Positions 1 to 64,000 are shown, counted from the first letter of the stretch. The stretch: DNA of 64,000 bases from Selaginella moellendorffii (GCF_000143415.4 NW_003314298.1:1085250-1149249); one strand, 5' to 3'. Notes: generated from the letters alone by a model not told the origin. Program-made: numbers and translations.

Positions 1-164
1 TTAGATCTAAGCCCAAGTTCCATTGCTTGGGTCTAAGACCAAGTTTACTTATATCCTTGCGTTAGGCCACTGGTATGTTGAAATAGTGCCATACTCCATT
101 TGGCTCCATTTTGCATATTGGTCTTGGTATTGGGATGCTGGTTGTTCCAGGACTGTTCCAAGTC

Positions 165-432
165 ACTCTGGGCTCCTGTCCCTTCGCTCCTTCGGCTATA
201 TGCTCGAGAATTGCTCCATGGTCTAGTTTCGTTGCTTCTAGGCTTCATGCTTGGGAGTTTGGCACCGTTCCTTTGTTCAGTGGCCCAAAGCCCTAAACCT
301 CAGGTTCTGCACCACTATCCTTTGGACACGTGGCATGTGTCACATGGCACAAGGAGGGTTAGGTTCCGCTTCATGGTGTTGTCCTATGGTAAATCATTAT
401 ACGATAAAGGGTCAAAACCACGTGCGGTATAG
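165..432. repeat. Dispersed repeat (possible LTR fragment), homologous in inverted orientation to ~15960-16210
   Basis: ggcttcatgcttgggagtttggcaccgttcctttgttcagtggcccaaagccctaaacctcaggttc at ~241-307 aligns with the reverse complement of 16070-16140 (ggctccatacttaggagtttggcttcattcttttgttcagtggcccaaggccttgaaactcaagttc). Shared gtcccttcgct and aaaaccacgt anchors flank it. Confidence 0.65.
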
Positions 433-1472
433 TTCTCTAGTTCTAATGGTTTCCTAGCAAAAATTCCCTCTTCTCAATGGATTTCTTGATGATGGGCTCT
501 CTATATTGCTTCATGAAGAGCTCTTGGTGATCTTAGTAGACGATCTTGAGAAGTATAACTTGGTTATAGTTTTTCTTTGGCTACTTGATCGCTAATCTCT
601 GTACAGCCCTCTTGCTTGAGCAATACTATTGCCAGGCAAGCCTAGTACCTAGAGTAGTGCAAAATGCCCTTGCATTCATCTGCAAAACGGATAAAATGAA
701 AAAAGAGAGAAAGATACCTAGTTACCACATCTAGAACTCTTCTGAACTAGCACATTGTCACGAAATCCAACACTTGTCCAAAGATCTTAAACATATCGAA
801 GATCCTATTGCCATGACCGATGAACATTGCATTCCAGTTGAGTGGCACGTCCTGATGCTACAACACCTCGCTCCACCACCAGGAGGATGATCAATCTTGC
901 TCCAATCACCAAATCTTCCTCACAGCCTTGGGCTGCTATTGTTGCTTGAGCAATCTTGATGCCTAGATGACAAGTGCAGCCACAGTCAACACATTTGCAT
1001 GTGACATGTGTCACCAGGTCTTCCTTTCTCACCCACGCAGTTTGGCCACCTGGCCAAGAGCAAATATCAGTGTGATTATTCACTAATACGTGGTTAAAAA
1101 AATAACCCCTTTACACTATCAGACGGCTGGGATTGGCTGGATCCAGCGGCCCAGAAAGTTCAGCAACTCCTTATCATGATAGATAATTCTTTAGAATCAT
1201 CAACAATCTTTTTCAATAAATAAAAGTCAAAATAAATCAATAATGCACTGGACATCCCATAGCTTAGACACAAGAACGGGTCACAAGCTCCTTGAATTTT
1301 GTCATATTGCAAAAGTCTGGATTCTCAACAGCACTGGAGATCTGTCATGCCCAACCAACCATCGCTGTTCATCTTGTGACCCGTTCTTGTGTCAAACGTG
1401 TCTAAGCTATGCTAAGCCAAGCTTGAGCTAAGAGCTTGGCTTGTGGTATTGACAAACAATTAGCAATTCAAA

Positions 1473-3013
1473 ATGTTTTGGGCAGTGGTGCTCCTCCTTC
1501 TCACAGCTCTCATTTTCAAGCAATGGCTCTCCAGCAAATCACTAAATCTCCCGCCAGGTCCCAGAGGATTACCACTCATCGGCCACTTCCATCTCCTGGG
1601 CAGGCTCCCACACATCTCACTCCAGCAGCTCTCCAGGAAGTTTGGACCGCTCCTTCACTTACGCGTGGGATCCGTCCCCTTGGTTGTAGTTTCCAGTCCA
1701 GCCATGGCCAAAGCATTTCTCAAGACCCACGACACGGAATTCGCCTACAGGCCTCGCAACAACGTGGTTTCCATAGTCACGGATTACAAAACCATAACTT
1801 TCGCTCATGGAGACTACTGGAAGAAGCTGAGAAAGCTTTGCACCACTGAGCTCTTCACAGCCACGAGGGTCAGCATGAACACGCAGATCATCCGGGACGA
1901 GCTGTGGGAGCTCAGTCGCGAGCTCTTGAGAGCTTCTGAGGCTGGCCAGGTTGTGGGAGTGAGATCACACTTGAAGGTTCTGAACTTCAACATCATGACT
2001 CGCATCCTTATGAAGAAGAGTTACTTTGGAGCCAAGGCCTCGGGCGATCCCGCCATTGCCAAAGAGGCATTGGATTTCATTGATATGATTGATGAGATCC
2101 TCGAGGTGGGAGCGTCATTCTCGATCACTGACTATTTCCCCTACTTGAGCTGGCTCGACTTGGTTGCTGGCCGCGCAAGGGTGGCTGGGCATAAGATGAA
2201 TGGTTTCTTGCAGAAGGTTTTAGACGAGCAGCGTCCCGGTGAGGTTCCTGATTTCGTGGAGATCACAAGGTCTTGCCTTGGAAACGATGCGTTCAATCTC
2301 AAAGCTTTGCTCTTGGTAAGTATAAGAACTTCGAAATTTGTATAGAAACTTGTGATTTCTTTTGTGATCAGGATCTACTTGTTGCTGGATCTGAAACATC
2401 ATCCACAGTGAGCGAGTGGGCCCTGGCAGAACTTCTTCACCACCCAGATTGGATTATCAAAGCTCAACAAGAGATCGAGAGTGTTGTGGGACGCAAACGC
2501 ATGGTCGAAGAGGCAGACATATCCAAGCTTGAGGTCGTAAATGCCATCATCAAGGAAACATTTCGTCTCCACCCTCCTCTTTCTTTGCTCTTACCACATG
2601 CATCAATTGCAGCCCACAAGGTTGCTGGCTATGACATCCCCAAGAACACAATGCTACTTGTGAATGTCTATGCGATTGGAAGAGACCCTCAAGTTTGGAG
2701 TGATCCTCTGGAGTTCCAGCCCCAGAGATTCATTGGCAGCAACATGGGTGTCCACGGCCAAGACTTTGAGTTGCTTCCATTTGGATCTGGAAAGAGGTCT
2801 TGCCCGGGCCTTCCTCTGGGTCTCAGGACCGTCCAACTTGTTCTTTCCAATCTTCTTCATGGATTCGAGTGGCATTTCTCAAGCAGTGAAAAAGATCAGC
2901 CCATGGGTGAAGTTATGGGTTTTGTAAACTTCATGGCACACACTCTCAAAGCCAGGATCAAGCCCAGACTCGATGAAGATGTCTACAGCACGCTCAAGTT
3001 GACTTTGAAATAA
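1473..3013 (+). CDS. Cytochrome P450, CYP71 clan (A-type); 2 exons (1473-2315, 2372-3013)
   Basis: N-terminal TM anchor, LPPGP hinge, I-helix AGSETSS, ETFR (ExxR), PERF-like FQPQRF and heme motif PFGSGKRSCPG. One 56-nt GT-AG intron at the usual CYP71-clan position. Confidence 0.95.
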
Positions 3014-3411
3014 CAGTAACATATATTGATTTGATTCGCATAGCGCTTTAGGTGGATGGAATCATCTTAGGTGTCAACATTTGGGAGATGGTAGTTATCA
3101 TAAACAGTACGGGAATTTCGGGCATAGATGAGAAGAAGTGTGTTTTCTCTTTTAGAAAGGAGAGTGTATTTCTTTGTAACTTGGTGGAAATATAACGTTC
3201 TTAAGTTTGTAATAACAATTTAACTGTGTTTGTTGGAGAAAGTTCGAAGTAAAACCATGAGTCCGTTAAAATCCATAAACTGGGTTTGTTAGCGCCACAG
3301 TTCTACAGGGATTTAGGGTTTCCACGATCGAGCGGATCGATCAATCGATCGAGAGGTATTCTCGGTTTGCTTGCCGCGCATCCGATTGCAGCTCTCCGGA
3401 TCTCGTCATCC

Positions 3412-4630
3412 ATGGCGATCAAAGGAGGCAAGAGTGCGAGGCGCGCGCTGTGGACGACGGTGCTTGCGATGCTCCTCCTCATGTCGCTTCTGCTCTTGAT
3501 TCTCCTGGCGGTGGGATTGCTGGGGGTTCCATCGGGAATCGCTCCTCCGGAGGGGGATATTACCTTGCGGCTACCAAAGGATTTGCTAGAAATGTGGGTG
3601 TTTCTGTTTGGTAATTTTTCCATGTTCTTCTCATCTTCGTAACTCTTTTTTTTTTTTTTTTTGTTCCAGGCCCGTGTGGACTGAGACCATTTCCTGGCAA
3701 CCGCGAGCATCCGTCTTTCACAATTTTTTGGTGAGAGGATTTTCTTTCCTTCGTGGCTCTGCTAGATCTTTGAGCTGACGCTGTGGTGATTGATCCGATC
3801 CAAACAGTCTAGCGAGGAATGCGATCATTTAATACGCCTAGCACAGCCCAATATGAAGAGATCCGCCGTCGTAGACAACCAGACTGGAAAGAGCAAGGAC
3901 AGCAGGTATCATAAATTCCAGGCTAGAACTTTAGAAAAACTCAAAAGAGAATGCTTTGCTTCCAGGGTCCGGACCAGCTCTGGCACTTTCCTTCGACGAG
4001 GACAAGACGAAATAATCTCTCGGATCGAGGAGAGGATCGCAAAGTTCACGTTTATCCCCAAAGGTGATCTCTCTCGGCGTGTAGAGTTTTTGCGGGTCTA
4101 AACACCTGGTCGGCGTCTCTAGGCAGAGCATGGAGAAGGTCTCCAAGTACTGCACTATGAAGTGGGCCAAAAGTATGACGCGCATCACGATTACTTCCAC
4201 GACAAGGTTAACACGAAGAACGGTGGACAGAGAGTTGCGACCGTGCTCATGTATCTGTGAGTGAACTTGAATGGTTTGTTCTAGCTTCTCTGCTAAATAA
4301 CCTTTGCTCTTCTGTAGATCGGATGTGGAAGAGGGGGGAGAGACTGTGTTTCCGAGCGCAAAAGTGAACAGCAGCTCGGTTCCATGGTGGGATGAATTGT
4401 CCGAGTGTGGGAAGAAAGGCGTGTCTGTGAAACCACGCAAAGGAGATGCGCTCTTGTTCTGGAGCATGTCGCCCGACGCAGAGCTCGACCCTTTTAGTTT
4501 GCATGGTAAGAAAACTTATGCTTTCTTTGGTTTTGCTTCTAACAAGTGATTGGATTCAGGGGGGTGCCCAGTGATCAAAGGCAACAAGTGGTCAGCAACT
4601 AAATGGATGCACTTGAGAGAGTACGTATGA
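3412..4630 (+). CDS. P4H: Prolyl 4-hydroxylase (2OG-Fe(II)), type II membrane protein, multi-exon
   Basis: N-terminal TM, then WTETISWQPRA, VRTSSGTFL, EHGEGLQVLHYEVGQKYDAHHDYF (HxD), GGQRVATVLMYLSDVEEGGETVFP and LHGGCPVIKGNKWSATKWM across short GT-AG introns. Confidence 0.95.
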
Positions 4631-4965
4631 GAGCAATAAATCTAATTAACACTGAAACTTCTCCTCAAAAACCATGAGAATCAGTTTATCTGTGTGATGT
4701 TCTATGTCCCTGATAAGGATCCACAGTTCTCACCTGGAACTTGGAGACTTGTGACTCCGTAGTCATAGACACACCAAGCTTTGGAAAACCAAAGATAGAT
4801 ATATCATGATCACATCTTTTCTTCTTCTGGTGGATCAACACACACACACCGGTATCTTAGAAGATAATATTTGCGATTCATCAAAACAACGTTACAAGTT
4901 TTTTCTAATATAAACTTGTTTTGTCTAAACTATAATTTAATTAAAATATAATTTAACTAGAATAT

Positions 4966-5934
4966 TTAAAAAGAATTGATCCATATGCATGTTTGATCTC
5001 TTATATCATTCACGACAATATGCCCCGATGACTCGATGCACATAACATAGAGAAGACCACACCAGCGCCCACAGTTCTTGTTGTTGCTCCACATAACCTT
5101 CCGATTCTCATCATAAACAACAAGCTCTCCATTCAACTGCAGCCTCATGTAACATTCTCTCCCCCAATTCTGTGTGTTGGTTGCCCACACCGCCTGATTC
5201 CCAAGATATAAAACAAGGTTGCAATCTGTTTGCATTCGGAGAAAATAAACTCCATCAGCAGATTCAAGATAGCCATCAGTATCAATGCGTGAGATGTTCG
5301 AATCCTCCCCCCCACTCCACAAGCAAGACTTATAAACCCAACAATCTGGTATGTGCTCTTCATCGTCGCCAGGACGATCCAAGAGCTCTGTAACATTCCC
5401 AAGTTGTAGATAGCCAAGGCTTTTGCTACGATTCACATGATACTGGTCGAGTATCCTAAGAGAGTCCGAGTCCGAGTCAGAGGCTTCATACACAGTGTAC
5501 CTGATCCAGAGCCTCTCGTGAATAATCTCCATAGCAGCATAGTTTAGCCTTGTCAACTCGAGATTAGCAAGAATATTGTAGAGATTCATGAAGCCCATCA
5601 TCAGCCTTGTGCCGGGCCTCTGGACAATCCCCAGCGATGGGAAGATACTACACATGAGAAGCTCGTCCAAAACACTCCTCCACGTCTCGGCAATGCCAAT
5701 TGTTATGGAGACCATACGACCTTCGACCTCCAGAGTGGCATCTCCAAATGTTAATCCAGCTGAATACGACTGGACCCTGGAGATGCGCATGATAACTTCC
5801 ACAATCTTGCGGAAGATCATTGTGCGGCTGGACGAAAGAATGTTTCCAGGGCCTCCTCGCCGAACAATCACTGAAACACATCCACTAGAGAGGATTGTCA
5901 AAATAAGAGCAGCAACAGCAGTAGCGATTTTCAT
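4966..5934 (-). CDS. Secreted protein: unknown N-terminal domain plus C-terminal bulb-type (GNA/B-) mannose-binding lectin domain, copy 1
   Basis: Intronless 322-aa ORF with signal peptide. C-terminal QTDCNLVLY (QxDxNxVxY) and VWATNT motifs. Two paralogs lie at 29.3 and 31.4 kb. Confidence 0.85.
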   Translation of the reverse strand: MKIATAVAALILTILSSGCVSVIVRRGGPGNILSSSRTMIFRKIVEVIMRISRVQSYSAGLTFGDATLEVEGRMVSITIGIAETWRSVLDELLMCSIFPSLGIVQRPGTRLMMGFMNLYNILANLELTRLNYAAMEIIHERLWIRYTVYEASDSDSDSLRILDQYHVNRSKSLGYLQLGNVTELLDRPGDDEEHIPDCWVYKSCLWSGGEDSNISRIDTDGYLESADGVYFLRMQTDCNLVLYLGNQAVWATNTQNWGRECYMRLQLNGELVVYDENRKVMWSNNKNCGRWCGLLYVMCIESSGHIVVNDIRDQTCIWINSF

Positions 5935-7581
5935 TCTTTTCTATTGTGAGGTTTGTATGAAGAGAAGAAGGAACCATTTCTATGTCACACCTTCTCTCAT
6001 GACATTTGAAACTTATATTCAAGTGTGCGAATATACTTTAGAAAGTCCACCGTGACTTTGTTATAGCTGTTGGATGGAAGCATAAAGTCTAAGGGGAGAA
6101 AATGAAAACCTGTCATACATGTAAAAAATCTTGAGTGTAGTGTCAACACACAGTGTATTATGTAATGCATTGTTATGTAGACATTGTTGCAATAAGAATG
6201 GTTGACAAGAGCAAGCTCATACTCAAAGTAGCATATATGTGCACACGAAGTGTGAATGATCAAGCAGCTCAGCTGGCAACCATCCCACAGTGGCCTGGGT
6301 TTGTGAAGAGGATCAAGTAGAGGAAAGTCATTAGGGCCAACATGCAATTTTTTGAGAAGCTCTCTCAAATGTGTTGATAAGGTTGCATGATGTTTTTCAC
6401 TCATTGCCATGATTGTTGAATTTCACAACTTAGGAGACAGTTCAAAGATATGGCTTGGGTTCAGTAATTAAACTATTAAATTATAAATATTATAACTGAT
6501 AATAAAGATAAGTATTAAAAACATTAATTTGTTGTATTTAATTTCAAGTATTTCAATGCAGAGCAACCACAACAATTATTTTGCTACTTGCTTCCCATCT
6601 GAGAATATCGCAAACGAAAATTGAGTAAAATTAGGATTAAAAACCAAATATAATTAAAGAGTGAAGAAAATGGATAATTTTCTTTTAAAACAAATTATTA
6701 GTATATAATAAAACACTTTTAAAAGTAAATACTGCTATGTAAATTTTGATATCTAACTTAATATATTACAAAAATATTAAGTTTTTATTTTTTGAAAAAA
6801 ATTAAAAAATTGTGAAGCCTCTGGACAATCCTCAATGTGTAAAAATTATATAATGATTAAATGTGATAATAGATTAGAGTATCATTCAAAACCTAAAACT
6901 TAGATATTAAAATTATTATAATTATATTATTTTAAAATTAATTCACTTTATTTAAATAAAATATTTATGTTTATAAAAGATTTATATTCTTAAAATTTAT
7001 ATAAAATTTAATTTTTGTTTTCTCCTCAATTAGCAAAACATTATAAAGCACACTTGCATATAGATTATGAACAATACAAGTGATAATTCCATAAAGTAAT
7101 TTTTTTAATATAGTTTTTTTATTTAATCTATCAATTTAACTTTAGATAAAAGAATAAAGAAATATTATTTTGATAATTTTATTTCTTCCTTCCATTTTCT
7201 CAATCTCTTTAATCAATGTTATTCATATTATTCTATATATATATAATACTTAATTTAGATATTAGAATTTCTATCAAATTATTCTATGTAAAGATAGATA
7301 ATGTGTAATTTAGAAAATTCTGGTAGATGAATCATTAATAACTGAAGCATAGACTATATAATTCTCTCTTCAAAAATGTTTTAAAATTCTTAAATTTAAT
7401 ATCTATGAATCTTGATTAACATTTAGGTTAGAGGTGATAATTTGACACTAAAGTGTTTAAAATATACAAGAAAACTAAGGTTCATGCAAATGCTGGGGCC
7501 GCTGAGAATTTCGGACGGGTATCATTCAAATGGGAGCTGGGAGTTGCTATCCAACGGCTGGGCGATCGTCTTCTCTAGCAG

Positions 7582-9540
7582 ATGGACAGGGCGGGGATCA
7601 AGGATGCCGTAAAGAGGTTGGAGCTTGGTGGTTGGCCGGTGGACACTACAACTTACGCAGATCTTCTACGACATTGTGGCAATGCTAAGGCTCTTGCAGA
7701 AGGCCGGAAGATTCACGAGCTTGTAGCGAGTTCCGGGCATAGGGAGGATCCATTTCTGGGGAACTTGCTCATGAGAATGTATGGCAGCTGCGGGAGATTG
7801 CAAGAGGCTCTGGAAGTTTTCAACAATCTCAAGAGAAGGGACGTGTTCTCCTGGAATGTGATGCTGGCGGCGTATGCCCAGAACGGGCATCTCTAAGAAG
7901 CAGCTGAGGTGTTTGATCGAATGCCACTGAAGAGCTCCTCCTCCTGGAACGCGATGATCACGGCTTACTCTCTCGTCGGGCGTGTGCTGGAAGCGAGAAT
8001 GCTCTTCGATAAGATGATCGAGAGGACAGTCATCTCTTGGAACACCATCATCGTCACGTATGCCCAGAACGAGCATCCCGCGGAAGCTCTCTACATGTTT
8101 AAGACGATGGACTTGAGTGGATTCCAGCCCAACAAGGTGAGCTTCCTCGCAGTGCTCAACGCTTGCGGTAACGCTGGACTGCTTTCTCAGGCCAGGATAG
8201 TTCACTGCTTGGTGATCGAGAGTGGCTTCCAGTCGGATATCATGGTCGCCACCCATGTATGGGAAGTGTGGAAGCCTGGACGATGCCTTGGCGGTGTTCC
8301 ATGCGCTTCCTAACCGAGACGTGGTGGCTACCAACGCGATGATCACAGCGTACGCTCAGAACAAATACTAGCCACAAGCCAGGGAGCTCTTCGAGAGCAC
8401 GAAGCGGAAGAGTATCATTTCCTGGAACACAATGATCGCTGCCTACATCCAAGCCGGTGAAATCCAGGAAGCTAGAGCCTTATTCGATCGAATGGAGCTG
8501 AAGAATACGGCCTCCTGGAACACCCTCTTGGCAGGCTATGCTCACAGCGGACACCTCCAAGAAGCTCTAACGCTCTTCGCGATCATGGACTTGGAAGCTC
8601 CGCCGGACAAAGTTACCTTTGTGACGATGCTCGACGTTTGCGGGAACCTCAAGAACTCGGCAGCCGGGGAGGAGATCGACGCGGCAGTGACTTCAAGTGG
8701 CCTCTGGCAAGACGTGACGGTCGGGACGCGCTCGTTTGCATGCACGGGAGGTGTGGACGAATGGAGCTCGCCAGGAGCCTGTTCGAGAGGATGGAGCACA
8801 GAGATGGCGTGCTGTGGACGACGATGGTGGCAGTCTACGCGCAAAACAATCTCCTGGATCAAGCCCGGGCTACGTTCGACGCGATGCCGGACAAGCTCTC
8901 GCTCGTTGCCCCCTGGAACGCGATGATCTCGGCCTACGTCCGCTGCGGAGAGAATTCATCCGGAGTGATGCTCTTCCTCCTCATGGACCTGGAAGGCGGC
9001 CGAGCGAACGAGATCACGCTGGTCTGCGTCTTCGAGGCTTGCACCACTCCATCCCAGCTCGCCACCGGACGAAGAATCCACACGGCCCTGGAACGCTCTG
9101 GCGAGAACCAGCTGCTAAACCATCCGGCCGTGAGAACCTCGCTCGTCAACATGTCTGGAAAGTGTGGCAAGCTTGCGGAAGCTCGGGCCATCTTCGGCGC
9201 GGTTGCAGCGTCCCAGCGCGGAGATCTGGTGCTCTTCTCGGCGATGATCGCGGCCTACGCGCAGAGCGGCCACAGCAAGGAATCGTTGGAGCTCTTTGGC
9301 GTCATGGCTCTCGATGGTATACTGCCGACGGACGTCACGTTTATCAGCGTCTTGGCGGCGTGCAGCCACGCGGGCCTGGCCAAGGACGCGCGGTACCACT
9401 TTCGTGGCCATGGCTGGCGACTCGAGCTTGGATCACTATATCTGCATGGTGGACGTGTTGGGGAGGTCCGGAAAGGTGGCGGAGGCGGGGTGTGATGCCG
9501 TTTGTGCCGGATGCTGTGGCGTGGAAGACTTTGCTGGAAG
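7582..9540 (+). pseudogene. PLS-class pentatricopeptide repeat (PPR) pseudogene
   Basis: Repeated SWNAMI/AYAQNG, MYGKCG and TFISVLAACSHAG motifs plus an E-domain-like HYICMVDVLGRSG and PDAVAWKTLL. Broken by in-frame stops (7894, ~8368) and frameshifts (~8255, ~8725, ~9405, ~9490). Confidence 0.9.
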
Positions 9541-10166
9541 AGATGAACAGTGCAGTACCCATCATAGCTGTTGGTCACATGGGCATTTTAATCATTGCAA
9601 TTTACAAAGCCAAACAAGCCTTTGGAAACAAGATAATCTTAAGTCCGTACAGACAGAGGGACGAAATAACGACCTTGATTGACATCTTTCTTAATAGCAA
9701 AGAAGTGGAAGAAAGAAATTTATTTAAGAGAAGGAAGGGAAAAAGGTGAATGCTCCAGTAACAAGCTCCACGAAATGAAGAAGATGGCAGTAGGGCAGCG
9801 AGCAGCAGCATTGTAAAGAGAATATTTGGCTGGCCATGGCGTGTGAAGAACCAGAGGAGCCACCTCCACTGCTCTGGGAGTCGTGAGGCCGCAATGCGAG
9901 GTAACAATCCCATGCCATCAATCTAGGAGCTGGGCTGTGCAGTTTTTCGCGCGAATCGCTCGCATTCCCGCTGCTCTGTCGTGGGTCGAGGCCGCGGCCG
10001 GCGATTGGCGCCGAATCGGGCGCGCCCACCAGCGCAATCGCGAGTGGGAAACAGAGCAGTGGCTGGAATGGAGCTAGATCTGCCGAATTCGCTCGGAATC
10101 TGAGCGCTTGGGTGTGAATCTGAGGGTGCCCTGTGCGTGTCTGTGCCTCCAGAATCGTAGGAATCC

Positions 10167-11458
10167 ATGGGAGGCAAAAAGGGTGGGAGTACCTGGTTCT
10201 CTGCCGTCAAAAAGGCGTTTAGATCGTCTTCTTCCTCCCCTTCTAAGGACGATTCGAGCAAGAATGCGAGCCCCGCGCTCCATCCTGATCCGGTACGTAT
10301 AGAGCATCCCCGACCATCTTTTCTCTCTGGATCTAAAACATCGATGAATGACTATACTGGTGAATGATGTGTCGTCTTCGTGTTCTCGCAACGATCTCTC
10401 ATGGAAACTAAATGTTCTCTGTCTCTCTGGATAGATCGATGTAGTCCAAAAGGAGAAGAAGCGATGGGGATTTCGCAGATCTTCCCGCCGCGGAGGGAGC
10501 AACGCCAGCAAGCCTCCATTGATCCAGGCGGAAGAACAGCAGAGCAAGCACGCCATGGCCGTGGCTGTCGCCACCGCCGCCGCCGCCGAGGCCGCCGTGG
10601 CTGCTGCTCAAGCCGCTGCCGCGGTGGTCCGCCTCACTGGATCGCGCAGGAGCGAGGACTGGGCCGCCATAAAAATCCAGACTGCCTTTCGAGGCTACCT
10701 GGTAAGCACTCGCGAGTCCTCCATTTCCTGTCTTCCTACGTGAAAGAAAGATGATGATGCAGTATAGAACTTTCTTTCGCTGTTCTTGATTTGTGGATTG
10801 ATTGGCAGGCACGGCGAGCTTTGCGAGCGCTCAAAGGATTGGTGCGTCTGCAAGCTTTAGTGCGTGGCCACTCGGTGAGGCGCCAAGCAGTGACAACTTT
10901 GCGTTGTATGCAAGCTTTGGTGCGAGTGCAAGCTAAAGTGCGAGCCAGGAGGATCAGCCTGTCCGAGGAAGGAAGGAAGCAAGAAGATCTCCTTCTCAAA
11001 CCATCCATGGTGAGCTCTCTGGATCCAAACTTCTAGTCCTCCTCCATGGCCAGCTCTTGCTTAGCTTGTTTCTTGGTGTTCCAGGCCGTGGATACAAGCG
11101 GCTGGAACGACAGTACCCAGACAACGCAGGAGCTCCAGGCAAAAATGCAAACTCGCCAAGAAGCTGCCATCAAACGCGAGCGAGCGCTAGCTTATGCCTT
11201 CTCACATCAGGTAAGTTCTTCCGATCGACCATTGTTTTCGTCCTGTTAGCTTGCGAAGTTTTGATGTCTCTCTCTCTCTCTCTCTCTCTCGTGATCTTGT
11301 CACAGTTATGGAAAGATGGCGATGCGCAGCTCCTCATGGACTACGATTCCGACAAGCCACACTGGGGATGGAGCTGGATGGAGAGATGGATGGCAGCTCG
11401 GCCATGGGAGAGCAAAGTCAGTCCTCAAGACGAGGCCGAGCTCCTCCTCCTCCAGCAC

Positions 11459-11489
<31 letters not shown>

Positions 11490-12097
11490 TCAGATCATCC
11501 TCTCGAAAGTCATCGCCATCGCCAAACCTCCGAAACATCTCCACCACCAATCCCGGGACACCAGGAACCCAGACTCCAAAGAAGCACCACCTCCGCTCCT
11601 CGGGAGTGAGCCCCCGGAGCCTACGAACCGCGCTGCTCAACACCGCCGCCTCCGCCATCATCGCCAACGACGATCAAAACAGCGTTGCCTCCACGGTTCG
11701 CAGCACTCCCAGCTTGCCCGTTGGAGCTTTCGCTCGCTTCGCAAACAAGTCGAGCATCGCGGCCAGCTCCATCCGCGACGACGAGAGCATCGAGAATTGT
11801 ATCTCCCCGGCGGCCTCGTCCAACGTCGCCATGGTTCCAAACTACATGGCCGCCACCGAGTCGGCTCGAGCCAAGGCGAGGTCTCACAGCACTCCCAGGC
11901 TTCGTCCGGGAACTCCGGAGAGAGATCTGGTGCTGGGCGCTCGCCGGAAGCTCTCGTTTCACGAACACGGAGGAGGAGGTGGAGCTCTGGCTCACTCGGG
12001 ATCCATGAGAGCTGCCTCGAATCCAAAGTCGGCCTTTTATGCGCAGAGGAGTCCTAGTCTCAAGGGCTTTGATTCTCATGCCACTGCTGCTGCTTGA
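10167..12097 (+). CDS. IQD: IQ67-domain calmodulin-binding protein; ~5 exons
   Basis: [18 protein letters not shown] start; IQ67 domain [13 protein letters not shown]|[20 protein letters not shown] with the conserved phase-0 intron; [13 protein letters not shown]; [16 protein letters not shown]; [13 protein letters not shown]. Confidence 0.95.
11267..11290 (+). repeat. (CT)n microsatellite in an IQD intron
   Basis: Direct ctctct run. Confidence 0.9.
11454..11489 (+). repeat. CAG/CAA repeat encoding a poly-Gln tract in IQD
   Basis: cagcagcagcagcagcagcaacaacagcaa gives [12 protein letters not shown]. Confidence 0.9.
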
Positions 12098-12437
12098 TCT
12101 ATCATCTATGCGTGACCTTCATCTTCTTTGTTTTCTTTCTCTTTTCCTTCCTTGCTGCTTTGGATTGTAAACTAACACTTGTGACAAATCATACTAGCAA
12201 TTTTGTGTTTCTTAATATTATTGTTTTATATTATAAAATTATCGTTAACATATTTATTTTGTTATTGTTATGAAAATTCCAAAGGGGAAACTTATATATT
12301 TCGGGGAAAATGTAATTAATAGCATATTATTGTCGTCAAATTAGGGCTGACAGAGCTTGCCCTAAAGTCATTTTTTCCCGCCAAATGGGTCATTTGAGCG
12401 ATTCTAGGGCTACTTCGCCAAATAGGATCGAGAGACA

Positions 12438-13186
12438 ATGCAGCGCCGGCAGCTGTTAGAGAAGATCTACGCACCCTTTAAGGGTCTTCTGGAGCACTCC
12501 CAAGAATACAACGCGCTTGCTGCATCAGGTCAGGTATGGGAGACGTGGTTCCAGCCATTCAGCAAAATGGATGTCGATTTGAGGTATCAAGAGGGTCACC
12601 GAAAGATTCTAGATGCCCTGCGCAGTTTCACAGTGGTGAAAGAGGACCTGTTTGCAGCTCGGCTTGTGAGACTTGTAGCACCCAACTTTCTCCAGTTTGA
12701 TGATGCGAGTGGTGTACGCCCAGACTTTAGCTCCTTGCTACGTAGCGGCAGGGCACCAGGATTTAGCGACGAAGAGGTACAGATCACAGCAAACACACAA
12801 GAAGCCATCAACAGGATGCTTGAGAATCAGGCTTACATAGGACTGGAGGAAGAGAAGGAGTACCATAAGATCCTCCTGCAGAAGACCACGCAAGAAAACG
12901 TTGCTTGGTGGTCTCCCTCAATCGTGCAAAGTGCGGGTCAGTACAGGAAACATCCGCTGCGACCAGCTTTTTACGAGGAGCAGGTTTATCCTTGGATATG
13001 CTCATGAAGAGATTCCACTGCTGGCAAGTTTCACTCCGTCAGAACTCCTCTCTCAATGGGATCATTGTGGCATGCAGGATCATGATTGCATTTTTGCAGC
13101 TTCATCCCTTCCATGATGGAAATAACCGGTTAGCAAGGTTATGCCTAGCTAACAATCTCCTGAAGTTTGGCTGCTTACAATTCTAA
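12438..13186 (+). pseudogene. Fic/DOC-domain gene, intronless, frameshifted near 12990
   Basis: ORF 12438-13007 ends in a Fic flap-like AGQYRKHPLRPAFYEEQVYP. The overlapping frame continues LDMLMKRF...IIVACRIMIAFLQLHPFHDGNNRLARLCLANNLLKFG, matching HPFxDGNGRxxR. Confidence 0.75.
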
Positions 13187-13319
13187 TTTTATCAATCCTC
13201 ATGTCCAGAAAACAAGATCTTTGTCAAGAATTACTAGCAACATTATAGGACACCGGCTCCGAATTTTTCAGCTCGAAAAACACCGCGCGCTGCTTGCCAC
13301 TTCTTGGGGCCCGACAGCA

Positions 13320-13931
13320 TCATCTCTCCCTCGGTCTCATACACACCATGTCGTCGATGAGCGCCTTGAGCTCATGGAGCGAATGCACCTTGAAATCGGG
13401 TCGCTGGTGAAGAGGGAGCTCGTCAATCCTGTAGCGAAACAGTGGATCGACCAAGCAAGTCATCGCCCCCGCGCTCTTCCCACACGCAACATCGTCCTTC
13501 GCGGAATCTCCCACCATCAAAACTTCGCCAGGCTTGACGCCCCACGTTTCGCACACGCGCAGCAGCGGCTGAGGGGACGGCTTCATCGCCGAGGCCTCAT
13601 TCCCAAGTATCGGCGAGAATCTGGAACCGACGGCCAGCTCCCCCGCCTCGAAATTCTCCGCGTCTCTTCTGCTGCTCCGGGTGATCATCCCGCGCCGGAG
13701 CTTCTTGGAGTCGATAAAGCTGCATACCTCTGCCGCCCCAGGGAGTGCCCATTTGTTGGACCTCCCAGCCCTTTCTACCGCCTGCAATGCCAGCTCCGCT
13801 TCCTTTGGGGATGAGTAGACACGGCTCGCGACCGTGGCTTTCAGCGCCCGCAGGTCGAGCGTGGGCGGGATCCGTAGCGTCCCATCCAAATCAACCACGA
13901 CACCGCGAAGCACCGCCTTTACCAAACCCAT
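13320..13931 (-). CDS. HAD-superfamily hydrolase (At2g33255-like), intronless
   Basis: Motif I VDLDGTL, motif II ITRS, motif III KPSPQP, motif IV MVGDSAKDDVACGKSAGA; C-terminal PDFKVHSLHEL. Confidence 0.85.
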   Translation of the reverse strand: MGLVKAVLRGVVVDLDGTLRIPPTLDLRALKATVASRVYSSPKEAELALQAVERAGRSNKWALPGAAEVCSFIDSKKLRRGMITRSSRRDAENFEAGELAVGSRFSPILGNEASAMKPSPQPLLRVCETWGVKPGEVLMVGDSAKDDVACGKSAGAMTCLVDPLFRYRIDELPLHQRPDFKVHSLHELKALIDDMVCMRPRER

Positions 13932-14099
13932 ATCTGTGAACCCTAAGTTTCAGGTTTATTCTCGAACATAATCTGGCATGTTGACCGTCCGATTTGCAGA
14001 TATGCGACTTTGGACGGTGCTGGTTAACTTCGATCCAAAAATGTCGACTACGTACTTACTAGTTAACTAAGTCTCCATGGATTTTCAGACTCTCGCAAG

Positions 14100-14890
14100 C
14101 TCCGACTCCGGCATAGCTGCACCAAAAAACTATTACTAGCAATACAGTCTTGATTGTATCTTTTTACCTGGCTTTTTTACCTGGCTTTTTCCTCGACTTC
14201 GACCTCGTCCTCAGTCAAAGTGGAAGAGCACAGTAGAGAATCCACTTTTGGAGCCTCTTCTAGTGCTCTTTCTTCACTCTCTTTGATACTCGTATTTGCG
14301 CGGCCCATGGTTATCCAGCTCAGATTTTATCTATCGTTTACCTGGCTCTGACTTCTCGGCCTCCATTTCCTCCCGAGTTTCCACGGACGTTTCTTCGACT
14401 TCGACCTCGTCCTCGGTGAAAGTGGAAGAGCACAGTAGAGAATCTGCCTTTGGTTCGTGGTCCTCCATAGCTGCACCAAAAAACCATGACTAACAACACA
14501 CTAATGATTTTATCTTTGTCCCTGGCTCGGACTCCATTTCCTCCCGAGTTTCCACGGACGTTTCTTCGACTTCGACCTTGTCCTCGGTGAAAGTGGAAGA
14601 GCACAGTAGAGAATCCGCCTTTGGATCGTGTTCCTCCATAGCTGCACCAAAAAGCCATGACTAAAACACACTCTTGATTTTATCTTTGTACCTGGCTCGG
14701 ACCCCATTTCCTCCCGAGTTTCCACGGCCGTTTCTTCGACTTCGACCTCGTCCTCTGTGGACAGTAGAGAATCCGCCTTTGGCAGCCTCTTCTAGTGCCC
14801 CATCTTCACTCTTTTTGTTACTCGTATTTGCACGCCTACGCGGCCCATGGTTATCCAGCTCGTGTTCCTCCGACTCCGCCATACCTGCAG
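14100..14890. repeat. Imperfect tandem repeat, ~171-bp unit
   Basis: ctccatagctgcaccaaaaa at 14463 and 14634; cttcgacctcgtcctcggtgaaagtggaagagcacagtagagaatcc recurs at ~14197, 14400, 14570 and (shortened) 14740. Confidence 0.9.
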
Positions 14891-15350
14891 CAAAAACATT
14901 ATTACAAACACAGACTTGATTTATTTTCTACCTGGTAACGCCCCGTGCTTCTCCAACTCTCTAACTTGTCCCACTCCCTCATAGCTGCACAAAAAACAAT
15001 GAGCAACACAAAAAGAGTTTGATTTTTATCTTCTACCTGCGTGGCATGATAGCGCCAGCACTCGCTCCGGAAATGGAGTGAAGAATACCTTCAAGTATTA
15101 TGTTGTAGAAGGGTGCCACGTCATTGCGAGCTGCAGAATCCAGTGCATCTGGAACAAGCCGACTGTACCGTGGTAGCATTGGTGGAGGGTAATTTCTTTT
15201 ATCTTGAAGAGAGCCATGCAGATTGCGGCAGAAGCTGCATCCAGCGTCCACACCGTTGCGGCAGAGGAGGGTTCGCTTGCATGGACAGTGCTTGTGGTGA
15301 CGATCCGGCTGCGAACACGCTGCAAAGACTAGGGAGTAGCTTTGAGACAT
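14100..15350 (-). CDS. Orphan multi-exon gene (Cys/His-rich first exon, then tandemly duplicated exons); 3' end degenerate
   Basis: Minus-strand GT-AG introns at 15036-14985, 14931-14885 and 14691-14642 join exons 15350-15037, 14984-14932, 14884-14692 and 14641-14522 in a continuous open frame. Confidence 0.5.
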
Positions 15351-15949
15351 GCATGGTGGAGGACTACACCCCGGAAAGTCCTTAAAGTAGTTTTGTGCTT
15401 GAAATTTCTGCTAAATTTTTCCCATCTAGAAAGATTAAGCAAATATTTCCAGTTGGGAACCACAATATGTTTGTAGGAGTGAACTGAATGTGTTGAGTTA
15501 ATCTCCAGAACATTTTGGATGTGCGGTTATGAGAACTATTGAGTCTTCACACTTCAAAAGGTGGTCTACCAAGAAAAAAGAACATCTTTTAATCTTTATT
15601 TATACAAATAACTGACATTACAATCATCATTCTAAGATCAATTGTGTGCTAGACAACCTATATATATATATACCTTTTTTGAAAGAAAAAAAAGAGGTGA
15701 AATCTCACTATGATAAGCTTCTCTTATATCTCCAAACCAGTCTTTGCTACTTTGAGAGCATCCTTCATGATAAATCATTAGCGTGTCAATCAAAAATAAT
15801 ATCATTCATGTTATATTGCACACACTTCATTGTTGAGGATACAAAATCAATCCATCAGTACCTAGACAGCTCCAAAAGCCTATGGTAAGTCATCATGAAA
15901 AGCTAATAATTAGGAAATAAATAATTAACATTTATTATACATATATATA

Positions 15950-16240
15950 GTGATTTCTTATAGCATACGTGGTTTTCACATAGGATAATCACAAAGCATA
16001 ATTTAAACTTTCCATGTACCATATGTCATATACCACATGCCATATATTATATGTTTAAGGACAGTGAAGCGGAACTTGAGTTTCAAGGCCTTGGGCCACT
16101 GAACAAAAGAATGAAGCCAAACTCCTAAGTATGGAGCCAAAATAAAAGTAAAGCACATATTGATGCTTGAACATATAACTTAAAAAGCGAAGGGACAAAA
16201 GCACAGAATTGTAGCACACCTTATCTCTCTCCCCTTAAGC
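15950..16240 (-). repeat. Dispersed repeat / putative LTR remnant preceded on the minus strand by a purine tract
   Basis: Homologous to 165-432. The minus strand reads ggggagagagataagg then TGT at ~16219, resembling a PPT followed by an LTR start. Confidence 0.45.
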
Positions 16241-17799
16241 TAATTGGAAAAAAGGCAATTGCTTGATGAGAGATCCCTTAGTGGCTATTTTATCCCTATT
16301 TATCCCCCAAGGTTCCAAGGATCCACGGTGACAGTATATCCAAATCTCATCCCATGATCACATGCGCTACAGGAATGACTTAGAGTAGTCCTAAAGCATT
16401 TAATATCCCAATGTTATGACCAATACAAAAAATGGAGCTAAAAAGAATTTAACGCTATTTCAATATACCAATGCAACCCCCCCTCCCCCCCCCCCACCCC
16501 TTCTCTTAGGAATGTATGCTTTTAGCTTTCATAGGGCTAACTCAAACTTTACTAATATGGAATAACACTAAATTGTGAATTTGGGCATTGTGTTTAGGAC
16601 AATTTCTATATTCTATAGATATAGCAAATTAGCAAATCTAGACACTTTCCATAAATAATAATTGAGACCGAACGGAACTAATATAAGATGCATGATAGCG
16701 AGGGTGTTTGGTAGACAAAATATGTTATCACCTGGCGAATATTGAAGGACTAAGCTCAATATCACAGAGGTTCCTAACATTAGCAAATGCAAGCCAATAT
16801 ATGAGTTTCTCATACCGAGCCAAGTATGCTCAGCAAGAAACACATAGGAATTCTTACCTTATGTTTATCTAGCGTAAGTACATATATGATGACTAATTTC
16901 TCAACTAGCTTAGGTAGAGATTAAAAAAAAACCAACAATATCGACATTCTATTATCATAGTAGTAAAGAAAAAATATCCGAAAGGACTAACCGATAAATA
17001 ACTTTCGATACCCGTAGTCACATTCATGATATTTCTTGAAAATTATATGAATACTTTAATGGATACATATTTTCCAGATAGATAAATATTCAGATGAAAG
17101 ATGAATATTTTCAACATAAAACTCCTTGTGGGAAAAATGTTCCACAATATATTGAGTGCAAAAGACATTTAGGATCTAGTCAAGGATAGTGATCTCAAGG
17201 ATTATCTAGGTGAAAAGGGTTCATTCCAACCTATATTATAGGAAGGAACAACAAATTTGCAAAAATAATTAAAATTAAAATTTACTATTGCTTTATCTAA
17301 ATGATAATATATTTCCCACTTACTTTTAGTTTCTCTTACCTCTTACAATATATTCTCCTTGTAAATGTTTGGCAAGTGATTCCATGGCCTCAAGGTGACT
17401 TTGGCATTAATGAAAAATGTCTATGCTAAAATTATCTATAACAAGGAGATTTACTTACAAAATTTTAAGGGTATGGACCATTGTTTCAAAAGGGATTTAT
17501 GGAGGTGGTTGATAAAGAGAATACACAAGACCAAAATGTCAATTTGGAGCTAAGAAAATTTTCTATTATATTTTTGGTCAACAACTAGCTAGTTATAGCA
17601 AAGTATCATATTATATAGAATTTGTAGAATAAAGATAGATACACTTAGTGTGAATTGCAAGGGGAGTTTCCAAAAATATAGTAAGGATAATGAGGCTAAG
17701 AACTCTAATAATGCCTCCAAATTGAGTTGAGGTTGGATTAGGAGTTAATAAACTTGAGTGGGAGTGAGCATGGGTTTGAAGAGTGTAAAAAAACTCTTA

Positions 17800-19450
17800 T
17801 AAAAAATGTGGTCAAGAGTAGTTCCCACTCCCAAAACAAAAACTAACTACAATGCTCTTAACTCAAGTGAAATAGTGTCCTATTTAAGTATTATATGCCC
17901 CATTGGTTTTCGCCCCTTCCTAAGGGTTTGGATTTGCCCTTTCGGATAAAAGTGGGCAGTTGAGGTACTTATATTAGGCCATTAGGGCATAATGTTTCCA
18001 ATGTCCTTGATAAAGAAGTGTTGCTCCTTATCAAAAGTGTTTGGTGATGAATAATAATAGAGGGAATAAATATGAAGATATCTGAAAGGGTATAACTACT
18101 AGTGTTAAAGGCCAATCACTAGTACTTTAACTATCATCAACAATGTTTCAACTTTCTCAAAGATTCTATTTATAATACATTACACACTATTGCTTTTAAG
18201 GTTTTTAAAAAGACAAATAACTTGCTCTAAGAATGGGTATAAAAGTTATATTTCTTGAAACATGGGTTCAAGAACTTTTCTTTAGTTTATTGTCTTTAGA
18301 GAAATATGAGAGATCTCTTGATGCTGTAATAATATATGCATCACTTAGCAATATTAAGATTCATAAATGTGATTGTAGGTGTTGAAAATTATTTGTTGGC
18401 AATTCCTTTTAGATATCTTCTTTTACTGCTATGACTGTAAGCAATCAATATAGGCATTGTGAGTGTACTTAAACTAGATGAAATTTCTACGTATTATTGA
18501 TAACTTACTATATTTACCAAAACATCTTCACTATCATGTCTTATGTGTTGTGTAAACTCTTGAATTTGGACTTTCACCCAACCCAGTGCTAATTAAACCC
18601 AACCCTAGATATTTAAGACCTTTAACCAATTGGAAAAAGGAGTGCATTTTTGTTCATAAACCCTTTCCCTTTATATTTGAACCATTTTATATCATCTTTC
18701 AAGTTGTTTTTTTTAATTGTTTATAATCCACTATACTTTCTAGTATGTTCATGCCTTCATTTGAGAGCTATAGCTTTCTTGAAAGCCTTACTTTGTGGAC
18801 ACCTTACCCCTCAAGTTGAGCCCAATTAAATTAAATTGGATTATTAGATGTCAATTTTAATATATGGTGTGATTCCCTTGGCCAACTAACAGAGTCAAAC
18901 TCAAGACCCCTCTAATACCAAATGTAAGTTTTTGAATTTAGACTTTCCTAAAGGTCACCCAACATAATATTATTCAAACCCAATGACATTTAATCCCAAG
19001 TATCTCAAAACCATTAATTAATTGATATATTTAAACCTTTATGGATCATCTCTCAAATCATTCTTTTTACTTTCTTATATATTAGTCCTATTTGGTGCTA
19101 TTGGCTATTTATGAAAGGCATCTAGATCTGTTAGTGATGTCTAGATTCATAATATAGTATCATTCTATATTTAGTAAGTTTTGTGATTATCCTATAGACT
19201 AAATGGTAGAACATACATTCAAGATAAGAACTATGATGTTATGGCCAAGTGATCCTAAGTGGGATCCTCTAAATGATCTTTCTAAAAATCCTAAGTAATA
19301 TAAGATATTTTGCACCATTTATCTCTTTGTGATAGAAGTTGTAATCAAAGTTCTAAATGTGGGTGAGATTTGAGTTTTAGACAAGATTCCTTTATTTTGA
19401 GCTTTAATAATTTGGATGTGTAATTTCAGGCTTCTTTAAAACATAATAAA
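17800..19450 (-). mobile_element. Highly decayed Ty3/Gypsy retrotransposon pol relic (RT followed by integrase)
   Basis: Manual minus-strand translation: SLTDLDAFHK*PIAP (~19138-19093; cf. LDLxxAFHQI), MSLGLNN (~18990-18970; cf. MPFGLxNA), TAHFYPKG (~17960-17937; cf. STAYHPQxxG) and AYNT (~17898-17887). RT-before-INT order, many stops, AT-rich. Confidence 0.5.
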
Positions 19451-21469
19451 GTGATGTTTAATATTTTTTCAAATCTTCTAAATCTCAAAATGACTAGTGG
19501 GGATAAAAATAATTCTTTTAGCAATTGGAACGAGGACGTCTACCTTAAGCCATTAAATTAAAACTTTCTTGAATATTATAAGCAAGTAATTTTTATGTTA
19601 TAGAGTATGAAGAGAAAGAGAAGTTAGAAGATAGTTTTATAGTAATAGTGAATTTATCTTGTTGAAGCTCAAGTTTTCATTTGAAATAAAATCAATGATA
19701 TAGCTTAATCCAAGCTAATCCAAAAAGAAAACATAAATCAATTTATCTATTGCCTTTTTAAGGTATTTCTCTTATCCTTGCATAAAGAAACTTTTTTATA
19801 GCTAGTAAAGTATAAAATTGAATAATGACAAAAATGAGATAATGCTCTTTGTAAGAAATGGTCTTTCTACTTTTTCATAGTTACTAGAGAAAGTATTTTA
19901 CATTCCTTCCAAATTTTATAACAATAAGTGGGCTCTAAAGATGAAAATTTAACATGGTGAGGAATATGCATCAAATAAACATAAGTAATTGAGATGAGGT
20001 TAATAAAATTTTCTTTAACTTTTTAGATGTCTGATGACAGTTTTTGATGTTGAATTGAGAATCACTTCTACATATATTATAGTCATATAAACCACTCTTA
20101 AGAGCAATGTCTTCATCTTTGCACTTGTATTCATGCTCATGTAGTAAATGTGGTTTTGGAAAATAAAAACATCCAATTTAATTAAGGGTTATTTAATTAA
20201 AAAATTAATATTCTCTTCCTCATTTTAGCTTTATTCTTTCTTTATGAATCTCTATATTCCAGATTAATACTCACTTTCAATCCACTCTCTTTTTCAAATT
20301 TAGATAATAATGGTGTTAATGCAAATTTCATCAATCTAAAGTTTGTACTTTCTCATAGTATTTTCCTTTAACTAAAACAACATCTAATTTATGCTAAATT
20401 GGTGGAAAATTAATAAATTTTCTATATAGATATAGCATTATTTAAAATTCATTGCAATATCATCTTTAATGTTGTCTTCATTTTAAAGACTTTCATCATT
20501 TTAGTCTTCCTTAGTTTAAGCTCATGAATCTAATAGTGGATTGAAAGTAATATGATGTTAATTGGATAATTCTCCCCTTCTTTAAGTCTTATTCTCCAAA
20601 TTGCTGATATTTTTTTTGTATGAGTTCTAACATGTTTGCCATTTGAATCCTAATTTCGTCTTTGCAATTGCTATTCATCTAACATCAATTATATCTATCA
20701 AGATCAAATGCACTCTTCCCTCCAAGTATACCTACTTTGAGGATACTTTCAAAAAAAGAAGAAATAATATCTTGCCATTGCATTGATTTTATAATTGTCT
20801 CATTAATCTTGTAGAAGGTTTTATCTACAATCTTTCATTAGCAAAGTTAGAGGCATTATGTAGATATCTTAAGGAGAGTTTTTTTAAAAGGTTTTATTTA
20901 GCATTCTTAACCTTTAATTGGTACATATATCTTTTTTCTGTCAAAGAAGGATGAGTCTTTTCATTTGGTGGTTCATTATAACAATATGAACAAAGTTATC
21001 ATTTTTAATTAATATTCACTTCCATTGATCTTTTAGATGTTAAAGTTGCTTTCAAAAACTCAATTCTTCATAAAAATTGACAATATATAGTGTTTATAAC
21101 TTTATCTACATTTGGAAAGATAATGAGTAGAAAACAACCTTTTGTACTCATTCTACTTCAAATAATAATAATGCCTTTTTCTTTGATTAATACCTTTATT
21201 GTTTTCTAATATATGATGAATAACATCTTTTTATAAATAGAAATCCCTAAGCCCCAAAGTGGAGCCAAAAGAATGCCATATGGCAGTGGTCGAATTAGAA
21301 GTCTAACGAGCTTAATACATTTGGACCAAAAGCTCTAACTCGGAAAGTCGAGAGCAAAAGTGGAATTCTTAAATAAGTGCTTAAGGAACAAGGACAAAAT
21401 GATCAATGAACAAGTGTCTAGAAAAGGAAATGTTGTGACACATGGAAGTGTTGGGACTGACTCTAAGAA

Positions 21470-21597
21470 GGAGTTTGAAATGGAGTCCAAAAACGAGTCT
21501 GAGATGGAGTTCAAGATGGAGTTCAAGACCCAGACCGAGATCAAAACCAAGATTGAATCCAAGTCCAAATCCAAATCTAAGACTAAATCCAAATACT
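21470..21597 (+). repeat. Degenerate 6/12-bp tandem repeat
   Basis: gatggagttcaagatggagttcaagacccagaccgagatcaaaaccaagattgaatccaagtccaaatccaaatctaagactaaatccaaa. Confidence 0.6.
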
Positions 21598-23980
21598 AAT
21601 ATAGATTGTGGGATGGAAGTCCAAAGCAATCATCCCCCAAAGAGGGGGGGGCGGGGGGGGGGTAGGGGTTGCAAGGGGTTCCAAAAATATAATAGGAAGA
21701 GTGTGAGGGTTGGACTTTAGTTGAATTAATTTGGCTAAGAAAGGCTAGTGTGACCCAAAAAAGTTATACCCACATAATAGGTGATGATATAACCATTGAG
21801 GAGTCCAAAGTTAAAAGGAATATGAATAGACAAATGAAGTAACTTGGTGAAATGTTCAAAAGCCAACTTTAGCTCCCTCAAGAGATTAAATGGTCAATAC
21901 TTTTAATTTAATTGTGGATAGCATTATTTATTTGGATACCTAGCGTGGGTTATTGAAACCTTTCTCTAACCACATGGATAAGCCACTTAAAGGCAAAAGG
22001 TGGGGAGAGTACCTATAATGCTCATGTTGGGTTGTAGTGTTTCGAAATATCATCCCAAAGTTTTAGACTATAAAAAAAAAAGGACTCTTATGTAGTGACC
22101 AAAGATATGGTCATGTAGCAAGGAAGTCTAAAATGTCAATGAGACTTAGTAGTCGGGTATTTGAGCTTTAACTTAGTGGCAGTGTTAGCAAGCACAACCA
22201 TAGACAGAAAAAGACTTAATAAGGACTAAAAAAGGGATATTGGGAAAAAGTGTTCCTTATGTTTTTAAATATTCTAAAGATGTTATCTTATCATAAGAGG
22301 GACCAAATATTATACATCACCCAATTGCATTCCACTCTTAAAAGTATACAACTACAAAAATTAATTAAAACATCTTCAACAAAGAACTACTTACAATTAT
22401 AAACTTTTTTTAAGTTTAGTGTTATTTTTTTGAAAATTCTCCCTATGTAACTACTATCTACAATGATCATAAAAACCTTTAGTTTTGGTTTTTTACACAT
22501 GTCCTCAATTGGTGTCAAGCTTAATGGTTATATCACTATCCCGTTTTAATTTATGATTATATTACACAATGCTCTTACTCGATCTCACACCCTCATTTAT
22601 TAATTTTACATTTGATCTTTAACATCAAACTCTCCTTATCAGTAATAAAAGGCTTTAGTTTATTTCTACCTTTTGGGATTAATATCTTTCCTTCATTCAA
22701 GGAAGCTATAAACTACTATATTTAGATTGATGGGTTATACTATTCAAAATTTTGAGCAATATCTTTAATGCTATATTTCCTATTAACAAAATGATTGAGT
22801 TGATTCACTTCTTTCTACTAAATTTGCTTATAATAATTTTTAGCATTCTTTAATGCTTCACTCTTCATTCTTTGTTAATTATAGCTTTCATTATCATTGA
22901 TTATTTTTATTTCCTCTAGCATTTGATCTTATAAATGATTTTATTACTGCTCTTGCTATTGCTTTAAATTCTTTTCATCACTATCACCTTTCTCATACCC
23001 AACCTTCTCATCACTATAGTATTAATTATTCTTGCCAACTTAATCCTTATCTTCAAAGTTGGATCAGATTATCAACATGTAATTGCCAACAATAACCTTT
23101 ACAGGAAGTGGTTGTGAAGTATAAGCGGGCTCACAAAACGTGTGATAAGTATTTTTAATTTTACCTTTAATGTAATGGCAAAATCTAGATTTTTGTACAA
23201 AATGTTTTTTAAACTAGCCTATCTCCATGCCAACCCTGGTTTCCATAAAAAATCAAAATGATGTTTTGGCAGCCAATCGAATGCTTTCCTTGCTATTGGA
23301 CAAGGCTAGGAAAGACATCGCTTCTCCATCGAAAGAAAGTAACCCACTGAGCAGACACCCTTGTACCTGTTCCCTAGTGACTTTCGGACTCTGACTCGCA
23401 TGAAACCAGCTGAAAGTTATTGGACCACCATCGGCTGTGCCACCATGTAGCTTCTCTACACCAGGCTTTATCCACGAGGTGTTGAGCGAATCTGCAAATC
23501 TCCCCTTGAATTTCATTGTGTTAAAGTGTCTACATTCCCCCTGCAATGCCGCTCTCACACAAACCAGGGGAGCACAACTATAGTGTACTCACGATAAATT
23601 CTTCATGTTTCTTAATTCTTTTGAACGCCATTACTAACAAAATGGCACAGGGTCCTGTAGTAGAACTGGAGCATGGTGATGTGTGATTCCCAGCTTCAGG
23701 AGACTTTTCTTTTGCAAAGTCACTGAATGTTTCATTTTTTTTTTTCCAGGTGTGACCCATCCCTCCCGCTAACCAGGAGGAACTAGAACGGTCCGAGCTC
23801 TCAGCTCTATAGATTTGCCATCCAGTACGGCTTGACACATTCAAGAACAAGTATAAAAAGCTAATATGCATCAGGTACAGCTGCTGCTGCTCAGCTGAGG
23901 GAAGCTCAAAAGGGTAGCAAACAAAATGTAGCAAAACAAAAATGACTTAAAATGTAGCAAACAAAAAAAAAAAATTTATT

Positions 23981-26900
23981 TTATGCTAGAGCAGCAACTT
24001 CGTGTTGAGAGGGCGACCATTTTTTCATGGCCAGCTTCCCGTCCTCACTCGTGATGAGCACCGTGTCCTCCTCCTTGAAGTCGCCCCTCAAAATCCCTTT
24101 GGCCAGCTCGTTGGTCACGTACTGCTGGATCACTCGCTTCACCGGCCTGGCGCCATAGTTTGGATCATATCCAAGCTTGGCAAACACCTGCACCGCATCG
24201 TCCGTGATCTTCAAAGAGATCTTGCGGTGTTGGAGTCTCTTCTCCACGTTTTGCAGCTAGAGAAAAAAGCGAAGATCATAAACTGCCTGATCACAAAAAC
24301 ACAACTTACCTGGAGCTTGACGATGTTTTGGATCTGATCCACGTCCAGGGGCTGGAACACGATGAACTCATCCACCCTGTTCATGAACTCTGGCCGGAAG
24401 GTGGAGCGAGCCACTTCCATCACCGTCTCCTTCATCGCCTGATATGCCGCCTTCTTGTTGCCCGACGATTTGAGAGCGTCGAGGATGTGCTGCGAGCCGA
24501 GGTTGGACGTCATGATCACCACCGTGTTGGTGAAGTTCACTGTCCGGCCCTGGGAGTCCGTCACGCGGCCATCGTCGAGTATCTGGAGGAAGATGTTGAA
24601 AACGTCCCCGTGAGCCTTTTCGATCTCGTCGAAGAGAACCACCGAGTAAGGCCGCCGGCGGACGCTCTCGGTCAGCTGCCCGCCTTCTTCGTATCCCACG
24701 TATCCCGGAGGTGCGCCAATGAGCCGGGACACGGCATGTTTCTCCATGTACTCGCTCATGTCGAATCTCAGCAGCGCTTTGTCCGTGTCGAACAGGTACT
24801 CGGCTAGAGCTTTGGCCAGCTCCGTTTTCCCAACTCCAGTCGGTCCCATAAACATGAAGCTGGCGATGGGACGGTTTGGATCCGAGAGTCCAGCCCTGGA
24901 ACGGCGTATAGCATCGGCCACGGCTTTCACTGCGGGGTCTTGGCCGATCAAGCGTTTGTGCAAGTGATCGTCGAGTTGGAGCAGCTTCTCCATCTCGGAC
25001 TGGAGCAGCCTCGAGACTGGAATTTTTGTCCACTTGCTGACTATCTCGGCGATATCGTCGGCAGTGATCTCCTCTCGCAGCATTGTTTTCTCGGACTTTC
25101 TGTACGTTGCAAGCTCGCCCTCGGTCTCTTTGAGTTGCTTTTGCAAGTTGATGAGGACGCCGTATTTGAGCTCGGCAGCTCTGTTAAGGTCGTAGTCTCT
25201 CTCGGCCTGTTGGATTTCGAGATTGACACGATCAATCTGCCAAGCACAAGCACAATTTTGATTCCTGTTTTACGGTCCAAAAAAATTGAGGAAAACATGT
25301 GTACCTCTTCTTTGCACGAGTTGATGCGTGTCATGATCGACTTTTCCATCTCCCATTGCTGCTGCAAAGCCTTTTGCTTCTCTTTGAGAGATGCTAGCTC
25401 TGCTTCTAGCTTCTGCAGCCTCTCGCGGGATGCTTTATCATTGTCGTGCTCAAGAGACAACCGCTCCATCTCCAGCTTGATGATAGCCCGATCAATCTCG
25501 TCTAGAGCAGTCGGTTTCGACGTCCTCTCCATCTTTAGCTTTGCGGCGGCCTCGTCAACAAGATCAATGGCTATGGTACAGGTAAAAAATAAGTAATCCA
25601 GGAGATGAGTTACGAAATTGATATACCTTTGTCGGGTAAGAAACGGTCGCTGATATAACGAGAGGAAAGCACAGCAGCCTCAACTAAAGCGTTGTCTGAG
25701 ATTTTTACTCCGTGGTGAAGCTCGTATTTCTCTCGCAAACCACGAAGAATGGATATCGTATCTTCCACGGCGGGCTCGGGGACATAAACTTGCTGGAATC
25801 GTCTTTCCAGAGCTGCATCCTTCTCAAGATACTTGCGATATTCCTTAATTGTCGTGGCACCAATGCACCTCAATTCACCACGGCCCAGCATTGGCTTTAG
25901 CAAGTTGCCAGCATCCATTGCTCCCGAGGTCGCACCTAAAAAAAAAACAGGAGTACCATGTTTGCAGTCGTAAATGCAAAATTGCAGACACAAATTACCT
26001 GCACCGACGACCATGTGGATTTCATCGATGAAAAGAACAATGTACCCCTCCGACTCCTTCACTTCTTTCAGAACAGCTTTCAATCGGTCTTCAAATTCTC
26101 CTTGAAACTTCGCTCCTGCGATCAACGCTCCTAAGTCCAGTGATATCAGCTGCATTTGAACAATGGTAAAATGAAATAATGGTTCCGCTAGCGGCATAAA
26201 CATACCTTCCGGTTGGCAAGGGCCTCGGGTACGTCTCCTTGAACTATACGCTGAGCAAGACTGGAAAGAATGGCAGGAAGTCAAAAAGAAGCAAACAAAC
26301 GACTTCCATACCCTTCTGCTATAGCAGTCTTGCCTACACCAGGCTCTCCAATCACCACAGGATTGTTCTTGGTTCGCCGGCACAATATTTGAATGCACCG
26401 TCGAATTTCGTCATCGCGACCAATAACCGGATCAAGCTTTCCCTGGCGGGCCATCTCCGTCAAATCCACTCCAAATTTCTCTAATGCCTCGTACTTGTTT
26501 TCAGGGGCTGGAACAGGAAACAAACAACGAGAGTGTTGAAACAATTTACAAAGAAAACAACGAACCTTGATCAGTAACCTTCTGTGACCCTCGGATGGCA
26601 TTGATCGCATCTTTAGTAGCCTTGGCATTGAGACCGAACTGCCCAAACAGCTCCTTCCCAATGCGAATGTCTTCCGCGAGTGCAAGAACTAAATGCTCGA
26701 TTGACGTGTAAGTATCTCCAAAATCGTCCATGTGAACCTTGGCTCGATCAAGCAAGGTTTCAAGACTCTGGCCGACCATAGCACCGGATATGTTTCCTGT
26801 CACCTACATCCGAAGGAAATAAGAATGTCTGCATGTAGAGAAGGAAAAAATTCGTCCGAGGTAAATACCTTGGGCTGCCGGTCGATGTATCGCTCAGTAG

Positions 26901-27416
26901 CTTGCAAAAGAGCCGAATTATCAATCCCGGCCTTGGTGAAAATCCTTCGAGCAAGCCCATTTTTCTGCTCCAGCAAAGCCTTGAGAAGATGCTCGGTTTC
27001 CACAACCTGTTGTCTGCTAGTTTGCGCCACTTCCACGGCCGAAACCACAGCTTGCCAAGCCATGTTTGTGAAATCCTTGGCAGAAAGCTGCCAAGAAAGA
27101 AAGAGAAGAAACTCTTAAGAGAACTAAGAAAGAGAACACTCACAGTGACCGGCGATTCCAAGCGTGAGGTGCCATGGAAGCCTCGCCTGTGATCCAGCGA
27201 CCATAGGACGCCTCGTCGGTAGAGGCTGTCAGACCAGAATCGGGAAGAAACCCTGTGCGCGGCAATACCTCTCCCGAAATCATCTACCTCTGCAATCGAT
27301 CCTGTGTGATTTCTAGAGCTAATCGACACCAGATTTCGCGAGGCGCCAATACATCGAGCCTGTGGCAGCAGCTCCTCGGCCGCTCGCAGCGCTCGCCCGA
27401 GCGCTCGTCCCTGCAT
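23981..27416 (-). CDS. ClpB: Organellar ClpB/Hsp100 disaggregase, probably mitochondrial; multi-exon
   Basis: Arg-rich presequence ending RRGFH; Clp N-domain; NBD1 [28 protein letters not shown]; M-domain coiled coil; NBD2 [24 protein letters not shown]. Confidence 0.95.
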
Positions 27417-27421
27417 TGCCG

Positions 27422-27505
27422 AAACCCTAAACTCTCATCACAAGGTGGAGTAGCTAGCAAGAAAATGCTAGAGGTTTCTGGAGGGTTTTACACGTAGAAT
27501 ATTCT
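27422..27505. promoter_or_regulatory. ClpB upstream region: telo-box and imperfect heat-shock-element-like nGAAn/nTTCn arrays
   Basis: aaaccctaa at 27422-27430; aGAGg-tTTCt-gGAGg at 27470-27484; aGAAt-aTTCt at 27496-27505 (only two perfect units). Confidence 0.35.
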
Positions 27506-27862
27506 CTTGAATTAACTCAAAAAATTTTACAGAGATAAAAAATGTTCCAATCGATTCAATCGAGCGATTTAACTGCATCGATCTTTGCTCGATCGCAATT
27601 CGGGAAAATTTACAGAGATGGAGAAATTCGCTTCGGCAACGTTGTTTCAATCGATTCAAGCGATTTTACTGCATCGATCTTCACTTGTGACAACAAAAAA
27701 ACAAGCGAGAAAAAGAATCACTCACCTCAAGTTCTTCTTTTCTGCTTGGAACATCGATCCAAATCTAAAGAGCTCGCAGCGACACTGATCCTGTCACGCT
27801 AGATCGTCACGAAAATCAGTACAAACCATCGATCGATCGATCCAAACAAATCATTCTCACCT

Positions 27863-28344
27863 TCAATAGTCCCACTCTCGATAAAACGCTATGGCAAACT
27901 CCTGTTCGCGAAACTTGGCTTCCTCCACGGCAACTCTCTTGGCAGCCTTGGAAACGATCTTCTTCTTTGGCTTTGGCTTGGAATTCGCCTCCTCCACTGC
28001 CTGCCCTGTATCAATCTTCTTTTCTTTCTTCCTCCTCTCGGCCCCAATCCCCCGCTTATCGAGCTTCTGATGCGTTTCTAGCGGATTTAGCTGCCCTTGC
28101 TCCGCAACACCGAGTCCGGTGCCCTCTTTCCATCCCGCCTTCTTCAGGAGCTACAGCCGATCAAACAACAACAATCGATCAAATCGACCTCCAAATCCCT
28201 GCGTAGAACACATACCTGGAATCCGATGTTCGAATCGGAGATCCTGGCGTGCTGCCGCGAGTCCCTTCCGCTCCGCCGCTCCTTTTCTTGGAATGCCGCG
28301 CCACTGGATGTGGATTCGTCGCCGCCCCTCACGAATCCCTCCAT
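27863..28344 (-). CDS. Small G-patch domain protein, 138 aa; exons 28344-28216 and 28150-27863
   Basis: Splicing out the 65-nt GT-AG intron yields ISDSNIGFQ|LLKKAGWKEGTGLGVAEQGQLNPLETHQKLDKRGIG (G-patch), then a Lys-rich tail ending AFYREWDY*. Confidence 0.9.
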
Positions 28345-28439
28345 GGAAATCAGAAATTAGGGTTCTTGGGGAATTTTACCAATTAGCTTAATTATTTCAT
28401 TTAAGGATGAAAGAATCCTTTCCATTTACAAGTTTGCAA

Positions 28440-28825
28440 GAGATGTTCCATTGTCCTCGTCCAGGAAAATGCTCTCCTGGAATGGAGCTACGTCTTTGTA
28501 GCCAAAGCTGAAGTTCCTTGCAAATGTCGTCTGTGGCCTGTGGGAGAATTCCAGGTCGTGGATCTTGAAGATTTCTCTCGCCATCTCGGAGTTTCTTACC
28601 ACCACCAAAGAGAGCGTTCCAGCCCTGAGGTAGACAAGGGGGCCATACTTCTCTCCAAGCTTTGCGAAGTAGCGATGAATGGGTTGACGGAGTGAGAGGA
28701 GGCATCTTATAAGACGCCAAGAATGGACCAGCCGGAAGATTTCTATCGCGCCATAAAATCCACTCCACTGCAATGATCAAGCATGAAAAAACACTCGAGA
28801 AGATGATCATAGTGGTGGTCGCCAT
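28440..28825 (-). pseudogene. 5' fragment of a CYP71-clan P450
   Basis: TM anchor and LPAGP, a frameshift, then IHRYFAKLGEKYGPLVYLRAGTLSLVVVRNSEMAREIFKIHDLEFSHRP. Truncated with no heme domain. Confidence 0.8.
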
Positions 28826-29345
28826 AATTAGTCCATGACAAGATCAATACCCAGATATATGTATGGCTAGATAATCTCCTAAAAGTTTCATGTTTGGTGT
28901 AGCTACAATTTGACAATTTCATGTTTGCTACAGTCATTTGTTGAAATTAAGGTCCCAAGCCATGGTGGTTGATATTTTGATTTGGAAAGCTCAGTTCAAA
29001 TCCATGTATATATCAACCTCTTGAAAAGAAACGAACTCCAAGGTCAGTTTTCATGGTTGAACACCATGGTTATAGACATTGGCCTCGTCCTCTTCCAGCA
29101 CTTGGCCGGGAACCAGATTAAAACTGACAAATTGGAGGAAAAATATCTCTAACCTTGAAGTTTTCCTTCCTTGACTTTTACGCACCTGACTAATTTCTTT
29201 CTTTGCTTTTTATTAATTATTGACTTTCCTGGCAGAATAAAAGTATATCCGCACATTTGAATAAATCAAGACAAGAGAGGTGACAATAAAAATGACTGGG
29301 GCTTCTCTCGTCTTTCATGCAATCCGGGATCAGAAAAAAAAAAAA

Positions 29346-30311
29346 ATGAAAATCACTGCTTTCGTTACTGCTGCTCTTGTTTTGGCAATCCTCTCAATGG
29401 GTGTTGGATCTTTGATCCTTCGTCGGCATGGTCCCCAAAGCATTCTTTCTGCTAGCCGGGCAGTGATCTTCCGCAAGATTGTGGAAGTCATCATGGAAGA
29501 AGTCTCCAGGGTCCATACATATTCAGCTGGAATATCAATTGGAGATCTCACTCTACAAGTCGAAGGCCGTCTAGTCTCCATAACCGTCAGTGTAGCCGAG
29601 ACATGGAGGAGTCTTTTTGGCGAGCTTCTCATGTGTAGCATCTTTCCCTCACTGGGAATTATCCAGAAACCCGGCACAAGGCTGATGATGGGCTTCATGA
29701 AGCTCTACCATGTTCTTGCCGATCTAGAATTAACAAAGGAAAACTATGCTTCCATGGAGATTATTCACGAGAGGCTCTCGATCAGGTACACTGTCCTTGA
29801 AGAATCTGATTCAGAATCTGTTAGGATACTAGATCACTACCATGTAAATCGCACAAAAAGCGCTGATTATTTACGACTCGAGAGTGTTCCGGAGCTTTTG
29901 GATGGTCCTGGCGACGATGATGAGCACATACCAGACTGTTGGGTTTATAAGTCATGCATGGTGAGTGGGGGCGAGGATTCAGACATCTCACGCATCGACA
30001 CTGATGGCTATCTTGAATCGGCCGATGGAGTCTATTTTCTCCGAATGCAAAGAGATTGCAACCTTGTTTTATATCTTGGGAATCAGGCAGTGTGGGCAAG
30101 CAACACGCAAAACTTGGGGAAAGGGTGTCACCTGAGGCTACAAGGGGATGGCAACCTGGTTGTTTATGATGAGAATGGGGAGGCTATGTGGAGCAACAAT
30201 AAGAATTGTGGGCGTGGGTGCGGTCTTCTCTATGCTATGTGTGTTGAGCCATCAGGGCATATTGTTGTGAATGACATAGGACATCAAACGTGCATCTGGA
30301 TCAGTTCATAA
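29346..30311 (+). CDS. Secreted unknown-domain + B-lectin protein, copy 2 (intact)
   Basis: Paralog of 4966-5934; signal peptide MKITAFVTAALVLAILS; two intact QxDxNxVxY sites (QRDCNLVLY, QGDGNLVVY). Confidence 0.85.
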   Translation: MKITAFVTAALVLAILSMGVGSLILRRHGPQSILSASRAVIFRKIVEVIMEEVSRVHTYSAGISIGDLTLQVEGRLVSITVSVAETWRSLFGELLMCSIFPSLGIIQKPGTRLMMGFMKLYHVLADLELTKENYASMEIIHERLSIRYTVLEESDSESVRILDHYHVNRTKSADYLRLESVPELLDGPGDDDEHIPDCWVYKSCMVSGGEDSDISRIDTDGYLESADGVYFLRMQRDCNLVLYLGNQAVWASNTQNLGKGCHLRLQGDGNLVVYDENGEAMWSNNKNCGRGCGLLYAMCVEPSGHIVVNDIGHQTCIWISS

Positions 30312-30339
30312 GTCGTTGCAAAGATTTAGAAACCAGAGA

Positions 30340-30590
30340 TTAACAGTTCATCTCCACTTTTATTTAGGCCTATTCCACTATGCTTCGTTTCACCAAGGGA
30401 ATGAAAATGAGGCCTCAGTGCCTCATTTCCATTTCCTCTTGTATCCACCGGGGGTTGGAATCCTTGTGAGCCTGTGTCCCAGCCAATCTCTTTGGCACAA
30501 TCTTGAGAGCAAAGCAGCATACTCGTCCGTTCTATGGTTGACACCATCTTTTAATTAGGATTTGGTCATGAGCCACCACCGAGGATCATC
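30340..30590 (-). pseudogene. Decayed fragment of the OPR 3' exon
   Basis: cctcatttccat..tgtatccaccgg, agccaatctctttgg and catactcgtccgttctat..ttgacaccat match OPR sequence at 32596-32945, with large deletions. Confidence 0.7.
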
Positions 30591-31371
30591 GCAACATCGC
30601 GTCACGATTGCTCCAGTCTTGATCCAGCCAGCTCCCCTGAGAGATTTTAAGAAATTGATGCCAGGATTCAGAAAGAAAGATGTTGGGGTGAGGGCAATCC
30701 CCAGCTCAAGACGATCTCTGGAGAATATCCTTGATAGTGGAATATCTTTATCTCTGCTAGAATCTATCGAATCTAGGCAAGCGACCATGGAGGATCGCAG
30801 TAGGCTCTGCCAAGCGAGAACGCAGGGGGCGTTTGCCCCAATTGTATCAACTAATGCCTGCGCGGTCTTGCAAATGGTGTTTGAGCTTTCTCACCAAGTA
30901 CGGATCAAATGCAATGAGCAGCTTGAATCCATGCAGGAATTTGCAAGAGCCGACAAATGTGGAAGTAAAACAAAGCAAAGATGAAATTAGAAATGGAAAG
31001 AAGCCAAGAAAGATGATCAAAACAATGGAATAGAGAAAGCAAAAGAAACATGACCTCCAAGCCCGGACATGGATCGATCAATCGTTCTGCTCGTTCGTTC
31101 GCTGGAGCACGAGATGATTCACACTGAAGAGCAAAAATGCTTCCCCCAAACCCACTTCGTTTATGGCAGACAGACAAAACAAAGAAGTTCATGAATAGTT
31201 GTCTCCTTGCTTAGAAGAACCGCTCTGTCAAGAAACTCATGTAGACTTTGACTTTCCTGGCAAATAAACGTATATCCGCACATTTGACGCTTAGAAATGG
31301 CAAGAGCGGTCAAAATAAAAATGGCTGCAACGCTTCTCTCTTCAATCGTACAAAGTCGGGATCAGAAGAGA

Positions 31372-32317
31372 ATGAAAATCGCCACCTTCATTGTTGCTGC
31401 TCTTATGGTGTCAATTCTCTCGACTGGTGTTTCTTTGATAGTTCGGCCGCATGGCCCCCAAAGCATCCTTGCTTCTAGCCGGGCAGTGATCTTCCGCAAG
31501 ATTGTGGAGCTCATCATGAGAATCTCCAGGGTCGAGACGTATTCAGCTGGAATTACATTCGGAGATCACACTCTGGAGGTCGAAGGCCGTCTAGTCTCCA
31601 TAACCGTCGGTATAGCCGAGACGTGGAGGAATCTTTTTGGTGAGCTTCTCATGTGTAGCATCTTCCCCTCACTGGGGATTGTCCAGAGGCCCGGCACAAG
31701 GCTGATGATGGGCCTCATGAATCTCTACCATGTTCTTACTGACCTTCAGATGACAAAGCTAAATTATGCTTCCATGGAGATTATTCACGAGAGGCTCTCG
31801 ATCAGGTACATTGTCCATGAAGAATCTGATTCAGAATCTGTTAAGATACTAGCTCACGACCATGCAAATCGTACAAAAAGCATTGATTATTTACGACTCG
31901 AGAGTGTTCCGGAGATTTTGGATGGTCCTGGCGACGATGATGAGCACATACCAGACTGTTGGGTTTATAAGTCCTGCATGTTGAGTGGGGGCGAGGATTC
32001 AGACATCTGATGGCTATCTTGAATCGGCCGATGGAGTCTATTTTCTCCGAATGCAAAGAGATTGCAACCTTGTTTTATACCTTGGGAATCAGGTGGTGTG
32101 GGCAACCAACACGCAAAACTGGGGGAGAGGATGTTACCTGAGGCTACAAGTGGATGGCAACCTGGTTGTTTATGATGAAAATCGAAAGGTTATGTGGAGC
32201 AATAACAAGAATTGTGGGCGTGGGTGTGGTCTTCTCTATGTTATGTGCATTGAGCCATCGGGGCATATTGTTGTTAATAATATAGGAGATCAAACGTGCA
32301 TCTGGATCAGTTCGTAA
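31372..32317 (+). pseudogene. Unknown-domain + B-lectin gene, copy 3, frameshifted by a 14-nt deletion at ~32006
   Basis: Copy 2 agacatctcacgcatcgacactgatggcta versus copy 3 agacatctgatggcta. Stop at 32008-32010; the lectin domain continues in another frame to 32317. Confidence 0.85.
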
Positions 32318-32422
32318 GCCATGGTTGATGCAAGGCTAAATTGCTCCCTATTGCAAGAGAATCTTCTATTTTTTTAAAACATGTTTTATCTCCAACTAAT
32401 ACTTTTATTAGCTATCATTTTC

Positions 32423-33828
<1,406 letters not shown>

Positions 33829-34018
33829 GGCGCTGCTTGGATCGCAATCGCAAAGGGATTGTGAGCTCTCATAGTCGAGGAGCCCACGACTCTGTGATTG
33901 GACGCTCTAGATTTGCCCACGAAGCAGAACCCTATATTTCAAAATAGAGTCAAATCGCCATGTAAAAAGTATTTCGAGGTTTAGGGTTCGGATCCTCGAT
34001 CGATCGATCGATCGGGCG

Positions 34019-35484
34019 ATGGCGCTGGACGTAGCACAGGTGGTGCTCACGGCATTCGACACGAGCATGTCGCGGACATGGCGAGAGGAGGATCGGCGCT
34101 GGCGGTCCGAGGACAGAGTGTGGAGGGCCGAGGATCTCGAGTACCGGGCCGAGGAGCGCAAGTGTAGGAATCAAGAGCGGGCTATGCGCGAGGCCGAGCA
34201 GAGGTGAGAAATCCTGGAGCTGTGTCTGGAGAGATTTTTTCATGTTTCTTGATGTGCTTCGATGAAAGAGTGCCGCAGATGGAGGGATGAGGATATGGAG
34301 CAGCGGCATGTGGAGAATGCGCGCTACCTGTGGACGAGGTGAGTGAAATCCTCTCATTCATTTGTATTGTTGTAGTGTGGAGTCTTCCTTTGATCAAGTT
34401 TTCTTTCCTTGCTCTCGGTTTTGATTCTTCTCTTGCCTTATAGGTTCGTGGAGAAAAATCGTAGGGACGTGGAAGAAAAGTCCGAGCAGCTTAAAGCGAT
34501 CTCCAATCTGGCAGCCTTGTTTGCTGGTTTTGCTGTAGTAACTCTAACACAATTCACCATAGCTCCAGATCCAGTTTTAACTGTAAGTTTTTTTCTCTCT
34601 CGCGCTCTAGATATGAAGTTCTTGCTTCCGTGTTTCAACAGGTTTGGATCGCGTTTTATGGTGTATTGACTGCGATCGCTGTGAGTTTTTCATTTCACAT
34701 CACTCGTACTTTTATAGCTTTAACTTTGATGGTCTCGTTTAGGTTGGTCTCATGACGATATCAATGGTGACTTGTACTTTGATCTTGGGGAGCATACTAA
34801 AGAACGGCAAATCATACGTGAACGAAGAGGCCGAAGAGGAGTTCATGTTCAAGTGCCGTGACTTTGTGAAGTCTTACAGGACTGGAGACAAGCCACCGTC
34901 TCCTCGAAGAACTTTCGAAGCGTTTTGGGAGATTAGGTTGGTCTTTCTCTCTTCTTCGTTTCCAGCATTTTTTTTTTTGTTTCGTCATCTGTTTTCTTTT
35001 GCAATTTGCAGGTGTGAAGATGACTGGAAGAGAGCTTTCCAGTTCTTTGCATGGGGTAGGCCTTTAAACTCCAGTTAGTATTTTGTGACGTTTTCTCTTT
35101 TAACAGGGGTGCTGTCCTTCCTTTTCAGTTTGATCCCGATTGGGTGGGTGTATTTACCTTTTTTTCCGTCTGATGCGATCACCCTCCTCGCAGGTGGATA
35201 AAGTTTTATAACTCACGGCTCACAGCGGGACTCTTCATGGGAGTGATTGCAGTATCAATCATAGTCTGGTGAGTAAAAAAGAATGGAAGTGGTACCTGAT
35301 AAAACAATACTGGACTCGTTTCAGGGGCTTTGTACAATACTTATGGGGGGGATATCTCACCAAGACGTTTAGATACAACCGGACGAGCATAGCGGAAAGT
35401 GGGAGCAGCCATGCGGCCAGCATCTCGGCTGGACTGCCATTCGATTGGCATATTGCTCCGGGGAGTGTAGATAGGCAAGTCTGA
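34019..35484 (+). CDS. Orai-like (CRAC channel family) four-TM protein; ~9 exons
   Basis: TM1 QLKAISNLAALFAGFAVVTLTQF aligns without gaps to Orai TM1 [22 protein letters not shown]. Further hydrophobic segments (WIAFYGVLTAIA..., FFAWGVLSFLFSLIPIGWIKF, AGLFMGVIAV...) are joined through short GT-AG introns. Confidence 0.8.
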
Positions 35485-36104
35485 CAAGAGGAAAAGAAAA
35501 GAACAATGACGTAAATCCGCAAAATAGAGTTCCCTGTCCAAGCCTTCCACTCGAGAACGAATCTTGTCATCATCCAGGGAGCTTGAATCTTCTCTTTCGT
35601 GCTTGAAAGCTCACTGGTTTCTATGTTCACTTTGTAGCTGGAAGGAAAAGTCGACTCGTAGAAAGAACGGGCCTTCCCAACAAAACCAACGAATAATTGA
35701 GTGTTACTGCATCCACGAGGTGCCACTTTTTCCCGTGCATTCCTGTGCCTCTTCGCTGATAATTATTGTCCTTTGGCTGCAGGAAGGAAAAAAGAAATGG
35801 AAAGAATATTTGTGAATCAAATTGAAGCCCACTGGTCTGACTTGAGATTTCCCATTCGGAACGTGCAGCCAGCCTTTGCAATCATTTCTGAGCGCCGCAC
35901 TGGAGTAGTCGCAACCGACCACACAAATGGGGCTGAAACAACGTACCCGATTTCCAGGGAGTGATATCCTTAATGCGTGCTGTAGAGAAAAATGATACGA
36001 TCATCTCTGCGTATTATCCGCCATGAGTTTGCTCGATATAAACCGGAGGCGCTGCCTTCTCTTTTGCTCGTCACAAGAGAACATCACACTTCGAGTCCAG
36101 AGCT

Positions 36105-38008
36105 ATGTCTTCTGTGAATCCCAACTTTGCTTCCCAAGGATGGAAGTCCGCGCCTTTTATCTTCGGTATGAACTTCTGTTTTCTCTGCTCCTACTGATGG
36201 TAGTTTCTGGTTTTTCTTCTTTCAGCTGCTATTGGACTGGAAAACATGGCCTTCCTTTCGGTCGGGATAAACTTGTTTCCATACATGTTTACCACGATGC
36301 ACTTCTCCATTACCGATGCGGCCAACGCGGTTACCAATTTCATGGGAACTTCTTTTCTTCTCACTCTGCTGGGAGGATTTCTGTCTGACGTCTGCTTGAG
36401 CAAGTTCTGGACAATCAGCACTGGAGCAGCGATAGCATCTGTGGTAAGCAGGAGAGTTCTCTTTCTTTTACTTGTTCTTATCTTTTATGTTTTACTGGAC
36501 AGGGATTTACATTCTTGACACTTTCGTCTTCGATTCCCGCGCTGCGGCCGCCTCCATGTCCGTTACTCAGTCCAGAATGCCAGGAGGCGAGTGCCACAGG
36601 AAAGCTGGTTCTTTTCCTAGGACTCTACCTCGTCGCGATTGGGAGTGGAGCTGTCAAGAGCAATCTAGCAGCAATCGGCGCGGATCAATTCGACAGCACG
36701 GCCAACTCGAAAGAGAAAAGAGAGATATCGACTTACTTCAACTGTGCTTTCGTCGCTTTTTGCTTGGGAGCCATCGTTGCTGTCACCGCGCTCGTCTACG
36801 TCCAGGACAACGTCTCTCGCCAATGCGGCTACGCCATAGCTCTCGGCACAGTGCTGCTGGCGACCATTTTCTTCGTTTCCGGTCGCAAGTTCTACCGAAG
36901 AACATCCCTGGGAAAGAATCCACTGCTCAGTGTTGCCCGAGTTTTCGTAGCGGCTCTATACAACTGGAGAGTGGCAGTGCCTTTGGATAGCAACGAGACG
37001 ATTCAGGATGAAGAATCTGGAGACAAAGTCGACAATTATATTCAACGCACTCCACAGTTCAAGTAAGTGTTTTCAACGATCAAGTATTGGCGAATAGAAC
37101 TGACCAGCTTTTTTGTCTGTGTTTCCAGATTCTTGGACAGAGCAGCAGTCCACACGAAAGCCATGACAAACGACACAATCCCGTGGAACCTATGCACAGT
37201 GACACAAGTCGAGGAAGCCAAGATCGTGCTGAGGATTATACCCGTTTTCGCGAGCACCATCATGATGAACTGCGTGCTGGGCCAGCTCCAGACATTCTCC
37301 CTGGCCCAAGGCAAGACCATGGATCGAAAAGTCACGCACAAGTTCGAGATCCCGCCGGCATCGCTGCCGTTTTTCCCGCTGGCGATCATGGTGGTTTTGG
37401 TTCCGATCTACGACAGGCTCATCGTCCCGGTGATCCGACGAGCAACAGGACACGAGCACGGCATCACGCACCTCCAGAGAATCGGGGTTGGACTGCTGCT
37501 CGCGGTTTCCTCCATGGCCATCGCAGCTCTGGTGGAGGAGAGGAGGATCCGCGTAGCAACAGCGAGCAGGCTTCTGGATCGTCCAGCCGAGATTATTCCC
37601 ATGAGCATCTGCTGGCTTGGACTGCAGTACGTGACGTTTGGCATCGCGGACATGTTCACGTTCGTGGGCCTCCAGGAATTCTTCTACAGTGAATCTCCGG
37701 CCGGGCTCAAGAGCATGGCGACATCGCTGGCGTACGTTTCCATCGCCATTGGCTACTTCATGAGCTCCTTGCTCGTCTCCATCGTGAACGCATGCACACG
37801 TAGGAAAGGTGGCGAAGGTTGGCTGCCAGACAATCTTAACAGGAGCAGGCTTCGCGATTTCTACTGGCTCTTGGCGTGTCTTAGCACCGCCAACTTGATC
37901 AACTACGTCTTTTGGGCGTTGTGGTATCGGAGGAGAGAACTTGCGGACGGGGAGCTGCGAAACAAGGAGAATCAGGATTTGGATGTTATGAGCTCGGAGA
38001 ATCAATAA
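36105..38008 (+). CDS. NPF: NRT1/PTR family transporter (NPF4-like), gene 1
   Basis: GWKSAPFIF, AANAVTNFMGTSFLLTLLGGFLSD, GADQFD, LCTVTQVEEAK, ITHLQRIGVGL, QEFFYSESPAGLKS, DNLNRSRLRDFYWLLA. Confidence 0.95.
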
Positions 38009-38343
38009 CTTTTTTGGAAACATGCTCTTGTGGCAAGACAAAGGAGTAGAAAACAAAGGTGGCGCTATTAATATTTTTCACCGGTATCAATATAGTATTG
38101 TCGCATCCTCAATGCTATTCTTTTTTAAGCTAACCAAGAAGCCAAATGTCAACCAGCAAGCGGAAATAGCAATGAAAGCAATAAGAAACAATGAGAAACA
38201 TGTCTCTTTTATATGATAAAATGAGCAAATTACCATCTGGACATTAGGAGGAGTTGTGAGTTTGCAACGCCTCCTCTCCCAAGTGAGACTTCTCAGAATT
38301 CTCATAAAGTTCTCACACTTTTCTTAAGGAATCCCTTTCCAAA

Positions 38344-40200
38344 ATGGATAAAAGTACCACATTCCGAGGATGGAAGGCAGCTCCTTACGTTTTTGGTACA
38401 CACAAACGAAAAGATCCAGATCTCAAAACATATGCATTCTCATGTTTTTCAATTCCAGGAACGGAAGCACTCCAAAGCATGGTCTACTTGACACTGGCAC
38501 TCAACTTATCGACTTACGCAATCTTCAACCTGCATTACTCCCCAGCCGATGGAGCCAAACTCCTGTGCGACTTCTCCGGAACGGCAACGCTGCTCACCAT
38601 CGCCGGTGGATACCTCTCCGACGTCTACATTTCCCAATTCACAGGAATCATCATAGGAGAAATACTTGGAACGATTGTAAGCTGCGCAAAGTTTAGCTAA
38701 CAAAGATGATCATCTCTAAAACTTTCTTTTCTCCATTCCAGGGAAGTGTCATATTGACAATCTCAGCAGCAGTGCCAGCCTTGAGCCCTCCTCCATGTCC
38801 ACTCTTCGATCCAAGCTGCGTCCGGCCAACAGGGAAACAAACAGCCATCTTCTACTTTGGGCTATACATTCTTGCGGTTGGCCTCGCAAACATCAAGCCA
38901 AATGCTCCAACTCTGGGGGCCGTGCAGTTCAACGAGAACGATCCGCAGCAGAAGAAGCAGCTGCTCAGCTACTTCAACTGGTTCCTCTTCAGCACTTGCA
39001 TCGGCGCGTTTCCAGCAGTCACTGTGATCTCCTACGCCCAGGAGCAGGTAAGCGCTGCATGGGGATTTGGAATCCCGGCAATCGTCTTGGCCGTTTCCAT
39101 CTTCGTCGTCTGTATGGGCATGCCTTACCGAGCAAAAGAACGCAAAGGAAGCCCCATCACCGGCATCGCCATGGTTTTCGTAGCAGCGGCCAGGAAGTGG
39201 AAGCTCAAGTCTCCTGATTCCGTCGAAGAGCTCCACCAGCCCATCGAAGACTTGCAGCATCTCCCTCACACGAACCAGTTCTTGTAAGTATTTGCTGATT
39301 TGGAAAGAACTTTCATTGCTCACCACCTTTTGCATGCATGAACTTTTCAAAAGGTTCCTTGACAGAGCTGCCATCAGAACAAACGACGAGGAGAAGCACT
39401 CCCGCTGGAAGCTGTGCTCTGTCACGCAGATCGAGGAAGTCAAGGCAGTGCTCAACATACTCCCAATCTTCGCTTGCACCATCATCGTCAGCTGCATTCT
39501 CTCCCAGCTCCAGACCTTCACCCTGCTGCAAGCTGCCACGCTCGAGCGTAAGATTGGCAAACACTTCGTGATGCCCCTGGCATCGCTCGCAGTCTTCCCG
39601 GTTCTAGCAATCCTCTTACTGATGCCGCTCTACGACCAGCTTTTGGTGCCGTTTCTACGCAAGATCACCGGGAACGACCGCGGCATTAGCCACCTTCAGA
39701 GAGTTGGGATCGGGCTTGTTATTTGCACACTCTCTATGGTCGTCGCGGCGATTGTCGAGACCAAGCGGCTCAAAGTTGCCCGCGAAAACAATGCGCTTGA
39801 CAATCCAGCGGCTGTTCTTCCAATGAACGCCCTCTGGATGGCCTTCCAATTTCTCGTGTTTGGAATCGGTGAGCTTTTCACGGTGGCGGGGCTCCTGGAT
39901 TTCTTCTACACCGAATCTCCTGAAAACATGCGAGCCATGGGGATCTCTCTTGTCAACGTCTCCTTCTCATTCGGATACTTTCTGAGCAGTGTCATTGTGT
40001 CGCTTGTCAACGCTCGAACCAAGCCCGACTGGCTTCCCGAGAACATGAACCGGGGGCGGCTCCACAGCTTCTACTGGCTCCTGGCTGCCATGGGAGCCAT
40101 CAACTTCGTGAACTATTTGTTTTGGTCGTGGTGGTACAGGCCGAGGATGGAGTATGAGAGTCAGCTAGAAAGCTTCAAAAGTGTAGAAAATGTGGCATGA
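38344..40200 (+). CDS. NPF: NRT1/PTR family transporter, gene 2 (tandem paralog)
   Basis: GWKAAPYVFG, GGYLSD, GAVQFNE, YFNWF, LCSVTQIEEVK, ISHLQRVGIGL, LDFFYTESPENMR; same 4-exon layout as gene 1. Confidence 0.95.
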
Positions 40201-41060
40201 TCAAATGAAAACACGCTTCAATTTAGTGTCAGATTTGCAAAAAATGTGGTTTAAAATGTCATTGTTATTAAAGTCTAAAAGTAGATAAAGTATAAAAAAA
40301 ATAACCACATCAAAAGTAAAAGTTACTTTACCACTTTCTTTTTTCATCAAAATTTATGCTTAATACAAAATACAAATTAAATGTGATTTTAATATTTCAA
40401 TTGAATTTGCGAATAGTGTATCGAAATCACTATAGTACTAGTAGGATTGTGTATTAGCGTTATTTTCAATACACTATACACTATTGCTATAGTACTAGTA
40501 GGATAGGATACATTTGTATTTCAATTATTTTTTCTGTTTATATCTACAATCTATGCTATTAAGAGTTTTATTTATTCAACTCCTGGTGTACAATTATGTT
40601 ATGTGATTATGGTGGTAGAAGAAAAAGATATCATAGACAAAGTGAATATTTTATTTTGGAAACAAAAATATTGCACAAAAACTGGGTTAGGTATTAAATT
40701 TACTTTATATGTCAAACCAAGATACTATAAAAATCAAAAATAATATTCTAGAAATTATAAAAGTGGTGGATGATAACCATCACTAAATATATAGAATAAC
40801 ATAAAAATTTATTCTACTTGGATTTACCCAGTCAATAATTAAATATCTTTAATTTATTAGTGTGATGAGCCTCTGCGCAATATACATGTTTTTCTGATGT
40901 CAGCTAGATTCAGCTCTTTAATTGTCAATGCTTTTAGCTTGCTTACAAGTGTTACATTTGGGAGCTTTATAGGCTTGGACCGAAGCAGCATCCAAGTGTT
41001 GAATTTGGCCCTGGAATTGTCGAGGACCCGGTGTCAAGAACTTTTCCATGTTCTCCTAGC

Positions 41061-43530
41061 TTAATATATTCTCTCGATTGTGGAAACTGGACGTAGAAAG
41101 ATCACGATGACTGTTATGTTGTCCCGGCTTCCTCTCTCCACAGCCTCCGTGGCTAGCCTCTTCGCACACATTGCTGGGTCTTTAACTGTGTCCCTGATCA
41201 GTGATATTGCAAGCTCGTTGCTTACAGTGTCCCATAGTCCATCAGTAGCCATCACCTGAAATCGAAGTTCAAGCAATGGTTTTATCATTGAAACGAAGAT
41301 TGCTATCTTGTCTTACCAGGAATTCGTCGTCAGCTGACAAGGAGCTCACAGTGATATCCGGCTTGGCAGTCACTGCTGGTTTAAGATCGTTATCACCAAT
41401 TGATCGAGTCACCTGATAAACGTAAAATTGTCATGACAATCTATCCGAGCAGTCCCGTTTCTTCAATCTTACCTGGAGTCCTGCAGAGCCAACTCGCCAC
41501 GTATCAACTTGCCATTGCACTGATCCACCAGAGTTTACGACTCGGGTTCTCTCGATCGGATCACTAGCAAGATGATCCTTGCTTAGAGGAAACGGCTGGC
41601 CGTCACGACACAACAGAGCTCGACAGTCTCCAGCGTTGGCCACAAAAACTCTGTCGTTGATCAACAATGCTGTTAGAGCAGTGCATCCTGGATTCCAGTT
41701 CTCTCTCGAGCCTCTCTCGCTCTCAACCTCAAACTGGAAGGCCGAGTCTGTCCTCGTAAAAGCTAGAGACAGTGCCTCTTCGGGCCTACAGCAAATATAC
41801 GCTCGTTAGAAAAAAAGAGCTAGAAAACCGTGCACTGCGATAATCTTACTTGGACGATGAGCCCCGCAAAAAGCTAGGAACTGCGCGAGACGCAAACTCA
41901 GCTGCTTCATAGCCTGATATAAAAGAATGAATTTTCACACATGAAAAAAGATTAGCAGAGAAACTTACCTCTGTGCCCGTCAAAAACTCCGAATGCATGG
42001 ATGTCCTTGGAGCCACTGAAATTTGGCAACAAAAAATGCCTGTCCTCCATTGTCTCTCGTCCACCCCGCGTACGAAATATCCCCCAAGATAAAGTTGGCG
42101 TATACACCAAATCCCTGGAACGAAACTCCTGGCAAAGCTGAGCAACTTCACTGGTATCCTCGCAGTGATCCTGTGCTCTCGCAGCCCAGTCTATGTTCTC
42201 CATCGGGATCGAAGTCTTCGGAGGCTTTTTCACCGTGAATTCCTGCGATGGAACTTCTTCCAGCGACGAGAGCATTTGCTGGAGCCTCTCAACGATAATC
42301 TCGAAAGAAGGCCGCCGAGAAGGATCACGATGCCATGACTGCTCTATCAGAGATGAGAGTGCGACGGGACAGCCGTTTGCCTCGCTCGCAAGAACAGGCC
42401 TGAGGCCCTCGGAAGTTATAGCGGCCGAAAGTTGCTGCTCGGTGTAATTCATCTCCAAAACTGTGTGTGCCTGGGCTTCAGTCTTTCTGTCGGTGTAAGG
42501 TACTACACCAGTGAAGAGCTCGCTGTTCGAAACAAAACTATTAGCTTCAAGAAGAAATCTAGAATTTACGAGTGCTTACTTGACTGTGATGGCAAAAGCA
42601 TAAACATCTGACTTCGTGGTTTGAGTTTCCTTGTTGAGAACTTCCGGAGCCATGTATAAAAGTGTGCCGACCATGTTCTTCTTGTGGAAGCCTCCAGTTG
42701 GCTTTCCTTGCGACTTCCAGTTCGTCGAGTCCAGGCGTTTCAAATCGTCTACGTAGCACGCAAGGCCAAAATCTGAGAGATGTGCGTCCCAGTTGTTGTC
42801 AAGCTAGTGCAAAACGAAAGGTAAGTTTACTAGACGTTTAGCTAGCAGAAAAACTTACAAGAATGTTGGCTGGCTTTACATCTCTGTGCACAATTCCATG
42901 ACAATGAAGATATTCCAACGCACTGGCTGTAAGGAAATCACTTGAGCTCGACCAAATCAGAAGAAGAAAAAAAAAAATTAAAATGGAAAGAAAACTCACC
43001 AAGCTGGATCGTGATCTTAAGCATCTGTTGTGTAGTGAAGTTAACTTCTCGAGCGTGGAGAGCATGGAAGAGATTTCCATGCTCATAGAACTTGAACAGG
43101 AAGAGATAATCTGGAGGGTGCGCATGAGCCGCAAGCAGCGTAGAAATTCTTGGATGCTTTAGCTTCCTGGAAGAACAAAGCAAGGAAATAAAGATCTTAG
43201 TCACAAGTGTGGATTCTACGTTACGTTAGAAGCTGCAATTCCGTGTGGAATCGATCGAGATCATCCGCCGTGGACAGGCGAGGTTTCTTCGCTGCGACGA
43301 TCTTTTCATTCAGCCTGGCGTCATAGACGACGCTCTCGGCACCTGGGATTCTTCGTCAATCAAAAAAGGAGAAAAGGAAAGGGAGAAAATAATTAAAACG
43401 AACCGCGGGCGATTTCCTCGTTGAGCTTGATGCTCGATCTTGACACCGCCAGTGGAATGCTCTCGCTATAGCAGCATCCTCTAAAGCACTGGCGGATCCC
43501 CACGGCCCCATCGCCTTGTAATTCCCTCAT
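41061..43530 (-). CDS. Protein kinase + PP2C fusion protein (At2g40860-like); multi-exon
   Basis: CFRGCCYSESIPL N-terminus; kinase HRDVKPAN, SDFGLA, PTGGFHKKNMVGTLLYMAPE; PP2C GGRETMEDRHF, VFDGHRG, ANAGDCR, ATDGLWD, GSRDNITV. Confidence 0.93.
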
Positions 43531-43804
43531 TCTTTTTCCTTCCCCTACTAGAAATCGATAGGATCGCTCGCTAGAAATCGATCGATAGGAGAAATACCGA
43601 CCACCGCCAGAAAAAACCTACCTTGGTCGAAGGATTCAAATGAAATACAATAGAATACTTTGACCCTTTTCTTCCGCAAATCTAGGAACCTTTACTGCCA
43701 CGTGGCGAGCCATCCACCGTACAAAGTCACGTGGCACAAGTGGTGTCCAATTTGAACACGTCTGCAACTAGGAGTTTGACACGTGGAAGGTTTTAGCGGA
43801 CGGC

Positions 43805-46144
43805 TTAGATTGGCTCGTCCTCCCTGTACGGATCCCGCTCCCTGTACGGACTGCCTAGATCGTGCATTCTCGCGAGTTGGAGATCTTTGGTAAATTGCGT
43901 TCTCGATTTCGCGTAAGCAGCGCTCCGTGCTAGAGAGAAAAAATAAGAATGAGGTGTTTAGCTCGCAAGAACAGGAGAGGTTAGGCTTACTTGTTGTGAT
44001 TCTTTGAGAGCGGGCAATGTTTTGTCTTCTCTTCCACAGGCAGAATCCACAGGTTACTGCGATCATAGCGAAGATGAACGCTCCAAATGCGATCCCAACT
44101 TTAGCTCCAGAAGCGAGTACAAAGCCGCAACTTCGAACACCGGGTATACCACAAAGACCGGGATTGTCTGAGAAGCTGCGAAAAAGTTTGCTCGGGAAAA
44201 ATCCAAGTTGGAAAGACTTTAAAAGCTTACTTGAAACTCGCGCCGTGCATTGGACCAGCAAGAAGAATCCCCGGGACGGCACCACTCAAACGATTTCCAT
44301 TGAGGTACCTGCTTGGTATTCAAAGGCTAAATGTTAGCAAGCACAGCCTAAAACCGGAGCTCTTACAGCTTTTTCAGTCGAGGAAGATTGCCAAATGTTT
44401 CCGGAATCGATCCATTCAAGGCGTTGTATGCCAAATCCCTGCAGAGCTATCGAGCACAGCTCCAGAGACAACGAAAAACTCAAGCGAGTACTTACAACAC
44501 GACAAGGTTCGTAAGATTCCCAAACTCGGGTGGAATTTGTCCATAGAGGCTGTTTCCGCTGATGTTTCTGGAGATACAAAGAAGAGAAAAAAGGATTAGA
44601 GAATGAGGACGCGCAGCTCCAGTGTCATTTACATGCTTTGCAAGTTCGTTAAGTAGGAAATGTCCTTCGCAATATGTCCCTTCAGTCCTTGATTGTCAAG
44701 GTCCCTGAACACCATGTCTGTTAAATACAAAACTCAAATTTGAAAACTTACAATCCATCTATAAACCAGCCTCCTTTGTCGAAATGAAAGCCGCAGTTAA
44801 TCCCATTCCATGGATGCTCCTGTGGTACACAGGGATCCCCATTCCATCCCACTCTTGGCGGGAGAGCTAAGGAGTTCTTAAGAGCTTGTAAAGCCCAAAC
44901 TAAGAAACAAAGAAAAGAACAAGATGTGAAAACCAGAATCCAGAAGAGAAAACGTTGGTACCTTCTTTTGGATCAGTCGTGTACTCCATTCTGACGAGTT
45001 GGTAGACTTCGAAAGCGTTCACCAATATTGATCCTTGGACCGGCCTGAAAGTAATAACTAGAGTTTTTCCTTCGACAAACACCGTCTTGTTAAGCACAAG
45101 AGCAGTGAACTTCGCTCCAGCAAGACCGATGATATCTACGTCCGGGAAGATAAGCTGGCTGTTCACGAGTATATCAAACACCCTCTGCTCTTTAGCTGCG
45201 ATGCCGGACGATATCTCAGCAAAATGGAACCACAAGGAGTAATTCTGGTTGGGTTCTATCTGGATGTTGTAGGACACGCTTGCACCCGTGCTGGTTATCG
45301 ACGCGCTCTGATATATACTTTCCGGATAAAAGTTTGGAGCGACTGATGTGTTGTTTATCCTTTCCGTTGTCGTCAGTGAATCTGTAGGACCTTTGTCCAG
45401 GCCCAAATCCGAGTCCCAGAACCTGTCCCCACCCCAGACACTAGCGCCAGCTCTGGATTCATACCCCCTTAAGTTTTTCTCGCTGCAGCTAACTCTTTTG
45501 ACCACCTTGAGCACGACGTGGCGGCTCCACGAACGTCCAGGAGCATAAGCCTGCTCATCTATCTGGCTTATTTCGAACGACGAGATCGAAGGATTCCCGT
45601 GACCGGAGCTGTGAAAGCACGCTGTGACAGCACCGTCCTCAAGATAAAGTAGAGCCTCTGGATAACTCAGTCCCCTGGATCCGCCCCAACCAGTTATCAA
45701 GCTGAAGACGAGCGTTCCCTCGAGTGAGACGTCGAACTGCGGCTCTAGATCGGAGTTATCAGCACTACCAAAGGCGAAGAAGAATCTGAGATGGTAGTGG
45801 CCATTCTGAGTTGTGATGTTGTAGCAGTTCTCGGGACCATCTGACATCTCAAAGTAGCGAGCTGTGCTTGTCTGCGGAGCCAACACATTGCGCGTCTTGA
45901 TAATTGCTGTTTTGCCTCCAGAGTATCCTGTATCTTTAAGCCACAGCTTCCCGTCTGGAGATGTTGAGCTTTCGGTAGAGCCACAGGCAATGCGTATAGC
46001 AACAGGCGAACCTGAGAAGGGACAGCTCCTAGTCACTTCAAACGGATCAAGGGAAGACGGGAGAGGCTTACCAATTTCAGCAGAGACTCCAGAGAAAAGT
46101 ATGCAGGAGAAGAGTAGCTGAAACAGCATACTCTGCCTACCCAT
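43805..46144 (-). CDS. Malectin-like + LRR receptor-like protein (RLP4/At1g28340-like)
   Basis: Signal peptide; IRIACG/RYF..SDGPENCY malectin-like region; GWNGDPCVPQEHPWNG; LRR exons; FSDNPGLCGIPG; TM; short tail AAYAKSRTQFTKD; no kinase domain. Confidence 0.9.
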
Positions 46145-46597
46145 TGTCTTCAAACTTGCGCTCCATGCATTCTACATACTGCTGCTGTTCCAGATCTATC
46201 CTGAAACCACAAATAAATTGGGAAGTCAGAAAATGCGAACCCATGAAAGATGAACCACCCCACCCAACGCCAGCGCTCTGTAGGCTCAGAACTGCAACAG
46301 CATTTGTCGTGCTTCAGATCACTTGACGCAAGGCAAGAAGTCCCTGTTGATTCAGAAAGACAACGAAACAAAGCAACGAATATAACAATCTTGAAGCTTA
46401 GTCTAATTACCCCTTGCTAAGCTCAAATGGCTTTCTGTCAGTTCCGACAACAGTTTTCACCTGACACTTGACAGCAAAAAACAATCGAGGTTTGAGAATT
46501 AAGACTAAAAAACTGTCCACACTCACAGCTTTGCCGGAAATAAGCGGACTACAAACCTGGGAGTAACCATTGAAGCAATGCGTTCCAGTGATAAAAC

Positions 46598-47429
46598 CTA
46601 CAGACAGTCTTGAGTAGTCTGTACAGGCTGCAAAACCAGGAGATGGCGATCCTTGTTTTTTGCCATATTGTCAAGGCAGCTCTGCAAAAAAAAGAAAAAC
46701 ACGAGTTGCATCAGATCGTCAATGTGTTTCCAGAAATGGGAGGCATTACTTGCAGAATGCAAAGCGCAGCCATCTTGTCCACAATCTGTTTCCTTCGACG
46801 AGGCTCCAGTTTTAAGAAGCTAATAGCACCTTCCACTGTCTGCAAAACCGGGAATGCAATGAAGAAAATATAGACAACAAAACATACTCTGGATGTAAGA
46901 CGCTCGTCCCAGAAAACGAAACAGCTATCCTGGAGCATTTGGTTCTGCTGGAGCTCTCTCACAAATTGTTCCACCAAGGGACCCTGGTAGAAAAGCTCAA
47001 CCAAGTTTTCAAGGTGACAAGAAGACGAGGCAAGGAGACTACCTGGTAGCCTTGAAATCCTGTAATCCTGAGAGGATAGCCGATGACGAGCCCCGGCGCT
47101 GAGAGCGTCTTTACCTGCGGGTATACATTGCTGGAAAAGACGCGGGAAACAAACCATCAATCAAGGCCTACCAGCGTTCCGAGCACATTCGAAGCATAGC
47201 CCGCGGGTCCTCCTTTGATGTCGATGACACTAGGAAAGCACAGAGAAAAACATGGAAATTTTCCAAGAACAGAGCAAAATCTAGCTTACCTGTGAGGATG
47301 CGCAATGCGATACTCTGAATCAGACACAGCGATGCCAATGTAGCGCGTGCCTACGTCGAGGCCGATCAATGGGCCGGTGGGCGCCCTAAGCAGCCGCTGG
47401 CAGAGCTGCGCGATCTTCACTTCTTGCAT
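46598..47429 (-). CDS. YqgF/RuvX-family RNase H-like nuclease (putative pre-16S rRNA nuclease); multi-exon
   Basis: LIGLDVGTRYIGIAVSD, VGFP-type strand, FWDERLTSR and VDKMAALCILQ. Confidence 0.88.
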
Positions 47430-50036
47430 CTTCCACCGCGAAAACCCTAAACCTAAAATCAAATTCGGGTTTGTTGTTTTTTTTTATAGCAGCTAGCCTT
47501 AAGTGAGATCACGGTCTACGTTAGCTCGGGGAGGCTTTGTAAAGGCAACATGGACCTTGTATCGCGCGGATTGCAAGAGCTGCAAGGCATTAGCAGAGGT
47601 GGTGAGCCTTGTCAAAGACTGTGCGTGTTTCCTTCTTCGATGAGAAGGCATGGAAGCGGATGAAGCCAATCCCAAAGTTGGCAGCAAGACTTGCTCACGA
47701 GGTCTTCAGGAACTTCCTGGACGTGTTCAAGGGTGCAAGGGCGAGCTTGAGGACAAAGAAGTGGTCTTCTACACGAAGCTGCCGCTTTAACACTCCCCGC
47801 AAAACCACACCAAACAAACTTTGTCACGTCCTAAGGGATTGGTGAAGATGTCTGTGAGCATCTCCCCACCTATGTTGACTTGTTCTCACACGTAATAGAA
47901 TTGCTTATCGCTGAATGTGCTTTGCTGCCTTTCAATGCCTAATGGTTTTGCATTAAATTGGTGACGAATGAAGGGAGGGTATGGATTGTGGGCCAATCCC
48001 TCCAGCACCAGCAGCCTGTCCAGGAGCTCCATCTTCTCTTGCTGCAATGCCTTGACCTTAGACTAGACTGGGTGGACTTGACCCCCTTCAGCAAAGAGGA
48101 CTAGATACCTATGATATAGAGATACTTGTGATATGCACAGGCGTGAGTGTAGATAATTTTACTTGTAGATCCAGAATTGTTGGCTAGTTCTCTATATATC
48201 TTTTTCAGGATTTCAAACGTGTGCTTGACACTGAAGAAAAAGGTACGCACTCATTCTGAATTTGCATTTTGTTTCTCAAAAGCTAGACATTATATTGGCC
48301 TGAGTGTTGCAAAAGGGCCATTCAACTTAGTTATTTTTTGCTTACTAACTTTTTGCTAGGAAAAGGACGATGAAAAAACCAATAAAGAAGTATTTTTTTT
48401 AGACCTTTTTACAATATTTGTAACTATTCCATTGCTTTTTTATGCAGACCCAAAGTGAATCATACGGTAGCAAAGACATGAGGACGAGAAGCTGCTATAC
48501 CATACCAAAAAACGATGATGATTATGAAAGAATGGAGTATGAAATGATAAATGAAGAAGAAAAAGGCATACAAACCAAAAAGTGGAAAAATAACCTGCCA
48601 CAAAAAGCAAATAGAAGATATATCAAGTAAAAAGGAGATTTGTTGTTTCCTAGTTTATTTATATTAATTATGATTAATTTGTATGGCTTTGTAGTTTACA
48701 TCCACACTAGTATAAGCATTGCTAGCATGGCTGAAGAAGTGGTGGCCACAAATACACATAATAAAGTGTGTTTTTGGTTTATAAAATTATGTGAGTTTTT
48801 ATATGCTTTTGTAAGAATGAAAATAAGCAAGTGATATTGTACAATAAACTACTTTTTTCGTATAAAATGTGGGAGAAATAAATAATTAAAAGCCAGGAGA
48901 ATCTGACCTATCTTACACTACCTTTCCAAATATATAAAAATATGTGAAACAACATATATAAATTGTACTAAAATTTAGGTGTATAGAAAAGCACTATATC
49001 TATATTGGTGAACCATATAAAAGAAATGCTTTTAAACTATACCTGAAATCACACTAGAAACCACTCATAGACTAATTGCAAAATATGATATTAATCATAC
49101 TAACAAAAAAGTTATGTGCAAAACCATTTTTGTTATGGTCCCAAACTAGAGCATGACATTGCATGCAGTAACACTTAGTTTAGTGTTATTTCTATTTAAT
49201 AATTTAATTAATCAAATAGAAGTTTATAACTATAAATATGTTTATAATTTTTAAACATCAAGATTAATCTTATTTAATATCGACCATTAGATGGTAGAAT
49301 AAACTAGAGTATACTAGGAAGTGTTTAGGAAAATTTAAAAATTATAAACATGTTTATAAAGTATAAATACAAGATTAATCTAAATGAATAACAACCATTA
49401 AATGGTAGGATATCCTAGAATATTCAAATTTATTCTAGGTATATTCACTACCACACTCCAAAAACCATTCCCAAAACCACAAAATTCAATTTTTTTACAC
49501 ATAATCTTGCAATTAGTTATATACATAAAACCAGACAGCAAAGTACTCATGAAGGTGTTAAACACGTTGTTCCAATCACATATTTCATGAATAAGGTTGG
49601 CATCATGAAGAGTGCCCAATGGCCAGGTGATCTCCTTGCTATGTCTCAAGCTCAGCAGACTAAGGAGCTAGTTTGTATTAGATAGGGCTGAGTCCTGAGA
49701 ACCTGTTTCCCAGTCACAAATATATTAATAGGCATGTAATACCTAAGTTGTTCTTCCAGCTGCAATTTCTGAAACTGTAGCTTGATGGCACTCTTTCAGT
49801 GTGATATTGTATCTTAGTTTTGGCCTTATTCGATTGGGATTCCCTGAATCACATTGTATTGGAACAACCTGAACAAACCATTTAAATATGTATTTGTGGT
49901 TGAAAGTGATCATTGGAAATATGCGACCACATGCCAGATCACGTGCTTATGTTTTGAACAGCTGTGGAAATCCGTGATCCACTAATAACAAACACTCGAC
50001 CCTTGAGCACTTGGATCATTGTGCGGAACATCAAGG

Positions 50037-50981
50037 ATGAAGCAAGCTTGTTTTTGTTTCTTCTTCTTGGCGGTCATCCTGCTAGAAAGTGTTTATCCCG
50101 CTACTCCGAAATGCCATCCGGAGGATCTGAAAGCTCTTCTGGCCTTCAAGGCAGGTATGTCCCACTTGGAGCACTGGCATGGCACCGACTGCTGCAACTG
50201 GGACGCAATCCGTTGCAACAATCAGACCGGGCGAGTCGTAAGTGTGGCCTTCGAGGGCATTGGTGGTCCTGACTCGAGATTCAACTACGACCGCATGAAA
50301 GGTACCATCTCTGAGAACTCACTTGGCAAACTCGCCTTCTTGGAGCAACTGTACATGAACACGGTGCCGCTTGTGACTGGAGGTATCCCGACTTCGGTCG
50401 GAAACATCCCCACCTTGAAGGAACTGGTACTGGACAAAACTGGTCTTTCCGGTCCCATTCCAGCTTCTCTGGGGAAGCTTTCCAAGCTTGTTCTGTTATC
50501 TTTCACAGGGAATAAGCTTTCTGGTTCCATTCCTCACGAGCTCAGCTCGCTCCAGCATCTCCAGTCACTCACCTTTCGCGAGAGCAGCTTGACAGGCAGC
50601 ATAAGCTCCTTGGACTTTGGGAAGCTGAGATCTCTCACGGACCTTGACTTGTCGTATAACGCATTCACAGGCTCTTTCCCGGCGTCGTTGTTCGGATCGG
50701 TAAAGCTCAAGACACTTTCTGTTTCTCACAACCAGCTCACCGGTCATATCCCTGCGAGCATCGGCAAGCTCACCCGTCTGGAGGTTCTCGACTTGTCGTC
50801 GAATAAGCTGTCTGGTGGGCTTCCTAGCGAGTTGTTCCACCTGAAGAAGCTGGCTGGTCTGGATCTGTCAGGCAATATGCTCTCCGGGGAGCTTCCCAAA
50901 GCCGCACGCAAGTTTCCAGCCTCTGCGTTCGCCAACAATCGCCTCCTCTGTGGAAGCCCGCTTCCACCTTGTAAGCTGTGA
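50037..50981 (+). CDS. Secreted extracellular LRR protein (PGIP/DRT100-like), intronless
   Basis: Signal peptide; LRRNT CHPEDLKALLAFK..WHGTDCCNWDAIRC; ~8 plant LxxLxLxxNxLSGxIP repeats; C-cap FANNRLLCGSPL; no TM. Confidence 0.93.
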   Translation: MKQACFCFFFLAVILLESVYPATPKCHPEDLKALLAFKAGMSHLEHWHGTDCCNWDAIRCNNQTGRVVSVAFEGIGGPDSRFNYDRMKGTISENSLGKLAFLEQLYMNTVPLVTGGIPTSVGNIPTLKELVLDKTGLSGPIPASLGKLSKLVLLSFTGNKLSGSIPHELSSLQHLQSLTFRESSLTGSISSLDFGKLRSLTDLDLSYNAFTGSFPASLFGSVKLKTLSVSHNQLTGHIPASIGKLTRLEVLDLSSNKLSGGLPSELFHLKKLAGLDLSGNMLSGELPKAARKFPASAFANNRLLCGSPLPPCKL

Positions 50982-51539
50982 AATGATTGCAACCTCTCGA
51001 CGCAGCTCTAGGATTTTCACGGTGAACGCTGCACTGTTGTTAAGATTTATTTGAAAAAAATAAAAATAGACAACCAATGTCCCACTTCGACTGGGCTGCT
51101 GTGGAGGGAGTTGGGCGACGCGATACCCGCATTTGATGAACGAGGTTGGCGTCAAGTGGCCGACAGGAGTGACGGGTGGCCAGGTGATGCTACAGAAGCA
51201 CGACAAGGAGCTCCTCGGCATGTCCCAAGCTGAGCAGACTAAGCAGACTAACAAGCTTCTTCTCCCCATGGGGCTTACCGTCTAGTTGCAGCTCCCCAGC
51301 ACAGTTTTTATTGACTTTAGTTCATTGTCTTACACCAATTCGAATTTAAAAGTTGTTCATCCACAACATGAAACTAGGATACAATATCATACTGGAAGAG
51401 TGCTATCATTTCAATTGCGATTCCTGATGTTTGCTGAATCACGTGCTCATGTTTTGAACAACGTGAACAAGCCATTTGGATATTGATTTGTGGCTGAAAG
51501 TGACGGAAATCCGACCACTGATAAGAAGCACTGACAAGG

Positions 51540-52290
51540 ATATCACTTGGAACACTGGCATGGCACCAACTGCTGCAACTGGGACGCCATCTGTTGCAAC
51601 AATCAGACCGGGGGAGTCGTAAGTGTGGCCTTGGTCGTCCTGACTCGAGATTCATGAAAGGTACCATGGTATGCACCAACAAGTGTCCCAGTCTCCGAGA
51701 ACTCGGAGCAACTGTATATGAACACGGTGCCGCTTGTGACCGGAACTATCCCGGTTTCGTTCGGAAAATCCCCACCTTGAAGGGGACAAAACTGGTCTCT
51801 CCGGTACCATTCCAGCTTCTCTAGGGAAGCTTTCCAACCTGGTTGTGTTGTCTTTCACAGGGTGGATTGGTGAAGCTCAAGACACTTGCTTTTTTTGACA
51901 ACTAACTCACCAGTCTCCGGCCCGGGTCAACCCCAAAGACCAAAAAAGCCGCCCCGTCTATAGAGTCAGGCCCCGCGCATCCCTGCGAGCATCAGCAAAG
52001 CTCACCCGTCTGGAGGTTCTCGATTTGTCATCAAACAATCTGTCTGGTGGGCTTCCTAGCGAGTTGTTCCAGCTGATGAGCCTGATGAGCCTATCTTTGG
52101 ATTCCAACAATCTGTCTGGTGCTGTCCCAAGCGAGTTATCCAGGCTGAAGAAGCTGACTGGTCTGGATCTGTCAAGCAATATGCTACCCGGGGAGCTTCC
52201 AGGAGCCGCACGCAAGTTTCTAGCCTCCTCCTCCGCCAACAATCCTGGCCTCTGTGGAAGCCCACTCCCACCTTGTAAGTTCCTGCAGCA
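51540..52290 (+). pseudogene. Degraded tandem copy of the secreted LRR gene
   Basis: Near-identical blocks to 50160-50980 (cacttggaacactggcatggcacc..., ctgtggaagccc) with deletions, frameshifts and no start or signal peptide. Confidence 0.9.
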
Positions 52291-52981
52291 GCCCTCTGAA
52301 TTCGTCTTGGACTTTCACGATGTATGTTGCCGCTGCAAGTTGCTAAAATATGATTGAAAAAAAAAACATTTTGGGGAAAAAAAGACCTGCCGATGTTCCA
52401 CTGTAATCAATAGCAGCGTGAGGAAAGCGTGGCCTTCGCTTTTTAGAAATGTGGAGATAAGTGATGCAGCGAGCCAATTATCGAGATATTCCTGCAGAGA
52501 CCGGCCACAGTCAAGTTGCAACAGTTTTTTGCCATGTTGTTGAACCGACATCAGCACTAGGTCACGACTGTTAGAACAGGGGTGGTCTGGAAAGGAAGAG
52601 ACCAACACAAGAATCAAAACTTTTAACAACCCTATTGCTAATATTGCAAGGTTAGATTAGTTCCTGGTTAGGGCAGTGAAAGCCTGGCAGTAGGGTTACT
52701 AAGGGTTTTGGTTTTTACACTGGTCTCTACCTTCTCGACAATACAGCCTCTCGTTGATATGCCTTAGCACCACCATAGTTGAGGCATGTTCCCTCTTGGT
52801 GATCTTAACAACAAGCATTTTTATTCATACAATCCTCTGGAACTTCTTGACTACCGGAAGAAGATGGAATATTCCCTTGGTTCTACAGTCCCTTTTTCTT
52901 AACAACCATTAAAGTGTGCCCTTTTTGCTTCTCCACTTAGGGCAACTTCACCTATTTTCGTTTTCTTACTCGGGCAAAGTT

Positions 52982-54004
52982 ATGGACTACTCGTTGTTAC
53001 AAATAATCGAGGAGGAGGTACTGGTGCGTTTGTCAGCAGGGTTACTACACACTCGCGTAAGATTAGTGTGCAAGCAGTGGAAAGATCTCATAGACTCGCC
53101 TAGGTTTAAGTCTCTCCATCACAAATACCACTCTGGATTCAAAGGTGGTGAGCGAAGTCCTCCCATTATTTTGGGCCTTGAGTGCAATGGTAGCCTCGCC
53201 AAATGCAATCCCTTTGGACAAGGAAGAGACAAGGATTGGATTTTGATAAACCCACTACCAGAACTTCGCTTCTATCTTCTTTCATGTGCTGGTGGACTGA
53301 TGTTTGGGCGGATTACCAGCAACAAGAGCTATGTTGTGTTGAATCCCCTCACTGGGGATCTCAAGGTCCTCCCACCGCCACCTTTGGAACCCCTGCCCTC
53401 CACGGCCATCATGGCCACGCCCACGTCGAGGCAACGTTACTGGATTTGCATTTCATATATGCGCGTAGTCTACTTGTACGATTCGAGTGTAGGGATTTGG
53501 CAAGACGTTCCGCTGCCTGAAGGATGGAAGCATCACTGCTATGCAAAGGCGATCAATAATAAGGTGTATTACTACTGTCGTGGACTAGATCATGTTGATA
53601 CCGGTCTCATGGGAGTTTTGAGCCTGGATCTGGAAAGTTTAAACTGGTCTACGGAGTGGGCAATCCATGGGTATAGTACGCCAAGCCGTTGTTGTATAGA
53701 TTTTCTTGTATCGCCAGCGCTGGAATTTTTCAAAGTCACTGTAGACTCTATGTATCATCTATCAAGGCTGGATGCTGCATCTAAAGGCTTTGTCGAGGAA
53801 GTTGGTTTGCCTTTGAATATGAAAGAAGGCATGTCTCATGTTCCATCTTGCTGCTATAAGGACACGATTGTGGTTGCCGGTCCCAAACAATTGGAAGTGC
53901 TGGATTACAAGACCAAATCTTGGACCACCCATAAAAACAAAAAGTTTTCCAGATTTGATTTCTTGTTTCTATTCACATCATCCTTGTTTGATCCAAAACA
54001 TTGA
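52982..54004 (+). CDS. F-box protein with a probable beta-propeller/FBA-like C-terminal region, intronless
   Basis: IIEEEVLVRLSAGLLHTRVRLVCKQWKDLIDSPRF (F-box); SCAGGL..YVVLNPLTG..KVLPPPP; VYLYDSSVGIW. Confidence 0.88.
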   Translation: MDYSLLQIIEEEVLVRLSAGLLHTRVRLVCKQWKDLIDSPRFKSLHHKYHSGFKGGERSPPIILGLECNGSLAKCNPFGQGRDKDWILINPLPELRFYLLSCAGGLMFGRITSNKSYVVLNPLTGDLKVLPPPPLEPLPSTAIMATPTSRQRYWICISYMRVVYLYDSSVGIWQDVPLPEGWKHHCYAKAINNKVYYYCRGLDHVDTGLMGVLSLDLESLNWSTEWAIHGYSTPSRCCIDFLVSPALEFFKVTVDSMYHLSRLDAASKGFVEEVGLPLNMKEGMSHVPSCCYKDTIVVAGPKQLEVLDYKTKSWTTHKNKKFSRFDFLFLFTSSLFDPKH

Positions 54005-54079
54005 TGTTAAGGTTTAACTTGAAAATCAAAAGTAGTTTGCTTCTGTATAAATAATATATAGTATTACAACATATACTAG

Positions 54080-54235
54080 TGGACGCTGCACTTCGAGGTA
54101 GCTAGCTTGTACTGGAATCTGAAAGAAGGCTTGTCTCAACCTTGCTGCTACAAGGTTGCTGGTCCCAAAACATTAGCGATTGCAAGACCAAACTTTGGAG
54201 CACCAGTTTCTTGATTTCATTCGTTGTTTGATCCT
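54080..54235 (+). pseudogene. Short decayed duplicate of the F-box gene 3' end
   Basis: gaaagaaggc.tgtctca, cttgctgcta.aagg, ggttgc.ggtcccaaa, caagaccaaa and tgtttgatcc are shared with 53770-53995. Confidence 0.7.
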
Positions 54236-54554
54236 CGTCAATGAATAAAACCACGTTTTAGATAATTGAAGTACATTGACAAAACTAAGCATAAATGCAT
54301 CAAACTTTTGATCATACCTATCCACAAGAGTGGAGTAGGGCTTTACCGCCATTGGGCACCGAATCTACGGTACACCCAGAGAAAGAAGTAGCCACGTCAC
54401 CGGGCGGGTATCCACGTCACACTGCCATTTTCAGTACCGACCACTCGCAGGGTACCAGCTCACGCCCATTTAATTTAAAATCCGAACTCGCGGGATATCG
54501 ATATCGATATCGATTGAGAGCTCTGTCCAAGCGAGCGAGGGAGCGAAGAACAAA

Positions 54555-55373
54555 ATGGGCGCCAAGAAGCTGCTGGTGGAGATCGCGAGCGCCGCCAATC
54601 TCATGCCCAAGGATGGCCAGGGATCGGCGAGCCCCTACTGCGTGGTCGAATTCGATGGGCAGCGCCAGCAAACGGAGGTGAGAGAGAAGGATCTGAATCC
54701 GGTGTGGAACAGCGTGGTAGAATTCAGCGCGCTCGATTCCCCGTCCATGGAAGCGCAGGCTCTGGTTGTCACCGTCTTGAGCGTCAAGAAGCCATCGCAG
54801 AGGAGGCCCAGTTTCCTGGGAAGAGTGAGGATCCGGGGAGCAAATTTCGCCAAGCAAGGGGAGGAGGCGCTCGTCTACTATCAGCTCAAGAGGAGGAGCT
54901 TGTTCTCGCAGGTGAAAGGTGAGATTGGGCTCAAGGTGTGGTGGACGGACGAGCCAGATCCTCCGCCTCCAGCGGAGGCCCCTGCCGAAGCAGCCGCCGA
55001 AGCTCCCGCCGGGCCTGCCGAAGCAGAGGCCCCGCCCGCCGAGCCTCCAGCGCCCGAAATAGAAGCTGCGACGCCCGAGAGCGCCGAGGCAGTAGCACCT
55101 GGCTCGGCAGGCGGCGCCGCTTCCGAGCCAGGTGCGCCGCCTGCCGAGCCTAGCCCCGAGGCTGCCCCCGAGCCTGAGGCGAATAGAGAGGACGAGCGCA
55201 TTGAGGTGATCGAGAAGACGATGATGTCGCTGCTCGAGCCCGTGTATTGGGATCACAATCTACCGTACGCGTGCGAGGTGCCTTGGAACAATTTCATTGC
55301 CGCGAGCGTTCTCGAGAACCCGTACATCAATCTGCCGGAGGAGAGCTGGATCATCGAAGCAGCAAAGACTTGA
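54555..55373 (+). CDS. Single-C2-domain protein, paralogous to the MCTP N-terminus
   Basis: Intact 272-aa ORF. The first ~135 aa match MCTP C2A (LMPKDGQGSAS.YC..EFDGQ, DLNPVWN, FSQVKGEIGLKVWW), followed by an Ala/Pro/Glu linker and a distinct C-terminus. Confidence 0.8.
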   Translation: MGAKKLLVEIASAANLMPKDGQGSASPYCVVEFDGQRQQTEVREKDLNPVWNSVVEFSALDSPSMEAQALVVTVLSVKKPSQRRPSFLGRVRIRGANFAKQGEEALVYYQLKRRSLFSQVKGEIGLKVWWTDEPDPPPPAEAPAEAAAEAPAGPAEAEAPPAEPPAPEIEAATPESAEAVAPGSAGGAASEPGAPPAEPSPEAAPEPEANREDERIEVIEKTMMSLLEPVYWDHNLPYACEVPWNNFIAASVLENPYINLPEESWIIEAAKT

Positions 55374-56856
55374 CAAGAGCATAGGGAAGAACTAAAGAAC
55401 TTGTATATCACTGTAATCAAGTAAAGTGGTCTGGAAGTAATAGTTTGCAGCAATAGTTTCAAAAGGTTCCTAGAGTTTGTCTGAAGCGAAACTTTCACTG
55501 TTCGCTTTCTTTTTGCAAAGTGTTTCTTTATCTAGATAGAATAGTATCGAAAGTTTTTTGTACTCGAAAGTTTCAGAAAGTGTATTTTTGATCGTAGATG
55601 TAGTGTGGGTGGCCAGAAATCGTCAGCGAAAGGCATGCCTGTGCTCGATTGGTCACGGTTGACAATGACGACTCCATGATCTCGACCTTATCTCGCAGAA
55701 ATTGTCGCGAAGAAATTAGAAAGCTTTGTCCAAATTAGATGGGCGAGTCAACCAAGCCTGGCACCAGCGCCTAGATCTACAAGTCGATGCGTGAGATAAA
55801 CGACGCCACCAGCCCTAAAAAACATTTCAAAATTAACCTCTTAATTAAATTAACAACCATTCACATAGAAACAACATAGTCAAAGAGACAAGACAAGGCA
55901 TTTGTTAGAATCTATTTCCCCATTAAAAAAAATAAAAAATTCATAAAAGCATAATTTTCAACTCCTCGTACGACCGAAAGTGGCAATCGAAATATTAATC
56001 TATTCCAGGCTGGGTATATTCCAAGCGATAAGTGAAAATCTAATTTTCCAAAATTCAAGAAAAGCGACAGAATATCCTGGCTGACTGACGGCGCGATCCT
56101 CACGCCGGACATCATAACCGTCCGACAACGACCGGCGGACCGGGAGAGCCGGTCGCTCGATCCGGGCCGTCCAATTCCTCTGCGTTAGCCGTCAATTCCA
56201 GATCACTGTGGAGTGACAGAGGCAGGTTCTACAGGGACGAGCTGGAGGAATGCGTACAAAGTTTTTTAGGGCTGGGCGCTGTGGCGTCGTTTCTCTCACG
56301 CATCGATTTGTAGGCAGCAGCAGGAATCAGCGCTTAGATCTAGGCGCTAGCGAATGGCGGATTGATTGAGAATCAGGCGTGATTTCGTCCGGGGAATGGC
56401 GATCGGGAGGACAATGCTGGTGCTGGACTGATTCAGGCAGTGTTCCAGGGGTAAGCATCGAGAGGAATCGCTGGTTTCCCGCGAGATTTCTGCTGGGGAG
56501 CGTATGTTGCAGGCCTCAATGCTCGCGGCGGATTTCCTTGACTAGTTAATTCCCGATAGAACTTCTCCTCTTCAGGCTGGGATAGCGAAAAATCTGGCAA
56601 GGGCTGGGTCCCTGTTCGATCGTCAGTCACACCACGCAAGGTATGTCTAGTTTTTTAAAGATATTTTAGAATGGGTTCGTTTTTCTCTCATGAAGGTTCT
56701 ATACAATCTCTGATAGAACAAAAAAGGATCCTTTCGTCTGACAGGTACATGTTTTCATGCTTTTTCTTCCTATGATAGAAATGAAGTTGTCACACTGATC
56801 TCTTTTTTTTCCACAGGAGTGCTCTCTAATGCTTTAGTCACGTACGAAGGACTGCC

Positions 56857-59800
56857 ATGGGGAGGAAACTGTTTGTGGAGGTTTGTAATGCTGCGGATCT
56901 CATGCCCAAGGATGGACAGGGATCCGCGAGTGCTTACTGCACGCTGGAGTTCGATGGACAACGTCGGAAAACTGATACAAAGGCCAAGGATTTAAATCCA
57001 GTGTGGAACACCGTCGTCGAGTTTCCGATACTCGAAGGCAAAAATCTCGAAAGTGAGGTGCTGGAGTTGTCAGTGCTGTGCGAGAAACGAGGTGCGCAGA
57101 GGAAGCCAGGATTTCTGGGAAAGGTGAAGATTCCAGGGAGGAGCATTGTGAAGAAGGGGGAGGAGGCTCTTGTCTACTATCCTCTGGAGAAGCGAAGCAT
57201 GTTCTCGCAAGTCAAGGGAGAGATTGGTTTGAAAGTTTGGTGGAGCGACGATCCGGATCCATCACCGCCAGCTCCAGCTTCTCCTTCGGCTGCTGCAGCT
57301 GCTTCTGGTGGTGGTACTCCTCCAGCGGAAGAAGTTACTGCAAAAGACGCAGCGGTGCCAGAAGTTACAGAAGAAGCTCCTGCTGCGCCTGCTGCTGCTG
57401 CTGCTGCCGCTGCCGCGGAACATCATCCAGCTCCGTCCGAGCCAGCTGAAGCTCCTGTCGAACAGGTACGAGAAATTCATCTCGAAGAGATGGCGGAGCC
57501 GAAGGAAGAGAAGCATGAAGAGACCGAGGAAAGGAGAGAAGACGCAAGAGAGGAGGTGCCAATGGAGCGGAAGGAAGAGCAAGAAGAGATGAGAGAGATA
57601 CCGAACGAGAGCAAGGAAGAGAAGCACGAGAAGGAAGAGGAGAAGAGAGAAGAAGCGAGGGACGAGAAGAAAGAAGAAGAAAGGAAGGAAGACAAGAAAG
57701 AGAAGGAGAAGAAGGAAGACCACCACAAAGAAGAGAAGAAGGAAGAAAAGAAGGAAGAGAGGAAGGAAGAAGAGAAGAAAGAGGAGAAGAAGAAAGATGA
57801 GAAGCATGAAGAGAAGAAGAAAGAAGAGAAGCATGAAGAGAAGAATGAGGAGAAGCATGAACCGAAGCAGTATGAAGAGAAGAAGAAAGAGGAGAAGAAG
57901 GAGAACAAGAAGGAGGACAAGAAGGAGGAGAAGAAACCAGAGGAGACGAGAGAATATCGAAGTGTGGGAAGGAGGGAAGAACAGAAAGACGTGAAGGATC
58001 AAAAGATAAAAGAGAGGAAAGGTGACGCACCGACAATCGTCATAAAGAGGCACGACGACGAACACGAACACGAGCTCTCTCGGAAGCTAGTCCGGGCAAG
58101 CACTGTGCCATCGACAGACTTCCATTTGAAGGAGACTACGCCCGCTCTTGCCAGAGGAATCGGAGAGAAAGTGGTCACGTATGATCTGGTGGAGAAGATG
58201 AACTACTTGTTCGTCAAGGTGGTGAAGGCCCGAGCTCTGATGGAATCCGGCAGCGGCTCCTCTTATGCAAGGATAGTTTTTGGGAGCCTCACGGCAAAGA
58301 CGAAGGAGGTTGGCAAGAGCCTGTTCCCGGAGTGGCACGAAGTCTTTGCCTTCAGCAAGGATAATTCTGCAGGACCCGTGGTAGAAGTCAGCATCTGGGA
58401 CCACGAAACAGATCAGTTCATGGGAGCTGTCGGCTTTGACTTGCAAGAAATTCCTTTCCGAGTTCCTCCAGACAGTCCCTTGGCACCGCAGTGGTACAGG
58501 CTCGAAAACATCAGCAAGAATGCCGAGAAGAAAGTCCGAGGGGATGTGATGCTGGCTATATGGTGGGGAACGCAAGCCGACGAAGCTTTCACGGAAGCAT
58601 GGCAGTCGGACTCTGGAGGATACGCACACACTCGAGCGAAAGTTTATCTCTCTCCAAAGCTTTGGTACCTGAGAGTGAACGTCATCGAGGCTCAGGAGGT
58701 CCAACCGATGGACAGGACGAGATTTCCAGAAGTGAGCGTTCGTGCACAGCTGGGGTTCCAGATCTACAAGACGAAGGTGGCGAGCAACCGTAACACAAGT
58801 CCTCAGTGGAACGAGGACTTGCTGTTCGTGGCCTCGGAGCCTTTCGAAGACGAGCTGCTGCTGGTTGTCCAGAACAAAACCGCCAAGCCCAACGAGGAAG
58901 AGGTGCTCGGGATGGTGAAGATAGCTCTCGCCGGGATCGAGAAGAGGATAGACCATCGCCAGGTGAACTCCAAGTGGTTCGATCTCGTGAGATACAACGG
59001 AGGTGACAAGCACTTCCACGGCCGGCTTCACTTGCGGCTGTGCTTCGATGGTGGCTACCATGTCATGGACGAAGCCACACACTACAGCAGCTGTGTTCGG
59101 CCGACGGCCAAGCAGCTGTGGAGGCCAGTGGTGGGAGTTCTCGAGCTCGGGATTATCAGGGGCAAGGACGTCCATCCAATGAAAACAGTCGACGGCAGGG
59201 GTGCTACCGACGCTTACTGCGTCGCAAAGTATGGCCAGAAATGGGTGAGGACGAGAACCATCGTCGACAACTTAAACCCCCGGTGGAACGAGCAGTACTC
59301 CTGGGAAGTCTACGATCCATGCACAGTTCTCACGGTCGGGGTGTTCGACAACTGCCATGTCCATCCTCACCCGGAAGGAGGCAAAGACTTGAAGGACTTA
59401 CAGATTGGCAAAGTTCGTATCCGGCTGTCGACGCTGGAGAGCGAGAGGATCTACACCAACAGCCATCCGCTGCTCATGCTCCAGCGCTCCGGCGTGAGGA
59501 AGCTCGGAGAGATCGAGCTCGCCGTGCGGTACTCGTCGGTTTCCATCGTCAGCGTCATGGGTCTCTACTTCCGGCCGCTGCTGCCAAAGATGCACTACTT
59601 GCATCCGCTGGGGGTGACGCAGTCGGAGATCCTTCGCATCAGCGCGATGAGGCTCGTCGCCATCCGGCTCAACCGTTCCGAGCCGCCACTCCGCCAGGAA
59701 GTCGTCCAGTTCATGCTTGACGCCGACTTCCACGTCTGGAGCCTGCGGCGCTCCAAGGTGAACTACTTCCGGATCATGAACTTACTGGCGGGTCCGATGG

Positions 59801-60375
59801 CCGTGGGGACGTGGTTCCACAACATCTGCCACTGGAAGAACCCGGTGACAACGCTGCTCGTCCACATCCTCTTCCTCATCCTGGTGATGTTCCCGGAGCT
59901 CATCCTTCCGACGCTCTTCCTCTACCTCTCGCTCATCGGCGCCTGGAGGTACCGCTACAGGCCTCGATCGCCTCCATCCATGGACGGGAAGTTGTCACAG
60001 GCCGAGCAAGTGGAACCCGACGAGCTGGACGAAGAGTTTGATCCAATCCCGACGAACAAAGATCCCAGCGTCGTCAAGGCTCGCTACGATCGGCTCCGGA
60101 TAGTTTCTTCGCGGATCCAGCACGTCCTGGGAGACATAGCCACGCAGGGGGAGAGGCTTACCGCGCTGCTAAGCTGGAGAGACCCGCGAGCGAGCGGGAT
60201 AATGGTGGCGGTGTGCATGACCATCGCCATCTTTCTCTACGTGGTTCCACTCCGGGTGATCGTGGTGATCGTGGGGCTCTACGTTTTGAGGCATCCAAAG
60301 TTCCGGGAGCGCTTGCCGGGCTGGCCGATCAATTTCTTCCGGAGGCTGCCGTCACTGGCAGATCGTATACTTTGA
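56857..60375 (+). CDS. MCTP: MCTP (multiple C2 domain and transmembrane region; FTIP/QUIRKY family), intronless
   Basis: 1172 aa; four C2 domains (YDLVEKMNYLFVKVVKAR, KVYLSPKLWYLRVNVIEAQ, AYCVAKYGQKWVRTRT) and the C-terminal PRT_C/TM region DELDEEFD...LLSWRDPRAS...NFFRRLPSLAD. Confidence 0.97.
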   Translation: MGRKLFVEVCNAADLMPKDGQGSASAYCTLEFDGQRRKTDTKAKDLNPVWNTVVEFPILEGKNLESEVLELSVLCEKRGAQRKPGFLGKVKIPGRSIVKKGEEALVYYPLEKRSMFSQVKGEIGLKVWWSDDPDPSPPAPASPSAAAAASGGGTPPAEEVTAKDAAVPEVTEEAPAAPAAAAAAAAAEHHPAPSEPAEAPVEQVREIHLEEMAEPKEEKHEETEERREDAREEVPMERKEEQEEMREIPNESKEEKHEKEEEKREEARDEKKEEERKEDKKEKEKKEDHHKEEKKEEKKEERKEEEKKEEKKKDEKHEEKKKEEKHEEKNEEKHEPKQYEEKKKEEKKENKKEDKKEEKKPEETREYRSVGRREEQKDVKDQKIKERKGDAPTIVIKRHDDEHEHELSRKLVRASTVPSTDFHLKETTPALARGIGEKVVTYDLVEKMNYLFVKVVKARALMESGSGSSYARIVFGSLTAKTKEVGKSLFPEWHEVFAFSKDNSAGPVVEVSIWDHETDQFMGAVGFDLQEIPFRVPPDSPLAPQWYRLENISKNAEKKVRGDVMLAIWWGTQADEAFTEAWQSDSGGYAHTRAKVYLSPKLWYLRVNVIEAQEVQPMDRTRFPEVSVRAQLGFQIYKTKVASNRNTSPQWNEDLLFVASEPFEDELLLVVQNKTAKPNEEEVLGMVKIALAGIEKRIDHRQVNSKWFDLVRYNGGDKHFHGRLHLRLCFDGGYHVMDEATHYSSCVRPTAKQLWRPVVGVLELGIIRGKDVHPMKTVDGRGATDAYCVAKYGQKWVRTRTIVDNLNPRWNEQYSWEVYDPCTVLTVGVFDNCHVHPHPEGGKDLKDLQIGKVRIRLSTLESERIYTNSHPLLMLQRSGVRKLGEIELAVRYSSVSIVSVMGLYFRPLLPKMHYLHPLGVTQSEILRISAMRLVAIRLNRSEPPLRQEVVQFMLDADFHVWSLRRSKVNYFRIMNLLAGPMAVGTWFHNICHWKNPVTTLLVHILFLILVMFPELILPTLFLYLSLIGAWRYRYRPRSPPSMDGKLSQAEQVEPDELDEEFDPIPTNKDPSVVKARYDRLRIVSSRIQHVLGDIATQGERLTALLSWRDPRASGIMVAVCMTIAIFLYVVPLRVIVVIVGLYVLRHPKFRERLPGWPINFFRRLPSLADRIL

Positions 60376-60385
60376 TGTACGTTGA

Positions 60386-60725
60386 TGTACCGCGCGGCTT
60401 ACCGTGTGGCGTGCAGTGCGGCATTCTTTAAAAAGCTATCTTGCAGCGCGGTTGAAAATGCATTGATGGTGGGCAAACGCAGCTGTACCGCGCGGCTTGC
60501 CGTGCGGTGTTTATTTGCAGTGTGGCACTCGTTATCTTGCAGCTCAGTACCGTGCGGTGCAGTGCGGCATTCTTTAAAAAGTTACCTTGCGAGTACCGTG
60601 CGGCATTATTAAAAAGCTACCTTGCGGCGGAGTACCGTGCGGTACAGGGCGGCATTCTACCTTGCAGCTCAGTACCGCGCGGTGCAGCACGGCATTTCCT
60701 AAACTCTAGCTTAACAGTGCGGCAC
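60386..60725. repeat. GC-rich imperfect tandem repeat array immediately after the MCTP stop codon
   Basis: Recurrent gtaccgYgcgg and gcggcattctttaaaaagYtaYcttgc modules. Confidence 0.8.
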
Positions 60726-60879
60726 GGCTGTCCAAGAGAACTCCAAACACCATGAACACGGAGAATGGAACACCAAGGGACAAGAGTATATAGAGAGAGT
60801 GGATGATAGTAGCATTGTGTTTCTCGTTTAACACCAAATATTTGGTCTCGCGCGTTTTTGCGAAATATTTTAGGGCGAG

Positions 60880-62628
60880 ATGGGATCGAGGGGAGCGGTG
60901 AGCAACGCGCTCCTTCGCGCTCTGCGACGATCGATCGTAGCGCGTGTCGCGCCCGGCTCGGTAGCAGCGGCTGGATCGCGCTTAGGTGAGGAGGAGCGAG
61001 GAGCTAGATTGAAAATGTGGGAGGTTTTCGGGGTTTTGAGTGGCGCTGTGGCGATCGGCAGCTGGATCGGGCAAGGGAAATGCTCGCCGGCGCATTGCGA
61101 GGAGAGCGAGGAAGGGAAAGGGAAGTTCTTGATGAAAGGTACGCGATGAAGGTCTTGCGTGCCTAGTATTTTGATTCCTTTCTTTTGTAGAGTCTTATAG
61201 ACGAAGGGTGTTCTTCAAGTATGAAAGGCGCATCAGAGCTTTCAGCCCTCCTGAGAAGGTACATGAGATTTACCACACACCACTTCTTTGATTTTTTCTT
61301 GTAGGTGTTTGAGTACTTTGCTTCACTCAGGGAAGATGGGCAATCTTTTATGACTCCATCCGATTTGATGCGTGCCGTCGTCCCAGTTTTTCCATCAAGT
61401 GAATCGAATGCCACGAGAGAAGGAAGTCTTGGTGGGGAGAGATCTCCAGGAGAGCTTAGTTGTCCTCCATCGAAGTTTTTCATGCTTTTCGACACAAATG
61501 GAGACGGGCGAATATCATTTCCAGAGTAAGAACTTTGCTGGTGACTGTGCACAATACTAACCGCTGCGTTGGAGAGGCCAGGTTTATATTTTTCGTTACT
61601 CTTCTCAGCCTGCCGGAAGAGAACTTCAAGACGACTTTTAAAATGTTCGACATTGATGGGAATGAGTATGTGCTGCTGTGTAACTTTCTTCCATTGTGTA
61701 CTGACTGTGACTTCTTTTCAGCATGATTGACCGGGAAGAGTTCAAAAAGATCATGAGTATAATGAGATCGCAGACTAGGCAAGGCCTTGCGCAGCGAGAC
61801 GGTCGTCGAAGCATTGCTGTGAAAACTGGTGGCGACTCTGTTGAAGAAGGCGGACTCGTGCAGCTCTTTTTCGGTGAGGATGGGAAGAAGCTTTTGAACT
61901 TTGAGGATTTTGTGTCTTTCTTATGTGACCTTCATGAAGAGGTAAGCATTGGTTAATTTCAAACAACTTAACTTAAAAGATAGCTTCTTGCAGATACTAA
62001 AGCTGGAGTTTTCCCATTATGATTTCAAACAGAAAGGACATATCTCTGCTCGCGATTTTGCGTTGTCCCTAGTTTCTGCGGCCAATTTGTCCAAGATAAA
62101 TCAGTATTTGGACCTTGCGGACGCTATTGACGACGATCCCAAGTTTAAATCCTTGCGTATCACTTACGAGGTTCGTTTAAACAAAGGTTTAATTGTTAGC
62201 ACGGGCTGATTTCAAGATCTGCAGGAGTTCCGGTGTTTCGCCCAACTTCGAAAGAAACTTCCCACTTTAGCCTTGGCAATTTCGAGCTTTGGAAAGACGT
62301 CAGGCTTATTGACGAAGTCGGATTTTCAACGAGCGGCAGCGCAGGTGGTGCATCATTGAATACATTTAACTGTTTTAGTTCTATCGTTTTTCTGCTGATT
62401 GCTCAGGTCTGCAGTGTGCCCCTGACTGATGCTGTGATAGACGTCGTGTTTTATATTTTTGATCTGAACCGAGACGGGAATCTGAGCATGGAAGAATTTC
62501 TAGGTGCTCTGCAGAGGCGAGAGGGAGATACTGGACATCCAGCGGAGGCAGGCATTGTCCAGGTTTTGAAATGTTGGTGGAACTGTGCGCGTAACTGTCG
62601 GAACGAGAAACAGTGGATGTCGGTTTGA
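60880..62628 (+). CDS. MICU: Mitochondrial calcium uptake protein (EF-hand regulator of MCU); multi-exon
   Basis: Presequence; SYRRRVFFKYERRIRAFSPPEKVFEYFAS; FMTPSDLMRAVVPVFP; EF-hands FDTNGDGRISFPE, FDIDGN.MIDREE, FDLNRDGNLSMEE. Confidence 0.93.
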
Positions 62629-62822
62629 TAGAATCTGTTACAACATGAAACGCAGGTACGACTGACTTTAAAGCGTCCTCCACAACACAGATATTTTTCT
62701 ATAATGGCTAACAGATTATTTACAGAGTGGATCTATAAGGACCTGGAATCCGGTAAAGTGCTTTTGTAAATTTTTACTATAAGAAAACTAATGACCAACC
62801 TTTCTATGCAGCAGAATACGGT

Positions 62823-64000
62823 TCATATAGTGGGTTTTCCAGATTTCAGGATCCAGCTGAACTGGCTTGCACTTGCCGCACTGTGAAGCGGCTTGGCTTT
62901 CTTCTGAGCTCTCTGTTCCAGCTTTCGGAAACGCTGGACCAGGCCGCAGACGTAGTCCTGAGCTTGTTGAGCTTCACTGGAAAGGCCTGTCAGGCTCTCA
63001 ACTTTCCAGGTCTGAATCAAGTGCTCCATAATGTCGGTGTAATCCTTGGACGTGTACACCTTGCAGTCTTGAGCGATCACGGCATAATCTCGGAACAAGT
63101 TGGTGTTTTCTCCATCAGTCATCAGGTGTGCCGGCATTGTTATCTTCTTCTTCATCATCTCCTGGAATGCCAGCATTACCCCGTTCGGATCGATCTCAAA
63201 CAGCCTTCCGACGATTCTGGTGTATGCTATCTCGTGCCTCTTCTCGTCTGACGCTATTATTCCACAGACAGTTGCCAGCTTGAGATCACCGTATTCTTTT
63301 GCGTGGCGTGCCGTGTTCCCATGAGAGATAAATGTCGCTCTTTCTTGGAAGGAGGTGTAGATGAAACCATTGTAAGGATCATTGTCGATCTGAGGTTCCT
63401 GCAAAGGTTTTTCTCGAAATTAGACTAATGCTTCAAAGCATTTTGCAGGCTGCTGCTCTTACCATGCCGGAGCCGATCAAGTACTGGGTGGTACGTTCGA
63501 CCATTGTCATGTTGACTCTTCCTGACAAATACAGATATTTGTTGAGCAGCTCTCCATGCCTGTTCTCCTCGGCTGTCCAGGCCCTGATCCAAACTGCCCA
63601 CGGGGTGTCACTACAGCCCGACTCGTCTCTCACGCCTTTGAAGGTGTTGAACATCGTCTGATAAGTCGGAAGAGCTTCCTCTGTGATCATGTCGCCGATG
63701 AGACACACCAAGTGATCGTCAGGGAGACTGGAAACTCTCTTTTGGAGCTCCAAGACCTCATCGTAGAATGTGGGTGAGGAAGAGTCGGGAAGAAAGTCTT
63801 GGGGCTGCCAGCATTTCTCGACAGGCTTGAGAAGAGGGAGGAGACTTTTGACGGCCCAGTCACTCATGGAGTCGATGACTTCCACTCTGTCCCGCATAGT
63901 CGTCTCCGGATCACGTAAGTTGGAACTCTGCCTTGGCCTGCTGCTTACGAACACCGGTTCCGGCTTCTTGATACTGATTTCTAGCGTGGAATTTCTACAG
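62823..64000 (-). CDS. SAD: Stearoyl-ACP (acyl-ACP) desaturase; 5' part outside the window
   Basis: [27 protein letters not shown], diiron motifs WTAEENRHG and [26 protein letters not shown]. Confidence 0.95.

Follow-up and report, generated by a model that had tools for sequence, protein, structure and literature searches.

A glutamine at the selectivity-filter position of a Selaginella moellendorffii Orai gene and of its streptophyte relatives

The window analysed here, on which all positions are counted from the first letter, is a stretch of 64,000 nucleotides of the Selaginella moellendorffii genome (GCF_000143415.4, NW_003314298.1:1085250-1149249). A nine-exon gene occupies 34019-35484 of its + strand (1466 bases including introns), with an intact reading frame of 310 codons and canonical GT..AG introns. 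Exon boundaries were read by eye from the sequence, and the exons were then searched singly. Using exon 3 as the phmmer query against 1.84 billion cluster representatives, we recovered the database protein P0001, which is identical across the exon and corresponds to S. moellendorffii LOC9653726 (310 aa). In-frame translations of eight of the nine exons were found in P0001, in the same order and with zero mismatches, and exon 2 of the model is the direct reading of the sequence and its splice junctions. The features are as follows.

34019-34203, + strand: exon 1, with the ATG at 34019; cytosolic N-terminus with Trp at seven-residue spacing and WRxED repeats; translation equal to P0001 residues 1-61
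34279-34338, + strand: exon 2, conserved WRDEDMEQRHVENARYLW segment, with transcript joints on both sides
34444-34582, + strand: exon 3, pre-TM1 helix FVEKNRRDVEEKSEQLKA and TM1 pore helix, equal to P0001 residues 83-128
34505-34507, + strand: AAT codon of Asn103, at the position of human R91 and fly K163
34550-34552, + strand: CAA codon of Gln118, at the selectivity-filter Glu position (human E106, fly E178)
34642-34680, + strand: exon 4, start of TM2, with transcript joints and a match to P0001
34743-34936, + strand: exon 5, remainder of TM2 and the conserved cytosolic loop 2 (EEAEEEFMF ... PPxPRRTFEAFWE)
35012-35055, + strand: exon 6, end of loop 2 and start of TM3, with transcript joints and a match to P0001
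35107-35143, + strand: exon 7, TM3, with Ser228 at the human E190 position
35194-35268, + strand: exon 8, end of TM3 and most of TM4, with transcript joints and a match to P0001
35325-35484, + strand: exon 9, end of TM4 and the C-terminal tail with the GLPFDWH motif; stop codon TGA at 35482-35484
35485-35900, + strand: 3' UTR, with a 63-nt intron at about 35720-35782; transcript contigs continue past 35900

The segment 34444-34582 is exactly one exon, bounded by AG|G at 34442-34444 and T|GT at 34582-34584. Read on the + strand, 34445-34582 translates into 46 residues, FVEKNRRDVEEKSEQLKAISNLAALFAGFAVVTLTQFTIAPDPVLT, which contain LKAISNLAALFAGFAVVTLTQF.

Between about 0.4 and 0.5 of the sampled words of the gene were present in 20 public runs from eight studies, the amount expected from exons alone. 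These runs were catalogued as RNA by guess, and it is the spliced contigs that establish their RNA nature. For four runs, each from a different study, the contigs were aligned to 33700-35900, and these data report the presence and structure of transcripts rather than their abundance. The contigs begin at 33991-34019 and follow the predicted GT..AG joints 34203|34279, 34338|34444, 34582|34642, 34680|34743, 34936|35012, 35055|35107, 35143|35194 and 35268|35325. Support from all four runs was the rule; the exceptions were 34203|34279, seen in three runs, and the pair 34936|35012 and 35143|35194, each seen in two. The contigs are 2.7 kb long, and the joint of the 3' UTR intron, 35717 to 35781 (cut +2), was present in 4/4 runs. 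No variant letter was seen in exon 3 among the contigs of the four runs, and the CAA (Gln) codon is therefore present in the mRNA. The gene is spliced and expressed.

Other forms of the transcript were also observed. In one run (X1), the exon 2 acceptor lies 10 nt upstream, at 34269, so that 34269-34278 are included and the frame shifts. Intron 7 (35144-35193, 50 nt) is retained in contigs of X1 and of a second run (X2), where a stop would precede TM4. Not all of the mRNA thus encodes the full protein, and these two forms may be alternative or unproductive isoforms.

The product belongs to the Orai family. A search with the Pfam Orai-1 profile (PF07856), which the preliminary description of this DNA had proposed for what it took to be an Orai-like channel, gave P0001 160.3 bits (E 4.8e-47) for a cut-off of 25, the match spanning residues 84-273 and profile positions 2-172 of 173. 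Exon 3 alone scored 46.8 bits (E 3.4e-12), far above chance, and exon 5 alone 36.6 bits. In contrast to the profile, sequence comparison with the PDB was weak, since exon 3 alone had no phmmer match at E up to 10 and the whole of P0001 matched Drosophila Orai at no better than E 0.029, so that a structure comparison was needed for a clear match. The AlphaFold2 monomer model, built on 106 homologues, has a mean pLDDT of 88.6 and helices at residues 2-118, 125-166, 199-236 and 241-271, and its long N-terminal helix passes into TM1 without a break. When the PDB was searched with Foldseek, Drosophila Orai took all of the first ten places, with a probability of 1.00. VIA-align gave Z 14.7 and an rmsd of 2.5 Å over 125/127 residues with 7kr5_A, and Z 14.4 with 4hkr_B, the rmsd of the two matches ranging from 2.5 to 3.7 Å. 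The proposed Orai identity is thereby borne out, and considering the profile match, the fold and the pore register described below, LOC9653726 is a genuine Orai-family four-helix membrane subunit. Two metagenomic or unnamed relatives, P0002 and P0018 (433 and 532 aa), each contain a pair of Orai TM1 segments of the Gln type and look like tandem-duplicated or fused Orai domains.

The register of TM1 is secure, as HMMER and structural alignments agree. In the HMMER alignment with Drosophila Orai (4hkr), residues 94-128 run gap-free, with Q118 opposite the Glu and N103 opposite the Lys. The starting pairs of the structural alignments (84->144, 88->148 and 96->156) share a constant offset of +60, which makes Q118 the equivalent of fly E178 and N103 that of fly K163. 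In human numbering, Leu107 (L95), Gly110 (G98), Phe111 (F99), Val114 (V102) and Lys99 (K87) are kept, while Gln118 (E106; fly E178), Asn103 (R91; fly K163), Ser95 (R83) and Ser228 (E190) are changed. The preliminary description had read a Gln at the E106 position and retained G98, F99 and V102, and both observations hold in this gap-free alignment, which offers no acidic residue at the filter position. It had also singled out an Asn at R91; the residue is there according to both HMMER and structure, but it is not a special trait of this protein, since Asn occupies the position in 76 of 106 green-lineage rows (39/56 of those with Glu at the filter position, hereafter E-type, and 37/50 of those with Gln, Q-type). 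Asn at R91 was accordingly rejected as a peculiarity of LOC9653726.

Compared with animal Orai1 and Drosophila Orai (PDB 4HKR, 6BBF, 7KR5), LOC9653726 shares PF07856, the four-helix fold and the TM1 register, at a sequence identity of about 20%. It also keeps the Leu/Gly/Phe/Val gate, the Lys of K87 and the WxKF end of TM3, and the gate and hinge positions (L107, G110, F111, V114) are almost invariant in its best 150 relatives. Unlike the animal proteins, it has Gln for E106/E178, Asn for R91/K163 and Ser for both R83 and E190. The outer Glu ring of the CRAC channel is absent (Gln118), as are its basic inner pore and acidic helpers: of R83, K87 and R91, only K87 is kept (K99), and the three Asp of loop 1 in human Orai1 (D110, D112, D114) are reduced to one. 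The roles of these pore residues in animal Orai have been described, and human Orai1 loses function with either E106A or E106Q (PMC4835918).

Most of these charge losses are common to green-lineage Orai. An acidic residue at the E190 position was found in 0/106 green-lineage rows, and Arg or Lys at the R83 position likewise in 0/106, with S, A, T or G instead. Reduced pore charge therefore characterises the green subfamily as a whole. In these alignments, position 118 alone separates E-type from Q-type proteins, as no other pore position switched along with it in the 106 rows. The number of acidic residues within 12 positions after the filter differs little between the E and Q types (2.09 vs 1.56).

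The filter column holds 98 Q and 52 E among the best 150 cluster representatives, and 141 Q, 116 E and one N among 259 green-lineage homologues once a further search was added. In a maximum likelihood tree of 77 non-redundant proteins (quick IQ-TREE, LG+C20), all streptophyte Q proteins formed one set with an SH-aLRT of 97, in which 29/29 rows have Q. This set includes algae (Chara braunii, four Closterium strains and Spirogloea), mosses (Sphagnum, Ceratodon and Physcomitrium) and vascular plants (two Diphasiastrum genes, two Selaginella genes and Ginkgo). It comprises two sub-lineages, Q-A, with LOC9653726, and Q-B, with Selaginella LOC9644061, Ginkgo and mosses. The preliminary description had left room for a private change in one copy; given 141 Q among 259 homologues and a streptophyte clade that is Q throughout, the Gln was rejected as a peculiarity of a single gene.

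The TM1 segment SNLAALFAGFAVVTLTQF occurs without a single difference in Selaginella, Closterium and Sphagnum fallax/jensenii, and one conservative change distinguishes this region in Ginkgo (FAIV) and in Sphagnum troendelagicum (KAV for KAI just upstream). Among 36 proteins with the LTQ motif, the mean frequency of the majority residue is 0.95 in the pre-TM1 segment and 0.89 in TM1, compared with 0.72, 0.66 and 0.48 in TM2, TM3 and TM4. TM1 and its cytosolic extension are the best-conserved part by this measure, a pattern that fits a working pore helix and not a decaying one. These comparisons indicate that the Gln is an ancient and selected character of the streptophyte Orai lineage.

Outside streptophytes, chlorophytes hold both types, with AFLQF in Tetradesmus, AFLEF in Bryopsis and Ostreobium, and GFLEF in Chlamydomonas Cre01.g025000. 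The tree implies at least six interchanges of E and Q within the green lineage, at least four of them forced by well-supported branches. The green-algal E-type proteins (Chlamydomonas Cre01.g025000, Bryopsis, Ostreobium, Mesostigma) share with LOC9653726 the WRxED helix, the RFVEKNRRDVEEKSEQLK pre-TM1 segment, the loop 2 motifs, GLPFDWH and the Asn at R91, but they keep the filter Glu (AFLEF or SLVEF) where LOC9653726 and its clade have TLTQF.

Three Orai genes were found in Selaginella: LOC9653726 (Q-A), LOC9644061 (Q-B) and the E-type LOC9650622 (P0220). The last of these belongs to a land-plant E-type clade with an SH-aLRT of 100, comprising Selaginella, Diphasiastrum, Sphagnum and Picea; Ginkgo Gb_35851 and one Spirogloea protein share the TM1 of this clade. 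The land-plant E-type proteins (LOC9650622, Picea D5ADI2, Ginkgo Gb_35851) are of the same family as LOC9653726, with the same cytosolic motifs and about 45% identity, and LOC9650622 lies in the same genome. They retain the Glu, but their TM1, LSWxTGLxTSFTMTxPxEF, has Trp at R91, Ser for Gly98 and Thr for Val102, as in P0220 and its relatives P0217, P0214, P0245, P0265 and P0266. This Trp/Ser/Thr pattern is kept from Spirogloea and Sphagnum to Picea and Ginkgo. In humans, R91W is a SCID mutation (PMC4835918).

The triad of Q-A, Q-B and the E-type with Trp coexists in Sphagnum, Diphasiastrum and Selaginella. Ginkgo has Q-B and E, and Spirogloea has Q-A-like, Q-B-like and E-like proteins. The presence of the triad in land plants and of a similar form in Spirogloea places its origin before land plants. 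For Chara, Closterium, Physcomitrium and Ceratodon, the homologue searches gave Q-type proteins only.

Besides the pore, LOC9653726 carries cytosolic modules typical of the green lineage. Its N-terminal helix of about 80 residues has Trp or a hydrophobic residue at every seventh position (W21, W28, W35, Y42, C49, M56, W63) in WRxED-type repeats, and runs into the almost invariant RFVEKNRRDVEEKSEQLKA. The Trp helix is encoded at 34079-34340 (P0001 residues 21-82), and 19 green-lineage Orai proteins all have W28, W63 and W80. Loop 2 is long, acidic and proline-rich (EEAEEEFMF ... PPxPRRTFEAFWExRCE), and the C-terminal GLPFDWH motif is common to green-lineage Orai. In the scan of P0001, no Pfam family matched the N-terminal helix, loop 2 or GLPFDWH. 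Animal Orai lacks this heptad-Trp helix and has a shorter loop 2, and its C-terminus is a STIM-binding M4 extension where LOC9653726 has the GLPFDWH tail. No STIM is reported from plants and green algae (PMC11085791, PMC8318260), and the green-lineage modules, having no animal Orai counterpart, are obvious candidates for assembly and gating there.

The reading that we consider most likely, with a probability of roughly 0.55 that includes the identity of the protein, is a pore of weak selectivity whose gating falls to the green-lineage cytosolic modules. LOC9653726 would form an Orai-type hexamer, the mouth of which would be a ring of six amide side chains instead of carboxylates. The hydrophobic gate would be intact, and the inner basic rings would be reduced to one, with two of three missing. 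The other acidic determinants of the animal channel would be gone as well, given the Ser at E190 and the one Asp in loop 1. With carboxylates lacking at 106, 110-114 (one Asp in loop 1) and 190, the high-affinity CRAC Ca2+ site would be missing, leaving a pathway, perhaps for cations, of weak selectivity at most. STIM would play no part in gating, which would proceed via the N-terminal Trp helix, loop 2 and the GLPFDWH tail. Because the model is a monomer, the pore geometry is derived by homology.

The main argument for conduction is how extremely well the pore helix is conserved throughout the streptophyte radiation. The main argument against it comes by analogy from human Orai1, where E106Q is dead (PMC4835918), so that a Gln ring would be non-conducting by animal rules. 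The repeated E/Q interchange also counts against the weakly selective pore, as the position could matter less in the green subfamily than this reading supposes. Our literature search found no current, localisation or oligomeric state for any plant Orai.

The loss of function in human E106Q (PMC4835918) is equally what one would expect if the Q-type were a pore-modifying or non-conducting subunit. It would then assemble into heteromeric hexamers with LOC9650622, and perhaps LOC9644061, and set the number of filter carboxylates. The coexistence of Q-A, Q-B and E-type lineages in the same genomes (Selaginella, Diphasiastrum, Sphagnum) is consistent with such partners. However, the E-type partner, with Trp at R91, Ser at G98 and Thr at V102, would itself be blocked by animal rules, and the four genera for which only Q-type proteins were returned offer it no partner in our searches. 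The conservation of TM1 in the Q clade also exceeds the need of a passive partner. We rank this explanation second and consider it rather unlikely.

A third reading, which we hold to be improbable, is that the Q-type lineage abandoned channel function and serves as a membrane adaptor or regulator, the precedent being Jiraiya/TMEM221 (PF15038). To our knowledge, Jiraiya is confined to animals. The analogy is that Jiraiya is an Orai derivative without Ca2+-binding residues (PMC7016017) and that the acidic selectivity determinants of animal Orai are all absent from LOC9653726. Against it, P0001 has no PF15038 match in Pfam at E up to 1 and keeps the Orai pore-helix pattern, with an almost invariant hydrophobic gate and Gly hinge and with TM1 as its best-conserved segment. 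A few metagenomic relatives have a precomputed PF15038 match beside PF07856.

It is hardly credible that the Gln came about as damage to a decaying or unexpressed copy, or that the gene model has created it: the intron 7 retention and alternative exon 2 acceptor in some contigs would suit it, but the private lesion or pseudogene was rejected on the intact 310-codon frame, the GT..AG introns, correct splicing in four studies, the identity of the product with the annotated P0001, the 141 Q homologues and a streptophyte clade that is Q throughout.

A broader proposal is tentative, and we would give it less than even odds. From zygnematophyte algae to gymnosperms, streptophytes may have a three-member Orai system, with two Gln-pore lineages and one Glu-pore lineage with Trp at R91, which would co-assemble. 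Its rules of permeation and gating would be fundamentally unlike those of animal CRAC, with no selection of Ca2+ by a carboxylate ring and with a Trp-heptad helix in the place of STIM. On this view, the "plant Orai Ca2+ channel" of the reviews would be a different kind of channel.

Plant Orai homologues as such are already known. The preliminary description had stated that Orai occurs in some non-flowering plants and that STIM is not known from plants, and the literature agrees (PMC7016017, PMC11085791); the homologues reported there are from Physcomitrella, Selaginella and gymnosperms (PMC7016017 citing Edel 2017; PMC11085791). What appears to be new is a Gln-pore variant conserved from stoneworts to Ginkgo. 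A full-text search, whose scope did not extend to Edel et al. 2017 or Collins and Meyer 2011, found no paper that takes up the Gln of plant Orai. The published supplementary alignment of PMC11085791 includes PpOrai1 of Physcomitrium with the same TLTQF pore helix as LOC9653726, and the main-text passages on Orai of that paper make no remark on the Gln.

Reviews describe the Orai of plants and algae as a channel that is either Ca2+-permeable or activated by Ca2+ release and that persisted as far as gymnosperms, and ask what replaces STIM (PMC8318260, PMC11894410, PMC11085791). This reading rests on homology to animal Orai and on the Chlamydomonas protein, which keeps the Glu. The main Orai clade on the land-plant line has Gln at the residue that makes animal Orai Ca2+-selective, the same change kills human Orai1, and the paralogue that keeps the Glu bears the human immunodeficiency substitution R91W. 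Given the conservation of the Gln from stoneworts to Ginkgo, plant "Orai calcium channels" probably work unlike animal ones. Either plant Orai pores follow different rules, or they are not Ca2+ channels, and either outcome changes how one should view both the disappearance of Orai from flowering plants and the issue of store-operated Ca2+ entry in plants.

Some minor observations concern the surroundings of the gene. A short (CGAT)n run lies at 33999-34017, immediately before the start codon, and a (CT/GA)n run at about 33300-33340. Upstream, 32423-33300 on the - strand holds a neighbour whose ORF translations, judged by eye, are old-yellow-enzyme or 12-oxophytodienoate-reductase-like, and transcript contigs of high coverage end at 33727-33917. 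Downstream, the 2.7 kb Orai transcript contigs extend more than 1.3 kb past 35900 toward an NPF/PTR-type transporter gene that starts at about 36246 on the same strand, an extension that could reflect read-through, overlapping UTRs or an assembly join.
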